DNA of 64,000 nt from an uncultured Chloroflexia bacterium (GTDB taxonomy: Bacteria > Chloroflexota > Limnocylindria > Limnocylindrales > CSP1-4). A model generated the notes under the pieces. That model was not told where the DNA came from and did no database searches. It saw nothing but the letters and a program-made list of their open reading frames with translations. A program made the position numbers and the translations under genes. The stretch spans positions 88,863 to 152,862 of the forward strand of contig CAVUAG010000016.1 of assembly GCA_963739365.1 (NCBI GenBank), given 5' to 3'. Of the stretch, positions 1-64,000 are shown piece by piece. Numbering within the stretch: position 1 is the first letter of the stretch; each line of letters begins with the position of its first letter.

Positions 1-46
1 CAGGGGCCGCCTCCTCTCCAACGAGCTCTTCGCCCGGCTGGTCTGA
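1..46 (+). CDS. 3' end of upstream gene; tail resembles HemW/HemN-like radical-SAM protein C-terminus
   Basis: Frame 2 reads ...RGRLLSNELFARLV then TGA at 44-46. The position directly upstream of hrcA matches the hemN/hemW-hrcA arrangement of Firmicute-type dnaK loci. Only 14 codons are visible. Confidence 0.3.
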   Translation, partial: RGRLLSNELFARLV

Positions 47-66
47 GGGCAGGGCGGGCCCGGCCG

Positions 67-96
67 TTGACACTCGGACACCGAGACTGCTAGGAT
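67..96 (+). promoter_or_regulatory. Candidate sigma-70 type promoter of the hrcA-grpE-dnaK operon
   Basis: TTGACA at 67-72, an 18-nt spacer, and TAGGAT at 91-96. It lies just upstream of the CIRCE operator and about 90 nt upstream of the hrcA start. Confidence 0.45.
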
Positions 97-109
97 TCCG
101 GCGTTTCCA

Positions 110-136
110 CTGGCACTCGCCTAGGTAGAGTGCTAA
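110..136 (+). promoter_or_regulatory. CIRCE operator (HrcA binding site)
   Basis: CTGGCACTC-N9-GAGTGCTAA versus the consensus TTAGCACTC-N9-GAGTGCTAA. The right arm is perfect, the spacer is exactly 9 nt, and the site sits between the promoter and hrcA. Confidence 0.85.
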
Positions 137-187
137 CGCAGTCGGGGCGATCCGGGGACGGAAGACGCCCGCCAGAGGTGCCGAGCC

Positions 188-1264
188 GTGGCGCGAGGAG
201 TCCGCCGCAGCAGCGGGCCGCTCGATGCCAGGGCACAGGCGATCTTGCGGGCCGTCATCGATGAATACGTGACGACGGCGGTGCCGGTCGGCTCCCAGAC
301 GCTGGTCGAGCGCTACCCGTTCGGCGTGAGCGCCGCCACCGTGCGCAACGTCCTGGCCGAGCTGGAGCTCGAGGGCTTTCTCGGGCATCCCCACACCTCG
401 GCCGGGCGCGTGCCGACCGACGTCGGCTACCGCTTCTACGTGGAGTCGCTGGTCGGGGAGATGCCGCTCCCGCCGATCGAGCAGCTGATGATCCGCCACC
501 AGTTCGGGCAGGTCGAGTTCGCCACCGACCAGTGGTTCCGCCTCGCGGCCACGACGCTCGCATCCGCCACCAGGTCGGCCGGGCTGGCGACGCCCGCCAA
601 GCCGCGCGCGGCGCGCATCCGGCGGCTCGAGCTGGTCGGAATCGGCGAGCGGATGGCGTCCCTGGTGGTCGTCCTCAACGAGGGGTCGCTCAAGCAGGCG
701 CTGCTGACGATCGACCCGGGCACCTCCGACGACGAGCTGGCCGAGGCGGCGGGCCGCCTGAATCGCAGCTGCATGGGGCTCACTGCCGCCGATCTGGCCG
801 AGCGCCTCCGCTGGTTCGACGAGGCTCCGGAGGATGACCCCGTCTTCACGCTCGTCCGCCGGGCGGGCGTGCGGGCCCTGCGAATCCTCCGCGAGTTCGA
901 CGCGGCCACGGTTGAGCAGCTCTTCAGCGACGGCCTGCTCCACGTCATGGCCGAGCCGGAGTTCGCGGCGTCCGAGAAGCTGCGCCGAGTCTTCGCCGTG
1001 CTGGAGAACCACCAGTACCTCGGCGAGCTCTTCGAGGACGTGACGCGCTCAGGCGACCTGCGGGTCTTCATCGGGCAGGAGAACCGCCCCGACGACATGG
1101 CCGACGTGGCCCTTGTCCTCGCCCCCTATGGCCGCCCGGGTGCCGCCGTCGGTGTGGTGGGGATCCTGGGGCCCACGCGCCTCCGCTATGCGCAGGCGAT
1201 CGGGACCGTCCGGTTCGTCGCCGGCCTGATGAACGATCTCGTCGACCACCTCTACGCCCCCTGA
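188..1264 (+). CDS. hrcA: Heat-inducible transcription repressor HrcA
   Basis: 358-aa intact ORF with a GTG start. The N-terminal winged helix (AILRAVIDEYVTTAVPVGSQTL), the length, and the position before grpE-dnaK with CIRCE upstream all fit HrcA. Confidence 0.95.
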   Translation: MARGVRRSSGPLDARAQAILRAVIDEYVTTAVPVGSQTLVERYPFGVSAATVRNVLAELELEGFLGHPHTSAGRVPTDVGYRFYVESLVGEMPLPPIEQLMIRHQFGQVEFATDQWFRLAATTLASATRSAGLATPAKPRAARIRRLELVGIGERMASLVVVLNEGSLKQALLTIDPGTSDDELAEAAGRLNRSCMGLTAADLAERLRWFDEAPEDDPVFTLVRRAGVRALRILREFDAATVEQLFSDGLLHVMAEPEFAASEKLRRVFAVLENHQYLGELFEDVTRSGDLRVFIGQENRPDDMADVALVLAPYGRPGAAVGVVGILGPTRLRYAQAIGTVRFVAGLMNDLVDHLYAP

Positions 1265-1294
1265 CCACGGACCAGCCGACACGAAGGACTGCCG

Positions 1295-1900
1295 ATGCCG
1301 AGACACCACGAACAGCCTCCTGATCCCGCGGCCGCCGAGCCGGGCACCCCGGCCACCAGGCCCGACGCCGCGGCGACCGGCCCTGCCTCTGGCGCGCCCG
1401 CCGAGTCCGTCGTGGAGGTCCTCGTCGCCGAGCGCGACGCGGCCCTGTCCCGGGCCGAGGAGCACCTCGCCCTGGCCCAGCGCGCCCAGGCCGACTACGC
1501 GAACCTCAAGCGCCGCACCGCCGAGGAGCGCGACGCGATGCTCGGCCTCGCCAACGAGGTGCTCCTCGCCAAGGTCGTCGCCCTCGCCGACGACTTCGAC
1601 CTGGCCATCGAGCACGTCCCCGACGAGGCGCGTGACACCGCGTGGCTCGAGGGGATCGCCGCGATCGATCGCAAGCTGCGTGCGCTCCTCGAGAGCGAGG
1701 GCGTCACCCCCATCGAGGCGCTGGGCCGGCCGTTCGACCCGGCTTGCCACGAGGCCCTGAGCCACGTTCCCGGCACCGGCCGGCCCGAGGACGAGATCGT
1801 CGCCGAGCTGCGGCGCGGCTACCGGATCCGCGACCGCGTCCTCCGCCCTGCCCTCGTGGCCGTGAGCGATGGCTCCGGTCCGGCGGAGCGGCCCAACTAG
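1295..1900 (+). CDS. grpE: Nucleotide exchange factor GrpE
   Basis: 201 aa with the GrpE signature region (DYANLKRRTAEERD ... FDPACHEAL ... GYRIRDRVLRPALV). It lies between hrcA and dnaK. Confidence 0.95.
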   Translation: MPRHHEQPPDPAAAEPGTPATRPDAAATGPASGAPAESVVEVLVAERDAALSRAEEHLALAQRAQADYANLKRRTAEERDAMLGLANEVLLAKVVALADDFDLAIEHVPDEARDTAWLEGIAAIDRKLRALLESEGVTPIEALGRPFDPACHEALSHVPGTGRPEDEIVAELRRGYRIRDRVLRPALVAVSDGSGPAERPN

Positions 1901-1948
1901 GCGAGCGGCCCGCCCGGCGAGCGGCCCGCCTGGCCGAGTGGCCCAACC
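1883..1948 (+). repeat. About four tandem copies of a ~16-nt GC-rich unit spanning the grpE stop codon
   Basis: gcggagcggcccaac / ggcgagcggcccgcc / ggcgagcggcccgcc / ggccgagtggcccaacc. Copies 2 and 3 are identical. The grpE TAG (1898-1900) lies between copies 1 and 2. Confidence 0.55.
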
Positions 1949-2023
1949 AGCCTGGCGGCTCAACCAGACACCGAACGCAACCACCAACTCCACAACCCAC
2001 CCGCGAGAGGAGCACCCGAACCC

Positions 2024-3952
<1,929 letters not shown>

Positions 3953-4017
3953 GCGCGCGTGTCGGTGGGGCCGGCCCTCCCGGCCTCGCCGACATACGGC
4001 GGTACACTCCGCCTCCC

Positions 4018-4953
4018 ATGGCGATCTCCGGCCCGTCCCTCATCCGCGCCCGCGGCCTGACCAAGAAGTTCGGCGGCTTCACGGCCGTCGACGCCATCGA
4101 CTTCGACGTCGCGCCGGGGGAGTCGTTCGGCTTCCTCGGCCCGAACGGGGCCGGCAAGACGAGCACGATGCGGATGATCGCCTGCGTCTCGCCGATGACC
4201 GGCGGAGAGCTCAGCGTGCTGGCGATGGACCCGCTCACCGAAGGGCCGCGCATCCGGGCCCGGATCGGGGTCGTCCCCCAGCAGGACACGCTGGACATGG
4301 AGCTGACCGTTCGCGAGAACCTCTCGATCTACGGCCGCTACTTCGGCCTGTCCCGGGCCATCATCCGGCAGCGCGTGGACGAGCTCCTCGACTTCGTCCA
4401 GCTGACCGAGCGCTCCGGCGACCAGGTGGAGCCCCTGTCGGGCGGGATGAAGCGGCGGCTGACGATCGCCCGCAGCCTGGTCAACGAGCCCGACCTGCTC
4501 CTCCTCGACGAGCCGACCACGGGCCTCGACCCGCAGGCCCGCCACCTGCTCTGGGACCGCCTCTACCGCCTGAAGCAGAAGGGCGTGACGCTCGTCCTCA
4601 CCACCCACTACATGGACGAGGCGGAGCAGCTCTGCGATCGGCTCGTGGTCATGGACAAGGCGAAGATCGTGGCGGAGGGATCGCCGCGCGAGCTCATCGA
4701 GCAGCACTCGACCCGCGAGGTCCTGGAGATGCGCTTCCCGGTCGGGGTGCAGGAGACGCTGGACGGGCAGCTCGACGACCTCGGAGATCGCATCGAGCGC
4801 CTCCCGGACCGGGTCCTCGTCTATACCGACGACGGCGACGGCGCTGCGACGATCGCCCACGAGCGCGGGCTGCGCCCCGAGATGGTCCTCGTCCGGCGCT
4901 CGTCGCTGGAGGACGTCTTCCTCCGGCTCACCGGCCGGAGCCTCGTCGACTAG
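4018..4953 (+). CDS. ABC transporter ATP-binding protein (ABC-2/DrrA/NodI-like exporter)
   Basis: ATG at 4018 inside the long 1642..4953 ORF. Walker A GPNGAGKT, signature LSGGMKRR and Walker B LLLLDEPTTGLD are present. Two ABC-2 permease genes follow. Confidence 0.9.
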   Translation: MAISGPSLIRARGLTKKFGGFTAVDAIDFDVAPGESFGFLGPNGAGKTSTMRMIACVSPMTGGELSVLAMDPLTEGPRIRARIGVVPQQDTLDMELTVRENLSIYGRYFGLSRAIIRQRVDELLDFVQLTERSGDQVEPLSGGMKRRLTIARSLVNEPDLLLLDEPTTGLDPQARHLLWDRLYRLKQKGVTLVLTTHYMDEAEQLCDRLVVMDKAKIVAEGSPRELIEQHSTREVLEMRFPVGVQETLDGQLDDLGDRIERLPDRVLVYTDDGDGAATIAHERGLRPEMVLVRRSSLEDVFLRLTGRSLVD

Positions 4954-4962
4954 GGGCGCGGG

Positions 4963-5759
4963 GTGGCGGCGCCTGCGGTCCGGGTCCTCGAGCACGAGCT
5001 GCTCGTCTACCGCCGCGTCTGGCGGGGCAGCATCTTCAGCTCGTTTCTCTCGCCCGTCCTCTTCCTGGCCGCGATGGGGGTTGGCCTCGGCAGCCTCGTC
5101 GACGCACGCGGCGGGGCCGCGGCCGGGGCGCAAGCGGCGCCGCGCTGGCTGGCGTCTCCTACCTCGCCTTCCTGGCCCCCGGGCTTCTCGCGTCCACGGC
5201 CATGCAGACGGCTGCCGGCGAATCGACCTTCCCGATCATGGGCGGGCTGGTCTGGGACAAGAGCTTCCACGGGATGATCGCGACCCCGATCCGGCCTGCC
5301 GACGTCGTCGTCGGCAAGCTGACCTACATCGGCATGCGCCTCCTGCTCGTTGTCGGCCTGTTCTTCCTGGTCACAGTCCTCTTCGGCGCCGTCACCGGCC
5401 CTGAGGCGATCCTGGCGGTCCCAGCCGCGCTCCTGACCGGCCTCGCCTTCGCCGCGCCGATCGCGGCCTACTCGGCCACGCAGCGGGACCCGAACGGCTT
5501 CAACGCCCTCTTCCGGTTCGGGATCATCCCGCTCTTCCTCTTCTCGGGGACCTTCTTCCCGATCGAGCAGCTGCCGGAGCTCCTCCAGGTGATCGCCCGC
5601 CTGACACCGCTCTGGCACGGCGTGGACCTGTGCCGCTCGCTGGCCCTGGGTACGGCGGAGCCGCTCCAGACGGTGATCCATCTCGCCTACCTCGGGACGA
5701 TGACCGTCGTGGGCGTTGCGGCTGCGTTCATCGCCTTCCAGCACCGGCTCGTGAAGTGA
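4963..5759 (+). pseudogene. ABC-2 type permease, frame-broken once (about 5100-5150)
   Basis: The N-terminus (VLEHELLVYRRVWRGSIFSSFLSPVLFLAAMG) is in the frame of 4963. The rest (VSYLAFLAPGLLAS...LTPLWHGVDLCRSL...) is in the frame ending at 5759. Together they make a typical six-TM ABC-2 permease. Confidence 0.75.
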
Positions 5760-5769
5760 GCGAGCGGCC

Positions 5770-6570
5770 ATGACCCTCCTCGCTCGCGTCGCGCCGCCCA
5801 TCCTGTTCGGTGGCCGCCGCGCCGGCCTCCTCATCGAGCGCAACCTGGTCGTCTACCGGCGCAGCTGGCTCATCATCGTGTCGGGCTTCTTCGAGCCGCT
5901 CTTCTACCTGCTTTCGATCGGCCTCGGGATCGGCGCCCTCGTCGGCGGGGTCATGGTCGACGGCCAGGAGATCCCGTACACGGCGTTCGTCGCCCCGGCG
6001 CTCCTCGCCAGCTCGGCGATGAACGGGGCGATCTACGACTCGACCTTCAACGTCTTCTTCAAGCTGAAGTACGCGAAGACCTACGACGCGATCCTCTCGA
6101 CGCCGGTCGGGGTGGGGGACGTGGCCCTCGGCGAGATCGGCTGGGCGTTGATCCGGGGCGGGATCTACGCGGCCGCCTTCCTGGTCGTCATGGTCACCCT
6201 GGGGATGGTCCTCTCGCCCTGGGCCGTCCTGGCCTTCCCGGCCGCGCTCCTCGTCGGCTTCGCGTTCGGCGCCGCCGGCATGGCGGCCACGAGCTTCATG
6301 CGCACCTGGCAGGACTTCGACCTGGTACAGCTCGTGATCCTGCCGCTCTTCCTCTTCTCGGCAACCTTCTACCCGATCACGACCTACCCGGAGCCGATCC
6401 AGGCGCTGGTCCAGCTCACGCCGCTCTACCACGGGGTCGACCTGATCCGTGGCCTCACGACCGGTGCCGTCGGCCCGACGCTCCTGGTCCACGTCGCCTA
6501 CCTCGCGGCGATGGGTCTCATCGGCCTGGTGATCTCCTCGCGCCGCCTCGGCAAGCTGCTGCTCAAGTAG
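5770..6570 (+). CDS. ABC-2 type permease (second membrane subunit)
   Basis: 266-aa intact ORF, paralogous to the preceding permease (FVAPALLASSAMNGA...LTPLYHGVDLIRGL). Confidence 0.85.
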   Translation: MTLLARVAPPILFGGRRAGLLIERNLVVYRRSWLIIVSGFFEPLFYLLSIGLGIGALVGGVMVDGQEIPYTAFVAPALLASSAMNGAIYDSTFNVFFKLKYAKTYDAILSTPVGVGDVALGEIGWALIRGGIYAAAFLVVMVTLGMVLSPWAVLAFPAALLVGFAFGAAGMAATSFMRTWQDFDLVQLVILPLFLFSATFYPITTYPEPIQALVQLTPLYHGVDLIRGLTTGAVGPTLLVHVAYLAAMGLIGLVISSRRLGKLLLK

Positions 6571-6605
6571 GCGCCGTCGGGGGACGCCGCGCTATCCTGC
6601 CGCCC

Positions 6606-7481
6606 ATGAGCGAGCCCCCGGCTGCCACGACCACAGGACCGGACGAGGTCGCGGGCGGGGTCATCGACGCGCCCGCGCCAGGTGACCTCGTGCCCGATGG
6701 CCTCGCCCACGCGCGGGCGATCGGCATCGACGTGGGCGGAACGGGTGTCAAGGCGGCCGTCGTGGACCTGGTCACGGGCGAGATGGTCTCGCCCCGGATC
6801 CGCGAGAAGACACCCCAGCCGGCGACGCCGGAGGCGGTGATCGAGGCGGTCGGGCTGATCATCGACCGGCTCGGCGAGGGCGGTCACCTGGATCCCGCGC
6901 TGCCGGCCGGAGCCGGCCTCCCGGGCGTGGTGAAGCACGGCCGCCTGCTGACCGCCGCCAACATCGACCCGCGGTGGGTGGACTTCCCGGCCCAGGATGC
7001 GCTCGAGGAGCGTCTCGGGCGCCGGGTTCGCCTCATCAACGACGCCGACGCCGCCGGCCTCGCTGAGGTCGCCTTCGGGGCCGCGAAGGGCGTGCCCGGG
7101 ACGGTGATGCTCCTGACGATCGGAACCGGGATCGGGAGCGCCCTCCTCATCGATGGCACGCTCCTCGACTCCACGGAGTTCGGGCACGTGCCGTACCGGA
7201 ACAGGGACGCCGAGACCTGGATCTCGGGCGCCGCGCGCGAGCGGCGCGCCATCGGCTGGCGCCGCTGGGCGGGCGAGTTCAGCGAGTACCTGGCCCTGCT
7301 CGACCGGTGGTTCTGGCCCGACCTCATCATCCTGAGCGGCGGTGTCAGCAAGGAGTACGCAAAGTACGGGAAGTGGCTCAAGGCCCGGGCGCCGATCGTG
7401 ACCGCGCGCTTCCTCAACACCTCGGGGATCATCGGCGCGGCCCTCGCGGCCGGCGGTCACGAGGACGCCCCCGCGGACTGA
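6606..7481 (+). CDS. ppgK: ROK-family polyphosphate/ATP glucokinase
   Basis: 291 aa with ROK motifs (IGIDVGGTGVKAAVVD, LINDADAAGLAE, LTIGTGIGSALLIDG..EFGH). Confidence 0.85.
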   Translation: MSEPPAATTTGPDEVAGGVIDAPAPGDLVPDGLAHARAIGIDVGGTGVKAAVVDLVTGEMVSPRIREKTPQPATPEAVIEAVGLIIDRLGEGGHLDPALPAGAGLPGVVKHGRLLTAANIDPRWVDFPAQDALEERLGRRVRLINDADAAGLAEVAFGAAKGVPGTVMLLTIGTGIGSALLIDGTLLDSTEFGHVPYRNRDAETWISGAARERRAIGWRRWAGEFSEYLALLDRWFWPDLIILSGGVSKEYAKYGKWLKARAPIVTARFLNTSGIIGAALAAGGHEDAPAD

Positions 7482-7543
7482 CGCGCCGCGGCCATGGGCG
7501 TGCCTGACCGTCCGGGCCGCTCCCCGTAGACTTCCCCTCGCAC

Positions 7544-8674
7544 ATGACCACCCAGCGCGACTACTACGACATCCTCGGCGTCGAGCGCGGCGCGACCGAC
7601 GCCGACCTCAAGAAGGCATTCCGCAAGCTGGCCCAGCAGTGGCACCCGGACGTCAATCGCGACGAGGGCGCCGACGATCGCTTCAAGGAGGTCAACGAGG
7701 CGTACCAGGTCCTCTCCGATCCCCAGCGGCGCCAGGCCTACGACATGTTCGGCCGAGCCGGGTCGGCCGGCGGTGGCTTCGACCCGGGCGCCCAGCAGGG
7801 TTTTGGCGCCTTCTCGGACCTCTTCGACGCCTTCTTCGGCGGGAGCGCTGCCGGCGGTGGCGGAGTCCGACGCGGCCGGCCCGCAGTCGGCTCCGACCTG
7901 CGCTACGACCTGCGGATCACCTTCGAGGAATCGATCCGGGGCACGGAGAAGGAGATCGAGTTCGCGCTTCTCGATCGCTGCGCCACCTGCTCGGGCAGCG
8001 GAGCGAAGAGCGGGACCGCGACGCAGTCCTGCCCCCAGTGCGGCGGCCGGGGCGAGATCCGCCACGCCCGGCAGACGATGCTCGGCCAGATGGTCAACGT
8101 CATCGCCTGCCCCCGCTGCCGCGGCGAGGGCAAGATCGTCGACTCGCCGTGCGAAGAGTGCAGCGGCGAGGGCCGCAGGCAGCGCACGAAGCGGCTCCGC
8201 GTGGCGGTGCCCGCCGGGATCGACGACGGTCACCAGATCCGGCTCTCGTCCGAGGGCGAGGTTGGCCCCCGCGGCGGCCCGCCGGGGAGCCTCTACGTCG
8301 CCATCCACGTGGTGCCCCACCCGCACCTGCGGCGCGAGGGCACCGAGCTCTACCACGAGCTCGACCTCACGATCGCCCAGGCCGCCCTGGGGACCTCGGT
8401 CCGTGTCCCGACGGCAGACGGTGAGGAGGAGCTCGAAGTCAAGCCCGGGACCCAGCCGGGGACGGAGATCCGCCTGCGCGGCCGCGGAGCGCCGCATCTG
8501 CGGCGATCCGGTGCGCGCGGGGACCTCCACGTGCTCGTGGACGTCACGATTCCCACGAAGCTCTCGAAGGAGCAGCGCGAGGCGCTCGAGGCCTATGCCG
8601 CGGCGTCCGGCGAGACGAACGTGGGCACGGGCAAGGGTGGCGTCTTCGATCGGATCAAGGACGTCCTGGGGTGA
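7544..8674 (+). CDS. dnaJ: Co-chaperone DnaJ
   Basis: 376 aa. It has a J domain with HPD (WHPDVN), a G/F-rich region and four CxxCxGxG zinc motifs. Confidence 0.97.
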   Translation: MTTQRDYYDILGVERGATDADLKKAFRKLAQQWHPDVNRDEGADDRFKEVNEAYQVLSDPQRRQAYDMFGRAGSAGGGFDPGAQQGFGAFSDLFDAFFGGSAAGGGGVRRGRPAVGSDLRYDLRITFEESIRGTEKEIEFALLDRCATCSGSGAKSGTATQSCPQCGGRGEIRHARQTMLGQMVNVIACPRCRGEGKIVDSPCEECSGEGRRQRTKRLRVAVPAGIDDGHQIRLSSEGEVGPRGGPPGSLYVAIHVVPHPHLRREGTELYHELDLTIAQAALGTSVRVPTADGEEELEVKPGTQPGTEIRLRGRGAPHLRRSGARGDLHVLVDVTIPTKLSKEQREALEAYAAASGETNVGTGKGGVFDRIKDVLG

Positions 8675-9712
8675 GCACCCCGCCCGCCACCGCCCCGGAC
8701 GGGCGCGCGGGCGACGGCGCCTGGCTCGAGCTTGCCGTCACCTGCGACCCGGAGGCCGTCGAGGCGGTCACCGAGATCCTGGCCCGCGTCGCTCCGGGCG
8801 GGGTGAGCGTGGAGCCGGGGTTCACGCTCATCGACGAGGGGCTGGCCGCCGCCGTCGATCCGTCGCTACCGGCGACGGTCCGGGCCTATCTCCCCGCGCG
8901 CGACGCGGACGCCGCTCGGCGCGCCGCCGACGAGGTGGATCGGGCGCTCGGCCACCTCCAGGCCTTCGGGCTGCGCGAGATCGGGGAGCTGCGGACGCAG
9001 GTCGTCCACGAGGCGGACTGGGCCACGGCGTGGAAGCGCCACGTCGGGGTCCTGCGGGTCGGGCGACGGATCGTGATCCGGCCCACCTGGCGGCGCCACC
9101 GCCGTCAGCCCGGCGACGTGGTGATCGCGATGGATCCCGGGATGGCCTTCGGCACGGGGCTTCATCCCACGACGCGGCTCTGCCTCGCGGGGATCGAGCG
9201 CTGGGCCGACGAGGGGTTGCTCGGCGGCCCGGCGGCGGACCGGCCGGGTCCTCGGGCGGAGCAGGGCGTGCCAATCGCCGCGGCCCCCGTCCGGTTCCTC
9301 GACGTCGGCTGCGGCTCGGGTGTCCTTGCCATCGCCGCCGGGCTGCTCGGCGCGACGCGGCTCGTCGGCGTCGACACCGACCCGATCGCGATCGAGGCGA
9401 CACGGGCGAATGCCCGGCGCAACCGGGTCGCCCGCCGCCTCCGGGCATGGCCGGGCTCGCTGCCCTCCGGCGCCGGGCCATTCGACCTCGTCGCGGCCAA
9501 CCTGATCGCCTCGGTCCTCATCACCCTCGCGGACGACCTTGCGGCCGAGCTGCGGCCGGGCGGGCGACTGCTGGCGTCGGGGATCTTCATCGACCGCGAG
9601 ACGGCGGTGCGGGTCGCCTTCGAGGACGCGGGCTTGCGCGTCCTTCGGCGCGATGCCGAGGGCGACTGGGTCGTCCCTCGACGCCGAGCGGGTGAGCGCA
9701 CAGCCGACGTGA
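8671..9712 (+). pseudogene. prmA: Ribosomal protein L11 methyltransferase PrmA; C-terminal frame appears disturbed, so the ORF runs into the next gene
   Basis: The GTG start overlaps the dnaJ stop (GTGA at 8671-8674). SAM motif LDVGCGSGVLAI. Removing one C from the CCC run near 9676 gives ...GDWVVLDAERVSAQPT* ending at TGA 9710-9712, which overlaps the next ATG (TGATG). Confidence 0.8.
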
Positions 9713-10200
9713 TGCCGAACCTTGCCCCGCTCTTCCCACTGATCCTCGCGGTCCACGTGTCGCTCGCGATCGCCCTCTTCGTCCCGAGCCTGCTGCTGCC
9801 GTTCACCCTGCGCAACCGGTCGGTCGAACCCGGGTTCGTGCCGCCCGAGCCGGGCCGCGTTGTGCGCACGCTCGGGTGGCTCCAGACGCGCGGGTCGGCG
9901 GTCGTGGGCGCCGGGCTGGCCGTGACGGGGATCGCGATGCTCACCGTGCTCGGCCCGCGCATCCTCGAGCAACCCTGGCTGCTCGTCAGCCTGGCAACGT
10001 ACGCGGTCACGGCCGCCGTTGTGTTCGCCATCCAGCGTCCCGCCCTGCGCCGGCTCCGGGCCCGGGATGGGATCGTCACCGACACCGAACGGGAGGCATG
10101 GCGAGCACGCGCCAGGCGCCAGCGCTACGTCGCCTACGCGATCACGACCGCCGTGGGCCTGATCGCCTTCCTCATGTCGACGAAGCCGGCCCTCTGGTGA
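9712..10200 (+). CDS. Integral membrane protein of unknown function (about four TM segments)
   Basis: In-frame ATG at 9712 at a TGATG junction. Four hydrophobic segments are visible (LFPLILAVHVSLAIALFVPSLLL, AVVGAGLAVTGIAMLTVL, WLLVSLATYAVTAAVVFAI, VAYAITTAVGLIAFLM). I recognise no family motif. Confidence 0.5.
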   Translation: MPNLAPLFPLILAVHVSLAIALFVPSLLLPFTLRNRSVEPGFVPPEPGRVVRTLGWLQTRGSAVVGAGLAVTGIAMLTVLGPRILEQPWLLVSLATYAVTAAVVFAIQRPALRRLRARDGIVTDTEREAWRARARRQRYVAYAITTAVGLIAFLMSTKPALW

Positions 10201-10204
10201 GCCG

Positions 10205-11734
10205 ATGACCACCCGGTCGCCCGGCGCGCCGCCCATCTGGCGGGCGGCCATCACGAACCTTGGCTGCAAGGTGAACCAGGCCGAGATGGACGCCGTGGAG
10301 CGGCTCCTGCGCGCGCGCGGCGTGGGGATCGCCACGGACGCCGCCCGGGCCGATCTCCACCTCGTGAACACGTGCACGGTCACTGCCGCGGCCGACGACA
10401 AGTCGCGGAAGGCCGTCCGCCGCGCGCGCCGGGCAAGCCCCGCGGCCACGGTCATCGTGACGGGCTGCGCCGTCCAGGTGGCGCGGGCCTCCTTCGCCGA
10501 GATGGATCCGGCGGCGCGGCTCGTCGCGAACGAGGCCAAGGACGGCCTGCTGGCCGAGGTCGAGCGCCTGCTGGGGGAACCCGGCCAGGCCGGCGACGGC
10601 CCGCCCGGCGACGGCCGTCACGGCGACGGCACGCACGGTCCGCTCGAGGCGGCGCTTCCGACGCTCGCCGGCGTGGAGGTCGCGGGGATCTTCGACGGCC
10701 GTGCGCGGATCGACCGTGCTCGCGCCTACGTGAAGGTCCAGGACGGGTGCAGCTTCTTCTGCACCTACTGCATCATCCCCCGCGCCCGGGGCCCCGAGCG
10801 CTCCCTCACGCCCGAGGTCGTGCTGGCCGACGTGCGGCGCGCCCTCGAGGCCGGTCACCGCGAGGTCGTGCTCACCGGCATCAACATCGGGACCTACGAC
10901 GGCGGCAGGTCGGAGCGCGGACCGCGCGGGGCCCACCTCCGCGCCTCCCTGACGCTCCCGGGCCTGGTCCGCAGGATCCTGGCCGAGACGCCGGTGGAGC
11001 GGATCCGGCTCTCCTCGATCGAGCCCCAGCACGTGGACGACGACCTCATCGCGGTCTGGACCGGCCCCGGGGCCGGGCGCTGCCTTCCGCACCTGCACCT
11101 GCCGCTCCAGTCGGGCGACGACCGGGTCCTCCGGCGGATGGGCCGGCGATACACCGCGGCCGACTACGCCCGCACCGTCGAGCAGGTCCGGGCGGCAATC
11201 CACGGGATCGCGATCCACGCCGATGTCATCGCCGGCTTTCCGAGCGAGGACGACGACGCGTTCGCACGCACGCGGACCCTCCTGGGCGCGCTCGACCCGG
11301 CCGGCCTCCACGTGTTCCGCTACTCGGCCCGCCCGGGAACGCCGGCTGCGCGGATGGCGGGGCAGGTGCCCGACGTGGTCCGGAAGGAGCGAGCCGCGCT
11401 CCTGCTCGACGACGCGGCCGCCGCTCGCCGGCAGTTCGCCGCCCGTGCCGTGGGAGCGCGCCGGACGGTGCTGTTCGAAGTGCCCGTCGACTCGGCCGAC
11501 CCGGCTGCCGGCTGGGTCGGTCACGCCGAGGACTACGTGGAGGTGCGCGCCGCAGCCCCGGATGGACAGTCCCTCGCAGGAGCGATCGCGATCGTGGAGG
11601 TTCACGGCGCCGATCCGGACGATCCCGAGCGCGTGGTCGGGCGGATCGACCGCATCATCGCCGGCCCAGCCGCCGGTCCGGCTGCCGACCGGGTCGCACC
11701 TCGGACCCTGCCCGTCGTACCCTTCCCGGCATGA
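10205..11734 (+). CDS. mtaB: tRNA t6A37 methylthiotransferase MtaB (YqeV-like radical SAM)
   Basis: 509 aa. It has the UPF0004 N-domain (NLGCKVNQAE, VNTCTVT), the radical SAM motif CSFFCTYC and a TRAM-like C-terminus. The position after prmA matches the B. subtilis yqeV locus. Confidence 0.88.
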   Translation: MTTRSPGAPPIWRAAITNLGCKVNQAEMDAVERLLRARGVGIATDAARADLHLVNTCTVTAAADDKSRKAVRRARRASPAATVIVTGCAVQVARASFAEMDPAARLVANEAKDGLLAEVERLLGEPGQAGDGPPGDGRHGDGTHGPLEAALPTLAGVEVAGIFDGRARIDRARAYVKVQDGCSFFCTYCIIPRARGPERSLTPEVVLADVRRALEAGHREVVLTGINIGTYDGGRSERGPRGAHLRASLTLPGLVRRILAETPVERIRLSSIEPQHVDDDLIAVWTGPGAGRCLPHLHLPLQSGDDRVLRRMGRRYTAADYARTVEQVRAAIHGIAIHADVIAGFPSEDDDAFARTRTLLGALDPAGLHVFRYSARPGTPAARMAGQVPDVVRKERAALLLDDAAAARRQFAARAVGARRTVLFEVPVDSADPAAGWVGHAEDYVEVRAAAPDGQSLAGAIAIVEVHGADPDDPERVVGRIDRIIAGPAAGPAADRVAPRTLPVVPFPA

Positions 11735-12078
11735 GCGAGGCCTGCCTCTTCTGCCGCATCATCGCCGGGGAGATCCCGGCGACCATCGTCCACGCCGACG
11801 ACCTCGTGATCGCGATCCGGGACGTCGCCCCGCGGGCGCCGACCCACGTCCTCCTCCTGCCGCGCGAGCACATCGCCTCCGCGGCCGACCTGACCGAGGC
11901 CCACGGCGCGCTGCTCGGGCGCCTGTTCGCAGTTGCCGCCGACCTCGCGCGCAGCGAGGGGATCGCAGAGCGCGGCTACCGGCTCACCACGAACGTCGGG
12001 ACCTGGGGCGGCCAGTCCGTGCCGCACCTGCACGTGCACCTCATGGGCGGCCGCGCCTTCGACTGGCCTCCGGGCTGA
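11731..12078 (+). CDS. HIT-family (histidine triad) nucleotide hydrolase
   Basis: 115 aa. An ATGA overlap joins it to the mtaB stop. Motifs CLFCRII and the triad HLHVHLMGG are present. Confidence 0.9.
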   Translation: MSEACLFCRIIAGEIPATIVHADDLVIAIRDVAPRAPTHVLLLPREHIASAADLTEAHGALLGRLFAVAADLARSEGIAERGYRLTTNVGTWGGQSVPHLHVHLMGGRAFDWPPG

Positions 12079-13813
12079 CGCCCTGCCGATCCGGCCACTG
12101 GGCGCCCTCCGTGCACGGGTCAGAGAGCGGGGCGGCAACTGCAGCCCACGCCCGGACCTGGTCGCGCTTCACCTTGAGCGTGTGCGTGCGCGGGAAGTCC
12201 GCGTCCGGCCAGAAGCGCCAGGCGGCGACGCGTGCATGAACGGCAAGCGTCGCGTTGGCCGACCGCACCGCTGCGTCCGACCTCGGCCCGCACGCGGGCG
12301 ACGTCGGACTCCGAAGTGAACGCGCCCGCCATCGGTGCTGCCGTGCCGCCTTCCTGGACTCGCTCGAGCGCCGTCGGCGCCAGGATGATGGCCTCGATGC
12401 GGCCGGGTTCTGTCTCGAGCACGACCGAGTCACGGATGCCGGCCACCCGCAGGGCGTTCTCGATGTCCTCCGGGAAGACGTTGAGACTGTTGGGCAGGAC
12501 GATCATGTCCCGCTTCCGGCCGTGGAGGACGAGCCGGCGTGACGAGTCGAGGTGGCCCAGGTCGCCGGTGCGGTAGAAGCCGTCGTCCGTGAAGGCGGCC
12601 GCGGTCGCAACGGGGTCCTGCCAGTAGCCCTGGGTCACGGTCGGGCCCCGGAACTGGACCTCGCCGTCGTCGGCGATCCGCATCTCGACGCCGGGCATCG
12701 GCCGGCCGACCGTCCCTGACGGGTGGTCGTTCCACGAGTTGCAGGTCCCGTTGCCCGTCTCGGTCGCGCCGTAGCCCTGCATGATCACGACGCCCAGGTC
12801 CTCCCACGCCTGCTGGACCGCCGGCGGGAGGAACGCCCCGGCGGAGACGAAGAGCCGCAGCCCTCCGCCGAGTCTCGCGTGGACGGTGCCCCGGAAGATC
12901 AGGCGTCGGGCGCCCATCGGCAGGCGTCGGGCGATCGCGCGGGCCCGCCGGAACCACTCGGTCTTGCCCCGGCGCTCCACCTCGCGCTCGGCGGCCGCCC
13001 AGAAGAGGTCGAGGATCTGCGGGAAGACGAACATCGCCGACATGCGGTGGCTCGCGAGATGGCCTCGAAGACGACGCGTGGGTTGCGGCTCCGCACGTAG
13101 AGGAGGTCGGCCCCGAGGTCGAGGGCGAGGCAGAGCTCGACTCCAACGGCGTACAGGTGCGACATCGGCAGGAGCGAGACGAGGCGGTACTCGATGTCGG
13201 GCACGATGAGGTGGAAGGCGTCGACTCCCGACACCGCGTTGCCGTGGGTCAGCACGACGCCCTTCGGGTTGCCGGTCGTGCCCGAGGTGTAGATGAGCAG
13301 GTAGACGTCGTCGAGACGCGGGCGATCCCACGACGCGACCTGCGCCTCCCAGTCGGCGGGCATCGCCGCGCCGGGCTCTGCGCACAGGTCGGCGGTCGTG
13401 ACGATGGGAAGGTGGTCGAGGTCGGCCTCGGCCGGGTCCGGCGCGTCGCGCCCCGTCCCGATCACGAGCTGCAGCGCTCCCGGAGCGGTCGGCAATGCGC
13501 CGGATCGCGTCCGGGGGTCATGTGCAGGTCGAGCGGCACGAAGATGACGCCCGGCTCGCATCGCCCCGAAGTAGACGGCGGCCAGCTCGGGCCCGGACGG
13601 CGACCATGTCAGGAGGCGATCTCCCGGCCGGAGGCCCCGCGATCGGAGCCGCCACGCGGCGAGCCGACTCCGCCGTCCGAGCTCGCGGTAGCTCCACGTC
13701 GTGATCGTGCCGTCCTCGTGGCGGAGCCGGACGGCGGGCTGGTCGCCGTAGCGCGCGACGGCGCCTTCGAGGAGGTCGACGAGGGTGCGACCGGACGGTC
13801 GAAAGGTGCCCAT
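12041..13813 (-). pseudogene. AMP-dependent synthetase/ligase (long-chain acyl-CoA synthetase-like), at least 3 frame breaks
   Basis: Pieces lie in three minus-strand frames. They are the N-terminus MGTFRPSGRTLVDLLE... with the AMP motif YTSGTTGNPKGVVLTH, the middle GYGATETG...YRTGDLG, and the C-terminus HTLKVKRDQV. The 3' end (12041 versus 12120) is uncertain. Confidence 0.8.
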
Positions 13814-13898
13814 GCGCTCATGGTGGACCGCGGCCGGCGGCGGCGCAACGGTGCTCGTTCGGTCCGTCGCGTAGGGTAGGCCGTGGAGGTTCTCCACC

Positions 13899-14225
13899 AT
13901 GACCGAAGCCATCCTCTTCCTGGCCGATCTCGCCGCCGCCGCGCCGCACGTGCCGCGGGGCATCCACAGCCAGACGCTCTACGACGGGCCCGATCTGCGC
14001 CTCGTCCTCTTCGCCTTCGCCCCCGGCGAGGAGCTGTCCGAGCACACCGCCGCTCGGCCTGCGGTCGTCCACGTTCTCGACGGCGAGGGCGACGCCGTCG
14101 TCGGTGGCACTCCCCACGAGCTCTCCGCAGGCACGTGGTTCCGGATGCCTGCCGGGCTGCCTCACTCGATCCGCGCCCGGACGCCGCTGCGCGTGGCCCT
14201 CTACCTGCTGCCCGCTGGTGACTGA
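13899..14225 (+). CDS. Cupin-domain protein
   Basis: 108 aa with a cupin-like pattern (LSEHTAARPAVVHVLDGEG ... WFRMPAGLPHSIRA). GGAGG lies upstream of the ATG. Confidence 0.65.
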   Translation: MTEAILFLADLAAAAPHVPRGIHSQTLYDGPDLRLVLFAFAPGEELSEHTAARPAVVHVLDGEGDAVVGGTPHELSAGTWFRMPAGLPHSIRARTPLRVALYLLPAGD

Positions 14226-14304
14226 GCACGGCCGCGGGCAGGCCCCGGCGAGCACGGCCTGGCCGGCCAGGCCTCCTGGGCCGAATCCGGGCCCTTCGGC
14301 ACGT

Positions 14305-14332
14305 TTGACCGCCGGAGGCGGCGGTCTATGCT
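14305..14332 (+). promoter_or_regulatory. Candidate promoter for rpsU
   Basis: TTGACC at 14305-14310, a 16-nt spacer, and TATGCT at 14327-14332. This would give a roughly 110-nt leader. Confidence 0.3.
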
Positions 14333-14450
14333 CCGCCGGGCTCGCCGACGTACGACGGAACCGTGCGTCGGTGGGCATTCGCGCCTGCCGACCTCGCCCG
14401 GCGGCCGGTGCCGGAACATCGATCTGTGGGCGGAGGAGGTGATCCCGGCA

Positions 14451-14633
14451 TTGGCAGAGATCCGCGTTGGTGAGAACGAGTCCTTCGAAAGCGCCCTGCG
14501 TCGCTTCAACAAGAAGATCCAGCAGTCCGGCATTCTCGCCGAAGCTCGCCGTCGCGAGCACTACGAGAAGCCGAGCGTGAAGCGCAAGCGCAAGGAAGCC
14601 AAGCGCAAGAAGGCCACCCGCCAGCAGGGTTAG
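14451..14633 (+). CDS. rpsU: 30S ribosomal protein S21
   Basis: (M)[53 protein letters not shown]. The probable TTG start at 14451 lies 10 nt after GGAGGAGG. An in-frame GTG at 14439 is the alternative start. Confidence 0.9.
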
Positions 14634-14650
14634 CCGCCGGGACCGGCGGC
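14633..14650 (+). terminator. GC hairpin immediately after rpsU
   Basis: gccgccgg-ga-ccggcggc is a perfect inverted repeat that overlaps the stop codon. There is no U-tract. Confidence 0.3.
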
Positions 14651-14777
14651 CGGGCGATCGTTCGACCCCCATCCGTCGCCGGTCCACCTGCTTCCCCGGC
14701 CCGTTTCCGGGCCCCGGAGGCCCATCGCAGCCGGCTCGTCGCACGCTGCGGCGGGCCCCAGCGGAGGAGCCAGCCCG

Positions 14778-15377
14778 GTGTCCCTACGAGACCAGGTTCA
14801 CGAGGAGATGACCGCCGCAATGCGGTCGGGTGACGTGCTGCGCCGCGACACCCTCCGGATGGTCTGGAGCGCCATCGGCGCCGCTGAGAAGCGCGATCAC
14901 ACCGTGCTGACCGACGACCAGGCCCTCGCCGTGCTGACCCGCGAGGTCAAGACCCGCCGGGAATTGGTCGAGGCCTACCGGAAGGCCGGCCGCGAGGAGC
15001 TTGCCGCCAAGGAGGAAGCCGAGATCGCGATCATCGCGGGCTTCCTGCCGGTGCCACTGTCCGAGGCCGAGATCGCCGCCCTCGTCGACGAGGCGATCAC
15101 CGCCACCGGCGCCACGTCCGCGCGCGACCTCGGGAAGGTGATGGGCTGGCTCTCGCCGCGCACGCGCGGCCGGGCCGACGGCCGGGTCGTCTCGGGGCTT
15201 GTCGCCGCGGCCCTGGCCCGGGCGGACCTCGCGGCCCACGACGACGCAGCACGGAGACGGCGGCCGGGGCTGAGGCCCCCGCCGACGAGCCGCCGATGCT
15301 CTCCAGACGCCTCGACCGCGTCGCCGCCTTCACGCGGCGCGATGCCGTGCGCCTCGGCGTGGCCTCGCTCCTCCTGA
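14778..15377 (+). CDS. yqeY: GatB/YqeY-domain protein
   Basis: The N-terminal 150 aa is typical YqeY (MRSGD..RRDTLRMV, EVKTRRE..EAYRKAGREELAAKEEAEI, GKVMGWL). The Arg/Pro-rich tail overlaps pgpH and is probably a read-through artefact. Confidence 0.8.
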   Translation: MSLRDQVHEEMTAAMRSGDVLRRDTLRMVWSAIGAAEKRDHTVLTDDQALAVLTREVKTRRELVEAYRKAGREELAAKEEAEIAIIAGFLPVPLSEAEIAALVDEAITATGATSARDLGKVMGWLSPRTRGRADGRVVSGLVAAALARADLAAHDDAARRRRPGLRPPPTSRRCSPDASTASPPSRGAMPCASAWPRSS

Positions 15378-17446
15378 TCACCGGCCTGACCGCGGTCCTG
15401 TCGATCGACGATCTCCCCCAGGCTGTCGACCTCGCGCCGGGCGACCTCGCAGCCGTCGATGTCGGCGCTCCCCGGACACTCGTGTTCGCGAGTGCGATCG
15501 AGACGGAGGCGGCCCGCCAGGCCGCCCGCGACGCGGTGCCGCCCCAGTACGACTTCAAGGCGGAGACGGCTGCCGCCCTGACCCGCCGCCAGCTGGACGC
15601 CCTGGCGGTCCTGCTCGCCGAGGTCGACGCGGCCTTCGCTGCCGGCCTGGCCCCGGAGGATCGGCGAGCCGCCCTCTCCGACACGCTCCCGGACCTGACC
15701 CTCTCGTCGCGGAAGACGCTCTACGCGCTCGCGCCGGAACGGTGGTCGCTGGTCGGGGCGGAGGCGGGCCGCGTCCTGGGCCTGGTGCAGCGGGACGCCC
15801 TGCGGGACGCCGAGCTGGAGGCCGCCCGCCGCAACCTCGGCGAGCGCTTCTCGGCTGCCCTCACGGACGACGAGCGGGCCCTCGCGACGGAGCTGGTCGT
15901 CCCGCTGCTGGTCCCGAACGCCACCTACAGCGAGGCCCTCACGGCCGACGCCCGCGACGCGGCCGCGGCCGCCGTCGCGGCAGTGTCGTACCCGATCCAG
16001 CAGGGTGAGCTGATCGTCGAGGCCGGTCGCAGGGTCACGCCGCTCGAGATCGCCAAGCTGGAGGCGTTCGGGCTGACGGAGGCGCGCCTGGACGTCGCCC
16101 GCCTGGCCGGCTGGTTCCTGCTGGCGGTCCTCGTCGTCGTCCTCCTGCTCGCCTGGACGTGGCGCTATCGCCAGGAGCTCTGGCACCGGGCGCGGGCCCT
16201 GGCCCTGCTCGGTCTCGTGCTGCTCCTCACCGCCCTGGCCTACAAGCTCACGGCGGGCCGCTCGATCCTGCCCTATTTCGTCCCGGGCGCGGGTGCCTCG
16301 ATGCTGGTCGCGATCCTGCTCGGCGCAGGGCCAGCCACGATGATCACGGCGATGCTGGCCATCCTGGCCGGCGCCGCAAACGACCTCTCCCTCGAGCTCG
16401 CCGCCTACGTCTTCGTCGGGGGCCTGACCGGGATCATCGCGATCCGGCGCGGCGACCGGGTGGGGATCTTCCTCCAGGCGGGCCTGGCCATCGTCGTGGC
16501 CAACATGGTCGTCGTCACGATCTTCTCGCTGCTGGGGACGCGCGACCTGACGGGGATACTCCAGCTGTGGGGTGCCTCGCTGGCCGCGGGCGTGGGCTCG
16601 GCGATCGCCGCCGTGGGCACCTTCCAGCTCGTGGGCAACCTCTTCGGGATCCTCACCGTCTTCCAGCTCCTCGAGCTGGCCAACCCGTCGCAACCCCTGC
16701 TCCGCCGGCTCCTGCTCGAGACGCCGGGGACCTACCACCATTCCCTGATGGTCGGCAACCTGGCCGAGCGAGCGGCCGAGGCGATCGGCGCCGACCCGCT
16801 CATGGCGCGCGTGGCTTCCTACTACCACGACGTCGGCAAGCTGGCCAGCCCCGGCGCCTTCATCGAGAACCAGGCCGGCGCGGGCAACGTCCACGACGAC
16901 CTCGACCCCGACGTGAGCGCCCAGGTTCTCAAGGCGCACGTGGCCGACGGGATCGACATCGCGTACCGGGCCAAGCTCCCCAAGCCGCTCATCGCCTTCA
17001 TTCCCCAGCACCACGGCACGACCCGAATCGCCTACTTCTGGGCCAAGGCCCGGGAGCTGGCGGCCGCCCCGTTCGGTGGTCTCGACACGGCCGCGGGCCG
17101 GGCCGCGGCCGACGCGCTCGACGAGCGACGGTTCCGCCACAACGGTCCCCGGCCGCAGACCCGCGAGGCGGCCATCCTCATGCTCTCGGACGGGGTGGAG
17201 GCGTCGGTCCGCTCCCTGTCCAGCCAGGACGAGCCGACGATCCGGGCGATGGTGGGCCGGATCATCGACGAGCGGCTCGACGACGGGCAGTTCGACGAAT
17301 GCGACCTGACCCTGCGGGACGTCGAGCGGATCCGCGAGGCGTTCGTGGCCCAGCTCCTGGGGATGTACCACCAGCGAATCGCCTACCCGGGGAACAAGGT
17401 CGTGGAGCTCGAGGCGCGGCGCACGGTCTCTGGCCCGGGTGCCTGA
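15296..17446 (+). CDS. pgpH: 7TM-receptor HD-domain phosphohydrolase (PgpH/YqfF family)
   Basis: 716 aa. It has an extracellular N-domain, seven TM helices and an HD domain ([14 protein letters not shown]...YYHDVGKL...IPQHHGT). The position before ybeY matches B. subtilis yqfF. Confidence 0.85.
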
Positions 17447-18097
17447 CGCCGGCCCGCCCCGCGCCGTGCCTCCTGCCGCGCTGCCCGCCGGGTCTGCGAC
17501 GGTCTTCCGCTCGCTCTATCGGCCACCCTTCCGCATCGACCTTGAGATCCGCGCAGACGTGCCCCACCTCGTCGCCCCCGCGTCATTGGCACGGGTGCTT
17601 CGGGCTGCCCTCCTCGCGGGGGGAGCCCCTGAGCCGTCGGCCGTCGGTCTCGTGCTCGCCGACGACACCGAGCTCGCCCGCCTCAACGCCGCCCACATGG
17701 GCCACCGGGGACCGACCGACGTTCTCTCGTTCCCGCTCCTCCCTCCTGAGGCCTACCCGCCCCACGAGGGCGGGCCGGCCCGGCCGGCCGTGCCCGGCGC
17801 GGTCCGGCGCCACGCGCGACCGTGCCCCTGTCCTGGACGCCGGTCCGGCGTTCCTCCTCCCGCCCGGGGCACGCCTTCACCTCGGCGACATCGTGGTCTC
17901 CGTCGAGCGGGCCGTCGAGCAGGCCGAGGCGGGCCGGGGCGGCCAGGCCGGAGATCTTCGGTGGTCGCCCGCCGATGAGCTGCGCCTCCTCGTGGTCCAT
18001 GGCGCGCTCCACCTGTGCGGCTGGGACCACGCCGAGCCGGCCGAGGAGGCCGCCATGCGGGCGCTCGAGGGCGATTCTCGGGGCGCCCCAGCGGTAG
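17439..18097 (+). pseudogene. ybeY: rRNA maturation endoribonuclease YbeY, two frame breaks
   Basis: The N-terminus (TDVLSFPL) is in one frame and the zinc motif ([11 protein letters not shown]) is in another. Removing one G near 18070 gives ...[13 protein letters not shown] ending at 18097. Confidence 0.8.
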
Positions 18098-18126
18098 GGG
18101 CGCCGGCCGCCTACGGCTCGGGCCGA

Positions 18127-18150
18127 CCGGCAGCACCCGTGGGCTGCCGG
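18127..18150. terminator. Hairpin between convergent ybeY and the A2M-like gene
   Basis: ccggcagc-acccgtgg-gctgccgg forms an 8-bp stem directly next to the minus-strand stop at 18152-18154. Confidence 0.4.
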
Positions 18151-18151
18151 G

Positions 18152-21100
18152 TCAGCGGAGCTCCACCGCCCCTGCCGGCGTCGTCGCGACCATGCCCGGC
18201 GATGTCGCCTGGCGGGCGACGGCAGGCTGCCACGCGTAGGTCCCGGCCGTCACCACCCGGGCCAGGTAGCGGAGGCAGAACGTGCCGGGGACGACCGGCC
18301 GCATCTCGTCTCCAGGGCTCGCGTCGAAGGTCACCACGAACGTGACCCGCTGGCCGTCGATCCGGGCCGGCGCCACGGCGTAGCGCCCACACTCGCGGTC
18401 TTCGCCCTCCGGTCCGCCCAACACGGCGAGGCCCGAGGGCACCACGTCGGTGACCTCCACGGCGCCGGCTCGTCCCGGCCCCCCAACGCGCAGGTCCAGC
18501 CGGACGTGGACGAGGCTATTGGCCGCGACCGGCGAGGCCGGCAGGACTGCGCGCGTCAGCGTCAGGTCGGGATCGGGCAGGCCGAGCGCCGAGGCCGACG
18601 GCGCGGGCTCCTCCCACGACGCGGTCACCGCCGCCGCGCCGGCCACGGGCTCGAGGCGCATCTGCGTGCGGCGGGCGGCCGCGACCTCCAGCGTCACGGT
18701 GCCCCCGGCGGGGACCTCGACGGTGCTCCGCGCCCCGTCCTCGACGAGGGCCACGACCGCGGGCTCGGCGGGGAGCCGAGCCGCGAGCCGGCCGGCGACG
18801 GTGACCTGGGCCAGCACCGCGAGATCGTCGCGCGGCGGAGCTGCCACGACCGACTCGAGCACGTCGGCGGCGAGCGGGTCGTCCACGAGGACGGCAAGAA
18901 GGGCGAGCAGCTCGGTGGCCTCGCTCACCTCCTCGGCGTCATCCGAGATGCGCAGGCGCACCTCGTCGCCGCGACGCTCGCCCCAGCGCGTGAGCAGCGC
19001 GCGCTCGACGGCAACGGCGCGATCGAGGTCGCCGAGGATCGCGAGGCCGATGGCCGCCCACAGGCGGGACCGAGGATCGAGGCCCGGATCATCGAGCGCT
19101 GCGCCGAGCGAGGCGAGGACCGGGTCCCCGAGTGCCGCAAGGCCGACGCAGTGCGACGGTCCGCCGCTCGGCTGTCGTCGTGGCGTCCTCGGCGATCGCC
19201 CGGAGCCACGACCGCGCCGAATTCCGCGAACAGGGCGGCCCGGTCGGCGAGCAGGGCGCGGACGGTCAGCTCGAGGTCCGGGGAGCCGTAGGGCAGGAGG
19301 GCCAGGCCGCCCTCACCGTCCTGGTAGGTCGAGCGGGCGAAGGGGGCTGTCTCCGGCAGGTTCGCTGCCGCGACGCCAAGGTTCTCGACGAGGATGCGCC
19401 GCGCCACCGATGCGGCGAGTCGCTCGTCGGCGCGCTGGCCACCCGGCGTCGCGAGGGACCCGACGAGCTCCAGGTAGCGCGCCCGTCCGGCGTCCGCGAA
19501 CACGAGCCGCGTCAGGCCGGGCCCGCCCGGGGGCGTCATCGGGGCCGTGATCGCGACCGTCTCGCGATGGCCGGCCGTCAGCCGGCTCTCGATGACGCGG
19601 AAGGTGCGCACCAGGCGGTCGGTCCCCGCCGAGGACGTTGCCGAGATCGTGAGCCGGTGAGTCCCGGGCGTGAGCGCCGGCAGGGCGACGAGGACCTCGG
19701 CGAACGCCGTGCCGTCCACGGTCGCCGGTGCCATCGCGAGCGTCTCCGACGAGACGGTGAAGCGAACCGGCTGCCCCGCCCCGAGGGCCGAGCCGAACGC
19801 GCGGAGACGGATGGAGACCCGGTCGGCGGCCAGGTACTCCGGAGCGATCGTGGCGTCGGCGAAGAACGGCAGCCCGACCGGGAGGAGGACCGAGGTCGAT
19901 CCGGCATGGCGATCCGCGGTCATCGCGGTGGCCGCCACGCGCCAGCTCGTGACGTCGTCTGGCAGGTCGAACGAGACCACGGCCCGGCCGTCGGCCCCGG
20001 TAGTCACCATTCGCGTCGGGAGGGCGTCGCCGAAGTCGGTCCGTTCGCCGCCCCCGCCGCCGGTCGTGGAGCCCTTGCCCCCGTCGTTCCCGGCAAGGAC
20101 CACCTCGTGCGAGACCACCGGCCCCCGGAGGAGGCCGATGGTCGGCGAGCGGTAGAGGAGCTCGATCGGGTCGGCGAAGCCCGCGACGCCCATCGCCAGC
20201 AGCTTCTCGTCGACGCCACGCAGCAGCACCGACGCGCTGACCGGGCGCCCGGCCGCGTCGGCCGTCCGGACGGTCACGGACGCGCGCCCGCCCGGCTCGT
20301 ACCCGGCGTCGGTCCACGGTGAGGGCGACGTCGAGCTTCCGGTCGTCCGTGCGAAGGGACGCCGACGTCCCGCCGGGCAGGGCGTACCCGCGGCCGGTGA
20401 ACCAGACGACCTGGAGCTCCAGGCTCGGCTCGTCGGAGGCCTCGAACTGGACGGTCGCCTCGGCCTTCGGGCTGACGATCGCGTCGAAGCGGGTCGGCCC
20501 GGTGACCAGGAAGAGGAACCGGTTCGCTCCGCCGACGCGCACCGGGAGCTCGTTCCCGCCCTGGGATCGGACCACGGCGGCCGTGACCGCGTCGCCGACG
20601 GCTGGGCCATCCTCGTCGGCTCCCCGTGTCGTGACCCAGTAGGAGGAGACCGGGTTCTTGCCGCGTTGCTCGGAGGCCCAGGCCGACGCGACGATTCGGC
20701 GCCCTCCCTCATCGACGACGAATGCGTTGACCTCCCACGAGCGGTTGCCGGACGCGGCGGCCAGCCGCAGGCGATACGTGCCGTCCGTGCGGGACGTCGC
20801 CGCGCGGGAGATGGTCGTCTTGGCTCCCTCTTCAAAGTCGTACTGCTCGACCACCCGCTTCGCGATGGTGTCGTACCAGCGGGCGCTCACCACGGGGCGC
20901 AGGACCGTCTCGGTCACGACGAGCTCCACCCTGCGTCCACTCACGGCGGCGCCCTGGGGCTTGAAGGTGTCCCAGTCGTGGTCGTCGTCCGCGAGCCACG
21001 CCTCCACCCGCGCCAGGTCCACCGCGTGCACGGCACCCGCGAGCACGAGGGACTTCCCGGTCTGTGTCGCCTCGATGTCGATCCAGTCCGCGCCCCTGAA

Positions 21101-23275
21101 GACACAGATCTCCTGGGATGCCTCGACGTAGGCCTCCACCGGCCCGGCCGGCCGAGCGGTGACATGGGCGCACGTGTGCTGGGACCGGTTCTGGGCGTGG
21201 ATGCGCGGGATGAGGCGAACCGTGGCGACGCCGGCCATATCGGTCGTCGCCTCGACCGGCTCCGTCACGCCGTTGTCGAACTGCACGGCGACGGGGATCC
21301 CCGCGGCCGGCGTCCCGTCGAAGAACTGCGCAGTCACGGTCGCCGTGATGGTGTCGCCCTCGACAAGTGCCCGCGACGAGGACGTCACCGCGAGCTGGTA
21401 GGGCGGCTTGCGGACCTCGCCGACTTCGAACCCGATCGATTCCACGACGCGTCCGTCGGCAAGGACCTCGAGCACGTAGTCGCCGCGGGGCATGTCGCGG
21501 AGAGGGATCGACCCGACCCACGCGCCGGTGGTTGCCTGCTGCACGTCGGCCGTGGCAACGGGCCGGCCGTTCCGCGGGTCGTCGGTCATGCGCCAGGCCC
21601 GCAGGCGGACGGCGGAGGGAGCTCGATCGTCGCCGCGGGCGCGCAGGTAGCCCCAGGCCTGGATCGTGTCGGTCGGTCGATAGAGCCAGCGGTCGGTGGA
21701 GAGGGCGGTCCACCAGCTGGCGAGCCCGGGGTCAACCCATGCTCCCCACTGATCCGTAGCCGGCCCGTTGCCGGCGGCCAGGTCGACGATCACGCGCCGC
21801 CCCGCATCGGCCGTCATTCTGACGAGGACAGGGCTGCCCGCTCTCGCGAGCCCGGCCGGGGTCTCGGCCACCAGCAGGCCGCGCGCATCCGTGTGGCCGA
21901 GGCGCGCGCCGCCGACGACCTCGACCCGGGCGCCTTGTACGGGTCGGGCCGCGCCCGCGTCGTTGACCCAGGCGACGAGCTTGTCGGCTCGCGCGCCGGC
22001 CATGGCCGCGATCTCGGTCACCTGGAGGACGGCCTGGCTGATGGACCCCTGGCGGAGCTCCACGAGGTACCAGCCGGCTCGCGGCGCGATCGGGAGCCGG
22101 AGGCGCCGGTCCCAGCCGTCGCGCACGAACGCGGCGCGTCCCGAGAAGACGCGGGCGAGGCCCGCCGTCGGGACGATGGGCCGGGCGCTGGCCCCCGCCC
22201 AGGCCGGGGCGCCGAGCAGCCGTTCCAGCGTGGTGATCGCCGCGGCTTCGCCGGGGAGGCGGAAGATGCGAAGGGCGACCGGCGTCGTGACCTCGTCCTC
22301 GCCACCGTCCGGTTGCATCTTCCACTGGCGCGCCTCGAGCAGAGGGCGATCGCCCGGGAGAGCGGTCAGGAACGCCCGGTCCAGCTCGGCCTGCACCCTG
22401 CCGGCCCGCGCCTGGCGCTCCACCTGGAAGGCGAAGGCGACGTCGCGGGCGAGCCCGCCGGCGCGTGCGTTCGCCCCGGTGCCGGCCCGCACGCGGACCT
22501 CGTAGACCCGGCCCTCGAGGAGCCGCTGGCCGGGGACGAAGACAGCCGCCCGGCCGTGCATCTCGATCGCTCCCGCGACCGGGGTTCCCTCTGGAACGAG
22601 CCGCACCACGATGTCGCCCCGCTCCACCGCCACGCCGTCCTGGTCGAACGTGATCTCGATCCCGGTGTCGATCGGGACGTCGGTGGTCTCGTTCCGGGGG
22701 AGCGTGCCGACGACGCGGGGCGGGCCCGCGACCTGGAAGGCCCAGCCCGTGAGCGCGGCGCCGGCCGGGTCGACGAGGGTGAAGCGGTACGAGGAACCGG
22801 GTTCGAGTGTCGCTGCCGGCTTCAGGATCGCCGTGCGCCCGTCGGGTGCGGCCATCTCGCGGTACGCCAGGGCGGGCACGACGCGGAGGCGCTCGAGGAG
22901 CGAGGCAAGCGGCACGTCACCGGTGGCCGCAAGGCGGAACCCGGCCGCCGGGTCGATCGCATATGGGCTTCCAGCGACGGCGACAAGCGTCGCGCCGATC
23001 TCGGGCGCGGCGGGGAGGGCAAGCTTCGCCCAAGCTGCCGCGGCCGGCGTCGGGGCAGGGGATGGCGGCGTCGTGAGCTCCGGGACGGGCGACGTGGATG
23101 GCTGGACCGGGCTCGGGGCGGTCGTGGGGACCGCGGGACTGGCCGATGGCGGGGTCGGCGAGCAGGCCGCGAGCACGGCGGCGAGGGCCACGACGAGCAG
23201 GCGCGCCGGCGTCGTGCCACGTGGGTGGCGGACGGGGCCGGCCCGGCCGGCGATGACGCGTTCTGGACGGAGCAT
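18152..23275 (-). pseudogene. Giant alpha-2-macroglobulin-family lipoprotein (about 1700 codons), at least 4 frame breaks, no thioester motif seen
   Basis: ATG at 23275 and a lipobox (LAAVLAAC|S). A Big_5/SbsA-like Ig domain (TLPRNETTDVPIDTGIEITFD) is followed by serial MG-like domains (RWLYRPTDTIQAWGYL, GDYVLEVLADG, DVTSWRVAATAM) and a C-terminal receptor-like domain. The pieces lie in ORFs 19313..23560, 18925..20835 and 18152..18961. Confidence 0.8.
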
Positions 23276-23501
23276 GCAACCACCTGCGCGCCGTTGCGGC
23301 GGCGCACCGCGGGACGCGAGCTGGACGGGCTGCCGGGTGTTCGCCGAGCCTCGAGCCCGGCCGTCCACCCATCGGCGGCCATGAGCCGCGCTACCACCGC
23401 GCAGTGTGTCACCGCCGGGTACCATCCACGAAGGCCCGATCCGCGTCGGATTCGGGCCGTTCGGCGTGCCGCAGCGCGGCCTGGCCGCAGTCGGAGGAGA
23501 C

Positions 23502-24188
23502 GTGAAGGTCGTCGTCGGCCTCGGGAACCCGGGCGAGCAGTACGCGAAGACGCGCCACAACGTCGGCTGGATGACGCTGGACCGGCTCGCCGACCGCGCC
23601 GGCTGGGCCGGGCGCGGCCGGACCCGTGACGCGAGCGCCGTCGTCCAGGGCCGCTACCGCGGCCTCGACCTGGTCCTGGCCAAGCCGCTCACCTTCATGA
23701 ACGACTCGGGAGTCGCGGTGCGCAAGCTGATCGCCCGCGAGCGCGCCCCGTTCCACGAGGTGCTGGTCGTCACCGACGACTTCAGCCTCCCGTTCGGCAA
23801 GATGCGCTTCCGCGAGGGCGGCAGCCACGGCGGCCACAATGGCCTCCGCTCCATCATCGACGAGCTCCACACGGAAGCGTTCCCGCGGCTCCGGATCGGG
23901 ATCGGGGAGCCGGGTCGGGACGCGGTGGACCACGTCCTCTCGGTCTTCCTGCCGGACGAGCGGCAGCGGCTCGACGAGCTCCTCGACGCCGCGGCCGATG
24001 CCGTGGAGGCCTGGGCCCGCGATGGCGTCAGCAAGGCCGCGAACCGCTTCAACGCGTTCCAGCTCCGTCCGGCGGACGAGACGCGGATCGCGCCCGCCGG
24101 CGAGGTGGACGGCCCGCCCGGACCCGACGGCGTTCGTCGCACGCGGACGGGCTGGCGCCGGGTCCGTCCGGCCGACGAGGAGCGGTGA
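23502..24188 (+). CDS. pth: Peptidyl-tRNA hydrolase with a ~40-aa C-terminal extension
   Basis: GTG at 23502 after GGAGGAG. Motifs VVGLGNPGEQYAKTRHNVGW and HGGHNGLRS are present. Confidence 0.92.
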   Translation: MKVVVGLGNPGEQYAKTRHNVGWMTLDRLADRAGWAGRGRTRDASAVVQGRYRGLDLVLAKPLTFMNDSGVAVRKLIARERAPFHEVLVVTDDFSLPFGKMRFREGGSHGGHNGLRSIIDELHTEAFPRLRIGIGEPGRDAVDHVLSVFLPDERQRLDELLDAAADAVEAWARDGVSKAANRFNAFQLRPADETRIAPAGEVDGPPGPDGVRRTRTGWRRVRPADEER

Positions 24189-27100
24189 CCGCCCGCCCGG
24201 GCGGTGCCCGGCGCCGCGCGACGCCTCCCGCGGGAGCGGCGCTCGACGCAGCCGCCCACCGCGTCCCCGACCTCTCGGCCCTGCCGCCGCTGCTCCACGC
24301 GACGCCCGCCTTCCGCGATCTGCGCGCGCGCCTGGAGGGCCCGCTCGGCGTCCGCGGCCGCCACGCGGCCGTCACGGCAGTTCCCCACGGCGCGAAGTCG
24401 TTCCTCGTCGCGGCCCTGGCCCTGGCCGAGGGCCGGCCAGGCCTGCTGGATCGCCCGGGATGCCGAGATCGGCGACCGGGTCGCGGACGAGCTGGTGGCC
24501 TGGCTTGGTGACGCGGAGGGCGTGGCGGTGCTGGAGCCGCGGTCCGCGCTGGCCTACGAGCGAAGCGAGCTGATCCGCGACGAGTCGGCCGCCCGGGTGG
24601 CCACCCTCGCCCGGTGGCGGAGTGGTCGGGCGCGGATCCTCGTGGCATCGGTCCAGGCACTCCTCCAGCCGACGATCACCCCGGCCGACCTCCCCTCCAG
24701 CCCGCGCGTCCTTCGCCGCGGCGACCGGCTTCGCCAGGACGAGCTGCTGGGCGAGCTCCTCCGGCTCGGCTACGAGCCCGTCCTCGAGGTGGCGGGGCGG
24801 GGTGAGATGGCCCGCCGCGGCGGCCTCGTCGACCTCTTCCCGGCCGGGGCCGACCTCCCGGCCCGGATCGAGCTCTTCGGCGACGAGATCGACGAGATCC
24901 GGCTCTTCGATCCTACCGACCAGCGGACCGTGCGCCCGGTCGAGGCCATCGAGCTCCTGCCGGCCAACGAGTTCCTCGTCCCGGCCGCGGGGGTCGGGGA
25001 GATTCGCGTCCGGCTGGGGCGGCTCGCCGGCCATCTGCCGGAGCGGCTGGCCGCCGATCTCGCCCGCCTCGAGGGAGCGGACGCGCCCGCGGCTGCGGCC
25101 GACGCCACCGCGAGCCCCGGGCGCCCGGGCCCTCGACGTGGGCGACGCGGCAGAGGTCTGGTCGGCTGTCGTCTGCCCGTCGAGCGGCCTCGCCCACCTC
25201 GGCCCCGACACACTCCTCGTCGTCGACGAGCCGGGCGAGGTCGCCGCCGCGGCCGAGTTCCTGTGGGAGCAGGCCGCGGAGCGGCGGCGCGACCTCGTGG
25301 GCGCGGGCGAGCTCCCCCGGGGAATGGCCGTCGGCCTACGTGGAGCCGCGGGCCTGGAAGGCCGGCCTCCTCGCTGCCCGCACCCTGGAGGTGACCTGGG
25401 AGTCCGGGCCGATGGAGGCGATCGGCGGTGCCCCCGCCCTCGACGACCCGTTCGGCTGGCGCGAGCCGGTGCTACCGCCCGGACGCAGCGCCGGCCTGTC
25501 GCGGGCCATCGAGCGCTGGCGGGCCTCCGACCCGGTCCCGGGCATCGTCCTCGCCTCGGACCAGGCCACCCGCCTGGCCGAGCTGCTCGGCGAGGCGGGG
25601 ATTCCCGCCGGGGTCACCATGGCCCCGGGCGCCCCGCCACCGGGCGCCGTTGCCCTGGTCGGGCGCAGCCTGAACGCCGGCTTCGGCGGCGGTCCGGACG
25701 GCCTCGTGCTCGTCACGGACCGCGAGCTCTTCGGGACCGTCCGGGTGCGCCGCCCCAAGGCGCTCCGGCGCGTCGTCCCCCGCGACATCCTGGAGCGCCT
25801 CTCGCCCGGCGACCTCGTCGTCCACATCGACCACGGCATCGCGCGCTACGAGCGGATGCTTCGCCGCGGTGGCACCGGCGAGGAGCGGGACTACCTCGAG
25901 CTGTCGTTCGCCGCCGGCGATCGCATCTACGTGCCCGTCGAGCAGATCGCCCGCGTGAGCCGCTATGCCGGCGCCGAGCGACCGTCGCTCTCGCGCCTCG
26001 GTGGCGGCGAGTGGAGCCGGACCAAGAGCCGAGTCCGGAAGGCCGTCGCGGACCTCGCCGACGAGCTGCTCCGCCTCTACGCGGCCCGGGCCGCGGCGGA
26101 GGGCTACGCGTTCGCCCCGGATACGCCGTGGCAGCAGGAGCTCGAGGCCTCGTTTCCCTACGAGGAGACGGTCGACCAGCTGCGGGCGGTCGACGAGGTC
26201 AAGGCCGACATGGAGGCCGCCCGGCCGATGGACCGAATCGTGGTGGGCGACGTCGGGTACGGGAAGACCGAGGTCGCCCTGCGAGCAGCGTTCAAGGCGA
26301 TCCAGGACGGTCGGCAGGTGGCAGTCCTCGTGCCGACCACCGTCCTCGCCGACCAGCACGTGCGGACGTTCGACCAGCGCTACGCGGCGTTCCCGGCCAC
26401 CGTCCGCCTGCTCTCGCGGGCCGTGTCGGCCAGGGAGCAGGCGGCGACGCTGGCAGGCCTCGAGGCTGGCTCCGTGGACGTCGTGGTCGGGACGCATCGG
26501 CTCCTCTCGAAGGATGTCCGCTTCCGGGACCTCGGCCTCCTCGTCGTCGACGAGGAGCAGCGCTTCGGCGTTGCCGCCAAGGAGCGCCTCAAGCAGCTCC
26601 GCACCGAGGTCGACGTCCTGACCCTCTCGGCGACGCCCGATCCCCCGGACGCTCAATCTGGCCCTCGTCGGGGTCCGCGACCTGTCGGTCATCGAGACGC
26701 CACCCGAGGATCGGCTGCCGATCCAGACCCGGGTGGCCGAGGCGTCCGCGGGCCTGGTCAAGGACGCGATCCTGCGCGAGCTGGACCGCGGCGGGCAGGT
26801 CTTCTTCGTCCACAACCGGGTCGAGACGATCGAGGCGCAGGCTGACCAGCTGCGTCGCCTCCTGCCCGCCGCGCGGATCGTCGTGGGCCACGGTCAGATG
26901 TCGGAGGGCGCCCTCGAGACGGTGATGCGGACCTTCGCCGGCGGGGACGCCGACATCCTCGTCTGCACCACGATCATCGAGTCCGGGCTCGACATCCCGA
27001 ACGCCAACACGATCATCATCGACCGGGCCGACGCGCTCGGGCTCGCCCAGCTCTACCAGCTGCGCGGCCGCGTGGGACGGAGCAGCCGGCGCGCCTACGC

Positions 27101-27872
27101 CTACCTCCTCCACCGGCGCCGCGACCGGCTCTCCGACGAGGCGCGGCGCCGCCTGCAGGCCATCTTCAACGCTTCGGAGCTGGGCGCTGGCTTCCAGATC
27201 GCCCTCGCCGACCTCGAGATCCGGGGCGCCGGCAACATCCTTGGCGGCGAGCAGTCGGGCCACATGGCGGACGTCGGCTTCGACCTCTACACGCGGCTGC
27301 TCGCCGAGGCGGTCGAAGAGCGGAAGGCGGCCTGGGAGGGCCGCGAGCCGGTCCGGGAGGCCCTCGGGGCGACGGTCGACCTGCCGGTGGATGCCCACCT
27401 GCCCGATGCATACGTCCCGGACGAGGCCCAGAAGCTCGAGCTCTATCGTCGCCTCGCCAGGGTCCGCTCTGCGGGCGACCTGGCCGCCTTCCGCCAGGAG
27501 GTCACCGATCGCTTCGGCCCGCTGCCGCCGCCGGCCCTGCGCCTCGTCGAGGTTGCCGAGCTCCGCTTGGCGGCCGAGGCGGCCGGCATCGCGTCCGTGG
27601 CCCGCGAGGAGGGATCGCTGGTCGTCCGCTTCGGGAGCGGGCTTTCGCGCGGGGAGGCGATGCGCCTCGTGGCAGGGGCGCCGCTGCCGGGCGTGCGGCC
27701 GGGCGACATCACCTTCGCCGCGGCGCAGGTGCGGATCCGCGCGCCGCGGGATCCCGGCCGCTCCTGGGCCCTCATGCTGGCCCTCGTGGCCCGCGTTGCT
27801 GCCGCCCGGGAGATGGTTCAGGTCCCGGCGACGCCCTCGGCCGCGGAGCCCTCGCCCGCCGATAGCCGGTAG
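24185..27872 (+). pseudogene. mfd: Transcription-repair coupling factor Mfd, at least 5 frame breaks
   Basis: A GTGA overlap joins it to pth. TRCF hallmarks are spread over 5 ORF pieces: GDLVVHIDHGIARY, GDVGYGKTEVALRAAF, LLVVDEEQRFGV, TLSATP, VFFVHNRVETIE, GLDIPNANTIII and QLRGRVGRS. Confidence 0.9.
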
Positions 27873-28577
27873 CCCAGGCCGTACTCGGTCTCGATGAAGC
27901 GGCGGCCAGGCGCGGCCGCGCCGAGCTTTGCCCGCAGGTTGCGGATCGCGACCCGCAAGAGGTGGTGGTCGTCGCGATAGCCGGGACCCCAGGCGGCAAC
28001 GAGCAGGTCGCCGTGCGACACGAGCACGCCGTCGTGCTCGGCGAGGTGGCGCAGGAGGCGGTACTCGGTCGGCGTGAGGTGGACCGGGGATCCGGCCACC
28101 TGCACCTGGTGGGACCGCCCGTCGATCCGGAGCCCCGGCAGTTCGATCGTGTCCGAGGCGGCCGGCAGTGGGCAGCGCGGCCCGGGACCGGCGGAGCGCG
28201 GCGGCCACGCGGGCCACCAGCTCCGGGAAGCTGAGCGGCTTGGTCACGTAGTCGTCCGCCCCGATGGCCAGCCCGCGCACCTTGTCCGCCTCCGAGCCGC
28301 GGGCGGTGACGACGATGATCGGTACGAGGCTCTCCTCGCGGACCCGCTCGATGACGTGCCACCCGTCGACGCGCGGGAGGCCGAGGTCCAGGACGATCAG
28401 GTCCGGCGGCCGTTCGGTGATCGCACGGAGGGCGTGGGCGCCGTCCGGTGCGATCTCGGGCCGCCAGCCGTGGCGCTCCAGCCAGAGCGCGATGAGCTCC
28501 GCGAAGGCCGGCTCGTCCTCGACTACGAGAATCCGTTCGCCGTTGCCCGCGATCGGACCGGCGGGAGTGCTCTTCAC
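27818..28577 (-). pseudogene. OmpR/PhoB-family response regulator, one frame break (about 28165)
   Basis: The receiver domain (ILVVEDEPAF...DLIVLDLGLP...TARGSEADKV...DDYVTKP) is in one frame. The winged helix (LTPTEYRLLRHL...IETEYGLGYRL) is in another. The GTG start overlaps the kinase stop (GTGA at 28574-28577). Confidence 0.85.
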
Positions 28578-30280
28578 GAGATCTCCGCGGTGGTGTCGCG
28601 CGCTCCCGTGTCGGTGGGCGCAACGGGCAGGCCCACCGAGACCGACGTGCCGCGCGTCGTGGCGTCGAGCCGGATCCACCCGCCGTGGGCCTCCACGATC
28701 CGGCGGCAGAGGTAGAGGCCGAGCCCACTGCCCGGCACCTGCCCGTCCACCGCCCGGGCGCCCCGGAAGAAGCGCTCGAAGATGTGGTCGCGATCCTCGG
28801 CGGGGATCCCCCGCCCATCGTCGGCGATCGTCATCACGACGGTCGCGGGGCCGAGCCGGCGCGCCCGGATCTCGATGATGGCCATGTGGCCCGCGTGCCT
28901 CTCTGCGTTCTGGACGAGGTTCGCCACCACCTGCCGGATTCGCGCCGCATCCACGTCGACGGGGGGCAGCCCACGGGGGACCTCGAGGCGCACGGATCGC
29001 CCCCCCGGCGCCTCCGCGCGCTCGGCGACGATCGCTCGCAGCAGGCTGTCGAGCGCGACCGGCGAACGGCGCAGGACGAGAGCGTGGGTCTCGAGCTGGC
29101 TCACGTCGATGATGTCGTCCACGAGGGCCATGAGCCGCTCCGTGGCGTCTGCGATCCGGTCGAGGTGGCGCCGCGCGGTCGCCGTGTCAGGGTTGAGGTG
29201 ACGGAGGCTCTGGGTGTAGCCGTCGATCAGGGCAAGCGGGGTGCGGAGCTCGTGCGACACGGCGGCCACGAAGCTGGTCTTGGCCTCGTCGAGCGATCGC
29301 GACGCGCGCAGGTCGCGCAGGATGCCCACGGCGCCGCCGTCGGGCACGGGCATGCGCGAGACGCTCGCGGCAACCGGGATCGTGGTCCCGTCCCGGTGGC
29401 GGACGCCGATCTCACGGCCGACGATCACATCACCGGTGCCGAGGACCTCCTCGAATGGGCAGCGTGTCCCACACAGCAGACCCGCCGTGCGCGGCAGGGG
29501 CGGCTCGTCAAGGGCGTCGGCACCGTCGGGTGACGTCGCGTGGCAGCCGAGGAAGTCCGAGCAGCGCATCCCCGTCCCGGCCTGCGTCGGCATCCCGACG
29601 AGCCCCGCCGCGGCAGCGTTGAGGCGCACGACGCGCCGTCCCGCGTCGACGGCCACGATGGCGTCGGTAGCCCCGTCGAGAATCGCCGCCAGGGTTGCCT
29701 GCTCGCGCGCGAGGGAGGCCCGCAGCTGGGCCGCGCGCAGGGTGACCGCCAGCTCGAGGCGGACCGTCGCGAGGTAGCGGGCATGGTTCGTCTCGAGGGG
29801 CGCCCCGGCATCGGCGCGGACGGCCAGGTACCCGACGGCCCGCCGGACGCCGCCGCCCGGCTCCTCTCCCCCAACGGCCCGACCCTCGGGGAGCGAGATG
29901 CCGCTCCAGCCGCCGGCGGCCGCCCACCGCCCGGCCGCCGTGGTGTCCGCGAACCGGCTCGGGACGGCGGCCCAGCCGCGACCGACCGGACCGTCCGTGC
30001 CGCCCGGGAAGGTGGCGACCAGCTCGAGCCGGGGATCGCCCGGGTCAGCGAGCCAGAGTGCCGCCCCGGCGGCCCCCGATGCGCGGGCCACCTCGGCCAG
30101 GACCGCGGCCGCAAGCTCGTCGACCCGCCCGCCGGCGGCCAGGAGCTGGCTCAGCTGGTACTGGGCAAAGACCGCGTCGGCCTCGCGCTGAGCGTCCTCG
30201 AAGACCCGGCGCCGCTCGGCCTCCAGCTGACGGATTCGGTCCTCGAGGGCGGCCTGCCGGTCGACTCCCTGGTCGTTCAC
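28574..30280 (-). CDS. Soluble sensor histidine kinase: coiled coil, GAF-like, PAS (4 Cys), HisKA, HATPase
   Basis: H-box SHELRTPL, N-box VVANLVQNAERH and G-boxes DDGRGI / GSGLGLYL. No hydrophobic TM segment is present. A GTG at 30280 overlaps the dhaL stop (GTGA). The ORF could alternatively start at 30334. Confidence 0.85.
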   Translation of the reverse strand: MNDQGVDRQAALEDRIRQLEAERRRVFEDAQREADAVFAQYQLSQLLAAGGRVDELAAAVLAEVARASGAAGAALWLADPGDPRLELVATFPGGTDGPVGRGWAAVPSRFADTTAAGRWAAAGGWSGISLPEGRAVGGEEPGGGVRRAVGYLAVRADAGAPLETNHARYLATVRLELAVTLRAAQLRASLAREQATLAAILDGATDAIVAVDAGRRVVRLNAAAAGLVGMPTQAGTGMRCSDFLGCHATSPDGADALDEPPLPRTAGLLCGTRCPFEEVLGTGDVIVGREIGVRHRDGTTIPVAASVSRMPVPDGGAVGILRDLRASRSLDEAKTSFVAAVSHELRTPLALIDGYTQSLRHLNPDTATARRHLDRIADATERLMALVDDIIDVSQLETHALVLRRSPVALDSLLRAIVAERAEAPGGRSVRLEVPRGLPPVDVDAARIRQVVANLVQNAERHAGHMAIIEIRARRLGPATVVMTIADDGRGIPAEDRDHIFERFFRGARAVDGQVPGSGLGLYLCRRIVEAHGGWIRLDATTRGTSVSVGLPVAPTDTGARDTTAEIS

Positions 30281-30984
30281 GGGCCACCGTCCTCGTCGAC
30301 GACGCGGGCCATCGCGTGGAGCATCAGGAAGCACGACGTCGCGCCGGGGTCGCGGTGCCCCCGCGATCGCTCGCCGAGGCGAAGCGCCAGGCCGCGCCGC
30401 GCGACGAGGGGGATCGTCGCGCGCATCCCGCCCGCGGCCGCGGCCGCAGCAGCGGCAACGCAGGAGCCGAGGGGGAGCGATGCGTCCGATCCCGCTCGAA
30501 GGGCCCGGACGGCGGGATCGAGGGCGTCGAGGATCGTCTTGTCACCCACCGCGCACCTCCCGCGCCTCATCAGCCCGGCGCGGGCCGCTTCGAGCGCCGT
30601 GGCCAGGTCGGCCGGCCCCGAGGTGGCCTGCCCGGCCAGCGCGAACCCGGCTTCGATCAGCGCGGTTCCGTAGAGCGGGCCGCTGGCGCCGCCCACGCTC
30701 CCGACCAGGGTGTGGCCGAGGCGGCGCAGGAGCTCGCCGACGTCGTCGGGGTGCTCCACGAGGGCAGCCCGCGCGACCGGAACCGCGGCGCTGAAGCCGG
30801 CCACCATGTTGCTGCCGTGGTCCCCATCGCCGAGGGCGGCGTCCAGGCGGTCGAGAAGCGCCTCGTGACGCACCAGGGTCGCCGCCGCGCGCTCCACGAA
30901 GGCCAGCACGTCGGGCGCCGAGAGCCTGCCGACACCGGCGGCTTCGGCGGGCGCGGGGGCACTCGAGAACCCTATTCTCTGCAT
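30277..30984 (-). CDS. dhaL: DhaL (Dak2) domain protein, diverged paralog 1, first gene of the kinase/regulator operon
   Basis: 235 aa with motifs [23 protein letters not shown] and GDKTILDAL. The C-terminal RGLALRLGERSRGHRDPGA diverges from the usual [17 protein letters not shown]. Confidence 0.85.
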   Translation of the reverse strand: MQRIGFSSAPAPAEAAGVGRLSAPDVLAFVERAAATLVRHEALLDRLDAALGDGDHGSNMVAGFSAAVPVARAALVEHPDDVGELLRRLGHTLVGSVGGASGPLYGTALIEAGFALAGQATSGPADLATALEAARAGLMRRGRCAVGDKTILDALDPAVRALRAGSDASLPLGSCVAAAAAAAAGGMRATIPLVARRGLALRLGERSRGHRDPGATSCFLMLHAMARVVDEDGGP

Positions 30985-31059
30985 CGGACACCTGAGTCTA
31001 CGGCGGTCGGCGCGGCCGCGCGACGCCGTCGCCGCCCGGCAAGGAGAAGGAGGCCGCGC

Positions 31060-31504
31060 ATGATCGCGCTGGCACTGGTCGGCCACAGCGAGGAGCTGCT
31101 CCGCGCCCTGGCGGCGATGGTTGCCCAGGCCGCGCCCCGCGTGCCGGTCGTCATCGCGGGCGGGACCCCGACAGGGAGCCTGGGCACGAGCAGCCCCGGG
31201 ATCGTCGCCGCGCTCCGGGCCGCCCTGGAGGCTTCGGCCGGGGAGGGTGTCGTCGTCCTCTTCGATCTCGGCAGCGCCGTGCTCGCCCTGGAGGTCGCGC
31301 TCGAGGAGCTGCCCGACGGCGACCGCGCCCGGATCGCGGTGAGCGACGGTCCCCTCGTCGAGGGAGCCGTGCGCGCCGCCGTGGAGGCTGCCGGCGGGGC
31401 GAACCCTGGCCCAGGCGTGCGCGGTCGCCGACGGCGAGCGGGCCACCGCGAAGCTGCCGCCGGACTGGCCGGATCGGCCCGGCGGGCGACCGGTCGCGCG
31501 GTGA
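31060..31504 (+). pseudogene. dhaM: DhaM-like PTS EIIA(Man)-fold phosphotransfer domain, copy 1, one frame break near 31400
   Basis: AAGGAGAAGGAGG lies upstream of the ATG. MIALALVGHSEEL carries the His9 phospho-site motif. DLGSAVLA and GPLVEGAV are also present. The alternative-frame tail ...TLAQACAVADGERATAKLPPDWPDRPGGRPVAR* stops at 31502-31504. Confidence 0.75.
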
Positions 31505-32212
31505 ACGGACGATCTTCTCGTTCGCTGGCTGACGCTCGCCGGCGCCCGGGTCGCCGCCGCCCGTGAATGCCTCACGGACCTCGACGCCGCGATCGGTGAC
31601 GGCGACCACGGGATCAACCTGGACCGCGGCTTCCGCGAGCTGGTCCGGCGCCTCGAGGCGGGGCTCCCGGGCGCCGACGTCGCCGCGCACGAGACGGCCG
31701 GCCGCGATCCTCGAGGGCGCCGGCCGCGCGCTCATCGGCTACCGTGGGCGGGGCGAGCGGCGCGCTCTACGGGCGGGGCTTCCAGCGGGCCGGCGCAGCG
31801 CTGCTCGGGCCGAGTGGCGACGCGAGCGCCGCCCGAGGGCCGGTCCGTGGAGGAGCGCGCCGTCATCGCGTTCGGCGCCGCCGTCGACGCCATTGCCGCC
31901 CTGGGCCGGGCGACGACCGGCGAGAAGACGATGCTCGACGCGCTGGTCCCGGCGCATGCCGCGTTCGCGGCGGCCATCGCGGGCGGGGCGGCGATCGGCC
32001 TCGCGGCCCGGCGAGCGGCCGAGGCTGCCGAGGCCGGCGCGGCGAGCACCATTCCGCTGCTCGCGACCAGGGGCCGCGCCAGCTACCTGGGCGAGCGGTC
32101 GATCGGCCACCTCGATCCCGGCGCCGTCTCGAGCGCGATCCTGCTTCGAGCGCTGGCCGACGCCGCCGGGGAGGATGACGGCCCCGGCCCGTCAATCCGG
32201 ACAAAGTCCTGA
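31501..32212 (+). pseudogene. dhaL: DhaL (Dak2) domain protein, paralog 2, at least 3 frame breaks
   Basis: GTG at 31501 (GTGA with the dhaM-1 stop). Motifs LDAAIGDGDHGINLDRGF, GGASGALYG, GEKTMLDAL and [20 protein letters not shown] are distributed over three frames. Confidence 0.75.
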
Positions 32213-32468
32213 CGATTCCTCGCGGTGCGGAGTCGTAACCTTTCCGCAACGGTGCTCCCGGGCACCGTGCGCCGGCCGCGCCCAGCGGTCGCGCGGCCAG
32301 GGGCCGTGGCCGCGACACGACGGGAGGGTCGCACCCGAGAAGATCGTTCGGTGCCTTGACCGGCGAGCCCCCACCGGGTGCTCACTCGCCGGACCCTAGG
32401 TTCGATCGGCGACGTGGCGTCGCCCCTCGCGCGATTGGCGCGCTTCCTTCAACCCAGAGGGAGAGAGC

Positions 32469-33239
32469 ATGCAACTCGATATCTTCATGGCCGAGGTCTT
32501 CGGGACGATGATCCTGATCCTCCTCGGCGACGGCGTGGTCGCCGGCGTTCTCCTCGCCAAGTCGAAGGCGAACAACGCCGGCTGGGTCGTCATCACCTTC
32601 GCGTGGGCCTTCGCGGTCTTCGCCGGCGTCGTGGTGGCCGGGCCGTTCAGCGGCGCCCACCTCAACCCGGCCGTGACCATCGGCATCTACGCGAATGACC
32701 TCCTGGCCGGCAACGAGATCGACGCCGCCCTCTTCGGGACGTACATCGCCGGCGAGATGATCGGCGCGATGATCGGTGCCTTCCTCGTGTTCCTCCACTA
32801 CTACCCGCACTGGGCCGTGACCGAGGACCCGGGCCTCAAGCTCGCCGTCTTCTCGACGGGCCCCGCGATTCGCAACACCGTCTGGAACTTCTGGTCCGAG
32901 GTGGTCGGCACCTTCGTCCTGGTCTTCGTGATCTTCACGCTTCGGGAACAACGTCGGGTCCCGGAGACGGGTGGCCTCGCGTCCCTCGGCGCCCTGCCGG
33001 TTGCCTTCCTCGTCCTCGTGATCGGCATGTCCCTCGGCGGGACGACCGGATACGCGATCAACCCGGCCCGCGACCTCGGGCCGCGGATCATGCACGCGAT
33101 CCTGCCGATCCCCGGCAAGGGCAGCTCCGACTGGGCCTACTCGTGGATCCCGGTCGTCGGCCCGCTCGTCGGCGGCGTCGTCGCGGCGATCGTCTACCAG
33201 CTGATCTTCGTCACCACGATTGTCGAGGCGGCCTCCTGA
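32469..33239 (+). CDS. glpF: Glycerol uptake facilitator (aquaglyceroporin)
   Basis: 256-aa intact ORF with two NPA motifs (HLNPAVT, INPARD). AGAGGGAGAGAG lies upstream of the ATG. Confidence 0.92.
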   Translation: MQLDIFMAEVFGTMILILLGDGVVAGVLLAKSKANNAGWVVITFAWAFAVFAGVVVAGPFSGAHLNPAVTIGIYANDLLAGNEIDAALFGTYIAGEMIGAMIGAFLVFLHYYPHWAVTEDPGLKLAVFSTGPAIRNTVWNFWSEVVGTFVLVFVIFTLREQRRVPETGGLASLGALPVAFLVLVIGMSLGGTTGYAINPARDLGPRIMHAILPIPGKGSSDWAYSWIPVVGPLVGGVVAAIVYQLIFVTTIVEAAS

Positions 33240-33355
33240 CCGAGGCTGGTTGACACGCACGCACCGCGCGCCGGCGGCCCAACGGCCTCGCCGCCGGCGC
33301 GCATCCATCTCTCGCACGTTCCCGAGCACCCGGCACATCGGCATAGGAGGAACGG

Positions 33356-34354
33356 ATGAAGAAACTCATCAACAGCCCCGACACCGTCGTCGACGACGCC
33401 CTGATCGGTGTCGTGGCGGCGCACGGGGACCTCGTGCGCGTCATCGAGCCCAACGTGGTCGTGCGCGCCGATGCCCCCAAGGCCGGCAAGGTCGGCGTGC
33501 TCTCGGGCGGCGGCAGCGGCCACGAGCCGATGCACGGCGGCTTCGTCGGGATGGGCATGCTCGACGCGGCCTGCCCCGGCGCGGTCTTCACGTCGCCTGT
33601 GCCGGACCAGATGCTCGCCGCGACCAAGGCGGTCGACGGTGGCGCCGGCGTCCTGCACATCGTCAAGAACTACACCGGCGACATCATGAACTTCGAGCTC
33701 GCGGCCGAGATGGCCCGGGCCGAGGGGACCGAGGTCACCAGCGTCGTCATCGCGGACGACGTCGCGGTCAAGGACTCGCTCTACACGGCGGGTCGCCGTG
33801 GCGTGGGTGGGACCGTCCTCGCCGAGAAGATCGTCGGGGCCGCCGCGGAGGCGGGCGCCGACCTCGCGACGGTGACGGCGCTCTGCCAGAAGGTCCAGGA
33901 CAACGTCCGCTCGATGGGGATGGCCCTCACGAGCTGCACCGTCCCGGCCGCCGGCAAGCCGACCTTCGAGCTCGGCGACGACGAGATGGAGATCGGCGTC
34001 GGGATCCACGGGGAGCCGGGCCGGACACGGATGAAAGTCACGTCCGCGGCCGAGATCACCTCGATGCTCGCCATCCCGATTCTCGACGACCTCCCCTTCG
34101 TGGCCGGCGACAAGGTCCTTGCCTTCGTCAACGGCATGGGCGGCACGCCGCTCATCGAGCTCTACGTCGTGTTCGCGGAGCTCAAGAAGATCCTCGACGG
34201 GCGCGGGATCACGATCTCCCGCAACCTGGTCGGCAGCTACATCACCTCGTTGGAGATGGCCGGCTGCTCGATCACCCTCCTCCGCCTCGACGACGAGCTG
34301 ACGAAGTACTGGGATGCGCCGGTCCTGACACCGGCCCTCCGCTGGGGCCTCTGA
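33356..34354 (+). CDS. dhaK: Dihydroxyacetone kinase, DHA-binding subunit DhaK
   Basis: 332-aa intact ORF with motifs [16 protein letters not shown] and [10 protein letters not shown] (the hemiaminal His). Confidence 0.95.
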
Positions 34355-34394
34355 AGCCGGGCGTCGTTCCCAGCCCACCGCCCGCAGAGCGGGC

Positions 34395-35048
34395 ATGGAG
34401 CCGCCGATGATCTCGTATGACGACATCCTTGCCTGGGTCCGCCGGTTCGCCGCCGTTGTGGCGGAGAACAAGTCGTACCTCACGGAGCTGGACTCGGCGA
34501 TCGGCGATGCCGATCACGGGATCAACATGGATCGCGGCTTCACCGCCGTCATCGACAAGCTGAACGGCCCGGACGGCCTCGCCGGCCCCGACATCGGGGC
34601 GGCCCTCAAGGCCGTCGGAAGCACCCTCATCTCGAAGGTGGGGGGCGCCAGCGGCCCGCTCTACGGGATGTTCTTCCTGCAGATGGGAGGCGCCGTCCTC
34701 GGGAAGGAAGCCCTCACGCTGGAGGAGTTCGCCACGGCCTTCGAGACCGGCCTGGGCGGGGTTCTCCGAATCGGGAAGGCCGACCCTGGCGACAAGACGA
34801 TGGTCGATGCTCTCATTCCCGCCCGCGACGCGCTCCGCGCCGCGATCGCCGACGGCGCGTCCGTCGGCGATGCCCTGGCCAGGATGGCCGCGGGGGCGGA
34901 GGCGGGGATGCTCGCCACGGTGCCGCTCGTGGCCCGCAAGGGTCGGGCGAGCTACCTGGGCGAGCGCTCGGCCGGGCACCAGGATCCCGGGGCGACGTCC
35001 ACGCACCTGCTGCTGCGGTCCGCCGCAGACGTCTGGGCCGGGCTCTAG
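34395..35048 (+). CDS. dhaL: Dihydroxyacetone kinase, ADP-binding subunit DhaL (paralog 3, canonical)
   Basis: Intact ORF with motifs [36 protein letters not shown] and [20 protein letters not shown]. The ATG at 34407 is an alternative start. Confidence 0.92.
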
Positions 35049-35086
35049 CCCGGCGTATCAAGGTCACCGGATATCGGGAGACAAAC

Positions 35087-36586
35087 ATGGCAAGGACTTT
35101 CGTAGGGGCCCTCGACCAGGGGACCACGAGCACCCGCTTCATGATCTTCAACCACGCCGGCGCGGTCGTCGCGGTCGATCAGATGGAGCACGAGCAGATC
35201 TATCCGAAGCCCGGTTGGGTCGAGCACGACCCGATGGAGATCTGGGCGCGCAGCCTGGACGTCATCAAGGGCGCGCTCAAGAAGGCCAACCTCAAGGCTG
35301 ACGATCTCGCCGCGGTCGGCGTCACCAACCAGCGCGAGACGACGGTCGTCTGGGACAAGCGGACCGGCAAGCCCGTCTACAACGCGATCGTCTGGCAGGA
35401 CACCCGGACGAAGGACATCTGCGACGCGCTCGAGAAGGACGGCGGCCCGGATCGCCTCCGCCCGAAGACGGGCCTGCCGCTGGCGACCTACTTCTCCGGC
35501 CCGAAGGCCAAGTGGGTCCTCGACAACGTCGACGGCGCGCGCGCCGAGGCCGAGGCGGGCAACCTGCTCTTCGGCAACATCGACACCTGGTGCATCTGGA
35601 ACCTGACCGGCGGCGTGAACGGCGGCGTCCACGTGACGGACGTCTCCAACGCGAGCCGGACGCTCATGTTCAACTACACCACTCTCGCCTGGGACCCGGA
35701 GATCACGGCGCTCCTCGGCGTGCCGGAGAAGATGCTCCCGGCCGTCAAGGCGTCGTCCCAGATCTACGGCATGGCCGTCGGCGACCTGGCCGGCGTCCCG
35801 GTCGCGGGTGACCTGGGCGACCAGCAGGCCGCCCTGTTCGGCCAGACGTGCTTCTCGCCCGGCGAGGCGAAGAACACGTACGGCACGGGCTGCTTCATGC
35901 TCCTCAACACGGGCACGAAGGCGGTTCCGAGCAAGAGCGGCCTCCTCACCACGCTCGCGTACAAGATCGGCGACCAGCCGGCCGTGTACGCGCTCGAGGG
36001 CTCCATTGCCATCACCGGCGCCCTCGTGCAGTGGATCCGCGACAACATCGGCCTGATTGCTGCGTCGCCCGACATCGAGGCGCTCGCCGCGACGGTCGAG
36101 GACAACGGCGGTGTCTACTTCGTGCCGGCGTTCTCGGGCCTCTTCGCGCCGTACTGGAAGAACGATGCGCGCGGCGTCATCGCCGGCCTGACCCGGTACG
36201 TCAACAAGGGCCACATCGCGCGTGCCGTCCTCGAGGCGACCGCGTGGCAGACCCGCGAGGTCCTGGACGCGATGAACGCCGACTCCGGCGTTCCGCTCAC
36301 GGCCCTCAAGGTCGACGGCGGCATGGTCTTCAACAACCTCCTCATGCAGTTCCAGTCCGACGTCCTGAAGGTTCCGGTCATCCGGCCGAAGGTCGCCGAG
36401 ACGACGGCCCTCGGGGCGGCCTACGCGGCCGGCCTGGCGGTCGGCTACTGGGCTGAGATCGAGGACCTCCGCGCCAACTGGGCGAAGGACCACGAGTGGT
36501 TCCCGAAGATGGATGCCGCCAAGGTCGACGCCGAGTACGCGCAGTGGAAGAAGGCCGTCACCCGGACATTCGGCTGGGTCGACTAG
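35087..36586 (+). CDS. glpK: Glycerol kinase
   Basis: 499-aa intact ORF with FGGY motifs ([41 protein letters not shown]). Confidence 0.97.
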
Positions 36587-36602
36587 CCTCCCGGCCCCTC
36601 AC

Positions 36603-36636
36603 CTCGGGCCCCCCGGCACGTTCCGGGGGGCCCGAG
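36603..36636 (+). terminator. Strong GC hairpin after glpK
   Basis: ctcgggccccccgg-cacgtt-ccggggggcccgag forms a perfect 14-bp stem with a 6-nt loop, 17 nt after the glpK stop. There is no clear U-tract. Confidence 0.6.
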
Positions 36637-36703
36637 ACATGTCAGCCTCATGTCACCCGCGGGCCACGCCCGCACAAGGCACCGACAGATCGAGGTGAGC
36701 AAC

Positions 36704-38336
36704 ATGGCTGAATCCCACGCTTACGACGTCCTCGTCGTCGGCGGGGGTGCGACCGGGGCCGGGGTGCTCCGCGATCTGGCGCGGCGAGGCCTGCGCACGC
36801 TGCTTGTCGAGCGCGGCGACTACGGCACCGGCACCACCGGGCGGTACCACGGCCTTCTCCACTCGGGCGGCCGATACGTCGCCAAGGACGCGCTCGCCGC
36901 GCGCGAGTGCATCGCGGAGAACCGCATCCTCCGTCGCATCGCACCGGCCAGCATCGAGGACACGGGCGGCTTCTTCGTCGCCACGCCGGACGATCCCGAC
37001 GACTACGTCGATGCGTTTCCGGCGGCCTGCGTTGCCGCCGACGTCGACTGCGAGGAGATCCCGGTCCAGGAGGCGCTGCGGCGCGAGCCGGCCCTCAACC
37101 CCGGCATCCGCCGCGTCTTCCAGCTGCCGGATGGCTCCATCGAGCCGTGGCACCTCATCGAATCGAACATCGCGGACGCGCGCGCCCGGGGCAGCGAGGC
37201 CATGTGCTACCAGCGGCTCGTGTCCATGGAGCGCGACGGTGACCGGATCGTGGCGGCAACCATCCGCGACGAGCACTCCGGGAGCCTGACGCGCATCACG
37301 CCCCGGTTCGTCGTCTCGTGTGCGGGTGCCTGGTCCGGGCAGATCGCGGCGATGGTCAACGTGACCGTCACGATGCACCCCGGCAAGGGCACGATGCTCA
37401 TCTACAACCAGCGCATGACCGACACGGTGATCAACCGCTGCCACAAGGCCTCGGACGGCGACATCATGGTGCCCGTCCACACGGTTGCCATCCTGGGCAC
37501 GACCGAACAGCGCGTCGAGGATCCGGACCAGTACGAGATCACGCGCGACGAGGTGGCGGCCCTGATCCGCCAGGGCGAGAAGCTCTTCCCCGACCTCGGG
37601 AAGATGCGTCTCCTCCGCGCCTATGCCGGCGTGCGGCCGCTCTACCAGCCACCCGCCGAGGTGACCGCGGCCGCGGAGAAGGACGGCCGCCAGATCTCCC
37701 GAGCTCACACGGTCATCGACCACGGGGCCCAGGACGGCGTGGAGAACTTCGTCACCATCGTCGGCGGCAAGATGACGACGTTCCGGCGGATGGCCGAGGA
37801 CACGGTCGACGCGGTGTGCGCCAAGCTGGGCGTCACCGAGCCATGCACCACGGCCGACGAGATCCTGTCCCAACCAGGTGCCCGGCCAGACCTACTGGCT
37901 GGGCCACCGGTTGGCAGACCACGAGGCCGAGGGCGGTGGCGATGCCGCGCTTCTCTGCGAGTGCGAGCTCATCACGCGGCCGATCCTGGACGAGTACCTC
38001 GACCGCCACCCCGGCGCCACGCCCGACGACCTCCGGCGCGGGACCCGGCTCGGGATGGGTCCGTGCCAGGGCGGCTTCTGCACGTTCCGCGCCGCCGGCG
38101 TCCTCGGCGAACGGGCGGGGCGGGCAGGTCACGCCGCGGTTGCCGACCTGTCCGACCGTGCGATCCTGGGGTTCCTCCGGGAGCGTTTCAAGGGGACGCG
38201 GCCCATCGCGGCCGGCCGCCAGCTGCAGGAGCAATGGATGATCTCCGGCGTCTACCAAGGTGGGCTCGGGGTGGACTCGCTGATCGAGCACGTTGCGCCC
38301 CAAGCGTCCGCGGAGGTGTCCCATGTCGAGGGCTGA
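36704..38336 (+). pseudogene. glpA: Anaerobic glycerol-3-phosphate dehydrogenase subunit A, one frame break (about 37870)
   Basis: FAD fold YDVLVVGGGATGAG. The C-terminal BFD-like 2Fe-2S region CECELIT...GMGPCQGGFC lies in a second frame (ORF 37878..38336). Confidence 0.85.
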
Positions 38337-39646
38337 CGTCGTCGTCATCGGGGCGGGGCTCGCCGGGCTGACGGCTGCCATCACGGCGGCCGAGTCCGGG
38401 GCCCGTGTCCACGTCCTGGCCAAGGGTCCTGCCGCCACCGTCTGGGGACCCGGCGGGATCGACGTCGCCGGGATCCCGGCCGCATCGACACCCCGCGACG
38501 GCATCCGCCTGCTTGCGGCCCAGCCCGGCCATCCGTACGCCACCCTCGGCGAGGACGTCGCCGAGGCTCTCGAATGGCTCCGGCCGCTCCTCGCGGCCGG
38601 CGGCGCCGAGTACCTCGGCGACCTCGACACGCCGCTCCAGCTCGTCCCCACCTCCATCGGCGGGACCCGCCGAGCCGCGATCCTGCCTGCCGGGCAGGCC
38701 GCGCGCACGCTCGCCGTGGGCGCCGGGCGAACGCCTGATCATCTGCGGCGTAGCGGGCTTCAAGGACTTCTGGCCCGAGGTGATCGCTGCCAGCCTCTCC
38801 CGAGAGCGGCTCTGGGAGGGCGGCAGCCGGCCTGCCGCGGTGACGCCCATCAGCGTCGCCCTGCCCGGGCTCGGCGCCCGGCACAACCTCAACGCGCTCG
38901 TGATCGCGCGCCGCTTTGATGATCCCGCCTGGCGCGCGAAGGCGATCGATGCACTGGCGCGCGCGATCGAGGCGGTGCCGGGCTCGGGTGGCCGTGTGGG
39001 GTTGCCGGCGGTTCTCGGGCTTCGGCAGCACGCCGACGTTCTCGCGGCCCTGCAGAAGCGCCTCCCCGCGGCACCGTTCGAGATGCCCCTCGTCCCGCCG
39101 AGCGTGCCGGGAACGCGCCTCTTCGCCGCGCTTCGCGCCGCGCTCCTCCGGGCCGGTGGGCGCATCCAGATCGGAGAGATGATCGAGCGGGTCGAGCACG
39201 ACGGGCGCCGCGTGACGGCAGTCGTGTCGGCCGCTGCCGTCCGGACGTACACGGTCCGGACGGATGCCCTGATCATCGCCACCGGCGGGATTGCCGGCGG
39301 CGGACTGGTGGCCGAGCGCGACGGCCGTCTGCGCGAGGTCCTCCTGGATCTGCCCGTCGAGGCTCCGCCGGCCGACGATTGGCTCGCGGTCGACGCGTTC
39401 GATCCCGCGGGCCATCCGCTCGAGACGGCGGGGATACGCACCGACGCCGAGCTTCGGCCGGTGGCAGCCGATGGGGCGGTCCTGTTCGACAACGTCCGCG
39501 TGACCGGCAGCATGCTCGCCGGGCAACGGAGCGTCCGGGACCGCTGTGGCGACGGTGTCGCGCTCGCCAGTGGACGGCGGGCGGGGCGGTCGCTGAGCGG
39601 GGTCCCGGCCGGGCACACTGCAGAGCCGGGGAGCAAGCGACCATGA
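38324..39646 (+). pseudogene. glpB: Anaerobic glycerol-3-phosphate dehydrogenase subunit B, one frame break (about 38710)
   Basis: The N-terminus DVVVIGAGLAGLTAA is in one frame. The remainder (IICGVAGFKDFWP...IIATGGIAGGG...) is in ORF 38405..39646. It lies between glpA and glpC. Confidence 0.8.
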
Positions 39647-40984
39647 CGATCGCCGAGCTGATCACGGAGGCCTCCGAGCGCGCCGTCGGGTACTCGTCCG
39701 ACGAGTGTCTCAAGTGCAACGTCTGCGTCACGGTCTGCCCGGTGGCCCGGGTCACGGACCTCTTCCCGGGACCGAAGTACGTCGGGCCCCAGGCCCAGCG
39801 CTTCCGGACCGGCCGGGCCCAGCCGGTGCAGGTCAAGGGGATCGCGGTGGCCAAGTCGCCGGACGTCACCGTCGACTGGTGCTCCGGCTGCGGCTGGTGT
39901 ACCACTGCGTGCCCGGCGGGCGTGAAGATCGCCGAGATGAACAGCCAGGCGCGGGCGCGGATGAAGGCGGGCAGGCGCCCCAAGCTCCGCGACTGGGGCC
40001 TGGCTCAGACCGACCTTGTCGGCCGGATGGGCGTCCTCTTCTCGCCGATCACGAACCGGGTCCTCTTCAACGGGCCGATTCGCACGGCCATGGAGTGGAC
40101 GGTCGGCATCCATCGCGACGCGCCGTTCCCCAAGGTCGGGAAGCGAACGCTCCAGTCGACCTGGAAGCGGCGCGAGAAGCGTCGCGGCCCGCGGCCCCTC
40201 CCGGGCCCGGACAAGGCTGTCGTCTACTTCCACGGCTGCTCGGCCAACTACTACGAGCAGCACGTGGCCGACGCCGCGATCGCGATCCTGAAGCGCAACG
40301 GATACGAGACGATCATCCCCGAGCAGGTCTGCTGCGGCCTTCCGATGATCAGCAACGGGCTCTATGCCGACGCCCGCAACAAGGCCCGCACCAACATCGA
40401 CGCGCTGGTCGGGTACGCGCGCCAGGGCTACAAGATCGTCGGCACATCCACGTCGTGCACGCACACGATCAAGGCCGAGTACCACGAGATGCTCGACGTC
40501 AAGGACGACGACGCGACCGTCGTCGCGAACGCGACGTGGGACATCTGCGAGTTCCTCCTCGATCTCCACGAGCAGGGCAAGCTCAACACCCGGTTCGGCC
40601 GGCTCGACGAGGACCTGCCGTACCATGCTCCGTGCCAGCTCCGCTCCCATGGGATCGGCCTGCCGGCGATGGAGCTCTTCGCTCTCGTGCCCGGGCTCCG
40701 CGCGGCCGACATGGACCACGACTGCTGTGGGATCGCGGGCACGTACGGGATGAAGAAGGAGAAGTACCCGATCGCGCATGGCCGTCGGCGCTCCGCTCTT
40801 CGAGAAGATCCGGGCAAGCGGAGCCCCCGAGGCTGCCTGCGACTCGGAGACGTGTCGCTGGCAGATCGAGAAGGCGACCGGGACCCGCACGCGGCATCCG
40901 ATCGAGATCCTCCTCCAGGCATACCGACTCGGCGACGAGGCGGCAGGGACCCAGGGCAAGCCGCCCACGCCCGCCGCCACCTGA
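39643..40984 (+). pseudogene. glpC: Anaerobic glycerol-3-phosphate dehydrogenase subunit C (Fe-S/CCG domain), one frame break (about 40775)
   Basis: An ATGA overlap joins it to glpB. Ferredoxin motifs CLKCNVCVTVCP and CSGCGWCTTACP and two CCG-type cysteine-rich domains are present. The tail ...ETCRWQIEKATG...AAT* is in ORF 40778..40984. Confidence 0.85.
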
Positions 40985-40989
40985 GCAAC

Positions 40990-41268
40990 ATGGCGGGGAT
41001 CGAGGGCGGCGACTGGCGCGTCGTGGATGCCCGTCGGGAGGTGGATGCGCCCGAGGCCGTCGACGTCCGCCTCGGCGGCGTCGCCTTCCTCGTCAACCGA
41101 GCGGCCGGGCTCGGCCCTCTCCATGACGAGCGCGTCCTCGTGGTCCTCCTCGACATCGGTTTCTCGGTCCGGACCGAGGCGCGGATCGTGAAACTCCTCT
41201 CGATCGCCTGGATCGGCACCGTCATCTATGGGATCGCCCTCTTCGCGGCGATCCTTGCCGCCGCGTAG
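40990..41268 (+). CDS. Small hypothetical protein with a C-terminal TM helix (92 aa)
   Basis: The ATG lies 5 nt after the glpC stop and 2 nt before the dhaM-2 start. The C-terminus LLSIAWIGTVIYGIALFAAILAAA is hydrophobic. I recognise no family. Confidence 0.4.
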   Translation: MAGIEGGDWRVVDARREVDAPEAVDVRLGGVAFLVNRAAGLGPLHDERVLVVLLDIGFSVRTEARIVKLLSIAWIGTVIYGIALFAAILAAA

Positions 41269-41270
41269 GA

Positions 41271-41687
41271 TTGACTGCCATGGAAGCGCTTGTCGGAATC
41301 GTCGTCGTCAGCCACTCCGCCCAGATCGCTGCCGGGACCGTCGAGCTCGCCCGGCAGATGGCGGGCGACGACCTGCGCATCGAAGCCGCCGGCGGGATGC
41401 CCGACGGCTCTCTCGGCACCGACGCAGCCGCGATCATGGCCGCCATCTCGGCGGCGGACAGCGGGGCCGGTGTCCTCGTGCTGGTCGACCTCGGCAGCGC
41501 CGTGCTGGCGACGCAGACCGCGCTCGAGCTGCTCGGCGACGACGTGAGTGCGCGCGTCAGGCTCTCGGGCGGGCCGCTCGTGGAGGGCGCGGTGGTGGCC
41601 GCGGTCCAGGCGAGCGTCGGTGACGACCTCGCGGCGGTCCTCGCGGCCGCGGAGGAGGCCGCCAGCCTGCCCAAGATCCCCGGGTGA
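41271..41687 (+). CDS. dhaM: DhaM-like PTS EIIA(Man)-fold phosphotransfer protein, copy 2 (intact)
   Basis: 138 aa. VVVSHSAQIAAG carries the phospho-His motif, and DLGSAVLA and GPLVEGAV are present. It is paralogous to copy 1. Confidence 0.85.
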   Translation: MTAMEALVGIVVVSHSAQIAAGTVELARQMAGDDLRIEAAGGMPDGSLGTDAAAIMAAISAADSGAGVLVLVDLGSAVLATQTALELLGDDVSARVRLSGGPLVEGAVVAAVQASVGDDLAAVLAAAEEAASLPKIPG

Positions 41688-42761
41688 GCACGACCGCGGA
41701 GGCGGGCATCCCCGTCGCGCCGCGGCGCGTGGCACTGCTCGGGGCGGGCGCTGTCGGCACGCTCCTCGGCGGACTGCTCGCATCGGCCGGTGCCGACGTG
41801 GTCCTGGTGGACCCGTGGATCTCGGCGGACGCGGGCGACGAGGTCGTGATCCACGAGCCCGACGGCCGCCGCGTGGTCGTGCGCGTCGGCCGCGCAGCAA
41901 CCCCGGCGGCGCTCGCGGCTGCTCCCGACCTGGCCGTCCTGGCCGTCAAGACCTTCGACCTCGCGGGCGCGCTCGACGACCTCCGGGCGTGGCCCGGAAC
42001 GCCGGTCCTGACCATCCAGAACGGCGTCGGCGCCGAGGATCTCGTCACCGCTGCTCGTCCCGGCGTCGGGCACGTCGCGGGCTCGCTGACCGCGCCGGTC
42101 GAGCGCGAGGGCGCCCACGAAGTGCGCTGGCGCGGCCGGGGAGGCATCGCGCTGGCGCCGGTGGCCGGCCCGGTGGGTGGCCTGCGGGACGAGCTCGTCG
42201 GCATGTTCGCGCGCGCCGGTCTCCCGGCGCGCAAGCTCGACGACCCCCGCGCCATGAAGTGGTCGAAGCTGGTCGCGAACCTCGTCGGGAACGCGCTCTC
42301 CGCGCTCGTTGACCGCGACCCGGGGGAGATCTACGCCGACCCCGTCCTGTTCGACCTCGAACGCAGGCAGCTGCTGGAGGCGCTTGCCGTCATGCACGCC
42401 CAGGGGATCCGCGTCGTCGCACTTCCGGGAGCCAACGTGCCTCTCCTGGCCCTCGGTGTGCGGCTGCCCGCGCCGATCTCGAGGCGCGTCCTTGCCCGCG
42501 TGGTCGGGAGCCGCCCGGGGCGGGAAGTCGCCGTCGCTGCGGCTCCACCTCCGCGGCGGGGCGCCCGGGCCGTCGGAGGTCGCGTGGCTCAACGGCGCCG
42601 TTGCCCGGGCAGGCGAGCGCTTCGGGGTTCCCACGCCGGTCAACGATGCTCTCGCCGCCCTCGTCGATGCCGCCGCGGTGGATCCGGAGCTGGCGGCGTC
42701 TCTCGCGGCGGACCCGGGACGGGTTGTCGACCTCGTCGCCGCGTCACCTCGCCGACCCTGA
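41684..42761 (+). pseudogene. Ketopantoate reductase (PanE/ApbA) family NAD(P) oxidoreductase, one frame break (about 42510)
   Basis: A GTGA overlap joins it to dhaM-2. Rossmann motif VALLGAGAVG, then MKWSKLVANLVGNA. The C-terminal piece (EVAWLNGAVARAGERFGVPTPVNDAL) is in ORF 42309..42761. Confidence 0.7.
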
Positions 42762-42784
42762 CACCGACCCAACGGGAGGACACC

Positions 42785-44976
42785 GTGCAGACGCTCGAGA
42801 TCGAGATCCGCAACCCGAACGGGCTCCACCTGCGGCCGCTCGGGCAGTTCGTCCGCACCTGCGGCCGGACCCGCTCCGACGTGACGATCCAGAACCTGGC
42901 GACCGGTGCGGGGCCTGTCAACGCGAAGCAGATGTTGCGGGTCCAGCCGCTGGGTGTGCGGATGGGCCACCGGGTCAGGATCACGGCGGAGGGCGAGGAC
43001 GAGGTCGAGGCGATCGCGACGATCCGTGCCGCGATCGAGTCGGGGCTCGGCGAGGACGTCGGCCCGGCGACGCCCGGTCCCGCGGCGGTGCCGCCGGCGC
43101 CCGCGCCTCCGACCGCCGCGTCGGTCACTCCTGCCGCGCTCACGTCCGCCGCCGCGACTGCATCGACGGCCTCGGCGGAGCCGCCGCCTCCGGCGGACCC
43201 GGGCGCGGGACGCCTCGTCGGCCTCGGCGCGGTGGCGGGCATCGCCGTCGCGCCCGCATGGCGCTATCGGGAACAGGCACCCGAGGCCGCCACACCGCCC
43301 GCCGGCGACCCGGGCGCGGCGATTCGCGCCGCCGCGGTCGCCGCGGAGGCACAGCTGGAAGCGCTCGCGGCGAGGATCCGCGACGCCGGCCGGCCTGACG
43401 ACGCAGGCATCTTCGAGGCACAGGCTGTCCTGGCCACCGATCCCACGATCGTCGACGAGGCGCTGGCCCGTGTCGCCGCCGGGGCCGATCCCGCGACGGC
43501 GGTCGTCGACGCTGCGGCAGACGCGGCCATGGCGGTGGCCGGCCTCGCCGACGAGACGCTGGCCGCGCGCGCCGCCGACGTGCGCGACGTCGGGGCCCGG
43601 ATCGCCCGCATCCTGCGCGGCGAGACGCTCGCCCTGCCGGACCGGCCCGTGATCGCGATCGCCGACGACCTTCCGCCGTCGGTCACGGCCGAGATCCCCG
43701 CCGCCTTCCTGCTCGGCATCGCCCTGGCCGGGGGATCGCGGACCGCGCACGCGGTCATCCTGGCCCGCGGACTCGGCATCCCGTGCGTCGTCGGTTGCGC
43801 CGGCCTGGTCGAGGCGGTCGATGCCGCCGCGGGCGGCGGCGGGGGAGGCCGGTGGAGATCGCCCTCGACGGCGAGTCGGGCGTCGTTCTGATCGACCCGG
43901 ACGACGCTGCGCGCGCCGCGCTGCGCGATCGCGCGCAGGTCCTCGCCGATCGCCGCTCCCGGGCCGCGTCCGCGCGCGGCCGACCCGGCGCGACGGCGGA
44001 CGGCGCTCGCGTGCTCCTCGTCGCGAACATCGGGAGCCCGGACGACGCCGCGCGCGCGCTCGACGTCGGCGCCGAGGGCGTCGGGCTCTTCCGGACCGAG
44101 TTCCTGTTCATGCAGCGCCAGGCGCCGCCGGCCGAGGAGGAGCAGGTGGCCGCTTACCGTCGCGCCTTCGAGGCGTTCGGGCCCGGAGCGCCCGGTGGTC
44201 GTCCGCCTCGCCGACATCGGGGGCGACAAGGCGATCCCGTACCTGGGGCTCCCCGCCGAGGCCAACCCGTTCCTCGGCGTCCGGGCGATCCGGCTTGCCT
44301 ATCGCGACCGCGAGCTCCTGCTGACCCAGCTGCGGGCGATCTGGCGCGCCGGCGGGCTGGCCGACGTCGTGCCCCACGTCATGGCCCCGATGGTCGCCAC
44401 GCTCGAGGACGTCGACCTGCTCGACGCGCTCCGCGACGAGGCCCGGGCCGCGGTCTCGCCGCCGGCCACCCGTGCGCCGAGACGATGGTGACCGGGATCA
44501 TGGTGGAGGTCCCCGCCGCCACCCTCCTGGCCCCCGAGCTGGCCCGGCGGGTTGCGTTCTTCAGCATCGGCACGAACGACCTGACCCAGTACCTCATGGC
44601 CGCCGACCGCGGCAATGCGATCCTGGCCCGCTTCCAGGACGCGCTCCACCCGGCGGTCCTGCGCGCGATCGCGGGCGTGGTGGCGGGGGCCGACGCCGCC
44701 GGCATCCCGGTGGCCGTGTGCGGCGAGCTCGCCGGCGATCCGGATCGGCGCGCTCGTCCTCGTCGGCCTGGGCGTGGACGAGCTGTCGGCCGACGCCGGC
44801 GTCGCTCGACGAGGTCCGCGCCGCGCTGGCCGCGTGCACGATGGACGACCTCCGCTCCCTGGCGCGGGCCGCGCTCGTTGCGCCCGACGCGGCCGCGGTC
44901 CGCCGGGCCGCGGCGGTGCTTCTGGCGCGCGCGCCGGTTCGCGGCACCCGCGGGGATGAGCGGCCCGGCCGCCTGA
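42785..44976 (+). pseudogene. ptsI: HPr-Enzyme I fusion (PEP-protein phosphotransferase with N-terminal HPr domain), several frame breaks in the EI part
   Basis: GTG after GGAGG. HPr His15 lies in NPNGLHLRP. A Pro/Ala-rich linker of about 50 aa follows. EI motifs are GGSRTAHAVILARGLGIPCVVG, GLFRTEFLF, ADIGGDK, MVEVPA and IGTNDLTQY. The 3' end is uncertain (44959 or 44976). Confidence 0.85.
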
Positions 44977-44997
44977 CGGCCCGTATACTCGCGGTGC

Positions 44998-45601
44998 ATG
45001 GACGCCGTCACCGTCCTCCGGGCGATCGCCCTCACGGTCGCTGCGTACTTCATCGGCGGCATCCCGTGGGGCGTCATCGTGGCGCGCCTCTCCGGCGGCC
45101 CGACCCGCGGACGATCGGGAGCGGCCGGACGGGCGGGGCGAACGTCATGCGCGCGCTCGGCCCGCGCCTCGCGCTCCTCTCCGGCCTCCTCGACATGCTG
45201 AAGGGCACGGCCGCGGTCCTCCTCGCCCGCTTCGTGGGGGCGGGCATCGAGGTGGAGGTCCTGCCGGCGTGGCCGCGATCATCGGCCACAGCCGGTCTCC
45301 CTTCCTGGGGTTCTCCGGCGGCCGGGCGTCTCGGCGGCTTCGGGGCGCGCTCGTGATCGCGCCGCGTCATCGGCCGTTCGCTGGTCGTCTTCCTCGCGGT
45401 GCTCGTGGTCACGCGTTACACGTCGCTCGGCTCGCTCGTTCGGCGGCAGTCGGCGGGCCATCGCTCGCCCTCATGATCGTGACGGGCGGCCAACGGCCAG
45501 CTGGTGTACGCGGTCGTCGGGACGGTCCTCATCTGGTTCTTCCATATCGACAACATCGGCCGACTCCTCGCGGCGAGGAGCGCAAGTTCGGCGCGAAGTG
45601 A
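44998..45601 (+). pseudogene. plsY: Glycerol-3-phosphate acyltransferase PlsY, at least 3 frame breaks
   Basis: The motifs YFIGGIPWGVIVARL, GSGRTGGANVMRALG, LDMLKG, IGHSRSPFLGFSGG and the C-terminus RGEERKFGAK* lie in different frames. Confidence 0.8.
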
Positions 45602-45745
45602 CATGGCGGTCCCGGTCGCCTCTCCCCGTCGGACCGTCCGAGGGTCGGGCCCGGCGCGGCTGGGGTAGACTTCCGAGGGCGGCGGCACCGCCGCCGACGA
45701 GCCCGCTGTCCCGGCGCCGACCGGGCCGTGGAGGAATGCACGACC

Positions 45746-46259
45746 ATGTCCGCCGAGGAGCTTCGCGCGCAGATCCGCGAGGTCCCGGACTTCCCGAAGC
45801 CGGGCATCCTCTTCTACGACATCACGACGCTGCTGAAGGAGCCGGGCCCTACCGCGAGGCGATCGATCTGATGCTCGAGCCGTACGCGACGAAGATCGAC
45901 ATCGTCGTCGGGATGGAGTCGCGCGGCTTCATCTTCCGCCCCGATGGCCTACCAGCTCGACGCCGGCCTCGTCCCGGTCCGCAAGCTCGGCAAGCTGCCG
46001 GCCGAGACGATCACCGTCGAGTACGCGCTCGAGTACGGCTCCAACACGCTCGAGATCCACCGCGACGCGATCCAGCCCGGCCAGCGGGTCCTCATCGTCG
46101 ACGACCTGCTCGCGACCGGCGGCACCGTCAACGGCACGATCGAGCTCGTCGAGCGGCTGAAGGGCGAGATCGTCGGCCTCGCCTTCCTCGTCGAGCTCGA
46201 CTTCCTCAAGGGTCGCGACCGGCTCACGGGCCGGAGTCACGAGCGTCATCCAGTACTGA
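45746..46259 (+). pseudogene. apt: Adenine phosphoribosyltransferase, about 3 frame breaks
   Basis: GGAGGAA lies upstream of the ATG. Motifs are [31 protein letters not shown] and the PRPP motif [13 protein letters not shown]. The reconstructed end is VTSVIQY* at 46257-46259. Confidence 0.85.
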
Positions 46260-46302
46260 CCGGCCGGCCGATCGCCCCCGACCCGGCCCGGTCCGGCCAC
46301 CG

Positions 46303-47680
46303 ATGAGCGACCCGGACCGACCCGCACGCCGCCCGGAGGTCCCACCCGCCGCCCTCGCCCGACGAGGCCCGCGCCTGGACCGTCGCCGCTTCTTCCGAGT
46401 CTCGCCGGCGAGCCGCGGACCGCGGCGACGATCGTGGGCGCGGCTGGGGCCCTGCGCGACACGACCCCGGAGATCGCGGCCGGCGTCCTCGCGGACGGCG
46501 CGGCCCGGCCACCCGCGGCGACCCGGCCACGCCCGGGCTCCCGGATCCCGACCGGCTTCCGGACCCCGTTCCGGCTCGAGGCGGATCGCCTCGTCCTCAT
46601 CGACCAGCGCCGGCTCCCCGACGAGCTCGTCGAGGTCGCCTGCGAGTCCGCCGCCGAGGTCGCCTGGGCGATCCGCGAGATGGTCGTCCGCGGCGCGCCG
46701 GCGATCGGCCAGGTCGCCGCGATCGGCCTCGCGCTGACGGCGGAACGCGCCAAGCCGCGAGCCGTACGCCCGGCGAGCGATCCTGCGCGGGGCCGCCAAC
46801 GCCCTGGTCAACGCGCGACCGACCGCGGTCCGATCCGCTGGGCCTCGAACCGCGTGATGGCCCGCTACGCGGCGATCGGCGAGCTCGCCGACGATGGGCC
46901 GGCGATCGCGAGCGATGCGCGCGGAGGCCGAGGCCATCGTCTTCGAGGCGACGGCCGACCACGCCGTCATGGCCCGCCTGGGCGCCGGGCTCCTGCCCGA
47001 ACCCCCGGATCGGCCGCTCCAGCTGCTCACCCACTGCAACACGGGCCCCTCGCCTGCGGCCAGTTCGGGACGGCGCTCGGCGTCGTCCAGGCGCGGCCTC
47101 GGACGGACGGCCGGTCCACGTCTGGGTCGACGAGACGCGGCCGTACCTCCAGGGCGCCCGGCTCACGGCCTGGGAGCTGGCCCAGGCGGGCGTCCCGCAC
47201 ACGCTCATCGCCGACGTCGCGGCCGGCGGCTCCTCGCCTCCGGCGAGGTCGACGCGGTCCTCGTCGGGGCGGACCGGGTCGCCGCCAACGGCGACACCGC
47301 GAACAAGGTCGGCACGTACCCGCTGGCCGTCCTCGCGGCGCGCCACGGCGTGCCGTTCTACGTCTGCGCCCCGACCGCCTCGGTCGACGGCGAGACGCCG
47401 GACGGCGCCGCGATCCCGATCGAGATGCGGGGAACGGCCGGAGGTGACGTCCCTCGGCGGCAGCGCATCGCGCCGGCCGGGCGCGGCCGCGCAACCCGTC
47501 CTTCGACGTCACGCCGGCCGAGCTGATCACCGGGATCGTCACCGAGGAGGGCGTCCTCCGGCCGCCGTTCGGGCCGTCTGTCGCGGCCGCCGTCGAGGCC
47601 GCGCGAAGCCCGCCGGCGGCCGCACCGCCGCCGGGCACGCGGCGCGCCGCGCGGCAGAGCCCGCCGGTCGGTGACGGTCT
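46303..47680 (+). pseudogene. mtnA: Methylthioribose-1-phosphate isomerase (eIF-2B alpha/beta/delta family), many frame breaks; start and end approximate
   Basis: Recognisable pieces are [88 protein letters not shown]. Confidence 0.75.
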
Positions 47681-47699
47681 GACTGGCCACCTCGGCCGT

Positions 47700-49849
<2,150 letters not shown>

Positions 49850-49850
<1 letters not shown>

Positions 49851-51933
49851 TGCCACGGACCCGAAGGCCGCGACGGGACCGGCGGGCTCCAGTGGGCCTG
49901 ACCGGCGCCAGACGGCGCCGTACGGCCGAGCTGGCGCTCGCTCGATTCGGGCTCGCCGACCGCTCGTCGACCGGCGTCGTCGCCTCGGCGAGCGTGCGTC
50001 GACGGCGACGGCATCTGCGGTGGCTCGAGGGCCGGCCGGCGGAGGGGGGCCGCCAGGTCCTCGTCGCCGCGACCGGCGACGGCGCCGCGGACGCTCACGC
50101 CCGCGGGCTTCAACGTCCGGACCCGCGTCCACGAGTACGGCGGCGCCGCGTACCTCGTGGCCGGCGAGCGTCGTCGTCGTGTCGGACTTCGGCGACGGGC
50201 CGGCTCCATCCGCGTCGTGCGCCCGGACGGCGCGGCCGACGCCGATCACGCCCGAGGGGCCGGGCGGTATCGCGGACCTCGAGCTCGACGCGGCGGCGGC
50301 CGGCTCTTCGCGGTCCGCGAGGACCACCCGGCCTGGCGACGGCATCGCGCCACGAGTCGTCGCCGATCCCGATCGACGGCTCCGCGGAGCGGCGCGGTCG
50401 ACGTCCTCGTCGAGCGGCGCCGACTTCTACGCCGCGCCGCGCCTCTCCCCGGACGGCCGACGCTCGCCTGGCTCGAGTGGCACCACCCGAACATGCCCTG
50501 GGACGGGACGGAGCTGCGGCTCGCGGTCGACGCCGCGGGACGGTCGCGGGCCGGGCCGGCGTCGTCGCCGGCAGCCGGACCGACTGGATCGACCCAGCCG
50601 CGCTGGTCGCCCGACGGCATCCTCCACTTCGTCGCCGACCGGACCGGCTGGATGAACCTCTCCACCGCTGGCGACGGCGAGCGGGTCATCCTCGCTGACG
50701 GCCGATGGAGGCCGAGTTCGCCGGTAGCCGGACTGGGTCTTCGGCTACGCCGACGTACGGCTTCTGCCGCCGACGGCTCGATCGTCGCGATCGGCCGGAG
50801 CGGCGGCCGCGACCGGCTGTACCGGATCGACGCCGCGGCGGCGCCGGCCGGCGATCGTCGACCTGCCGTACACCGAGATGAGCCGGCCTGGCTCGCCGTC
50901 GGCCGGCGACGCCGTGCGTCGCCGCGGCGCCCGGACACGCCCGGACCGATCGTCGCGGTCGACCTCGCGACCGGCGCCGTGGACCGTGGTGCGCCGCTCG
51001 TCGACGTGGCCCGGCTCGACCCCGCCGACGTCTCGATCGGCGAGCTCGATCGACGTTCCCGACCGACCGGCGGCCGGACGGCGCACGGCATCTTCTACCG
51101 CGCCGCGAACCCGGCCTTCGCGGGGCCCCGACGGCGAGCTGCCGCCGCTCGTCGTCACGAGCCACGGCGGCCCGACCGCGGCGGCCTTCACCGGCCTCGA
51201 CGCACGGTCCAGCTGTTCACCAGCCGCGGCTTCGCCGTCCTCGACGTCGACTACGGCGGCAGCGCCGGCTACGGGCGGCGTACCGCAAGCGGCTCGAGGG
51301 CGAGTGGGGCGTGCGACGTCGACGACTGCGTCGCCGGCGCGGGCTGGTCGCCGACGGGCGAGGTCGGACCGGCGCGCGCATGGCGATCCGCGGCGGCAGC
51401 GCGAGCGGCTACACGACGCTCGCCGCGCTCGCCTTCCGGCGACGCCTTCGCGGCCGGGCACGAGCTACTTCGGGATCGGCGACCTCGAGACGCTTCGTCG
51501 GACGACACCCACAAGTTCGAGTCGCGCTACCTCGAGCGGCTCGTCGGCCCGTACCCGGAGACGCGGGACGTGTACCACGACCGATCGCCGCTCTTCCACG
51601 CCGACGGATCTCGTGCCCGGTCCTCGTCCTCCAGGGCGCCGAGGACCGGGTCGTGCCGCCGGCCCAGGCCGAGCGATCGTCGAGGCGCTCGCGCGAAGGG
51701 CATCCCGCACGCCTACCTGCTCTTCCCGGGCGAGGACCACGGCTTCCGGCAGGCACGACGCCATCATCCGCTCGTTCGGGGCGGAGCTCTCGTTCTACGG
51801 CCAGGTCTTCGGCTTCACGCCGGCCGACGAGCTGCTCGGATGCCTGGCGGTCGACGGGCGGGTCACGACGCTGACGCCGGCCGGCGCGGTCGCCCGGAGG
51901 CGCAGCGGTGGTCTCCCTCGACCCGCCGCATGA
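49850..51933 (+). pseudogene. S9-family serine peptidase (prolyl oligopeptidase/acylaminoacyl-peptidase-like), many frame breaks
   Basis: Recognisable pieces are [59 protein letters not shown], the nucleophile elbow [12 protein letters not shown], and FPGEDHGF. The stop overlaps the metK ATG (ATGA at 51930-51933). Confidence 0.7.
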
Positions 51934-53218
51934 CCAGCATCGTCGACGCGCCGCACTACCTGTTCACGTCGGAGTCGGTGACCGAGGGCCACCCGGACAA
52001 GATGTGCGACCAGATCAGCGACGCGATCCTCGACGCGATCATCCGCGACGACCCGACGGCGCGCGTGGCCTGCGAGACGGCGACCACGACCGGCACTCGT
52101 CTGCGTCCTCGGCGAGATCACCACGACCGACGTACGTCGACTTCCAGGACGTCGTCCGCGACACGGTCCGCGAGATCGGCTACACGGACGCCGACTACGG
52201 CTTCGACTACCTGACCTGCGGCACGCTCGTCTGCGTCAAGGAGCAGTCGCCGGACATCGCGCGGCGTCGACGAGGCGCTCGAGACGCGCGGCAAGGGTGA
52301 CCTGCACGAGCTCAGGGCGCCGGCGACCAGGGCATGATGTTCGGGTTCGCCTGCCGCGAGACGCCCGAGCTCATGCCGCTGCCGATCGCGCTCGCCCACC
52401 GGATGGCGCGGCGCCTGGCCGAGGTCCGCAAGATCGGGTCAGCTGCCCGTACCTCCGCCCGGACGGCAAGACGCAGGTCACCGTCGAGTACGAGCACGGC
52501 GTGCCGACGGCGCGTGCGGACCGTCGTCGTCGCCGCGCAGCACGACCACGAGTGCGACCGAGCGGCTCCGCGACGACCTCATCGAGGCCGTGATCCTGCC
52601 CGTCATCCCGCCTGAGCTGCGGCCGGCTCGACCCGCGATGCACGTCAACCCGACCGGCCGGTTCGTCATCGGCGGGCCGATGGGCGACGCCGGCCTGACC
52701 GGGCCGCAAGATCATCGTCGACAGGTACGGCGGCATGGCCCGCCACGGCGGCGGCTGCTTCTCCGGCAAGGACCCGACGAAGGTCGACCGCTCGGCCGCC
52801 TACGCCGCGCGCTGGGTCGCCAAGAACGTCGTCGCCGCGGGGCTCGCCGACCGCTTCGAGATCGAGGTCGCCTACGCGATCGGGATCGCCCAGCCGCTCT
52901 CGATCTCGATCGAGACGTTCGGCACGGGCCGCATCCCCGACGAGCGGATCCTCGGCCTGCATCGACCGGCACTTCGACCTCCGCCCGGCCGCGATCATCG
53001 CGGCGCTCGACCTGCGCCGGCCGATCTACCGGCAGACCGCCGCCTACGGCCACTTCGGCCGGCCGGACCTCGACCTGCCGTGGGAGCGCACCGACAAGGC
53101 CGCCGTCCTCGCGGCCGAGGGCGGGCTTCCCGATCCCGGAGTCACGGCGGCCGGAGCCCTGGCCGACGACGGCGGCCGTCGAGCCGCGCCCTGGTGCCCG
53201 ACCGCCGCGGCCCGCTAG
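51930..53218 (+). pseudogene. metK: S-adenosylmethionine synthetase, many frame breaks
   Basis: Recognisable pieces are [74 protein letters not shown], and [14 protein letters not shown]. Confidence 0.9.
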
Positions 53219-53229
53219 AACCGCGCCCG

Positions 53230-54293
53230 ATGTACGCCGTCATCCTCGCCGGCGGCGGCGGCACGCGGCTCTGGCCCCTGAGCCGCCCTGAACGGCCGAA
53301 GCCGTTCCTCCCGCTCCTCGGCGACCGGTCGCTCCTCCGGCGCCTGCGACGCGGGTCGACCGCGCTGGCCGGCTCGGGACGTGACGGACGTCGTGGACCG
53401 TCCGCAACGTCGGCCTCGTCCGGGCGCAGCTGCCCGGACCTGCCGGCCGCGAACCTCATCGCGGAGCCGCTCGGTCGCAACACCGCCGCGGCGATCGCGC
53501 TCGCGACCGTGGCCGTCGACCGCCCGGACGACGACGTCATGCTCGTGCTCCCCGCCGACCACCTGGTCGGCGACGAGGCCGGTTCCGGGCGGTCCTCGGG
53601 GCGGCCGCCCAGGTCGCCGCGCGGCCCGATCGAGCGCTGGTCACGCTCGGCATCGAGCCCACGCGGCCGGCGATCGGGTACGGGTACGTCGTCGCGCGCC
53701 GACCGGATCGTCGCCGGGCTCGGGGTCTTCCGCGTCGACCGCTTCGTCGAGAAGCCGGACGCTGTCGCCGCGGCCGACCTGCTCGCCGGTCCCGGGCAGG
53801 CGTCGTGGAACGCCGGCATCTTCGCGTGGCGGCGAGACGCGATCCGCGACGCGCTCGATGCGTGGGCACCCGAGATCCTGGGCCGATCCGGGACGGCGCA
53901 TGTCGCGGGAGGCCGGCCGCGCACGAGCCGCGTAGCGACGGTCGCGCGACTCGATCGACTACGCGGTGATGGAGCCGGCGCGGTGGTCGGGCGAGTGGTC
54001 ATGCGGCGGGCGGACGTCGGCTGGAGCGACCTCGGCGGCTGGACGGCGCTCCTCGAGGCGCTCGGCGCACGGGCGGCGAGGCCGGCGAGCCGGCCGATGG
54101 TCGGCTCGGGGACTCGCCCGACGTCGGATCGGAGGGACGTTCGTCCTGTCCCGGGCGTCTCGTCGTCACGGTCGGTCTGCGCGACGCCATCGTCGTCGAG
54201 ACACCGGACGCCGTGCCTCGTCTGCGCCGCGGACCGCTCCAGGACGTGCGGACGATCGTCGAGCGGGTGACCATCGCGGAGGAAGACCTGTGA
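53230..54293 (+). pseudogene. manC: Mannose-1-phosphate guanylyltransferase-like nucleotidyltransferase, several frame breaks
   Basis: Recognisable pieces are [58 protein letters not shown], and VGWSDLG. Confidence 0.78.
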
Positions 54294-55749
54294 GCACGCC
54301 GGAGGTGCCGCGGTGCTCCCGCGCGGATCGTCTTCGGGACGGATGGCTGGCGAGCGAAGGTCGCCGACGACTACACGTTCGAGGCGGTCCGGCGCTGCGC
54401 CGACGGCGTCGCCCGCTAGGTCGTCGACCGCGGCGAGCGGCGAAGGGGGTCGTCGTCGGCCTACGACCGTCGCTTCGCGAGCGAGTACTTCGCCGTCGCG
54501 GCCGCAGAGGTGCTCCTCGCCCACGACATCCCGGTCGCGTTCGCCACGCAGGCGGTGCCCACGCAGATGTCGTCCTACGAGGTCGTGGAGCGGGGTGCGG
54601 CGGCCGGCGTCGTCATCACGGCCAGCCACAACCCGTGGACCGACAACGGGTTCAAGGTGAAGTCGCCGACCGGCGCTGCGGCAGGACCGGAGATCCTCGC
54701 GGCGATCGAGGCGACGATCGCGGGAACGGGTGGCCGCGCCGCGTCGCCCGTTCGCCGACGCCGAGGCGGCCGGGATGGTCGAGCGGTTCGACCCCTTCGA
54801 CGGATACGAGCGGTTCGTCGCGCGCACGCTCGACCTCGAGCGCTCGGCGGCCGACGTCGCGTTTGCTCGTCGAACCGCTGTACGGCTCGGGAGCCGGGTG
54901 GATCGCGCGGCTCCTCGCGGGCGGCCGCGCGCGTCACCGAGCTGCACCAGGAGCGGAACCCCTACTTCGGCGGCGTGAACCCCGAGCCGATCCGCCCGAA
55001 CATCGACGAGGCGCTCGGGTCATCGCGGCGGCGGGTACGACCTCGGCCTGCTTCTCGACGGGGACGCGGACCGGGCCGGCGCCGCCGACGAGCGCGGCAC
55101 GTTCATCCACCAGCTGCAGGTCTACGGCCTGCTCATGTACTACCTGCTCGAGCACCGCGGGATGCGCCGCCCGTCGTGTACACCGTGAACGAGACGTCGA
55201 TGGCCGGCGGCTGGCGAGCGGTACGGCGTGCCGTCCACGAGACGTCGGTCGGGTTCGAGTTCGTCGGCCCGAAGATGATCGAGACCGACGCGATGATGGG
55301 CGGCGAGGAATCCGGCGGCTACGGGTTCGGCATGCACCTGCCGGAGCGCGACGGGATCTACGCCGACCTCCTCCTCCTCGACCTGTTCCTTCGCGAGCGC
55401 GCCGCCGGTCGCTGGCCGGTGTCGCCGCGTCGAGCACCTCCACGAGATCGCCGGCCCGTCTTCTACCAGCGCGTCGACATCCACGTCGACCGGGCGCTCT
55501 ACCCGGCGCTCAAGGAGCGGCTCATGGTCGCGCTCGCGCGAAGGCGCCCACCGCGCTCGCCGGGGAGCCGGTGGCGCGCACGGAAACGCTCTCCACGGAC
55601 GACGGGTTCAAGTTCTGGATCGCCGACGGGACGTGGCTGCTCGTCCGCGTCAGTGGGACGGAACCGCTCGTCCGGGTCTATACCGAGGCGAGTCGAACGC
55701 CGTCGCCGATGCGCTCCTGGTGGCCGGCGAGCGGCTCGTCCGAGGCTGA
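54290..55749 (+). pseudogene. Phosphomannomutase/phosphoglucomutase, several frame breaks
   Basis: The GTG overlaps the manC stop (GTGA at 54290-54293). Motifs are the active-site loop [15 protein letters not shown], the Mg loop region, GGEESGG, and [12 protein letters not shown]. Confidence 0.8.
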
Positions 55750-55831
55750 CCCGCGCGGGTCGGAGCTCGCGCCGGGCGGGCCGGGACGATCCGAGCTGCC
55801 GGGCTGGTGAGCCTGGGCCGCCTGAGCTATC

Positions 55832-56206
55832 GTGTGCTTCGTGACCGTCGCCCCCGGCAGGTCGGAGCGACCCGGCGGCGGTCCCTGCTCGGCTCGGCAA
55901 CGGCCATGGAGGGACATCGGCGATGCACAGCTCCCTGATGGGGGCAAGGTGGAGAAGGCGAACCGCTACGCGCGCGAGCTCGACCGCGTGACGTTCGAGC
56001 GGTTCACCCTCACGTTCCGCGGTGACAACGACACCCATCACGTGACCCTCGCCGACGGCACGTGGCACTGCACGTGCCACTTCTTCGAGAGCTGGCACAG
56101 CTGCGTCCACCTCCTCGCCCTTACGAAGATGATCGGGGCGATGCTCCCCGAGGCGTCGCAGGTGTCCATCTTCACGGCCGTGGAAGAGGTCGCCGCGGTC
56201 GGCTGA
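55832..56206 (+). CDS. Small SWIM zinc-finger protein
   Basis: The intact ORF contains WHCTCHFFESWHSCVHLLAL, which fits the CxCx(n)CxH SWIM pattern. The start codon is uncertain (GTG at 55832). Confidence 0.55.
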   Translation: MCFVTVAPGRSERPGGGPCSARQRPWRDIGDAQLPDGGKVEKANRYARELDRVTFERFTLTFRGDNDTHHVTLADGTWHCTCHFFESWHSCVHLLALTKMIGAMLPEASQVSIFTAVEEVAAVG

Positions 56207-56279
56207 CGTGCCGGCCCGCCCGGCCGGCTCGCGCTCGGCACCCTGGACCCCGGCCCGGCGCCGGGTCCGTCATGTCCGG

Positions 56280-57350
56280 TCAGGGACACCCGCTGATCCG
56301 GCCGCCGCTCGAGCCGGGCGGGGCCGGCAACCGGACTCCGGGCTCCCAGGCCTCCCCTGCGCGCACGAACGTGGCGATGTGGCTGATGCCGGCCGCGTCC
56401 TCGATCACTACGGCGAGGCGGTGCCCGTCGCGGTTGAGCACGACCCCGCCCCGGACGACATCACCCGGTGCGAGGCGCGGTCCGTCGCCCGGCGCCCGAC
56501 GTCGTTCCAGCACATCGGTCACGGGGCCCACGAGCAGCCGACTCTCGTCGCCGAGGACGACGAGAGTCCGCCCGTCGCCGGACGTCCCGAGCGCGAGCGC
56601 CCGGAACGGGATCCCATCGATCACACCCTCCGTCGCGAGGTCAACGATCCCGACGAGAGTGCGCGCGTCGCGACCGCGCTGGACGATCGCCACCTGATCG
56701 CGTCCGAGCCACGCAGGCGGAGCCCCAAGCGACTCGTTGGGCAGCTCCACAACCGCGGCGCGTCCCGCCGCCGCCTCGACGACGACGAGGGCGCTCGGAC
56801 TCTCGGCGGACGGAGGGCGGGCGATCGCCGCCAGGCGCGTCCCGTCCGGCGACGCTGTAGCTGCGAAGATGATCGCGTCATCCGGGAGCGCGCCGCTCCA
56901 CCGGAGGTCGAGGGGACGCCACCCCGCTCCCGCGAGGAGTCCTGCCGGCCCGTGCGCCGCCAGGAAGGCGCGGCCGTCGGCCAGCAGGGCCACGAGCGAC
57001 CCGTCGCCCAGTGCCGTCACGGCCATCGTCGACGGATCCGGAAGGGGGAGCGCGGTGCTGCCGACAGACGACCGGACGAGCGCAAGGGCGGGGACGTCAT
57101 CGACCGTGGCGAGAAGGAGAAGCGCCGGCTCGGCGGTCGCGCCGGGCGCCGCCGTTGGCACGATGGTGGGGGAGGAGGCAGCCGGTGGCTGGCTGGGCGG
57201 GACCGAACCGCAGCCGGCGACGATCCCGGCTGCGACCCAGGCCGCGACGATGCGGGTGACCCGGCGCCGGCGACCCGGCCTGGATGCGTGCCCCGCCCGA
57301 CCGTGGGCCGGGCAGGGCACAGGACGGCGGAGCGGCGGGTTGGTGGTCAC
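56280..57350 (-). CDS. Hypothetical lipoprotein, repeat-rich (beta-propeller-like?)
   Basis: 356 aa with a GTG start that overlaps the upstream stop (GTGA). A lipobox is present (AAGIVAGC|G). Recurring ...DG..L... strand-like segments are visible (SPDGTRLAAI, SGDGRTLVVL, NRDGHRLAVV). Confidence 0.6.
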   Translation of the reverse strand: MTTNPPLRRPVPCPAHGRAGHASRPGRRRRVTRIVAAWVAAGIVAGCGSVPPSQPPAASSPTIVPTAAPGATAEPALLLLATVDDVPALALVRSSVGSTALPLPDPSTMAVTALGDGSLVALLADGRAFLAAHGPAGLLAGAGWRPLDLRWSGALPDDAIIFAATASPDGTRLAAIARPPSAESPSALVVVEAAAGRAAVVELPNESLGAPPAWLGRDQVAIVQRGRDARTLVGIVDLATEGVIDGIPFRALALGTSGDGRTLVVLGDESRLLVGPVTDVLERRRAPGDGPRLAPGDVVRGGVVLNRDGHRLAVVIEDAAGISHIATFVRAGEAWEPGVRLPAPPGSSGGRISGCP

Positions 57351-58289
57351 CGGAGGATGTCGCCCCCGAGGAGCGCGCCGGAGCCGGCGTCCAGGAAGAG
57401 CTTTACGGCGCGGAGGTTCTCGCTCAGATCGCCTTGTGCGTCGGCTTCGACGACCCAGGCGAGCCGGAGTGTGGCGTCCGGGGCGTCCGGCGCCGCGGGC
57501 TCGAACGCATCATTCAGGGCGATCCAACCGAGCGCGACCGCCGTGATCGCGACCTGCCCCGGGCGGCTCCCGAGGAGGTCTGCGAGGGCAACGGTCGCGT
57601 GCGCCCTGGCCGTCGCCTCGTCGATCACGCGGGACGGTCGGGACGCGAGGGGACGCTCGGTACGCACCACGGCGTGGACCCGCCCATCGGGCCACAGGTC
57701 GATGCGGACGCCGTCGCCGGCGACTGGGATCCCGTCGTCCACGCGCGGCCAGGCGATCGCCCAGCCCGTGTCGTCCGGCTCCTGCCGGACCTCCGGCTGG
57801 CCGGCGACACCGAGGCCGAGATCCGCCGCGAGGGCGGTGGCTCGTGCCGCCGGCCGCCGCGGCACCCGGCAGGCGACGGCCACCCACGGCCTGCCAGCCG
57901 AGCGAGACGGCGCCCACGAGGCGGCCCCGCTCGTCGAAGCGCTGCAGGTGCAGGGCGCGGCCCGCTCCATCGCGGCCCGTGACCTCATCGTAGGTCACGC
58001 CGCCAAGGCGATCCGTCACGTGCTCGACGTCGACGGACGCGGGCTCCGGCAGGCCGAGCTGCCGGCGGGACATGCCCGCCGCTGCCAGGACCGGGGCTGC
58101 CCGCTCAGGGACAAGGGACGTCCGCTCAGCCGCGGGTCCGCCGGCGACGAAGCGGTCGGCTGCGTCGCCCGGGGCGGTCCCGCCCGGAATGCCCAGCCCG
58201 ATCGCCACACCGGCCACGGCGGCCGCGACAACGAGCCGCGCGCGCCGCTTCCCGAGCGGCGCCCGAAGGGGTGCATGCATCGTCTTCAC
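57347..58289 (-). pseudogene. Secreted PepSY-like domain protein, one frame break (about 57880)
   Basis: The signal peptide (RARLVVAAAVAGVAIGLG) lies in ORF 57510..58289. The C-terminal part lies in ORF 57347..57988 and ends with a PepSY-like signature (LRLAWVVEA...VKLFLDAGSGALLGG). Confidence 0.55.
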
Positions 58290-58290
58290 C

Positions 58291-59046
58291 TCACAGACAC
58301 CTGGTGCAGCCCGTCGGGAGAGGCCCGGCCCGCCCCGTCCACTCGTAGCTGCCGTACCAGTTGGCGGCGAACCCCGTGTTGAACACCCCGAGCTTCGCCT
58401 GGTCGAAGGCCTGGCCGACCCCCAGCCCTGGCCCGAGCGCGTTCCAGAAGCGGGTCTCGAACATGAACTCGTCGCTGTCCCAGGCGGAGCCGAGGTATCC
58501 GAAGTAGAAGTTGGGCCCCGCCCAGGCGCCCACTCCCGCCTTCAACTTCGGGATGCCGAACGCCCCCGGCATCGTGGTCACGGACTCGCCGAGATGGCAG
58601 GTCGACATGATCACGAGGTTCGACTTCTGCTTCGCACGAGCCGTCGCGATCTCCGTGGAGTAGATCGTCTTGGCGCCCGTGCAGAGCCCGGCGTCCTCCT
58701 TGAAGCCCGCGTACTGCTTGCCATCCGGGTGGAAGTAGTGGTCGCCGTGGGAGTGGACCCAGTAGCCCCAGTCGGCGACAGTCCGGGCCAGCACGTGCGC
58801 CCGCGTGAAGACGGCCCCGCTGTAGCTGGTCGTGGTGAAACCCAGGTTGCGGAAGCCGGCGAGTGCCGCGGCCCGCAACTTCGACGGGTAGCTGTCGTTG
58901 ATCTTCAGGCAGTCGAGTGAGAACGCCGAGACGTTCGTGTCGACCGTGGCCTGGTAGGCGGCACGCGCCGGCCCCGCCGCGACGGCCGCGAGGACCATCA
59001 TCGCGAGGAGCACAGCAAGCTGGCGAGTCCTCCGTCCGGGAGACAT
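58291..59046 (-). CDS. Secreted protein with a clan-CD (caspase/metacaspase-like) His-Gly ... Cys dyad pattern
   Basis: 251-aa intact ORF with a signal peptide ending ARA|AY. GYWVHSHGD (His100-Gly101) and NLVIMSTCHLGE (Cys150) each follow a hydrophobic run and lie 50 residues apart. Its codon and amino-acid usage is visibly more AT-rich than its neighbours. Confidence 0.55.
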   Translation of the reverse strand: MSPGRRTRQLAVLLAMMVLAAVAAGPARAAYQATVDTNVSAFSLDCLKINDSYPSKLRAAALAGFRNLGFTTTSYSGAVFTRAHVLARTVADWGYWVHSHGDHYFHPDGKQYAGFKEDAGLCTGAKTIYSTEIATARAKQKSNLVIMSTCHLGESVTTMPGAFGIPKLKAGVGAWAGPNFYFGYLGSAWDSDEFMFETRFWNALGPGLGVGQAFDQAKLGVFNTGFAANWYGSYEWTGRAGPLPTGCTRCL

Positions 59047-59261
59047 CCGGTGTGACCTCCTCCGGCGGGATGACCGTGGCGGGAGGAGATGGGCCAGCGA
59101 CGCCTGCGCCGACGCCGCTGCCGGGAGTCTGCACGCGACCCCTTATCCGCCCCTTATCGGGCGGTGCGCCAGGCTCGGGCCGGTTCGCCCGGACGGCGCA
59201 TTCCGGGCCGTTCGGCTCCCCCCGCAGCGCGGCTCGCGTGCTACGCTCCGCCCGTCACAAG

Positions 59262-59410
59262 ACCCACCGCGTGGCCGCGAAGCCGGTGTGACTCCGGCAC
59301 AGTCCCGCTACGGTGACCGTCCTCTCGGGGATGGAAGTCCGGTCGCCGGCCCCACGGTGCAGCCGCTCGAACCCTCGAGAGAAAGGGGTTGGCAGGCATG
59401 ATTCCCGTCA
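59262..59410 (+). promoter_or_regulatory. Cobalamin (B12) riboswitch
   Basis: The core GCGAAGCCGGTGTGACTCCGGCACAGTCCCGCTACGGTGA matches the conserved GGGAA...GGTG..A.TCC....C.G.CCCGC.AC.GT.A element. A B12-box-like GAAGTCCGGTCGCCGGCC lies downstream. The element sits directly upstream of btuFCD. Boundaries are approximate. Confidence 0.7.
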
Positions 59411-59500
59411 CCTAGGGCCCTCGCGTCCGTCGCTGCGTGCCCGCGGCCTTCACATCCGCCCGCGGTCACCCGCCTCAACTCCAGCCAGCGAGGTTTCCCG

Positions 59501-60511
59501 TTGCGTCTGACTCCTTCTCGCGCTGCCCGCACCGCCCGATCCGTGGCTGTCGTCCTCCTCGCCGCGCTCCTGGCGGCCTGCAGCACCGGTTCCGCCCGAG
59601 CCCGACGCCCTCCCCGACGGCGGCCGCCGCCACGCCGGCGCCCACGCCTGTCGCGGCGTTCCCGTTCACGCTCGTCGACGACGAAGGCACCTCGGTCACG
59701 ATCCATTCCCGGCCCGAGCGGATCGTCTCGCTCACGCCGGCCACGACCGAGATCCTCTTCGCGATCGGCGCGGGCCCGCGCGTCGTCGCCACGACCGACT
59801 TCGACGACTACCCGCCCGAGGCGGTCGCCCTGCCCGATGTCGCCTCGTACCAGGGCGTCGACGTCGAGAAGATCGTCGGCCTCGCGGCCGACCTCGTGGT
59901 GGCCGGCGGCAATGGCTTCAACAGCCCGGACGCGCTGCGAAGCTCCGCGGCCTCGGCATCCCGGTCGTCGTGATCTACGCGCCCGACGTGGCCGGCGTGC
60001 TCAGGGATATCGAGCTCGTCGCCGCGGCGACCGGCGAGCGGGAGGCCGGCGCGGCGATGACGGCGCAGATGGGTGCTGAGATCGGCGCCATCAGGGACGG
60101 CTCGGCGCGGCCGGCCGCACGCCCCCCCGCGTCTTCTATGAGCTCGACGCGACCAAGGAGATCTACGGGCCGGCCGACGACTCCTTCCTGGCCGAGATGA
60201 TCACGCTTGCCGGCGGCGACCCGATCACCACCGGCAGCCCGACCGTCTTCTCCATCCCCCTCGAGACGCTCCTTGCGGCCGACCCGCAGGTCATCGTCCT
60301 GGGCGACGCCGCGTACGGCATGACGCCCGAGATCGTGGCCGCGCGGCCCGGCTGGGGCGGGATGGCCGCCGTCGCGAGCGGGGACGTTCGACCCGTGAAC
60401 GACGTCGTGGTGACGCGACCCGGGCCGCGTCTCGTCGAGGGGCTGCGCGTCCTGGCGCTGGCGATCGACCCGGCCGCCCCCGTGCCGCCCGCCCCGACGG
60501 CCGTGCCGTGA
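59501..60511 (+). pseudogene. btuF: Cobalamin/siderophore-type ABC substrate-binding lipoprotein (BtuF-like), about 3 frame breaks
   Basis: TTG start and a lipobox (LLAALLAAC|S). Recognisable pieces are RIVSLTPATTEILFAIGAG..VVATTDF, DLVVAGGNGF, PRVFYELD, and DPQVIVLGDAAYG...VVTRPGPRLVEG. Confidence 0.8.
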
Positions 60512-60521
60512 CGGACCGGCC

Positions 60522-61598
60522 GTGACGATCGGCGGTCGGGCACTCGCCCTTTCGCGGGCTCGTCGTCGACGCCCAGCGGAGGTGCCGCGCCCGGCCGTCC
60601 TCGCCCTGCTCGGCCTCGCCGCCCTGGCGGCCGTCGTCGTGCTCGGCGTGGCCGCTGGCAGCGTGGCGGTCGCGCCCGGCGACACGATCGGGATCCTCCT
60701 CCGGGCGGTCGGGCTCCCGCTCGAGCGCACCTGGGCCGCCACGGCCGAGACGATCGTCCTGGAGCTGCGCCTTCCGCGCGTCCTGACCGCGGCCGTGGTC
60801 GGAGCCGGGCGGCCGTGGCCGGGGCCACGTTCCAGGGGCTCCTGCGCAACCCGCTGGCTGACCCGTACGTGCTGGGGACCGCGTCCGGCGCGGCGCTCGG
60901 CGCGGCGATCGCGGTGGTGATCCCGGTCCGCATCGCGCTTCTCGAGCTCGGGCTCGTCCACGTCTTCGCGTTCATCGGCGGGCTGGCCGCGGTCGCGGTC
61001 GTCTACCGCCTGAGCCGCGGCGGACCGCTCGCGCCGCTCACCGGGCTGCTGCTGACGGGCTACGCGGTCGGCTCGCTCCTGGCGGCCGGCCTGTCGATGA
61101 CGATGTACCTGTCCGGCGCGGACCTCCGCCAGATCTTCTCGTTCCTGCTCGGCGGGCTCGAGGGGTCCTCGTGGATGAGCCTCGCCGTCGCCGCGCCGAC
61201 TCGTCATCGGCGGGAGCATCGCCATCCTGGCTCGGGCGCGCGCGCTCAACGGCCTCCTGCTCGGCGAGGAGGCGGCGGCCCACCTCGGGGTGGACGTCCG
61301 GCGCGAGCGCGGGATCCTGCTCGGCCTCGCGACGCTGGTCACCGCGGCGGCAGTCGCCGTCTCCGGCCTGATCGGCTTCGTCGGGCTGGTCGCGCCGCAC
61401 CTGGTCCGCCTTGTCGTCGGGCCGAACGCGCGCAACGTGGTCCCCCTGGCGGCGATCCTCGGTGCCGTTCTCCTCGTGGTGGCCGACCTGGTCGCACGCC
61501 TGCTCGGCGAGATCCCCGTGGGGGTCGTCACGGCCGTGATCGGGGCGCCCTTCTTCCTCGCCCTGCTGCGCACGGCGCGCGGAGGGTACGAGCTGTGA
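60522..61598 (+). pseudogene. btuC: FecCD-family ABC permease (BtuC-like), two frame breaks
   Basis: Recognisable pieces are LRLPRVLTAAVVGAG, GATFQGLLRNPLADPYVLGTASGAALG, and GLIGFVGLVAPHLVR...IPVGVVTAVIGAPFFLALL. Confidence 0.8.
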
Positions 61599-62431
61599 CC
61601 GTGATCGCTGCGGCCGCACGACCTGCTCCCGACCCGGCGCCGGCTCTCTCCCGCCGGGCCCAGGCCGTCTTCGAGGACGTCGTCGTCGCGTACCGCGAGC
61701 GCACGATCATCCGCGGCGTGAGCCTCGCGATCGCGCCCGGCGAGCGCCTGGCCCTGGTGGGACCCAACGGCGCCGGCAAGTCCACCCTTCTCAGGACCCT
61801 GGCCGGCCTCGTGGTGCCGCGCAGTGGGCGGGTCCTCCTCGGCGGGGACCCGGTTGCCTCGCTCGACCGGCCGGCAATCGCCCGGCGGCTGGCTGCCGTG
61901 CCGGGCCAGGCGACGCTCCCGTTCTCGGCGCGCGTGGAGGATGTGGTGGCGCTGGGCCGGCTCCCGCACGAGGACCCGTTCCGCGGTCCGCGGGCCGCCG
62001 ACCGCGCCGCCGTGGACGCCGCGATCTCGCGGGTCGGGATCGACCGCCTCCGTGGTCGCGACGCCCGCGAGCTCTCGCTCGGCGAGCGCCAGCTGGTTCT
62101 CGTGGCGCTCGCCGTCGCCCAGGCGGCGCCCCTGCTCGTCCTCGACGAGCCGACGGCCCACCTCGACCTTCGCCACCAGGTCGCCGTCATGGAGCTGCTC
62201 GCGGACCTGAACGCGCGGGAGGGCACGACGATCCTCGCCGTCCTTCACGACCTGACCCTGGCCCGTCACTTCTTCCCACGCCTCGTCGTGCTCGAGAGCG
62301 GGCAGGTCGTCGCCGACGGGCCGCCGGCGGCCGTACTGACCGCCGACCGCGTGCGCTCGGTCTTCGGGGTGGACGTGGCCCTGACCGGCGGCACGGCGAC
62401 GCGCGTTGACCGCGCATCGGCGGGCGACTAG
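61595..62431 (+). CDS. btuD: ABC transporter ATP-binding protein (BtuD/FecE-like)
   Basis: The GTG overlaps the btuC stop (GTGA at 61595-61598). Walker A GPNGAGKST, signature LSLGERQ and Walker B LLVLDEPTAHLD are present. The ORF is intact. Confidence 0.88.
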   Translation: MTVIAAAARPAPDPAPALSRRAQAVFEDVVVAYRERTIIRGVSLAIAPGERLALVGPNGAGKSTLLRTLAGLVVPRSGRVLLGGDPVASLDRPAIARRLAAVPGQATLPFSARVEDVVALGRLPHEDPFRGPRAADRAAVDAAISRVGIDRLRGRDARELSLGERQLVLVALAVAQAAPLLVLDEPTAHLDLRHQVAVMELLADLNAREGTTILAVLHDLTLARHFFPRLVVLESGQVVADGPPAAVLTADRVRSVFGVDVALTGGTATRVDRASAGD

Positions 62432-62440
62432 GCTGGTGCC

Positions 62441-63133
62441 GTGATCCCCACGTGCGGAATGCGCCGGACCCGGATGGGCGCCGTCGCCCCTGTCCTCCTC
62501 GTCGTTCTGGCCCTCCTCGTCGCGGCCTGCGGCGCGACCGTCACGCCCACCTCGGCGCCGTCGGCGGGATCCACGGCCCCCGGCTCGAGCGGCGCCCCGG
62601 GATCGACGGACGGGGCGACCGGCGGCCCGACGGAACAGCCCACGGGCGAGGCGACCGAGCCGCCGACCGGCAGCCCGTCCGGCGCGCCGACCGACACGCC
62701 GGCCCCGTCCGCAGGCAGCGCCGACGCCTGCAGCGGGAGCGACGAGAACCGCGCCTTCTATGCGTCGGTCGCCGGGGACGTGACGTGGCAGGTCTACTGC
62801 GCGGTGCTTCCGGCCGGCTGGTTCGTCGACACCGGGTCCTTCCGCCTTGCCGGCGGCGGCAGGCTGGAGATCTCGTACAAGGGTCCGGGCGGGCAGCGGA
62901 TCGAGATGCGCCAGGGCACCTACTGCGCGGGCGTCGACGACTGCATCCCGACGGGGCCAGATGCCGGCTCCGCCTCGTACGGCGACAGGCCGGCACGCCT
63001 CGTCGACGCGGGTGGAGGCTCCTGGCTCGTCGTCGCGGAGGGCGGGGACGTCAACTGGGAGGCGAAGGGCCTCGGCATGGACGGCCCGACGCTCGCGAGC
63101 CACACGGCCGCCTTCGTCCCGGTCGGCGAGTAG
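62441..63133 (+). CDS. Hypothetical lipoprotein with a Pro/Thr/Gly-rich linker
   Basis: A lipobox is present (LALLVAAC|G). A low-complexity linker is followed by a ~130-aa globular domain with 4 Cys. The likely true start is the ATG at 62459 (MRRTRMGAV...). Confidence 0.6.
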   Translation: MIPTCGMRRTRMGAVAPVLLVVLALLVAACGATVTPTSAPSAGSTAPGSSGAPGSTDGATGGPTEQPTGEATEPPTGSPSGAPTDTPAPSAGSADACSGSDENRAFYASVAGDVTWQVYCAVLPAGWFVDTGSFRLAGGGRLEISYKGPGGQRIEMRQGTYCAGVDDCIPTGPDAGSASYGDRPARLVDAGGGSWLVVAEGGDVNWEAKGLGMDGPTLASHTAAFVPVGE

Positions 63134-63158
63134 TCCGGAATCCCGGCTCGCCCGCACG

Positions 63159-64000
63159 ATGACCGCCCGTCGCACGGTCCGCGAGCGCATCGACCCACGC
63201 CTCACCGCCGCCCTGTTCGCCAACTACCGAACCCCCGTCGACGCCGTCCTCGAGCTCGTCGACAACGCCGTCGACAGCCGAGTCGCAGGGAGGACGCTCG
63301 AGGTCGACCTCGCCGTCCACCCTGGGCGGCTGGTCATGGAGATCATTGGCGGGACCGGCATGGGCCCCGGGGCGATCGAGCGCGACTACCTGCGCTGGGG
63401 CGCCTCGTCGAAGCGGTCGGGCGATCGGATCGGGCGGTACGGCCAGGGAGGCAAGGCCGCGATCGGCCATCTCGGGAACCGTTTCGAGATCGTCGCGTCG
63501 GCCGCCGGCGACGAGGTCGCCTACGGGTTCGAGGACCCGGCGTATCGCGACCGGGCTCGCCTTCGGACGTACGACCTGCGCGCGCGGAAGAAGGTTGTGC
63601 TCGCCGCGCTCGGGTACGTGCGCATCGAGATCGGTGAGGTCGACCGGAAGCTGGATCCGCGACGCATGGCGGAGCGGCTCGCGGAGGCGTACCGCCCGAT
63701 GCTCGAGGCGGGCGAGGTACGGATGGTCGTCAACCGGGCACGGTCGCGCCCAGTCCCTGGGGCGTCGAGGATCGGCACGAGTTCGTCGTGCGGGCTGCCG
63801 GTCGGCTTGTCCGGGGCTGGTGGGGCCTGCTGCCCGAGGTGCCGCTCCCCGGTGCGCCGGAGGCCGGCATTCGCCTCTACCACCTCGGCCGGCTCGTCGG
63901 GGCGCCGGAGTGGTTCGGGCATCCGACGCCGGCCGCCCACCCAGCCCTCAACCGCCTGGTCGGCGAGGTGGAGCTGCCGCACGTCCCGGTGACGATGAAC
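63159..64000 (+). pseudogene. GHKL-superfamily (HATPase_c_3 / MORC-like) ATPase, 5' part, one frame break (about 63735); continues beyond the window
   Basis: The Bergerat N-box is AVLELVDNAVDS, and the G-rich loop is IGRYGQGGKAAIGHLG. After the frame shift the sequence continues ...VNGTVAPSPWGVEDRHEFVV...GIRLYHLGRLV...LNRLVGEVELPHVPVTMN to the window edge. Confidence 0.65.

Follow-up and report, generated by a model that had tools for sequence, protein, structure and literature searches.

A diverged DhaL paralogue translationally coupled to a soluble histidine kinase in Limnocylindria: a putative co-sensor for a dihydroxyacetone/glycerol operon

The window analyzed here is a 64,000-nucleotide stretch of DNA from an uncultured Chloroflexia bacterium. 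On its minus strand, the gene for a 235-aa Dak2-domain paralogue, DhaL-1 (30277-30984), is followed by that of a 568-aa soluble histidine kinase (28574-30280), whose start overlaps the DhaL-1 stop in the sequence GTGA (30280-30277). A second GTGA overlap (28577-28574) joins the kinase to a response regulator, made up of a receiver domain (28168-28577) and an OmpR-type winged-helix domain (Trans_reg_C; 27818-28166) that lie in different frames. This chain diverges from plus-strand dhaM-1 (31060-31504), encoding an EIIA-man-type DhaM, and dhaL-2 (31505-32212), a canonical-type dhaL whose start coordinate is approximate and whose reading requires two frame changes. On the same strand follow glpF (32469-33239), dhaK (33356-34354), a canonical dhaL with the motif KGRASY (34395-35048) and glpK (35087-36586), which together form the presumed target operon (32469-36586), with glpF as its first gene. 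A first-pass annotation had described this layout, and its DhaL-1 and kinase spans, its two overlaps, the divergence from dhaM-1/dhaL-2, the domains and the motifs all hold up; the single open reading frame it gave to the regulator does not (see below).

DhaL-1 matches Dak2 of Pfam (3.6e-45), and its 169 bits on the NCBIfam equivalog model for DhaL, TIGR02365, exceed the cut-off of 138; the canonical paralogue scores 60 bits higher. The magnesium/nucleotide motifs D-x4-D-x-D-H, GGASGP and GDKT are kept, and D30, D35, D37, H38, GGASG and GDKT are retained in its relatives, here collectively termed DhaL'. Where canonical DhaL has its C-terminal segment, DhaL-1 has RGLALRLGERSRGH. The divergence already noticed at this point defines the whole DhaL' clade, in which G-L-A-[L/M]-R substitutes for an otherwise invariant G-[R/K]-A-S-Y, so that the R or K found elsewhere is lost. 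A strict pattern finds GLA[L/M]R in 61 of 71 DhaL' sequences, and on a looser re-check only a fused call (L016) and a masked sequence (L079) are without it. All other close DhaL representatives with a readable motif carry G-[R/K] at this position, as do the solved E. coli, L. lactis and C. freundii DhaL proteins.

The pairing with the kinase is not unique to this contig. A DhaL'-type gene lies directly 5' of the kinase in each of the 75 GTDB species-level Limnocylindria loci with upstream DNA, across sensor identities to the window of 35 to 94 %; the two genes overlap by 4 nt (NTGA) in 64 of the 75 and by 1 nt in 3. DhaL' and the kinase are translationally coupled, and the recurrence of adjacency and overlap in 75 independent species-level loci is more than chance would produce. 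Loci of the deepest branch are without dhaL-2, glpK and the mfd flank, and their DhaL', kinase and regulator genes still diverge from dhaM-glpF-dhaK-dhaL; the arrangement thus persists where both flanks differ. When a metagenome scan was started from DhaL, genes of the GLA[L/M]R or GIALR type were found upstream of a kinase in 14 of 14 loci with downstream DNA, and none of the remaining 63, canonical-type loci (GRASY or GRSSY wherever the motif is readable) adjoins a kinase. No Dak2 gene adjoins the GAF kinases that are more distant (31 % identity). There is no genuine DhaL-kinase fusion among the best 150 representatives, two apparent ones (P0041, P0121) having been rejected as frameshift artefacts. 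The whole data set consists of uncultured MAGs of one phylum; within it, the adjacency is class-wide and extends to a second kinase family with another gene order.

The kinase is free of hydrophobic segments, as first described (maximum 19-residue Kyte-Doolittle mean, 1.33). Pfam clearly recognizes HisKA (aa 333-398, H-box SHELRTPL, His343) and HATPase_c (aa 444-554), which together occupy 28619-29284; PAS scores at the cut-off and GAF_3 below it. AlphaFold models divide the N-terminal part into a long helix with the motif FAQYQLSQLL (aa 3-49; 30134-30274), a GAF-fold domain (aa 53-165; 29786-30124), a second long helix (aa 166-203; 29672-29785) and a PAS domain (aa 207-323; 29312-29662), and the Foldseek matches for this region are GAF and PAS structures. 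Neither DhaL'-linked kinase family varies at helix residues A39, Y41, Q42 and Q45, which makes the helix a candidate docking or dimerisation surface. Of the sensing logic proposed at the outset, in which DhaL would address a GAF/PAS module as it does in DhaR, the conservation and the folds stand. A specific DhaR-like sensor does not: the folds are generic, hhalign against the DhaR sensing module gives 36 % probability over the linker and PAS start only, and DhaR(N) appears at ranks 16, 17 and 21 among generic PAS matches to the whole sensor and is absent from the top 50 Foldseek matches for the GAF part alone.

Upstream of DhaL-1, 10 nt before its ATG, lies a conserved TAGACT (30995-31000, minus strand; TACACT in other branches), and no Shine-Dalgarno sequence precedes the ATG. 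TAGACT may be the -10 element of a leaderless or near-leaderless mRNA for DhaL-1, kinase and regulator. On the plus strand, a TAACCT conserved across species (32236-32241) is the putative -10 element of the glpF operon. Between it and glpF lies a leader of about 226 nt (32243-32468) that is rich in hairpins and varies hardly at all; base pairing is predicted between a TTCC stretch in this leader and the GGGA of the Shine-Dalgarno sequence. A consensus promoter scan of 27600-32600 returned no promoter, neither TAGACT nor TAACCT being picked up. A candidate regulator box, formed by the 11-bp direct repeats TCCGGACAAAG and TCCTGACGATT (32196-32217, plus strand), overlaps the dhaL-2 stop codon; the repeats lie 21 nt upstream of TAACCT, which places the centre of the box near -41.5. 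Two sub-branches have phased 11-bp repeats of T(C)TTGAC type upstream of glpF, at about -41.5, and a distant branch has them in the dhaM upstream region; the box of locus L067 is nearly identical to the glpF box of sub-branch 2. In a third family-1 clade (L028, L029, L031, L038, L043-L061, L076, L078), no box was found before glpF. Wherever neighbouring genes were called, the conserved cluster contains no regulator besides the two-component system. The phased repeats suggest that the response regulator controls the dha/glp operon.

We hold, with moderate confidence, that DhaL' is a dedicated signalling paralogue that serves the kinase as co-sensor, with the regulator acting on the DHA/glycerol operon. 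In this scheme, a protein derived from the ADP-binding L subunit of PTS-dependent dihydroxyacetone (DHA) kinase, its synthesis coupled translationally to that of a cytoplasmic histidine kinase, would bind this kinase, with the conserved N-terminal helix and the GAF module as the most likely contact region. The signal might be the nucleotide state of DhaL' (ADP or ATP), as set by DhaM and the PTS and by DHA-loaded DhaK, on the model of E. coli DhaL acting on DhaR. The kinase would then set the phosphorylation of the OmpR-type regulator, and the regulator would bind the phased 11-bp repeats at the promoter and activate transcription of glpF-dhaK-dhaL-glpK in the window, or of dhaM-HPr-glpF-dhaK-dhaL elsewhere.

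One could also envision that the kinase responds to redox, oxygen, a metal or a small ligand, perceived by its PAS cysteines or in a GAF pocket, and that DhaL' is merely co-expressed or a minor modulator. The PAS domain contains four cysteines, not mentioned in the first-pass annotation, C240, C246, C270 and C274 (codons 29563-29459), which flank a variable, disordered insert. Their pattern, C-x5-C...C-x3-C-P/R-F, is invariant in 65 aligned orthologues, and kinases of a distant branch carry a Cys3His variant, C-x5-C-x5-H-x4-C-P. Metal and Fe-S sites typically show such conserved spacing of four cysteines, or of three and a histidine, and the motif is possibly one of them. The GAF fold resembles ligand-binding GAF domains, and NreB, a cytoplasmic PAS kinase with an Fe-S cluster, has an accessory GAF protein, NreA, as a further modulator (PMC8774646). 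Against this stands the second family of Chloroflexota kinases (about 396 aa), whose helix-GAF-HisKA-HATPase architecture is without PAS and without the Cys motif and which is likewise preceded by DhaL' with a 4-nt overlap. These genes belong to a one-strand operon, DhaL'-HK-RR-dhaM-HPr-glpF-dhaK-dhaL-ptsI, that includes a complete PTS-DHA kinase set (dhaM, HPr, glpF, dhaK, dhaL and ptsI). The N-terminal modules of the two families are homologous (hhalign probability 97 %), so that helix plus GAF is the part common to all DhaL'-linked kinases and, since the second family lacks it, PAS cannot be the essential DhaL-related part. As the DhaL'-kinase association is moreover perfect from whichever side it is searched, we regard a different primary signal as rather unlikely; the Cys4 PAS domain of family-1 kinases may well provide an added second input.

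That DhaL-1 is simply a further catalytic isoform, co-expressed and working with DhaK without any signalling role, seems improbable. The idea draws on its passing TIGR02365 with all magnesium/nucleotide motifs intact and on the multiple DhaL copies already present in genomes of the window clade. However, DhaL-1 has lost the G-[R/K]-A-S-Y motif, from which none of the examined catalytic DhaLs deviates, the 60-bit deficit relative to the canonical paralogue points the same way, and a canonical DhaL is additionally found in each locus that extends far enough. Furthermore, DhaL' never adjoins dhaK and always adjoins the kinase, usually with the 4-nt overlap. A role as phosphoryl carrier, with the kinase phospho-histidine re-phosphorylating DhaL'-bound ADP or DhaL'-ATP donating to the kinase, would accord with the retained nucleotide ligands, the coupled synthesis and the precedent of PTS-dependent DHA kinases, in which the phospho-histidine of DhaM phosphorylates the ADP held by DhaL (PMC9136124, PMC6429413). 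We consider it highly improbable: having its own full ATP-binding domain and a partner regulator, the kinase can do without phosphoryl donors or acceptors from elsewhere; to charge DhaL, the same operons encode DhaM, HPr and EI; and the altered GRASY motif may impair phosphotransfer. The R/K-to-L change could even abolish phosphotransfer or nucleotide turnover in DhaL', and this would undercut the idea of nucleotide state as the signal in the co-sensor scheme as well.

Analogies to the co-sensor scheme can be drawn from known systems. E. coli DhaR is controlled by DhaL and DhaK through its GAF/PAS N-terminal domain (PMC10084136, citing Bachler 2005 and Shi 2014). Both cases associate the L subunit of a DHA kinase with a regulator that is cytoplasmic and has GAF-long helix-PAS in its N-terminal part, place the regulator genes divergent from or adjacent to dha genes, and are set among PTS-dependent DHA kinases with DhaM. 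They differ in output (an AAA+/HTH enhancer-binding-type protein versus a HisKA/HATPase kinase with an OmpR-type regulator), in the DhaL involved (the catalytic subunit itself versus a dedicated, diverged paralogue), in the sensor, which neither by sequence nor by fold is specifically close to DhaR(N), and in the PAS domain, dispensable in family 2. In Lactococcus lactis, the paralogue DhaQ co-activates DhaS (PMC7590123); DhaL' may similarly be a specialised kinase-subunit paralogue, encoded with its regulator and used as a sensing co-factor for dha genes. However, DhaQ is DhaK-derived and binds DHA, whereas DhaL' derives from the nucleotide-binding DhaL, and DhaS is a one-component TetR protein rather than a kinase-response regulator pair. 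The staphylococcal NreA-NreB-NreC system likewise combines a soluble cytoplasmic PAS histidine kinase bearing a cysteine site (here a candidate cofactor site) with a small accessory protein from the same operon, which there controls the kinase and reports a metabolite, as DhaL' might (PMC8774646). Yet NreA is a GAF nitrate binder and not a Dak2 protein, the GAF domain here lies inside the kinase, and cysteine spacing, regulator class and target genes are different. In systems such as PII (GlnB)-NtrB, binding of a small signal protein carrying nucleotides or metabolites sets the kinase/phosphatase balance of a soluble kinase; those protein families are unrelated to the present ones and include no enzyme-subunit paralogue. 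The locus is plausibly a variant of regulation by DHA kinase subunits, and apparently an undescribed one: the linking of an enzyme subunit from metabolism to a two-component switch, putative here, looks new.

The regulator had been assigned a single span, 28577 to 27818, and its frameshift was overlooked. These 760 nt are not one ORF; comparison with the intact 245-aa orthologue of locus L004 reveals one extra base near 28167. Frame changes also affect dhaM-1 (one, near 31395) and dhaL-2 (two), and mfd and glpD are broken as well, indicating an indel-rich assembly; the window probably derives from a long-read MAG. It is very unlikely that these frameshifts reflect a decaying locus with a pseudogenised regulator and no present function, sequencing indels being the simpler explanation given the broken housekeeping genes mfd and glpD, the domains well preserved on either side of the shift and the existence of intact orthologues such as that of L004. 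Split matches also occur in many loci from long-read 'MFD' MAGs and in none of the short-read MAG loci examined (e.g. L014, L019).

The best-supported reading of our sequence comparisons is that DhaL' (DhaL-1 in the window) is a specialised regulatory paralogue of DhaL that would act, together with the histidine kinase encoded next to it, on the dha/glp operon. The gene, on the minus strand at 30984..30277, encodes 235 aa with a Pfam Dak2 domain (PF02734, 3.6e-45). It scores 169 bits against the NCBIfam equivalog model TIGR02365, whose cut-off is 138.3, whereas the canonical paralogue reaches 229 bits; the match to E. coli DhaL, also as the chain in the DhaR-DhaL complex 4LRZ, stands at 3e-35. 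Its stop codon overlaps the GTG start of the kinase gene (30280..28574, same strand, 568 aa), and the kinase gene overlaps an OmpR-type regulator gene in the same way, stop codon on GTG start.

The kinase had been described as a soluble protein with GAF and PAS modules, and this description is borne out. No hydrophobic membrane segment is present (over 19-residue stretches the mean hydropathy peaks at 1.33), and two AlphaFold models, with pLDDT of 83.5 and 86.1, agree on the domain layout: a long helix (3-49), a GAF fold (53-165), a second long helix (166-203), a PAS fold (207-323) and a connector helix. Foldseek matches the first part to GAF domains and the whole sensor to PAS sensors. Pfam recognises HisKA (4.8e-16) and HATPase_c (5e-27), with PAS at threshold and GAF_3 below it. 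The H, N, G1, F and G2 boxes can be read as SHELRTPL, NLVQNAERHA, DDGRGI, FERFFRG and GSGLGL, and none of the named NCBIfam equivalogs is reached at or above cut-off by the kinase.

The chain of three genes and its overlaps hold as the first-pass annotation had them, but the regulator is not one intact reading frame in the window: the gene spans 760 nt, which is not a multiple of three, and its receiver (2.8e-27) and Trans_reg_C winged helix (4.6e-20) lie in different frames. Near 28167, in the linker, the window has one base more than the closest intact orthologue, at locus L004; there and at other loci the protein is intact. All NCBIfam equivalog models, PhoB included, score it below cut-off. 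Other genes are broken too: dhaM-1 by one shift (around 31395), dhaL-2 by two (31505-32212), mfd into three ORFs (24204-27872), and the C-terminus of glpD is garbled (around 37900). Since many long-read 'MFD' MAG relatives give similarly split hits and the short-read MAG loci examined do not, the frame breaks are probably assembly indels rather than signs of decay.

The pairing of dhaL' with the kinase is not peculiar to this contig. Full-length kinase homologues are abundant in metagenomes, under the names Chloroflexota or Candidatus Limnocylindrales. Scanning one genome for each GTDB species, with an alignment of the sensor region as query, returned 78 loci whose sensors are 35-94 % identical to that of the window; 77 are labelled as Chloroflexota lineages, several of them Limnocylindria, and the exception, L070, is binned as Rokubacteria. 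When the window proteins were mapped onto these loci to read the neighbours, a DhaL-1-type gene lay directly 5' of the kinase in all 75 with upstream DNA, and the regulator came next. The opposite strand carries dhaM, usually dhaL-2, then glpF, dhaK, canonical dhaL and usually glpK. The junction between dhaL' and the kinase gene is a 4-nt NTGA overlap in 64 of the 75 loci and a 1-nt overlap in 3; small gaps or indels affect another 7, and in the last one the frame runs on. The deepest branch, with sensors 35-42 % identical, lacks dhaL-2, glpK and the mfd flank, possesses an HPr-like ORF and retains the core, which argues for a linkage beyond frozen synteny. The HPr-like coding stretch (…DAKSLIALLGLTIRPSSEITL…) lies between dhaM and glpF in eight loci of that branch (L065, L066, L071-L074, L077 and L080).

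A reciprocal scan of metagenomes, seeded with generic DhaL patterns, yielded 80 loci, among them 17 of the DhaL' type, and the kinase follows in all 14 of the latter that have downstream DNA. None of the other 63 adjoins a kinase gene; they mostly come after dhaK and before glpK or dhaM, and their motif is GRASY or GRSSY wherever it can be read. In both scans the dhaL' gene always adjoins the kinase and never dhaK.

The same pairing recurs in a second kinase family, to which L127, a metagenome locus of differing layout, led. These kinases, of about 396 aa, begin with an N-terminal helix (DDMFALYQLAQLL) as in the window-type family, followed by a GAF domain that Pfam recognises in some members; HisKA comes straight after it, and both the PAS domain and the cysteines are absent. 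The N-terminal modules of the two families align with an hhalign probability of 97 %. In the Chloroflexota MAGs that carry it, the genes run on one strand in the order dhaL' (228 aa, with a 4-nt overlap to the kinase), kinase, OmpR-type regulator, dhaM, HPr, glpF, dhaK, canonical dhaL and ptsI, that is, a complete PTS-dependent DHA kinase system with the regulatory trio in front (L163, 6318-12377; L165; L166; L127; L170). At the locus of protein P0287, the trio and dhaM are separated by an insertion that encodes a PAS protein, a metallo-beta-lactamase-fold protein and a PIN toxin pair. More remote GAF kinases (31 % identity) served as a negative control: upstream of them lies another kinase gene and no Dak2 gene. 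Two such proteins, P0362 and P0358, have no Dak2 neighbour; the link to DhaL' thus stops short of the wider GAF-kinase group.

What sets DhaL' apart was read from an alignment of 71 DhaL', 44 DhaM-linked and 64 DhaK-linked proteins, window copies included, with E. coli DhaL. The three aspartates that bind Mg (D30, D35 and D37 in E. coli numbering) and the next histidine are retained, as are the GGASGP loop (GGxSG type) and GDKT (VGDKT); the identities of these Mg and nucleotide ligands are taken from published work (PMC9136124, PMC10848957). The C-terminal divergence noted at first pass proves to be a property of the whole clade, the deepest branch and the second family included: the canonical G-[R/K]-A-S-Y-L-G-E-R-S segment has become R-G-L-A-[L/M]-R-L-G-E-R-S. 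Among the 150 closest cluster representatives from 1.8 billion proteins, the position after the first glycine is R or K wherever the motif can be read, save in the DhaL' group, and the proteins of solved structure from E. coli, L. lactis and C. freundii have R there. We found no role for this residue (Arg178, the R of GRASY) in the accessible literature. The GLA[L/M]R signature offers a simple rule for telling the presumed regulatory DhaL' from catalytic DhaL, which current models name identically. A canonical DhaL accompanies DhaL' in every locus that extends far enough. The window's clade has three DhaL paralogues and one DhaK. Of the three, DhaL' goes with the kinase, DhaL-2 is translationally coupled to DhaM (31060-32212) and DhaL-3 comes after DhaK (34395-35048). 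Two DhaLs suffice in other branches.

Two apparent Dak2-kinase fusions were considered and set aside as indel artefacts. In P0041 (822 aa), a would-be Rosetta stone, the DhaL part lies in two frames, on a contig where glpK and mfd are broken, and in P0121 (627 aa) the Dak2 domain breaks off at position 115 of 174. Other long proteins with a Dak2 domain are fusions of DhaL with DhaM(-HPr-EI) or, in one case, a fusion with a P450.

That dha operons are controlled by the kinase subunits they encode is a textbook case of trigger enzymes. To our knowledge, such control has so far been known only with one-component regulators, DhaR on the one hand and DhaS with DhaQ on the other. Our literature searches for DhaL or Dak2 in combination with a histidine kinase or two-component system found no description of such an arrangement. 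DhaR with DhaL is among the closest functional analogues of the DhaL'-kinase pair; DhaS/DhaQ, where DhaQ is a paralogue of DhaK, is an especially close analogue of the role proposed for DhaL' (PMC7590123). According to PMC10084136, which cites Bachler 2005 and Shi 2014, the N-terminal domain of E. coli DhaR consists of tandem GAF and PAS-like domains, and DhaL activates and DhaK represses DhaR depending on the ATP/ADP load of DhaL.

These analogies raise the question of whether the kinase sensor and that of DhaR are related. The two proteins share the GAF-helix-PAS order and part ways after it: DhaR continues with an AAA+ central domain and a C-terminal HTH, whereas in the window kinase HisKA and HATPase_c are the only Pfam domains past the sensor. 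At the sequence level, hhalign of the sensor against E. coli DhaR 1-318 gives a probability of 36 %, over an alignment confined to the linker helix and the first part of PAS, and a PDB sequence search returns marginal FixL-type matches only. At the fold level, with the whole sensor, the DhaR(N) structures 4lrx, 4lry and 4lrz rank 16, 17 and 21 among generic PAS fold matches; with the helix-GAF model, DhaR(N) was not found among the top 50, the best matches being GAF domains of a sigma-54-dependent regulator and of PtsP. Of the DhaR-like sensing suggested at first pass, the shared domain order therefore stands, and no specific relationship to DhaR(N) was found. Given these results, and the lack of PAS in the second family, we see the likeness as one of logic and architecture, with no demonstrable common descent. 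The PAS-less family also points to the helix and GAF as the part of the kinase associated with DhaL'.

In the window-type family, the PAS domain may receive an input of its own. Four invariant cysteines (C240, C246, C270 and C274; 29459-29563) surround a variable, disordered insert with the spacing C-x5-C...C-x3-C-P/R-F. The deepest branch has C-x5-C-x5-H-x4-C-P (Cys3His) in its place, and the second family has no such motif. Judging from these residues, the Cys4/Cys3His group may form a site for a metal or an Fe-S cluster. Functionally, the nearest precedent for such a site combined with control by an accessory protein is the soluble PAS kinase NreB, which has an Fe-S cluster and is under the control of NreA (PMC8774646); PDB searches with the sensor gave no sequence match to NreB.

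It is tempting, if distinctly speculative, to imagine that the kinase reads the phosphorylation state (ADP or ATP) of a coenzyme held on DhaL', which would itself be a pseudo-enzyme. DhaM and the PTS would charge this coenzyme and DHA-loaded DhaK would discharge it, so that the direct input of the two-component system would be a PTS-fed trigger-enzyme paralogue; in the window-type family, a metal- or redox-responsive PAS domain would bring in a second signal to be integrated with the first. If true, DHA-kinase-subunit sensing would have been wired independently for a third time, the other two cases being the AAA+ protein DhaR and the TetR-type DhaS/DhaQ, and DhaL' would define a class of histidine-kinase co-sensor not previously described.

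A DhaL paralogue feeding a kinase would mean that a two-component system has captured the idea of trigger-enzyme sensing. Kinase inputs would gain a new type of cytoplasmic accessory sensor, and phosphorelay signalling would be tied to PTS and nucleotide status in the Chloroflexota, where, as far as we know, almost no regulation has been characterised in the whole phylum. The system is a small one, made up of three soluble proteins and a short DNA box.

Wherever the neighbouring genes were called, the conserved cluster contains no regulator other than the two-component system. Its likely target would be the dha/glp operon promoter, through candidate direct repeats. Activators of the OmpR/PhoB type usually bind direct repeats that are spaced by one helical turn and overlap the -35 region. 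In the window's clade the box before glpF reads TCTGGACAATG TCTTGACGATT, and the window copy, two 11-bp repeats at 32196-32217, TCCGGACAAAG TCCTGACGATT. A conserved TAACCT follows 21 nt downstream, which would place the centre of the box near -41.5. A sister sub-branch has CCTAGACGTTT CCTTGACGTTT at the same position. The deepest branch has three (T/G)CAAGA repeats at 11-bp spacing upstream of dhaM (TCTTGAC on the dhaM strand); in L067, the dhaM upstream region has TTCTTGACGTTTCCTTGACG, near-identical to the glpF box of the sister sub-branch. In the second family, AT-rich, 11-bp-phased repeats, including TTCTTGAT, lie between the regulator gene and dhaM. A scan of 27600-32600 for consensus promoters and terminators found nothing, so that the promoter calls are made from conservation alone.

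No candidate box was found before glpF in the third clade of the window-type family. The gap of 0.7-1.2 kb between dhaL-2 and glpF there (L054, 2651-3863; L053, 3327-3966; L038) has a conserved GAAAGGAGGAGCCACCGGAGGAGG stretch and no TTGAC-type box that we could find. An additional regulator gene in this gap was considered and rejected, as we found no convincing ORF in it, the one exception being an acidic, low-complexity ORF of 175 aa in L054.

Two further conserved elements precede glpF and DhaL-1. The glpF leader, about 226 nt long (32243-32468), is near-invariant over 21 species with kinase sensors of 60-94 % identity. Its predicted structure consists of stacked hairpins, in which a TTCC stretch pairs with the GGGA of the Shine-Dalgarno sequence. 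Compensatory pairs number only 2, and the leader has no Rfam match; an Rfam search of 27000-37000 at E <= 1 returned one chance-level match only. The leader may act as an attenuator or as a riboswitch-like element, or it may be bound by a protein. At the start of DhaL-1, TAGACT or TACACT is conserved 7-10 nt before the ATG and no Shine-Dalgarno sequence is present, in the window (30971-31003) as at L024, L027, L034-L042 and L075, which suggests that the DhaL-1 mRNA is leaderless. In one sub-branch an inverted repeat, GTAGACTC-N11-GAGTCTAG, spans the DhaL-1 start codon with TAGACT/TACACT within it, and one of its arms is identical to the distal half-site in the glpF box; the repeat could represent back-to-back -10 elements or an autoregulatory site.
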